Source: a virus | Taxonomy: Duplodnaviria; Heunggongvirae; Uroviricota; Caudoviricetes | Virus record (IMG/VR): IMGVR_UViG_2617270946_000015 | DNA: 4,802 bases | Direction: 5' to 3' (one strand) | In this document: positions 1 to 4,802 of the stretch, piece by piece | How positions within the stretch are numbered: the first letter of the stretch is position 1 | Layout: the number at the start of each line of letters is the position of its first letter | Position numbers and translations under genes: made by a program | Notes under the pieces: generated by a model | Databases searched by the model: none | What the model was told of the DNA's origin: nothing | The model's input: the letters and a program-made list of their open reading frames with translations, nothing else

Positions 1-2
1 CC

Positions 3-1232
3 CGTGAAATATACCGCCTGGAGCCTGAAGAAAGCTGTTGCCCGGAGTGTGGCGGTGAGCTGGATTATCTGGGGGAAGTCAGCGCAGAACAACTGGAACT
101 GGTGAGCAGCGCCCTGAAAGTGATCCGCACAGAACGGGTAAAAAAAGCCTGTACAAAATGTGACTGCATCGTTGAAGCACCGGCGCCGTCCCGCCCGATA
201 GAGCGTGGTATCGCGGGCCCCGGATTACTTGCCCGCGTGTTAACGGGAAAATACTGCGAACACCTGCCACTGTATCGTCAGAGTGAAATCTTTGCCCGAC
301 AGGGTGTCGAACTGAGCCGTGCATTACTCTCCAACTGGGTTGACGCGTGCTGCCAGTTAATGACGCCGCTGAATGATGCCCTGTACCGTTATGTGATGAA
401 TACCCGCAAGCTTCACACTGACGACACACCGGTAAAGGTACTGGCACCGGGCCTGAAAAAGACGAAAACAGGGCGCATCTGGACGTATGTCCGGGATGAT
501 CGCAATGCGGGTTCGTCATCTCCTCCGGCGGTCTGGTTCGCGTACTCATCGAACCGGCAGGGGAAACACCCGGAGCAACACCTCCGCCCCTTCCGGGGTA
601 TCCTGCAGGCGGATGCGTTCACAGGTTATGACAGGCTGTTCAGTGCAGAACGTGAAGGTAGTGCGCTGACAGAAGTTGCGTGCTGGGCTCATGCCCGGAG
701 AAAAATCCACGATGTATACATCAGCAGCAAAAGTGCGACGGCAGAAGAAGCCCTGAAGCGAATCAGTGAACTGTACGCCATCGAGGATGAAATACGGGGA
801 TTACCAGAGTCAGAGCGTCTTGCAGCCAGGCAGCAGCGAAGCAAAGCGTTACTGACGTCGCTGCATGAATGGATGGTGGAGAAGAATGGCACGCTGTCGA
901 AAAAATCCAGACTGGGCGAAGCGTTCAGCTATGTACTGAATCAGTGGGACGCCCTCTGTTATTACAGTGATGACGGTCTGGCGGAGGTGGACAATAACAC
1001 AGCGGAAAGAGCGCTTCGTGCAGTCTGTCTCGGAAAGAAAAATTACGTGTTCTTCGGTAGCGATCACGGCGGCGAGCGTGGAGCACTGCTGTACGGGCTG
1101 ATCGGCACCTGCCGTCTGAACGGTATCGATCCGGAAGCGTATCTGCGCCATATTCTGAGCGTACTGCCGGAATGGCCCTCCAACCGTGTTGACGAACTCC
1201 TGCCATGGAACGTAGTACTCACCAATAAATAA
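3..1232 (+). CDS. tnpC: IS66-family transposase (TnpC/orf3), 5'-partial; N-terminus lies upstream of the window
   Basis: Frame 3 is open from the window edge (pos 3) to TAA at 1230-1232 (410 codons); the ORF track reports it only from an internal GTG at 102. Translation from pos 3 reads ...EESCCPECGGELDYLGE...KKACTKCDCIVEAP..., a paired-cysteine zinc-finger region that I recognise as typical of IS66 TnpC, followed by a long transposase-sized body (HTDDTPVKVL, WAHARRKI, VDNNTAERALR). The stop is followed directly by an IS66-type terminus. Family assignment is from motif recall, not a search. Confidence 0.9.
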   Translation, partial: REIYRLEPEESCCPECGGELDYLGEVSAEQLELVSSALKVIRTERVKKACTKCDCIVEAPAPSRPIERGIAGPGLLARVLTGKYCEHLPLYRQSEIFARQGVELSRALLSNWVDACCQLMTPLNDALYRYVMNTRKLHTDDTPVKVLAPGLKKTKTGRIWTYVRDDRNAGSSSPPAVWFAYSSNRQGKHPEQHLRPFRGILQADAFTGYDRLFSAEREGSALTEVACWAHARRKIHDVYISSKSATAEEALKRISELYAIEDEIRGLPESERLAARQQRSKALLTSLHEWMVEKNGTLSKKSRLGEAFSYVLNQWDALCYYSDDGLAEVDNNTAERALRAVCLGKKNYVFFGSDHGGERGALLYGLIGTCRLNGIDPEAYLRHILSVLPEWPSNRVDELLPWNVVLTNK

Positions 1233-1261
1233 GCGTCAATACGGTGCTCCGTTGACGCTTA
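1230..1261. repeat. Perfect 10-bp palindrome (TAAGCGTCAA / TTGACGCTTA) with 12-nt spacer inside the IS66 terminal inverted repeat, overlapping the tnpC stop codon
   Basis: Seen directly: 1230-1239 taagcgtcaa and 1252-1261 ttgacgctta are exact reverse complements; spacer 1240-1251 tacggtgctccg. The tnpC TAA (1230-1232) lies in the left arm. Confidence 0.6.
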
Positions 1262-1262
1262 C

Positions 1263-1471
1263 GAATTACCGGAAAAGAACTCTCTATTTTCTCTTCACGC
1301 TTAAATGCAAATAAATTCCCGATCGTTATCGACTGGTTAAGTAAAGGGTTAATTAAACCAGAAAAATTAATTACCCATACGTTTGATTTCCAGCATGTTG
1401 CTGATGCCATTAGTTTATTTGAACAGGATCAAAAACATTGCTGCAAAGTCTTACTCACTTTTTCTGAATAA
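1263..1471 (+). pseudogene. rspB: 3' fragment (last ~69 codons) of a zinc-type medium-chain dehydrogenase/reductase gene, truncated at its 5' side by the IS66 insertion; rspB-like
   Basis: In-frame translation 1263..1468 gives ITGKELSIFSSRLNANKFPIVIDWLSKGLIKPEKLITHTFDFQHVADAISLFEQDQKHCCKVLLTFSE, stop TAA 1469-1471. This is a typical C-terminal tail of a Zn-dependent MDR alcohol/threonine-dehydrogenase-type protein (LITH...F...KVLL ending). The frame has a TGA at 1253-1255 inside the IS terminus, so the gene has no start here. The rspB name rests on my recollection that rspB flanks the Qin prophage integrase in E. coli K-12; unverified. Confidence 0.55.
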
Positions 1472-1528
1472 TACCAATAACGGCGAGTAAGTAGTACGCA
1501 TCTTACCTCTTTTTTAGAGATAACCATT

Positions 1529-1639
1529 ATGACAATAGAAAAACACGAAAGAAGCACTAAGGATTTGGTGAAAGCAGCAGTATCGGGATGGCTGGGCACT
1601 GCGCTTGAATTTATGGATTTCAAGAGTCATGCGTGTTAA
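1529..1639 (+). pseudogene. ydfJ: 5' fragment of an MFS (metabolite:H+ symporter-type) transporter gene, interrupted after ~31 codons by prophage integration; ydfJ-like
   Basis: ATG at 1529, 57 bp downstream of the dehydrogenase stop. Translation MTIEKHERSTKDLVKAAVSGWLGTALEFMDF ends in the G-x-x-x-E-(W/F)-x-D-F signature found at the start of TM1 in MHS-family transporters (ProP/KgtP/ShiA-like). The sequence then diverges (KSHAC) and stops at 1637-1639, 20 bp before the convergent integrase stop. ydfJ is recalled as the gene split by the Qin prophage in E. coli K-12; symbol unverified. Confidence 0.5.
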
Positions 1640-1658
1640 CTATTTGATAAATATTAAA
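1604..1658. other. Approximate chromosome/prophage junction (attL or attR core expected here)
   Basis: Transporter similarity ends at about codon 31 (pos 1621) and the integrase stop is at 1659-1661. The interval is A+T-rich and contains a short inverted repeat, cttgaa (1604-1609) / ttcaag (1619-1624). The exact core cannot be defined without the other prophage end or an uninterrupted allele. Confidence 0.3.
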
Positions 1659-2954
1659 TTAATTTTTCATTGCTTCGTTATGGGGCATGGTTGGGGCAAA
1701 CTCGCTTAACTGTGTATTTAACAAAGCTACCTGTGCATTATTGTTTTCAGACATCCATTTTCCGTATACCTGAAATACCATTTGCGCATCTGCATGGCCC
1801 ATCTGGTTTGCTATAAATGCCGGGTTAGCACCAGCTGTCAGCGACCAGCAGGCATAAGTATGTCTCGACTGATATGATTTTCGATGGCGGAGTCCGGCAC
1901 GTTTTATCGCTGCGTCCCACATCTGCCTTATTGAGTCAACGGTAAAATGGTCACCATAATTTTTTACTCTCGCTGACACTTCAGGTTGAAAAACAAAGGT
2001 GCATTTTTGTTTTTCTGTTCTGCCATACTCTCTGAGGTGAACATCAATGATATGCTCTTTGCTCAGTCTCGTTAATGTCATCTGACTCCGGAGAGCGTCG
2101 ATTGCTGGCTTAATAAGATGAATGACCCGATTGGTTCCCGCCTGTGTTTTTGGTACCGTGAAACGGTCTTTTGCTAAATTTCTCCTGATCATCATTGTTC
2201 CATTTTTCAGATCTATGTCCTCCCATCCAAGTGCACACAGCTCACCAGGGCGAACTCCAGTATAAACAGAAACACACCATAAATTTTTTGCTTGCTGATT
2301 TCTGCACGCATCGATAAGACGGATAAATTCTTCCCGCGAAAGAGGATCCGGAATGGTTCTTGATTCCTTTAATGGCGAGATCCCCTTAAACGGATTATCT
2401 GCCAGGTAACCGTTATCAACACCAAACTGGAACACGGCGTTAAGATTTGTCATGTAATTATTTACAGTTACAGCCGATCTCCCTGGTTGTGTAACAATAT
2501 AGTTACTTTTGGGGATCTGGTATCCAGTCAGTAACTCTTTACGAACCTCCAGTAATTTTTCTTTATTAATCGATGAGGCAAGATTTTTTTCACCGATTAT
2601 GCTCAGGATATTTTTGATGACGGCACGGTATGTGTTGAGTGATGTTTTGGCGACTTCAGTTTCTTTCAGTGCCAGAAATTTTTCAGCCAGTTCTTTTATG
2701 GTTAAATCTTGTCGGGCCTCACCAAATTTTTCCAGATTGCGTGAGGAGGGAAACTGTTTTGCATAGTCGAAAACACCAGTTTTTATTGCGTAACAAACAG
2801 AGGAGCGTAGTTCACCTGCAACGCGCCTGTTTTTTGCTGTGTCAGGAACCCCCAGATTTTCCCTGACTCTTACGTCTTTATAAACAAACCAGATACGTAA
2901 TTTCCCTCCATGGTTTTCCACGCCTGTCGGATATTTCATTTCAACTTCTCTCAT
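1659..2954 (-). CDS. int: Phage tyrosine integrase (site-specific recombinase) with N-terminal arm-type DNA-binding domain
   Basis: 431-codon ORF. N-terminus YPTGVENHGGKLRIWFVYKDVRVRE resembles the arm-binding domain of Rac/e14/Qin-type lambdoid integrases. The catalytic region carries VYTGVRPGEL (Arg box), ...SRHTYACWSL... (R-H) and ...MGHADAQMVFQVYGKWM (His and the Tyr nucleophile). The longest ORF starts at ATG 2954 (MREVEM...); the internal ATG at 2939 (MKYPTGVE...) is preceded by a GAGAGAAG purine tract and may be the real start. Confidence 0.93.
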   Translation of the reverse strand: MREVEMKYPTGVENHGGKLRIWFVYKDVRVRENLGVPDTAKNRRVAGELRSSVCYAIKTGVFDYAKQFPSSRNLEKFGEARQDLTIKELAEKFLALKETEVAKTSLNTYRAVIKNILSIIGEKNLASSINKEKLLEVRKELLTGYQIPKSNYIVTQPGRSAVTVNNYMTNLNAVFQFGVDNGYLADNPFKGISPLKESRTIPDPLSREEFIRLIDACRNQQAKNLWCVSVYTGVRPGELCALGWEDIDLKNGTMMIRRNLAKDRFTVPKTQAGTNRVIHLIKPAIDALRSQMTLTRLSKEHIIDVHLREYGRTEKQKCTFVFQPEVSARVKNYGDHFTVDSIRQMWDAAIKRAGLRHRKSYQSRHTYACWSLTAGANPAFIANQMGHADAQMVFQVYGKWMSENNNAQVALLNTQLSEFAPTMPHNEAMKN

Positions 2955-2973
2955 TAGTTAGTGTGGCTTTTAG

Positions 2974-3225
2974 TCAAGTAAGATGACGTCTTGGTCTCGC
3001 TGATGCCTGGCGCTCAATCCAGCGATCAATTTCTTCCAGGTTGTAAAAGCATGGACTGTTATCCCATGGCATACCGTCATGAGCGACATGCTTATATTCC
3101 CTTCCTTCCATAAACGATTTTTCCCGGGCCTTTTTTAACGTACCTTTTTTTATTCCTTTCAGCGCAATTAACTGCTCTTCGGATACCCATTTGCCGGGAG
3201 AGACAATCATGATTACTTCGCTCAT
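2974..3225 (-). CDS. xis: Excisionase-like / small DNA-binding recombination directionality factor (putative Xis)
   Basis: 83-aa basic ORF immediately upstream of and co-directional with int (19-bp gap), the canonical xis-int arrangement. The motif ...KGTLKKAREKSFMEGREYKHVAHDGMPWDNSPCFYNLEEIDRWI... resembles the excisionase-like small proteins found next to integrases in enterobacterial prophages. Assignment is by position and motif recall, not a search. An alternative start at the second ATG (MIVSPGKW) is possible. Confidence 0.7.
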   Translation of the reverse strand: MSEVIMIVSPGKWVSEEQLIALKGIKKGTLKKAREKSFMEGREYKHVAHDGMPWDNSPCFYNLEEIDRWIERQASARPRRHLT

Positions 3226-3254
3226 CGATTTCTTTATCTCTTACATCAGACGAG

Positions 3255-3286
3255 CGCCGGTTGCAGAATACCAGTCACAACCGGCG
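3255..3286 (-). promoter_or_regulatory. Intergenic inverted repeat (9-bp arms, 14-nt spacer) between the exonuclease-domain gene and xis; possible protein-binding site or RNA hairpin
   Basis: 3255-3263 cgccggttg and 3278-3286 caaccggcg are exact reverse complements. It lies in the 72-bp gap between the stop of the upstream gene (3298) and the xis start (3225). No U-tract follows on the transcribed strand, so it is not a classic intrinsic terminator. Confidence 0.3.
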
Positions 3287-3297
3287 ACAGTTGAACA

Positions 3298-4797
3298 TTA
3301 AGAATCAGCCTGACTCGGGATCAGTTTTTGCCAGATAACTGAAACGTATTTTGCCTGGTAACGGGCGTCATCAAGTGCATTATGGCGCTCACCTTCGAAT
3401 GGAATAGCCGTTCTGGCATCGAAGTCTATGGCTTTCCCCAGCTCAACGATTGTGCGTACATCGCGATCGTTGTAGTAACGCCACGGGCAGGGGATCCCCT
3501 GCCGTTCGTATGAACGGCGCAAAATCGTGTTGTCGAAGTTGGCTCCATTTCCCCAAACCTGAACAAAAAATTCACCGGAGTTTTCGTCGATAAATTCTCG
3601 CAATTGTAACAGTGCATCATCTAACGGGATTTCATCGGTCATAATGGCAGATTGCGCTTCGCGTGATTGCTTAAGCCACCATTTAATGGTGTCCCGATCA
3701 ATGACTCCGCCAGCAGTTTCCAGATCGATAGTCTTACTAAATTCCGGTCCCATATCTCCGGTTTGCGGATCGAAAAATATTGCACCTATTGAGATGATCG
3801 GGGCATCAGGATTTTTTCCCATGGTTTCAAGGTCGATCATTAGATGGTCACACGTCCTGCTGGTGGATGTGATTTCTTGATGACCGTTCACCTTAATTGA
3901 GTGATCTGCCGTCTCGCCAGTTTCATTATCGCTATCGTGATGCTGATTGCCGCCAGTGTTCTCCTTGTGTGGATGTTCAGCGCCTTCCATTTCCTCCGGA
4001 TTATCTTCCTGAACTTCAGGCTGATACTCTTCATCGAATGTTTCCTGGTATGTTGCGTCGCCCATTACCGCGCCACAATCAGGGCAGTTGCCGCCGCCGG
4101 TCTGACCGCAGGCGGTGCAGACTTTTTCCACTTCCTGTTGCGCCACTGATTCAGGCTGTTTCGTTTCTGGCTCGTTTTGTAACGCATTTGGGCTGTTTTG
4201 TTCCGCTTTCTGGTCGTTCTGTTCCGTTTCTTGCTGGTTCTGGTTCACAGAATCGCGGGTCTGGTTCCCCTTAACCCATTTCGGATCATTCGGGTCGCTA
4301 ATCCCTTCAACAAATTCACCACGTGATACTGCAAGCAGTTCATCGGCGTCAGGCTGGCTGATATTGGCTGCCTGCATAATTTTGTTTACTTCGTCAGCGG
4401 TAACTTTTACTGACCCTGGTTGTGCGGTCGTGTCAGATGCACCAGTATTTTGTTGTGAACCTGAGTATGTACCGTTTTTGCAGGCGAAATATTCTTCTTT
4501 CGTGATTTCAGTAGCCCCAGCAGACAGCGCCTTATCCAGACCAGAAAGTTTGTTTGCGCGACCGTATTTTTCGCCATCCTTGTCGGTGAAGAGGAAGTAG
4601 AACGGCCCCTCACGTTCTACAGATGGTTCGACTTCCACTTTGCATTCGGTTTTTTCGTTGTCCGGAATTGCCGTTTCCACTGCATCAGTTTCTGGTACTG
4701 GCGACGAGAGAGTATCAGTTGCGCTCTGATTTGTTCCTTCATCTTCAAACACGCCCTTTGTAGTCAGGTATTCAGTAATGTATTTGTTCAGTGCCAC
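3298..4797 (-). CDS. Prophage multi-domain protein: N-terminal domain of unknown function, acidic Q/N/E-rich linker, C4 zinc ribbon and C-terminal DEDDh-type 3'-5' exonuclease domain
   Basis: 499-codon ORF, stop TAA at 3298-3300 (minus strand). The C-terminal ~190 aa carry the three DnaQ-like exonuclease motifs in order: Exo I D-x-E in [10 protein letters not shown], Exo II in [15 protein letters not shown], Exo III H-x4-D in [13 protein letters not shown]. Upstream is a CxxC-x10-CxxC ribbon ([16 protein letters not shown]) flanked by strongly acidic low-complexity sequence. The reported start is a GTG at 4797; the frame stays open for the 5 nt to the window edge, so the true start may lie beyond the window. 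Confidence 0.85.
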
Positions 4798-4802
4798 AGG
4801 GT

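Follow-up and report, generated by a model that had tools for sequence, protein, structure and literature searches.

An ISEc47 element splits rspB beside a Qin-type prophage in an Escherichia coli draft genome

The DNA considered here, hereafter the window, is a stretch of 4,802 nucleotides that begins within an IS66-family element, continues with part of a dehydrogenase gene and ends in prophage DNA. It represents the entire draft contig JNRI01000126.1 of assembly GCA_000704605.1, the two sequences being identical. The locus raises the question of how the element came to adjoin the gene fragment: by transposition into the body of the gene, as the original prediction held, by a deletion or rearrangement, or through an error of assembly. 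The features from which the answer is drawn are listed in Table 1.

Table 1. Features of the window and of two comparison loci. Positions refer to the window unless a locus is named.
Feature	Position	Strand	Remark
Right-hand 1262 bp of ISEc47	1-1262	+	Element positions 1280-2541 of 2541 bp; IS66 family
tnpC, C-terminal 409 codons of IS66-family DDE transposase	3-1232	+	Cut by contig start; stop TAA 1230-1232
Right terminal inverted repeat	1230-1262	+	Ends ...CGCTTAC; IS66-family copies part after 1262
In-frame TGA within IS end	1253-1255	+	Closes rspB frame upstream; from translation
Right copy of 8-bp target-site duplication GAATTACC	1263-1270	+	Window reads CGCTTAC, then GAATTACC GG
3' fragment of rspB, nucleotides 812-1020 (last 69 codons and stop)	1263-1471	+	No start codon of its own
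Native rspB-ydfJ intergenic spacer	1472-1528	+	Spacing as in L023 (rspB ends 1532, ydfJ starts 1590)
First 31 codons of MFS transporter gene ydfJ	1529-1621	+	Then prophage DNA; stop 1637-1639
Left (integrase) end of Qin-type lambdoid prophage in ydfJ	1622-4802	-	Junction identical to K-12 Qin
int, 426 aa	1659-2939	-	Pfam Arm-DNA-bind_2 and Phage_integrase (tyrosine integrase)
Excisionase-family gene	2974-3225	-	Pfam DUF1233
3'-5' exonuclease gene, partial	3298 to contig end	-	Pfam Rv2179c-like
IS66-family insertion in rspB, AP025180.1	L005 11469-14938	minus strand of locus	
IS1-associated loss at rspB, AP026503.1	L025 4001-6300		

The IS part of the window was identified as ISEc47, a name that we adopted from the RefSeq annotation. 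Positions 1-1262 were 100% identical over 1262 bp to copies annotated as 'IS66-like element ISEc47 family transposase' and had no mismatches to the ISEc47 copy of E. coli ST540. The length and ends of the element were set from two copies flanked by 8-bp duplications. Its left end reads GTAAGCGTAAAGCC... and its right end ...GTTGACGCTTAC; independent copies part exactly at these bases, and the termini GTAAGCG...CGCTTAC were confirmed at both ends in two ISEc47 copies. The target duplications of these two copies, CTTTCAAT and AATAAGAC, are 8 bp each. An 8-bp target-site duplication is typical of the IS66 family, the members of which encode a DDE transposase, TnpC, and have terminal repeats that begin with GTAAGCG.

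The coding content of the element agreed with this assignment. According to Pfam, the tnpC fragment contains DDE_Tnp_IS66 (E 1.2e-97, profile positions 1-283 of 284), zf-IS66 and DDE_Tnp_IS66_C; in reference copies of ISEc47, the full-length gene measures 1614 bp. The window starts inside tnpC, and the order tnpA-tnpB-tnpC was seen in the reference element and in contigs of the same and sister assemblies that carry the left junction. In these contigs, the three genes have HTH_Tnp_1, TnpB_IS66 and LZ_Tnp_IS66/zf-IS66 domains.

The position of the right IS end was located by multiple alignment. Three other IS66-family copies matched the window through ...GACGCTTAC (position 1262) and differed directly beyond it. 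Some BLAST alignments apparently ran 14-18 bases beyond the IS end; these were chance extensions, as the multiple alignment parts right after TTAC. The right terminal repeat also contains a stem-loop, AAGCGTCAA ... TTGACGCTT, that occupies positions 1230-1261 and begins at the tnpC stop codon. RNA folding gave a 9-bp outer stem and -17.1 kcal/mol, with z = -2.98. The same sequence is present in the three other IS66-family copies, and no U-tract was found at the stem-loop. A scan of positions 1000-1800 on both strands for promoters and terminators found none, and thus lends no support to an outward promoter or a terminator at the IS end.

We compared the whole window with 5,426 complete RefSeq E. 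coli genomes using megablast. All of the chromosomal alignments that include rspB begin at position 1263, from where they span rspB and the integrase, excisionase and exonuclease genes. Positions 1263-1471 correspond to the final 209 bp of the intact gene (rspB, 1020 bp; locus L001, 3190-4209) and have no mismatches to the rspB of K-12 or of loci L006-L010. The matches are exact and to known sequences, so chance need not be considered. In RefSeq genomes, rspB is annotated as encoding a Zn-dependent oxidoreductase; we take the product to be a sugar-acid dehydrogenase with a role in L-gulonate catabolism, an assumption on which nothing here rests. With ISEc47 ending at 1262 and rspB nucleotides 812-1020 beginning at 1263, the predicted insertion of an IS66-family element into the body of a dehydrogenase gene is borne out.

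The reading frame of the fragment likewise conforms to what had been described, namely a frame that is open to the natural stop of the gene at 1471 and preceded by an in-frame TGA in the IS end. The TGA lies at 1253-1255; from 1256 onwards the frame contains no stop until the TAA at 1469-1471. No ATG, GTG or TTG start yielding an ORF of at least 40 aa was found in the rspB frame of the fragment. Lacking a usable start, the fragment is not a small gene of its own. On the minus strand, a 63-aa antisense ORF crosses the junction (1219-1410); an exact look-up of its product found nothing on record.

The simple-insertion model predicted a left junction in which ...GGAATTACC is joined to GTAAGCGTAAAGCC..., with GAATTACC as the 8-bp duplication. 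It also predicted a fusion protein of 290 aa, comprising RspB(1-273) and VSVKPMPSVTPAPCRLN, which we built on the RspB allele that matches the 209 bp of the window perfectly. An exact look-up found this protein, P0001, in E. coli draft genomes (KDA79943.1, KDW76864.1, KDY88109.1 and KDY93803.1). By the same look-up, the fusion built on four other RspB alleles was absent from the public protein collection. The contigs that encode P0001 carry ynfA, rspA, rspB', tnpA, tnpB and tnpC', and then end within the IS.

The left junction was also found in the assembly of the window itself. Contig JNRI01000040.1 of GCA_000704605.1 (locus L018) ends with rspA, rspB(1-819) and the left end of ISEc47, and its junction reads ...CAGCAAG GAATTACC followed by GTAAGCG. 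The 5' part of the gene, which the original prediction proposed to seek at the other IS end, is therefore present, and the 8-bp duplication sought with it is GAATTACC, which flanks the IS at both junctions in this assembly. When the rspB part of JNRI01000040.1 was joined to window positions 1263-1471 and one copy of GAATTACC was subtracted, a 1020-bp rspB was obtained that had no mismatches to K-12 or to five other genomes. The synteny around rspB is kept as in K-12, with ynfA-rspA-rspB' on the left and rspB'-ydfJ' on the right. These data demonstrate the identity of the IS, both of its junctions, the target duplication and the exact restoration of rspB in silico. The gene had been called truncated: it is indeed interrupted, but the term is imprecise, as rspB is split rather than deleted and its first 819 bp are kept at the other end of the IS.

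No single contig of GCA_000704605.1 spans the IS, positions 1159-1279 of which fall between the two contigs. In a sister assembly, a contig (L017) extends 1488 bp into the IS, and its overlap with window positions 1-209 is identical. From the orientation of the two junctions, the matching duplication and this overlap, we infer that one continuous copy of the IS joins them. The left IS parts in L017 and L018 (1158-1488 bp) have 4-5 mismatches to the reference ISEc47. These occur at IS positions 370-1065 and are clustered near the contig ends; they probably arose from several IS66-family copies that were collapsed by short-read assembly and do not represent real divergence.

The best explanation, which we hold with high confidence, is a single simple transposition of ISEc47 into rspB in an E. 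coli lineage that carries a Qin prophage. In the mechanism that we propose, the full-length element (2541 bp; tnpA, tnpB and tnpC) would have transposed once into codon 271 of rspB, duplicating the 8-bp target GAATTACC. The host lineage would already have carried a Qin-type prophage in the neighbouring ydfJ.

The alternatives differ from this account in what they place at the far end of the element. It is improbable that a simple insertion was followed by recombination with another ISEc47 copy that inverted or translocated a segment, such that the two halves of rspB are now non-adjacent. In favour of such an event, the contigs break within the IS, which points to more than one similar copy in the genome, and recombination between mobile elements at ydfJ has been documented to give inversions in other strains (PMC8112680). 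Nevertheless, both junctions are oriented as those of one intact element would be, the sister contig continues to IS position 1488 and is identical to the window where the two overlap, and nothing in the data requires a later rearrangement. That the IS-rspB junction is a chimera produced in assembling a short-read draft contig is scarcely credible, even though the window, at 4.8 kb, is a draft contig with its start in a repeated element. The left counterpart of this junction, bearing the same 8 bp, belongs to the same assembly; moreover, the left junction is found on nine contigs, and among the matches listed are three draft assemblies from NCBI and two metagenome assemblies from ENA. A chimera would also not generate a precise target duplication.

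We attach next to no probability to the remaining reading, in which the remainder of rspB was lost through an IS-mediated deletion or other rearrangement that ends at the IS, or in which the 209 bp are a naturally small gene. A loss of this kind exists in AP026503.1, where rspB breaks off at nucleotide 852, followed by an IS1 and then by prophage tail genes. For the window, the deletion reading is refuted by GCA_000704605.1, in which the first 819 bp of rspB are at the other end of the IS together with the duplication. A small gene is contradicted by the lack of a start codon and by thousands of genomes in which the same piece forms the 3' end of a 1020-bp gene.

The simple insertion has clear consequences for the coding capacity of rspB. 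In the left half, nucleotides 1-819 are read as part of a 290-aa product composed of RspB residues 1-273 and 17 residues encoded by the IS; this product is without the last 66 residues of RspB. Split in this way, and with a 3' part that lacks a start codon, rspB is a pseudogene. Judging from the sequence, RspB activity has probably been lost. The insertion was presumably neutral or nearly so, because the prophage at ydfJ had already broken the rspA-rspB-ydfJ-ydfI cluster.

That prior interruption is evident on the right-hand side of the window. The ORF at position 1529 translates to 36 aa, comprising 31 YdfJ residues and five foreign residues. Genomes with an intact ydfJ align only through window positions 1621-1624, and a base-by-base alignment with intact ydfJ parts after ...ATGGATTTC at 1621. 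Locus L023, used for the native spacing in Table 1, is from a genome in which both rspB and ydfJ are intact. The host segment between the IS and the prophage accordingly extends from 1263 to 1621, or 359 bp, its boundary being defined to within the length of the att core; this agrees with the estimate of about 360 bp of host DNA between two mobile elements. Lambdoid phages are known to integrate in ydfJ, and the att core of phages at this locus is 18-19 bp (PMC8112680).

Two regulatory consequences that the original prediction had drawn from this arrangement do not hold. Prophage genes were expected to come under readthrough from the IS. However, int and the excisionase and exonuclease genes all lie on the minus strand and are directed towards the IS, so readthrough from tnpC would be antisense to int and would not give sense expression. 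Similarly, the transporter start was said to be separated by the IS from an upstream promoter. This point is moot: the prophage has already cut ydfJ at codon 31, as in K-12, and for a gene of only 31 codons, separation from a promoter changes nothing.

The ydfJ-prophage junction is common, being carried by 2704 of the 5426 complete genomes, or about half, and an exact look-up listed the integrase protein in 26,529 blocks. The closest complete genome to the window is 99.4% identical overall. Positions 1472-3876 are identical to several genomes that have the same integrase. From 3877 to 4802, within the exonuclease gene, there are more than 100 position-wise differences to those genomes, a pattern suggestive of either an indel or mosaic exchange within the low-complexity centre of the gene. 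The 426-aa int and the excisionase-family gene are intact at 1659-3225, and the integrase of the K-12 Qin prophage is a remnant beside IS2. As both genes are intact, the prophage of the window lineage may still be able to excise.

By contrast with the prophage junction, the IS-rspB junction was absent from all 5,426 complete RefSeq E. coli genomes. An exact scan for the 34-base right junction also returned no match among GTDB species representatives or JGI metagenome contigs. Uninterrupted rspB is the norm: 4974 complete genomes have a match to rspB, and in 4881 of these a single stretch accounts for 80% or more of the gene. Disruption of rspB of any kind affects about 2% of complete genomes. 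The ISEc47-rspB insertion is rare and lineage-specific and, because its flanks are identical, recent.

Other IS disruptions of rspB occur in E. coli AP025180.1 and AP026503.1. AP025180.1 (L005) resembles the window in that an IS66-family element lies in rspB, is flanked by an 8-bp duplication and adjoins the same prophage integrase. Unlike ISEc47, however, the element is 2442 bp long, encodes a TnpC of 512 aa, is inserted after rspB nucleotide 604 and has duplicated GGAAAAAG. It is an independent event. AP026503.1 (L025) is similar to the window in having an IS in the 3' part of rspB, near a prophage. It differs in that the element is a 768-bp IS1, situated after nucleotide 852 and followed by prophage tail-fibre-assembly and invertase genes. 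The 3' end of rspB, ydfJ' and the int of the window were not found in the 3.2 kb beyond this IS1. Rather than a simple insertion, this is a deletion or rearrangement associated with IS1 that reaches from rspB into a prophage; it occurs on 24 or more contigs.

Further truncated RspB proteins were noted. P0002 and P0006 have the tails VMMPTY and LVMTPTY, respectively, at different codons. These tails look like read-through into IS1 terminal repeats; the one IS1-like tail that we checked against DNA is that of P0005. In all, five IS-linked disruptions of rspB were identified: ISEc47, the 2442-bp IS66-family element of AP025180.1, one confirmed IS1 and two inferred from IS1-like tails.

It is nonetheless unlikely that rspB has been struck repeatedly by IS through selection or local structure and not by neutral accident. 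With about 2% of genomes disrupted, the pattern suggests a dispensable gene in ordinary decay rather than a hotspot. Two causes of such targeting are conceivable: loss of RspB could be favoured once a prophage has broken the rspA-rspB-ydfJ-ydfI cluster or, alternatively, an IS beside a prophage end could promote deletions into the prophage, as in AP026503.1. The related suggestion that an arrangement of this kind is a hotspot for IS-mediated deletion proved too generic to be upheld: the window lineage has no deletion, and the IS1-associated case of AP026503.1 belongs to another lineage.

Compared with known systems, the locus is unexceptional. The ISEc47 copies of E. coli ST540, WP7-S17-ESBL-04 and others have the same termini, the same tnpA-tnpB-tnpC layout and an 8-bp duplication, and are 100% identical to the window over 1262 bp; the window copy differs from them only in its insertion site, rspB, with the target GAATTACC. 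K-12 shares with the window the identical ydfJ-prophage junction and the same rspB-ydfJ' arrangement. The two differ in that K-12 has an integrase remnant next to IS2 and an intact rspB, whereas the window has intact int and xis genes and a split rspB. ISEc47, rspB and the Qin-type prophage at ydfJ are thus all known, and the event is an ordinary, textbook IS insertion. Nothing new in mechanism, element or regulatory arrangement emerges from it; it adds one more pseudogene to a locus that a prophage had already disrupted. The ISEc47-rspB junction is, however, a lineage marker by which a small group of E. coli drafts and two metagenome samples could be typed.

Differences were also observed in the genes neighbouring this locus. 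In two sister assemblies (L017 and L019, 123-926), only 37 aa remain of ynfG, which directly adjoins a gene encoding an AntA-domain protein (phage antirepressor). The assembly of the window (L018) has a full ynfG of 205 aa. In L017-L019 (3421-5846), one ynfE/ynfF paralogue is split into products of 552-559 aa and 217 aa; in comparison loci L006-L014, the paralogues are 808 or 807 aa.

Follow-up and report, generated by a model that had tools for sequence, protein, structure and literature searches.

We conclude that the stretch of DNA analyzed here (4,802 nucleotides, referred to below as the window) almost certainly carries, at positions 1529 to 1700, the integrase-proximal attachment site (attL) of a Qin-type lambdoid prophage, formed by Int-catalyzed recombination between attP and attB within the transporter gene ydfJ. 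We determined the breakpoint, the core, and the relationship among attP, attB, attL, and attR, and we established what Int and Xis are and that both are intact. The far-side core repeat and the 3' fragment of ydfJ were verified in relatives only; the other end of this prophage is beyond the 4.8-kb window.

The window opens with an insertion element. Positions 1 to 1262 are 100% identical to copies annotated as "IS66-like element ISEc47 family," and this ISEc47-like, IS66-family element, which ends at 1262, breaks rspB at nucleotide 811/812. (In the reference locus L001, rspB occupies 2190 to 3209; adding 1738 to a window coordinate gives the L001 coordinate.) An earlier note on this DNA had placed a dehydrogenase gene before the start of the transporter. 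The gene in that position is rspB, but it is represented by a 209-nt 3' fragment alone. At the opposite edge, the exonuclease gene runs out of the window; its full-length counterparts in relatives are 2469 to 2472 nt long.

Features of the window, mapped by listing its ORFs, scanning for protein families, and comparing it with annotated genomes of E. coli.
Feature	Positions	Strand	Basis or remark
3' part of IS66-family transposase gene plus right end of the element	1-1262		PF03050, PF13817, NCBIfam IS66
rspB 3' fragment (last 69 codons, ...KVLLTFSE*; 209 nt)	1263-1471	+	Host flank upstream of ydfJ
ydfJ 5' stub: codons 1-31, read as B arm plus core of attL	1529-1621	+	100% identity with intact ydfJ and with K-12
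Hybrid 36-aa ORF: MTIEKHERSTKDLVKAAVSGWLGTALEFMDF (31 YdfJ residues), then phage-derived KSHAC and TAA (1637-1639)	1529-1639	+	Translation
att core TTATGGATTTC, 11 bp	1611-1621		Four-way alignment of att sites
Phage arm, read as P' arm of attL	1622-1698		Matches the right flank of the core in PhiR42_1 attP exactly
Candidate H'-like bending site, IHF consensus (TATCAAATAGTTA = WATCAANNNNTTR)	1637-1649	-	16 nt past the core
Candidate P' arm-type Int-binding sites, two copies of TGGGGCA	1681-1687, 1692-1698	+	11 bp apart, within the last int codons
int, 431-aa tyrosine integrase	1659-2954	-	PF12167, PF00589
xis, 83-aa excisionase, DUF1233 family	2974-3225	-	PF06806, E=1.6e-31
ydfE-type 3'-5' exonuclease gene, 3' part, 499 codons, runs past the window end	3298-4802	-	PF16473, E=1e-67

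The junction was located at the level of single bases by comparison with an uninterrupted allele, as the earlier note had suggested. In strain Iso00041, the locus has the order rspA-rspB-ydfJ-ydfI, with an intact ydfJ of 455 aa. Base-level alignment with this empty site revealed that window positions 1500 to 1621 are identical and that the sequences are unrelated beyond. Positions 1529 to 1621 (31 codons) match the 5' end of the intact gene, and the identity ends after 1621, which places the breakpoint at 1621/1622. A megablast search with positions 1263 to 1700 (438 bases) yielded matches in 5147 of the 5426 complete E. coli genomes. The matches stop at window positions 1621 to 1624 where an intact "MHS family MFS transporter YdfJ" is annotated, and in the other genomes they continue into an annotated integrase.

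These data bear out the proposal that a prophage is integrated inside an MHS transporter gene: ydfJ codons 1 to 31 run into five codons of foreign origin and then TAA. Because the uninterrupted allele encodes a 455-aa MHS transporter, the possibility that the 36-aa peptide is a native full-length product was ruled out. The junction had been put at about 1620 to 1658. The switch from host to phage does fall at the left edge of that range, but the core (1611 to 1621) is upstream of it, and 1622 to 1658 consists entirely of DNA of the phage P' arm. On the minus strand, int ends with a stop codon at 1659 to 1661, 37 nt from the core, and the gap between this codon and the end of the 36-aa ORF is 19 nt (1640 to 1658), not the 20 bp given earlier for the distance between the two convergent stops.

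The core was mapped by aligning the empty site, this junction, four far-side junctions (from lysogens that include K-12), and the attP sites of three free phages. The empty site, attB, reads ...GCGCTTGAAT-TTATGGATTTC-CAGTTATATTCG... The attP of HannyBb, mEp460_ev081, and PhiR42_1 is uninterrupted and reads ...ACACCTGTGAA-TTATGGATTTC-AAGAGTCATGCGTGTTAAC... (the right arm is also given as AAGAGTCATGCG). The far-side junctions of HCP5S3_I4, a K-12-type strain, and two others read ...AAAAACACCTGTGAA-TTATGGATTTC-CAGTTATATTCGC..., continuing as CAGTTAT... into ydfJ. At the other prophage end, where a core repeat and the 3' portion of ydfJ were expected, both were found in relatives (four lysogens, including K-12). 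In the three free phages, the left arm of attP is the far-side arm and the right arm is the window sequence from 1622 onward. The arms of attB and attP reassort exactly as expected for attL/attR hybrids. Positions 1529 to 1700, with a bacterial left arm and a phage right arm, read as B-O-P', which by the lambda convention is an attL.

Of all blocks, only TTATGGATTTC is shared without change by all four kinds of site: attB, attP, the junction in the window, and its far-side counterpart. It spans ydfJ codons 28 to 31, comprising the last two bases of Phe28, Met29 (ATG, 1613 to 1615), Asp30, and Phe31. Since no other block is identical across attB, attP, and both junctions, the alignment indicates that strand exchange must have occurred within the 11 bp at 1611 to 1621; the cleavage positions themselves are not readable from sequence. 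A 16-bp core, tgaatttatggatttc (1606 to 1621), was considered, as megablast resumed ydfJ homology at nucleotide 78 of the gene. It was rejected: the phage side has one T fewer, and the ungapped identity is 11 bp. The perfect core is a short one; if one T indel is allowed, the similarity widens to 15/16 over 1606 to 1621. A homopolymer sequencing error behind the missing T also was discounted, as all seven sequences (four far-side junctions and three attP) agree. Inverted core-type Int-binding half-sites (resembling CTTGAAAT) were sought by eye and are not claimed, the spacing being 1 bp different between attB and attP. Separately, a core-like sequence (18/21) is present within int at 1729 to 1749.

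We propose, with high confidence, the following route to this arrangement. Int recombined the phage attP with attB by an exchange of strands within the common 11-bp core, at ydfJ codons 28 to 31. This split ydfJ: the promoter side retains codons 1 to 31, followed by 5 phage codons and a stop (the 36-aa ORF), and the other 427 codons, starting from Met29, would have been moved about 50 kb, to the opposite prophage end, without the promoter, the region of the ribosome-binding site (RBS), or the first 28 residues. The phage arm follows the order of the lambda P' arm, with the core, an IHF-consensus site, paired candidate arm-type sites overlapping the 3' end of int, int itself, and xis.

Inspection of the phage arm identified sequences that could serve as accessory sites. 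The IHF-consensus match at 1637 to 1649 is the only exact match in the window, which is a weak statistic given that 44 of 200 shuffled sequences (22%) contain at least one match. The same match is conserved in the 3 attP sequences. A P-arm pair matching the two P' repeats (TGGGGCA and TGGGACA, 11 bp apart) is found at -137/-126 from the core in all of the attP sites and far-side junctions. The consensus of these repeats, TGGGRCA, a motif defined post hoc, has 4 matches in 5.2 kb of PhiR42_1 DNA, all of them within about 140 bp of the core. These observations suggest candidate roles for 1637 to 1649 in IHF binding and for the TGGGGCA pair as arm-type sites.

Domain analysis of the integrase revealed an Arm-DNA-binding domain (PF12167, E=3.8e-22), matches to the SAM-like core-binding region, and a catalytic domain (PF00589, E=4e-18). 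RefSeq annotators place the start 5 codons later, giving a protein of 426 aa. The closest solved structure is that of Tn1549 Int (E=4e-9), with which the catalytic residues R235, K269, R364, H387, and Y397 align; the usual His-I position is occupied by Y361, and the Int of mEp460_ev081, a phage described as functional, is the same at this position. The protein is identical to PhiR42_1 Int at 431/431 residues and has 2 differences from the HannyBb protein and 4 from that of mEp460_ev081. xis has the same orientation as int and lies 19 nt upstream of it, and the Xis protein is identical in PhiR42_1, HannyBb, and mEp460_ev081. The P' arm and core also are identical to those of PhiR42_1 attP. The earlier view that int and xis are intact here therefore holds: both are uninterrupted, Int being that of PhiR42_1 and Xis that of three free phages, whereas the intQ of K-12 is truncated by IS2. 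Because Int is identical to PhiR42_1 Int and Xis to that of three free phages, the int/xis end looks excision competent.

By extension, this particular prophage, whose far end lies beyond the window, may be able to excise. It is a serious possibility, although in our judgment not the leading one, that the element instead is grounded (cryptic), a remnant as Qin is in K-12, and is incapable of excision or phage production despite its intact int/xis end. Decay is frequent at the Qin site, as illustrated by the IS2-truncated int of K-12 and by the multiple intQ mutations in most Qin matches (PMC6379469). The closest relative, HCP5S3_I4, has IS3, IS100, and ISNCY insertions as well as pseudogenes within its prophage, the source genome of the window is itself IS active (ISEc47 in rspB beside the junction), and the visible part of the element amounts to only 3.2 kb. 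Against this stand the identity of Int to that of the free phage PhiR42_1 and of Xis to that of three free phages, the identity of the core and P' arm to PhiR42_1 attP, and the lack of any IS or frameshift within 1622 to 4802.

We also considered the consequences for the transporter. The intact YdfJ scores 462.9 bits against TIGR00883 (the NCBIfam model for MHS, metabolite/H+ symporter; cutoff, 443.45), with residues 23 to 418 aligned to profile positions 1 to 400. The intact allele is named "MHS family MFS transporter YdfJ" by PGAP (TC 2.A.1.6, MHS family). The ORF had been said to read into the MHS-family signature GTALEFMDF. This motif begins at residue 23, exactly where the TIGR00883 alignment begins on the intact protein, so the stub keeps nine positions of the family core. 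The counterpart motif in ProP is GNAMEWFDF. A search for a solved structure homologous to YdfJ on which to place this TM1 motif returned none at E≤1e-10. The 36-aa ORF retains 31 of the 455 YdfJ codons and has no Pfam match; the ydfJ product of the window is a gene fragment and not a transporter.

At the far end, a 427-codon frame from Met29, whose ATG is within the core, is open in K-12 and has the length of the older K-12 "YdfJ." In all four lysogens examined, PGAP labels the far-side fragment as a pseudogene lacking its N terminus. It had been doubted that the phage end rebuilds a functional transporter frame, and the sequence agrees: a rebuilt in-frame N terminus (ATGGGAAAAAACACCTGTGAATT...) was rejected, as the ATG on the phage side is in another frame, in which a stop follows after 19 codons. 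Since the 3' part is left without its own promoter, RBS region, and first 28 residues, the transporter likely is inactivated by the integration. A promoter and terminator scan of 1200 to 1800 found no sigma-70-like promoter for ydfJ and no terminator, which is uninformative on expression of the stub.

The alternative that integration spares the transporter, with the far-side 427-aa ORF transcribed from the phage end and working in an N-terminally shortened form, appears unlikely to us. It draws on the Met29 ATG inside the core, on the open 427-codon frame in K-12, and on the fact that the 3' fragment has not decayed further (97 to 99.9% identity) even though half of E. coli genomes are occupied. 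The fragment nevertheless has lost the promoter, the RBS region, and 28 residues, which include the first 6 MHS-profile positions (GTALEF); the upstream ATG in phage DNA opens a different frame that ends after 19 codons; 4/4 lysogens carry the pseudogene label; and promoter loss with truncation has been described before (PMC6379469). Inactivation of ydfJ remains our preferred reading.

The prevalence of the arrangement was assessed in the same set of complete E. coli genomes. An 80-bp query centered on the junction was covered in 2723/5426 genomes (50%), and the corresponding 80-bp empty site was covered in 2013/5426 (37%). The presence of the same 80-bp junction in so many genomes shows that the resemblance is not due to chance. 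The contiguous segment rspB-ydfJ'-int-xis-exo (1263 to 4802) was recovered at ≥80% coverage in 2124 genomes (39%); an uninterrupted int/xis end therefore is the usual state and not the exception. The whole window was found in no single genome among the complete genomes in the collection. The closest relative, HCP5S3_I4, is 99.4% identical over 1263 to 4802, and in it a lambdoid prophage, complete and about 51.2 kb long, is flanked by two cores. The genes of this prophage run from int, xis, exo, dicB, and ydfD to terminase, head, tail, tail fiber, pinQ, and ydfK, and it contains the Qin gene complement (dicB/dicF/dicAC, rem, relBE, hokD, and csp genes).

One further idea concerns regulation, and we regard it as very improbable. 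The promoter side of host ydfJ (or of rspAB-ydfJ) might read antisense into the 3' end of int, the sequence at 1729 to 1749 might be a second Int-binding or pseudo-att site, and host carbon or starvation signaling through the locus under rspR control might then modulate the expression of int, or the excision of a prophage that is very widespread in E. coli. Finally, an origin of the breakpoint in another event (an IS-mediated rearrangement, illegitimate recombination, or an assembly artifact), for which the IS66-family element (1 to 1262) lying 350 bp from the junction might be cited, is effectively refuted by the base-for-base agreement of the junction with the attB x attP product, by its presence in 2723 independent complete genomes, and by the position of the IS end at 1262, within rspB and away from the junction.

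Published work already covers the integration site, the truncation by 28 codons, the prevalence, and the fact that functional relatives exist, and current understanding is unchanged by these results. Qin has been described to integrate site specifically at the 5' end of ydfJ, with loss of the promoter and 28 N-terminal codons; among 638 strains of Escherichia and Shigella, 48% carried it, with frequent intQ mutations (PMC6379469). For E. coli W, K-12, B, and Crooks, Qin has been listed as inserted in ydfJ (PMC3032704), and a 46.8-kb lambda-like prophage of strain SE11 has been reported "between ydfJ and rspB" (PMC2608844). Our independent counts (50% of genomes and 28 codons) agree with the published figures. 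For annotation, the 36-aa ORF should not be called a gene; it is a 5' fragment of ydfJ that belongs to the attL of a Qin-type prophage, whose boundary is defined with single-base precision at the core (1611 to 1621). The window presents the undecayed int/xis end that K-12 has lost; this end is common (39% of complete genomes) and identical to that of sequenced free phages (Int to PhiR42_1, Xis to three).

The earlier note had matched the arrangement to the rspB/ydfJ/Qin site of K-12, and correctly so. K-12 has the same integration site, core, junction sequence, and gene order (rspB - ydfJ' - int). The host-side query, 1263 to 1700, is 100% identical to K-12 derivatives, and the identity is 100% over 1263 to 2818 with TOP10. 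Over 1622 to 2818, the K-12-type locus L002 is 99.9% identical (1197 nt, one mismatch), which indicates that this is the same integrase gene as intQ. K-12 Qin differs in that it has lost xis, its intQ lacks the N terminus and lies beside an IS2 fragment, and IS2 truncates its exonuclease gene. Here, in contrast, int (431 aa), xis, and at least 499 exonuclease codons are uninterrupted, and rspB additionally is cut by the ISEc47-like element.

Free phages represent the excised form of such elements, with a continuous attP, whereas the window represents the integrated form. The int-xis DNA of PhiR42_1 (from ECOR13), HannyBb, Tritos, and mEp460_ev081 is 99.0 to 100% identical to that of the window, and these phages diverge in the exonuclease region, the identity over 1622 to 4802 being 96.2 to 97.6%. 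mEp460_ev081 has been described as a temperate phage that is functional and carries Qin-like dicB/dicF/dicAC/rem (PMC10448788). Site-specific integration inside host ORFs also is known for e14 in icd and Rac in ttcA; e14 duplicates the 3' end of icd and keeps the gene whole, and Rac alters the N terminus of TtcA (PMC6379469). Unlike e14, the Qin-type phage does not rebuild its target, as the phage-side ATG is out of frame with ydfJ.

A final comparison was made with lambda. The sites of this phage are used by Int, Xis, and IHF, its attP is laid out with P and P' arms around a 15-bp core, and its target lies between gal and bio. Several features are lambda-like: the integrase is of the tyrosine type and has an arm-binding domain at its N terminus, xis is adjacent, int is next to the P' arm, and the outcome is a prophage bounded by hybrid attL and attR. 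The order of candidate sites also appears to be analogous, with the core, an IHF-consensus site, and direct repeats in P', and paired repeats about 130 bp out in P. Unlike the situation in lambda, the target is within a protein-coding gene, the core measures 11 bp instead of 15 bp, and the arm-binding domain belongs to PF12167. The candidate P' sites differ as well in that they overlap the coding end of int, because the int stop codon is just 37 nt from the core.

The strain from which the window derives carries an insertion upstream of the prophage. An ISEc47-like element of the IS66 family, of which strain ST540 and plasmids carry 100% identical copies, interrupts the 1,020-nt rspB gene at nucleotides 811/812. 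Since ydfJ also is split, both rspB and ydfJ are disrupted in the source strain. The junction between the insertion element and rspB was found in none of the complete E. coli genomes in the collection (0 of 5426), as no record covers at least 80% of the whole window.

Coordinates of the features discussed.
Feature	Window position	Strand	Remark
ISEc47-like element (IS66 family)	1-1262		Right end at 1262, terminal ...CGCTTAC
rspB, remaining fragment	1263-1471		
P' arm and 3' end of int	1622-1948		
Core-like sequence within int	1729-1749		1135-1155 of the extracted PhiR42_1 locus
Exonuclease gene, 3' part	3298-4802	-	

Inspection of the integrase revealed a tyrosine at residue 361 (YQSRHT versus H-x-x-R), the position occupied by the first catalytic histidine in most tyrosine recombinases. 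The same residue is present in mEp460_ev081, a phage described as functional, and Tyr361 thus appears to be a family trait rather than a defect. The 3' coding end of int also contains the core-like sequence acctgtgcattattgttttca, which matches 18 of the 21 bases of ACCTGTGAATTATGGATTTCA, the attP left arm plus core, located 127 bp upstream of it in the phage. A second match to ACCTGTGAATTATGGATTTCA with three or fewer mismatches arose in none of 200 shuffles. Possible explanations for the core-like sequence are an att-like site, either vestigial or secondary, and an additional core-type binding site for Int.

Relative to the free phages HannyBb, mEp460_ev081, and PhiR42_1, the int-xis region is 99 to 100% identical, whereas identity over the whole of 1622-4802 falls to 96.2 to 97.6%, with 2 to 10 gap openings. 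In these alignments, the divergence is concentrated in the exonuclease gene, which points to a mosaic boundary near the xis/exonuclease junction.

Fifteen Stx2a-converting phage records (among LC727844-LC727872) terminate in sequence approximately 90% identical to the P' arm and the 3' end of int; for one of them, Stx2a_EH1535, identity was 93% over 1,152 nt. Stx2a prophages whose integrase is related thus seem to use the same att site as the Qin-type prophage or a similar one. In bovine strain 7_15_5C (NZ_CP074830, 1-1500 of the extracted locus), the far-side ydfJ junction is flanked on the phage side by nleC, whose product is a type III effector, and by a DinI-like gene, which take the place of ynfT/ydfK/pinQ. 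Despite the different adjacent genes, the core and P arm are unchanged there, and this att/int system is thus common to different lambdoid cargo modules.

What the first reader, a model, noticed from the sequence alone, without database searches (positions are those of the whole stretch)
3298..4802. Uncharacterised prophage fusion protein: unknown N-domain + acidic linker + zinc ribbon + intact DEDDh 3'-5' exonuclease, encoded directly upstream of xis-int
The catalytic residues of a DnaQ/oligoribonuclease-type exonuclease (D-x-E, D, H-x4-D) are all present, so the C-terminal domain is predicted to be active. It is not the PD-(D/E)XK lambda Exo or RecE core normally associated with phage recombination modules. 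It is fused to a C4 zinc ribbon and a ~200-aa N-terminal region with no motif I recognise ([38 protein letters not shown]). Its position, in the early-left accessory region next to int-xis, is where lambdoid phages keep variable moron, anti-defence and recombination-auxiliary genes. A 3'-5' exonuclease there could degrade nucleic-acid signals or intermediates (host immune signalling oligonucleotides, for example), process recombination ends, or act in superinfection exclusion. I cannot decide between these from sequence.
Basis: partly seen in the sequence, partly recalled or inferred. Interest (0 to 1): 0.62.

Follow-up and report, generated by a model that had tools for sequence, protein, structure and literature searches.

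The report
Prophage RecE-like protein with DexA-type exonuclease
The finding is the last 60% of a very common E. coli prophage gene (the intact form of the K-12 pseudogene ydfE), which carries a RecE-type scaffold but ends in a T4 DexA-like 3'-5' exonuclease instead of RecE's nuclease; databases already annotate it, but nobody has tested what it does.

Summary
The sequence features are real, but the "499-aa fusion protein" is an artefact of the window edge. The reading frame is open at base 4802, and the GTG at 4797 is an internal valine of an 822-824-aa protein. This protein is the intact form of the K-12 pseudogene ydfE. It lies in the dicB-ydfD-ydfE-xis-int early-left block of Qin/mEp460-type lambdoid prophages.

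The exonuclease cassette occurs in 4069 of 5426 complete E. coli genomes. The C-terminal domain matches PF16473 (E 1e-67), and D322, E324, D422, H472 and D477 are invariant across 35 relatives. Its closest solved relative, by both sequence and fold, is the T4 DNA exonuclease DexA, not Rv2179c.

The "unknown N-domain" is not one domain. It consists of a helix tail, disordered linkers, a conserved 50-aa mini-domain, and a zinc-ribbon/acidic segment that is 56% identical in protein and roughly 85-90% in DNA to RecE residues 414-591. That homology stops exactly at the nuclease boundary.

YdfE-type and RecE-type N-termini each occur with either nuclease. RecT follows the one PD-(D/E)XK version examined and none of the DEDDh loci examined.

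Most likely function: a stand-alone 3'-5' exonuclease, probably acting on DNA, carried on a RecE-type scaffold. The biological role is untested. The finding is ordinary to moderately interesting.

The parts
3298..4802 (-). 3' part (codons ~325-823 plus the TAA stop) of an intact ydfE-type exonuclease gene. The frame is open at the window edge.
   Evidence: no stop upstream of 4797; 822-aa full-length homologue at 98.9% nt identity; the K-12 ydfE pseudogene equals its first 256 aa at 98% identity.
3331..3846 (-). DEDDh 3'-5' exonuclease domain (window aa 318-489), DexA/Rv2179c-like.
   Evidence: PF16473, E 1e-67, profile positions 2-177 of 177. AF2 pLDDT 88, pTM 0.85; top PDB fold match is T4 DexA 8kel (E 2.5e-12, TM 0.72); family profile against DexA gives E 6e-24.
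3826..3834 (-). Exo motif I, D322-x-E324.
   Evidence: One search gives the coordinates; invariant in 35 family members and in T2 DexA.
3532..3534 (-). Exo motif II, D422 (NFD).
3367..3384 (-). Exo motif III, H472-x4-D477.
3862..4056 (-). Acidic, disordered linker (aa 248-312).
   Evidence: 18 D/E against 2 K/R; pLDDT below 50; dN/dS about 1.3.
4075..4119 (-). C4 zinc ribbon, C227/C230/C238/C241, shared with RecE.
   Evidence: One search gives the coordinates; conserved in K-12 RecE; two short strands, pLDDT about 70; dN/dS about 0.1.
3896..4345 (-). Mosaic segment shared with recE of the Rac prophage (RecE aa ~455-591). Homology ends abruptly just before the nuclease domain.
   Evidence: DNA alignment, one 42-nt indel, sharp end of homology; my estimate is roughly 85-90% identity over this stretch (the tool reports 82% mean column identity for the whole 599-column alignment); 56% aa identity over RecE 414-591.
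4465..4617 (-). Conserved ~50-aa beta-hairpin/helix mini-domain (aa 61-111, 'GPFYFLF...'). It is found on YdfE-type scaffolds whatever the C-terminal nuclease and is absent from K-12 RecE.
   Evidence: pLDDT 87-94; present in 12 representatives carrying different C-termini; dN/dS 0.04-0.29; no Pfam or PDB relative.
4753..4802 (-). Last helix of a helical domain (full-length aa 245-343) that is cut by the window edge.
   Evidence: helix 324-338, pLDDT above 90.
2974..3225 (-). Excisionase, the next gene on the same strand.
   Evidence: PF06806, E 1.6e-31.
1659..2954 (-). Tyrosine integrase, the last gene of the block.
   Evidence: PF12167 + PF00589.

Best explanation
The finding is the C-terminal 60% of the intact ydfE gene of a Qin/mEp460-type lambdoid prophage. 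It lies between dicB-ydfD and xis-int on one strand, as in K-12, where the dicB promoter can read through ydfD and ydfE into intQ.

The protein is modular. Off-window lie the YdfE_N and YdfE_C domains and most of a helical domain. In the window are the end of that helical domain, a linker, a 50-aa mini-domain, a RecE-shared helix/zinc-ribbon/acidic-linker segment, and a DexA-type DEDDh domain.

Shown by sequence and fold: the domain has all five DEDDh residues. Inferred: D322, E324, D422 and D477 hold two Mg2+ ions and H472 acts as general base, removing nucleotides one at a time from a free 3'-OH end. Inferred from the nearest relatives: the substrate is probably DNA.

The gene occupies the place that recE-recT holds in Rac. 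The scaffold is the RecE one, but the PD-(D/E)XK 5'-3' nuclease and RecT have together been replaced by the 3'-5' nuclease. It therefore acts as a stand-alone end-degrading nuclease, not as half of a two-component recombinase. The scaffold probably provides targeting or oligomerisation; this is inferred, because its function is also unknown in RecE. The biological role is not settled. Candidates are phage DNA metabolism or competition at induction, and exclusion of other phages.
For: Identity and length.

Operon context:
- dicB-ydfD-exonuclease-xis-int in L001, L002, L005 and L040.
- 70 of 80 IMG/VR loci have DicB upstream and 71 of 80 have YdfD.
- K-12 transcription from the dicB promoter through ydfD and ydfE is described in bioRxiv 10.1101/2024.09.21.614188.

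Active DEDDh domain:
- PF16473, E 1e-67.
- The five catalytic residues are invariant in 35 homologues and in DexA.
- dN/dS is 0.16-0.21.
- The model is confident.

A DNA enzyme is the closest relative:
- T4 DexA is the only PDB sequence hit and the top fold hit.
- E. coli EcD, 38% identical and in the same Pfam family, degrades T4 DNA (PMC12153337).

RecE scaffold:
- NF007259 matches full-length aa 237-624.
- BLASTP against K-12 RecE gives E 3e-60.
- The DNA-level mosaic junction lies at the nuclease boundary.

Module swapping:
- YdfE-N + DEDDh, RecE-N + DEDDh (P0121, 640R1), RecE-N + PD-(D/E)XK, and YdfE-N + PD-(D/E)XK all exist.

No SSAP partner:
- RecT overlaps the end of the PD-(D/E)XK version P0193.
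- RecT is absent from 0 of 80 DEDDh loci within 3 kb, and from L001, L002, L005 and L006.
Against: - There is no biochemical or genetic experiment on this protein.
- DEDDh enzymes of this fold include RNases (RNase T, Orn and REXO2 follow DexA), and Pfam names the family after an RNase. The DNA preference rests on nearest-neighbour inference at 25-38% identity.
- The scaffold's role is unknown even for RecE (PMC11611040).
- A 3'-5' nuclease without an annealing partner has no obvious job in lambdoid development.
Confidence: 0.6

Rival explanations
1. Prophage-encoded exclusion or defence nuclease of the HREX kind. Like E. coli EcD, the DexA-like domain would selectively degrade incoming modified (5hmC-type) DNA of T-even phages, or other foreign linear DNA. 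This would protect the lysogen or the induced cell.
For: - EcD is a DexA homologue of the same Pfam family, 38% identical to this domain (E 2e-37). It degrades T4 DNA and protects E. coli even at leaky expression (PMC12153337).
- The cassette is kept in 4069 of 5426 genomes, at 99% identity or more in 3048 records, often in defective prophages, and under purifying selection.
- It is co-located with dicB. From my own recollection, not checked here, DicB has been reported to protect against some phages.
- The authors note that K-12 lacks DexA homologues, which fits ydfE being truncated there.
Against: - The residue aligned with DexA W152 (5hmC stacking) is Tyr here, but Trp in EcD and in the 1720a-02 homologue.
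- The D169 equivalent cannot be placed.
- Asp is retained at the D90 position, which EcD has lost.
- EcD is a stand-alone 189-aa protein, not an 823-aa RecE-like protein.
- In K-12 this gene block is described as under DicA control (repression in the lysogen is my inference from that).
- PADLOC has no specific model, only a generic DEDDh hit at E 1.5e-5.
Confidence: 0.2
2. Recombination or repair accessory. The RecE-type scaffold would bring the 3'-5' nuclease to double-strand ends to trim 3' tails or flaps during phage recombination or replication, working with host RecA/RecFOR or an unlinked annealing protein.
For: - It occupies the same genomic slot and has the same scaffold as RecE.
- Full-length RecE's N-terminal part enhances linear-linear recombination (PMC11611040).
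- T4 DexA takes part in intron homing by processing DNA ends (PMC12153337 abstract).
Against: - No RecT was found in any of the 80 loci, or in four annotated prophages and phages.
- 3'-5' resection destroys the 3' tails that RecA and annealing proteins use.
- The version that keeps a 5'-3' nuclease also keeps RecT. The swap therefore removed the recombinase as a unit.
Confidence: 0.12
3. An RNA 3'-5' exonuclease, as in Rv2179c or ISG20/TONDO-like enzymes. It would trim host or competitor RNAs, for example RNA-phage genomes or regulatory RNAs such as the co-transcribed DicF.
For: - The Pfam family is named after the exoribonuclease Rv2179c.
- NCBI names many copies '3'-5' exoribonuclease'.
- RNase T, Orn and REXO2 are the next-best fold matches.
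- DEDDh proteins with auxiliary domains on mobile elements defend against RNA phages (bioRxiv 10.64898/2026.06.30.735675).
Against: - Neither the single sequence nor the family profile finds Rv2179c among solved structures at E 0.001 or better. DexA, a DNase, scores 6e-24.
- The RecE scaffold points to DNA ends.
- The TONDO set was drawn from ISG20-like clades and proteins under 500 aa. Relatedness to this protein was not shown.
Confidence: 0.06
4. One reading: an anti-defence enzyme that destroys host immune signalling oligonucleotides.
For: Only the position in the variable early-left region supports it.
Against: - DEDDh chemistry needs a free 3'-OH, so cyclic signals are not substrates. This is established enzymology, not tested here.
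- The nearest characterised relatives act on long DNA (PMC12153337).
- An 823-aa RecE-like scaffold is unexplained by this idea.
- No known anti-defence family matched.
Confidence: 0.02

Closest known systems
RecE (exonuclease VIII) of the Rac prophage, E. coli K-12 b1350
   Same: - Same genomic slot, in the early-left operon just upstream of xis-int.
- Large multi-module protein.
- Window aa 115-301 align to RecE 414-591 at 56% identity. This stretch includes the SRGEFV(E/D)[13 protein letters not shown] motif, the C4 zinc ribbon and the acidic linker.
- The DNA is roughly 85-90% identical from about aa 152.
- The NCBIfam RecE model also matches further upstream.
- The function of this part is unknown in RecE too (PMC11611040).
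   Different: - The C-terminal nuclease is a DEDDh 3'-5' domain, not RecE's PD-(D/E)XK 5'-3' domain.
- There is no RecT next door.
- The N-terminus is YdfE_N/YdfE_C rather than PF06630 in this lineage.
- There is an extra 50-aa mini-domain.
- The NF007259 score is 266 against a cutoff of 1269.
Bacteriophage T4/T2 DexA (exonuclease A; PDB 8KEL, 8KEN)
   Same: - It is the best and only PDB sequence hit (E 1.7e-6 with the single sequence, 6e-24 with the family profile).
- It is the best fold hit (TM 0.72).
- All five DEDDh residues align.
   Different: - Only 27% identical.
- DexA is a stand-alone 227-aa protein of a virulent phage, with extra loops.
- W152 aligns with Tyr here.
- The quaternary-switch residues are only half conserved: S87 aligns with Pro, while D90 stays Asp.
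EcD, the E. coli 'HREX' DexA homologue (GenBank HAK9828821.1; Kang et al., NAR 2025, PMC12153337)
   Same: - Same Pfam family, PF16473.
- 38% identical over 183 aa.
- Catalytic residues are identical.
- Encoded in E. coli; close copies occur on IMG/VR viral contigs.
   Different: - EcD is a stand-alone 189-193-aa protein.
- It has Trp at the 5hmC-stacking position and Ala at D90, where this protein has Tyr and Asp.
- I reconstructed the EcD sequence from the paper's primers and its 'A78' statement. It was not taken from the accession, so the identification is an inference.
YdfE of E. coli K-12 (b1577, Qin prophage pseudogene)
   Same: It is the same gene. K-12 YdfE residues 1-256 are 98% identical to the start of the full-length protein, and the dicB-ydfD neighbours are the same.
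   Different: The K-12 copy is cut by IS2 after codon 256. It therefore lacks everything present in this window, including the nuclease.
Rv2179c of Mycobacterium tuberculosis (name-giver of PF16473)
   Same: Same Pfam family by HMM.
   Different: It was not detected among solved structures by sequence or family profile at E 0.001 or better, and it is not in the top 50 fold hits. It is an RNase, and substrate transfer to this protein is unsupported.
Stand-alone 190-aa homologue in the ea region of Stx phage 1720a-02
   Same: 60% identical DEDDh domain, PF16473 at E 3.6e-75, in a lambdoid accessory region.
   Different: It has no scaffold, and it keeps Trp at the DexA W152 position.

Membership tests
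DEDDh (DnaQ-like) 3'-5' exonuclease superfamily | Three Exo motifs supplying D, E, D, D and a His general base. | tested here: met
   D322, E324, D422, H472 and D477 are invariant in a 35-sequence family alignment and align with T2 DexA D7, E9, D119, H186 and D191.
DEDDh (DnaQ-like) 3'-5' exonuclease superfamily | RNase H-like alpha/beta fold. | tested here: met
   AF2 model with pLDDT 88 and pTM 0.85. Foldseek probability 1.00 to DexA, RNase T, Orn and REXO2.
DEDDh (DnaQ-like) 3'-5' exonuclease superfamily | Metal-dependent 3'-5' exonuclease activity. | not testable with these tools
   Needs an enzyme assay.
Pfam PF16473 (Rv2179c-like) | Score above the gathering threshold over the whole model. 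| tested here: met
   227.7 bits against 27; profile positions 2-177 of 177.
Pfam PF16473 (Rv2179c-like) | Exoribonuclease substrate preference, as in Rv2179c. | not testable with these tools
   Rv2179c itself was not recovered by PDB sequence or profile search.
DexA / HREX (5hmC-recognising exonucleases, PMC12153337) | Homology to DexA. | tested here: met
   Profile E 6e-24 and top fold hit.
DexA / HREX (5hmC-recognising exonucleases, PMC12153337) | Trp equivalent to DexA W152 (stacks on 5hmC). | tested here: not met
   It aligns with Tyr (WRYYNDRD). EcD, 1720a-02 and P0246 have Trp.
DexA / HREX (5hmC-recognising exonucleases, PMC12153337) | Acidic residue equivalent to DexA D169. | tested here: inconclusive
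   The position falls in a gapped loop of the alignment. An Asp lies two residues away.
DexA / HREX (5hmC-recognising exonucleases, PMC12153337) | Loss of D90 (dimer-locked, host-DNA-sparing form, as in EcD). | tested here: not met
   Asp is retained at the aligned position. EcD has Ala78.
DexA / HREX (5hmC-recognising exonucleases, PMC12153337) | Protection against T4 and selective cleavage of 5hmC DNA. | not testable with these tools
   Needs an experiment.
RecE / exodeoxyribonuclease VIII | NCBIfam NF007259 equivalog score above the cutoff. | tested here: not met
   265.7 bits against 1269; only profile positions 260-602 of 877 match.
RecE / exodeoxyribonuclease VIII | C-terminal PD-(D/E)XK 5'-3' nuclease domain. 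| tested here: not met
   BLASTP homology to RecE stops at residue 591. The C-terminus is PF16473.
RecE / exodeoxyribonuclease VIII | Adjacent RecT annealing protein. | tested here: not met
   xis follows directly in the window. 0 of 80 related loci have RecT within 3 kb. The positive control P0193 has RecT.
RecE / exodeoxyribonuclease VIII | Shared middle region: SRGEF motif, zinc ribbon, acidic linker. | tested here: met
   56% aa identity over window aa 115-301. The DNA alignment shows high identity and a sharp mosaic junction.
Lambda Exo / YqaJ-type recombination exonucleases | PD-(D/E)XK YqaJ domain. | tested here: not met
   No such Pfam hit at E 1 or better.
Known anti-phage defence systems (PADLOC-DB 2.0) | A match to a system-specific model. 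| tested here: not met
   Only the generic Cas-associated DEDDh model matched, at E 1.5e-5.

The most novel reading that the evidence does not exclude
The RecE/YdfE N-terminal scaffold would be a general platform for targeting DNA ends, or for binding a partner, onto which enterobacterial prophages plug interchangeable effector modules. At least four C-terminal types were seen: DEDDh 3'-5', PD-(D/E)XK 5'-3' with RecT, a phrog_7838 'exonuclease' followed by a Gp157-like gene, and a phrog_26058 module. On this reading, the DEDDh version, carried by three-quarters of E. coli genomes, would be a widespread and unrecognised prophage exclusion nuclease related to EcD/HREX, not a recombination enzyme.
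Probability: 0.2. Interest if true: 0.6.

Novelty: new member of a known kind. Interest (0 to 1): 0.35.

Why it matters
This gene is one of the commonest prophage genes in E. coli. The nuclease cassette is in 75% of complete genomes, with up to 7 copies, yet it has no tested function. It is missing from K-12, where an IS2 insertion destroyed it, which may be why it was never studied.

Its chimeric relation to RecE bears on an old loose end: what the dispensable N-terminal two-thirds of RecE does. Nature has fused the same scaffold to nucleases of opposite polarity, so the scaffold's role must be independent of 5'-3' resection and of RecT.

If the DexA-like domain behaves like EcD, many E. coli strains would carry a built-in nuclease active against T-even phages. 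That would be relevant to phage therapy host range.

On present evidence, though, it is an annotated, ordinary-looking prophage exonuclease of unknown role.

Tried and rejected
- A search for a documented function found nothing on this protein: papers with ydfE+Qin, ydfE+exonuclease, dicBF+ydfE, PF16473, Rv2179c+phage, RecE+DEDDh+prophage.
- In the full-length AF2 run the DEDDh domain was poorly modelled because the MSA was shallow there. I redid it with a 35-sequence family MSA.
- The search for related loci for diverse DEDDh homologues returned only near-identical E. coli prophage copies. These were useless for MSA depth but served for the context statistics.
- The exact reverse primer of EcD was not found in the candidate loci. 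It differs by one base from the 3' end of the 189-aa gene, so EcD's identity rests on the start, the length, A78 and that near-match.
- PDB sequence searches of the other C-terminal modules (P0171, P0166) found nothing.
- Rfam found no RNA family in the window.
- No promoter-like or terminator-like site was found between the exonuclease gene and xis.
- I considered and rejected the TONDO protein EcTon as the same protein. EcTon is on IncF-like plasmids and was selected from candidates under 500 aa drawn from ISG20-like clades.
- I rejected 'exodeoxyribonuclease VIII' as a correct name. Several phage records use it, but it comes from the shared scaffold only.
Full report

Yes for the features, no for the protein boundaries.
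- A minus-strand frame runs from the TAA at 3298-3300 to the window edge.
- It contains the motifs [17 protein letters not shown] and HNALDDA, so the DEDDh residues are D322, E324, D422, H472 and D477.
- It contains a C-x2-C-x7-C-x2-C knuckle at aa 227-241 and an acidic stretch at aa 248-312, with 18 D/E against 2 K/R.
- An excisionase (PF06806) and a tyrosine integrase follow on the same strand.
- The frame is not closed upstream. Bases 4798-4800 read CCT, so the GTG 'start' at 4797 is an internal valine.
- DNA 98.9% identical in E. coli HCP5S3_I4 belongs to a 2469-nt gene encoding 822 aa, annotated '3'-5' exonuclease'. Phage mEp460 has an 823-aa version.
- The window holds roughly residues 325-823.

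**2. What gene is it?**

- The first 256 residues of the full-length protein are 98% identical to the K-12 pseudogene ydfE (b1577), which IS2 truncates. The finding is therefore the part of intact ydfE that K-12 has lost.
- The neighbourhood is dicB - ydfD - [this gene] - xis - int in E. coli chromosomes and in phages mEp460, Tritos and vB_EcoS-640R1.
- 70 of 80 IMG/VR loci have DicB upstream and 71 of 80 have YdfD.
- In K-12 a promoter upstream of dicB can transcribe dicB, ydfD and on through ydfE (bioRxiv 10.1101/2024.09.21.614188).
- The gene is extremely common. The 567-nt nuclease cassette occurs in 4069 of 5426 complete E. coli genomes (8098 places, up to 7 per genome), at 99% identity or more in 3048 records.
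- The 1603-nt query (window 3200-4802) is covered 80% or more in 3607 genomes.
- Databases already catalogue it: PHROG 2082 'exonuclease' end to end, and Pfam YdfE_N (PF27430) and YdfE_C (PF27432) on the off-window N-terminus.

**3. Anatomy**

An AlphaFold2 model of the 823-aa representative P0005, built with a 32-sequence MSA, gives these confident blocks:
- 1-205 (YdfE_N/YdfE_C).
- 245-343 (helical).
- 385-435, a small hairpin-hairpin-helix-strand-helix unit with pLDDT 87-94.
- A two-strand zinc ribbon at 548-571 (pLDDT about 70).
- The segments between these blocks have pLDDT below 50.

- aa 1-15: the last helix of the helical domain.
- aa 20-60: disordered.
- aa 61-111: the mini-domain that carries 'GPFYFLF...'.
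- About aa 134-158: two short helices, running into the SRGEF motif (aa 158-177).
- About aa 176-223: a Q/N/E-rich disordered stretch.
- aa 227-241: the zinc ribbon.
- aa 248-312: the acidic linker.

**4.

- NCBIfam's RecE model matches full-length residues 237-624, far below its cutoff.
- BLASTP against K-12 RecE aligns window aa 115-301 with RecE 414-591 at 56% identity (E 3e-60). This stretch includes SRGEFV(E/D)[13 protein letters not shown], the zinc ribbon and the acidic linker.
- At DNA level the two genes are highly similar over about 430 nt, with one 42-nt indel. I estimate roughly 85-90% identity there; the tool reports 82% mean column identity for the whole 599-column alignment. The similarity stops abruptly just before the nuclease domains. 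This is a classic mosaic junction at a domain boundary.
- An exhaustive HMMER search with window aa 1-310 found only 102 clusters (at 50% identity) in 1.8 billion proteins.
- Mapping modules on the long hits shows every combination:
 - YdfE-N + DEDDh (this gene).
 - RecE-N (PF06630) + DEDDh (P0121 in a Rac-like prophage; phage 640R1).
 - RecE-N + PD-(D/E)XK (RecE).
 - YdfE-N + PD-(D/E)XK/DUF3799 (P0182, P0185, P0193).
- Two further C-terminal modules exist: phrog_7838 and the C-terminal part of phrog_26058.
- The partner gene tracks the nuclease. RecT overlaps the end of the PD-(D/E)XK version. A Gp157-like gene follows the phrog_7838 version. The DEDDh versions are followed directly by xis-int, with no RecT in 0 of 80 loci.

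**5. The nuclease domain**

- Pfam PF16473 matches at E 1e-67 over the whole model.
- The five catalytic residues are invariant across 35 homologues at 32-83% identity.
- A dedicated AF2 model is confident, with pLDDT 88 and pTM 0.85.
- Its best PDB fold match is T4 DexA (8kel; E 2.5e-12, TM 0.72), ahead of RNase T, Orn and REXO2.
- By sequence, DexA is the only solved relative: E 1.7e-6 with the single sequence and 6e-24 with the family profile. Rv2179c, the RNase that gives the Pfam family its name, is not recovered. The widespread label 'exoribonuclease' is therefore inherited, not tested.
- tblastn finds homologues of the domain in 1293 phage records, mostly as stand-alone ~180-230-aa 'exonuclease' genes. 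One is a 60%-identical copy next to EaA in Stx phage 1720a-02.

**6. A characterised E. coli relative**

- Kang et al. (NAR 2025, PMC12153337) show that T4 DexA switches between tetramer and dimer to cut unmodified or 5hmC DNA.
- They also show that an E. coli homologue, EcD, cuts only 5hmC DNA and protects against T4.
- I reconstructed EcD from their primers and their 'A78' statement. It is a 189-aa protein (MIDTETLG...TPFLNI) present on IMG/VR contigs and in a 614-member E. coli cluster.
- EcD belongs to PF16473 and is 38% identical to the domain here (E 2e-37).
- The HREX-specific residues are not all present here:
 - DexA W152 aligns with Tyr, where EcD has Trp.
 - D90 stays Asp, where EcD has Ala.
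 - D169 falls in a gapped loop.
- So this protein is a relative of EcD, not a demonstrable HREX member.

**7. Most likely mechanism**

Shown:
- The DEDDh active site is intact and under selection.
- The nearest relatives are DNases.
- The scaffold is the RecE one.
- There is no SSAP partner.

Inferred:
- The protein removes nucleotides from free 3'-OH ends by two-metal catalysis, most probably on DNA.
- The RecE-type scaffold and zinc ribbon, joined by flexible linkers, provide targeting or assembly.
- It works alone rather than as a recombinase half.

I give this 0.6. The rivals are:
- HREX-like exclusion of modified phage DNA: 0.2.
- End-trimming accessory for recombination: 0.12.
- RNA exonuclease: 0.06.

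The last has no support, and it conflicts with the need for a free 3'-OH and with the substrates of the nearest relatives.

**8. Novelty and verdict**

- The gene is real, intact as far as the window shows, and under selection. It is also ubiquitous and already annotated.
- It passes the membership tests for DEDDh/PF16473. It fails those for RecE (nuclease type, RecT partner, model cutoff) and for a strict HREX enzyme.
- No experimental study of it was found.
- I file it as a new, uncharacterised member of the DexA/PF16473 exonucleases that carries a RecE-type scaffold.
- Interest is modest at 0.35. What lifts it above routine is its prevalence, its absence from K-12, and what the natural nuclease swaps imply about the unexplained N-terminal part of RecE.

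Noticed in passing
window 3-1232 (+), boundary at about 1262/1263: An IS66-family transposase reading frame (PF03050 + PF13817) is open to the left window edge. Window 1-1262 does not match the rspB-side chromosome that flanks this prophage in reference genomes, where homology starts at 1263. An IS66 element therefore abuts the integrase end of the prophage.
   Followed up: partly
window 3255-3286 (-): A GC-rich stem of 9-10 bp with a 12-14-nt loop sits about 10 nt after the exonuclease stop codon and before xis. It has no U-run. MFE is -19.7 kcal/mol and the z-score only -1.8. No terminator or promoter consensus was found. Its function, if any, is unknown.
   Followed up: partly
window 4084-4104 (-), inside the zinc ribbon: The glycine run between the two Cys pairs varies in length and sequence between copies: GGGN here, GGN in HCP5S3_I4, GGDN in K-12 RecE. 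The knuckle spacing therefore tolerates 7-8 residues.
   Followed up: no
window 3862-4056 (-) against the rest of the gene: The acidic linker evolves at dN/dS of about 1.3. The nuclease, the mini-domain and the zinc ribbon are under purifying selection. Divergence between phages is patchy along the gene. For example, Tritos has an identical nuclease protein but dN of 0.28 in aa 1-60, which indicates intragenic mosaicism.
   Followed up: yes
L008/L009 5001-7927; L010 5001-7109; P0162, P0171, P0220, P0207, P0166: YdfE/RecE scaffolds also carry two other C-terminal modules with no Pfam or PDB match. One is phrog_7838 'exonuclease', followed by an overlapping Sipho_Gp157-like gene. The other is the C-terminal part of phrog_26058, followed by xis-int. 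These may be further effector types on the same scaffold.
   Followed up: partly
P0157 (703 aa): A protein with the first 260 aa identical to K-12 RecE is fused directly to a RecT domain (PF03837 at 528-678). This is either a deletion that joins recE-N to recT or an assembly or annotation artefact.
   Followed up: no
L012 3498-4070 (phage 1720a-02); one search list: Stand-alone PF16473 exonucleases occur in 1293 phage records across Escherichia, Vibrio, Pseudomonas, Acinetobacter, Bacillus and other hosts. The family is annotated inconsistently: exonuclease, exonuclease I, exodeoxyribonuclease VIII, RNase H-like, hypothetical.
   Followed up: partly
window 1659-2954 (-): The longest integrase ORF starts at ATG 2954 (MREVEMKYPTG...). 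Reference annotations give a 1281-nt gene, which implies the downstream Met at about 2939.
   Followed up: no
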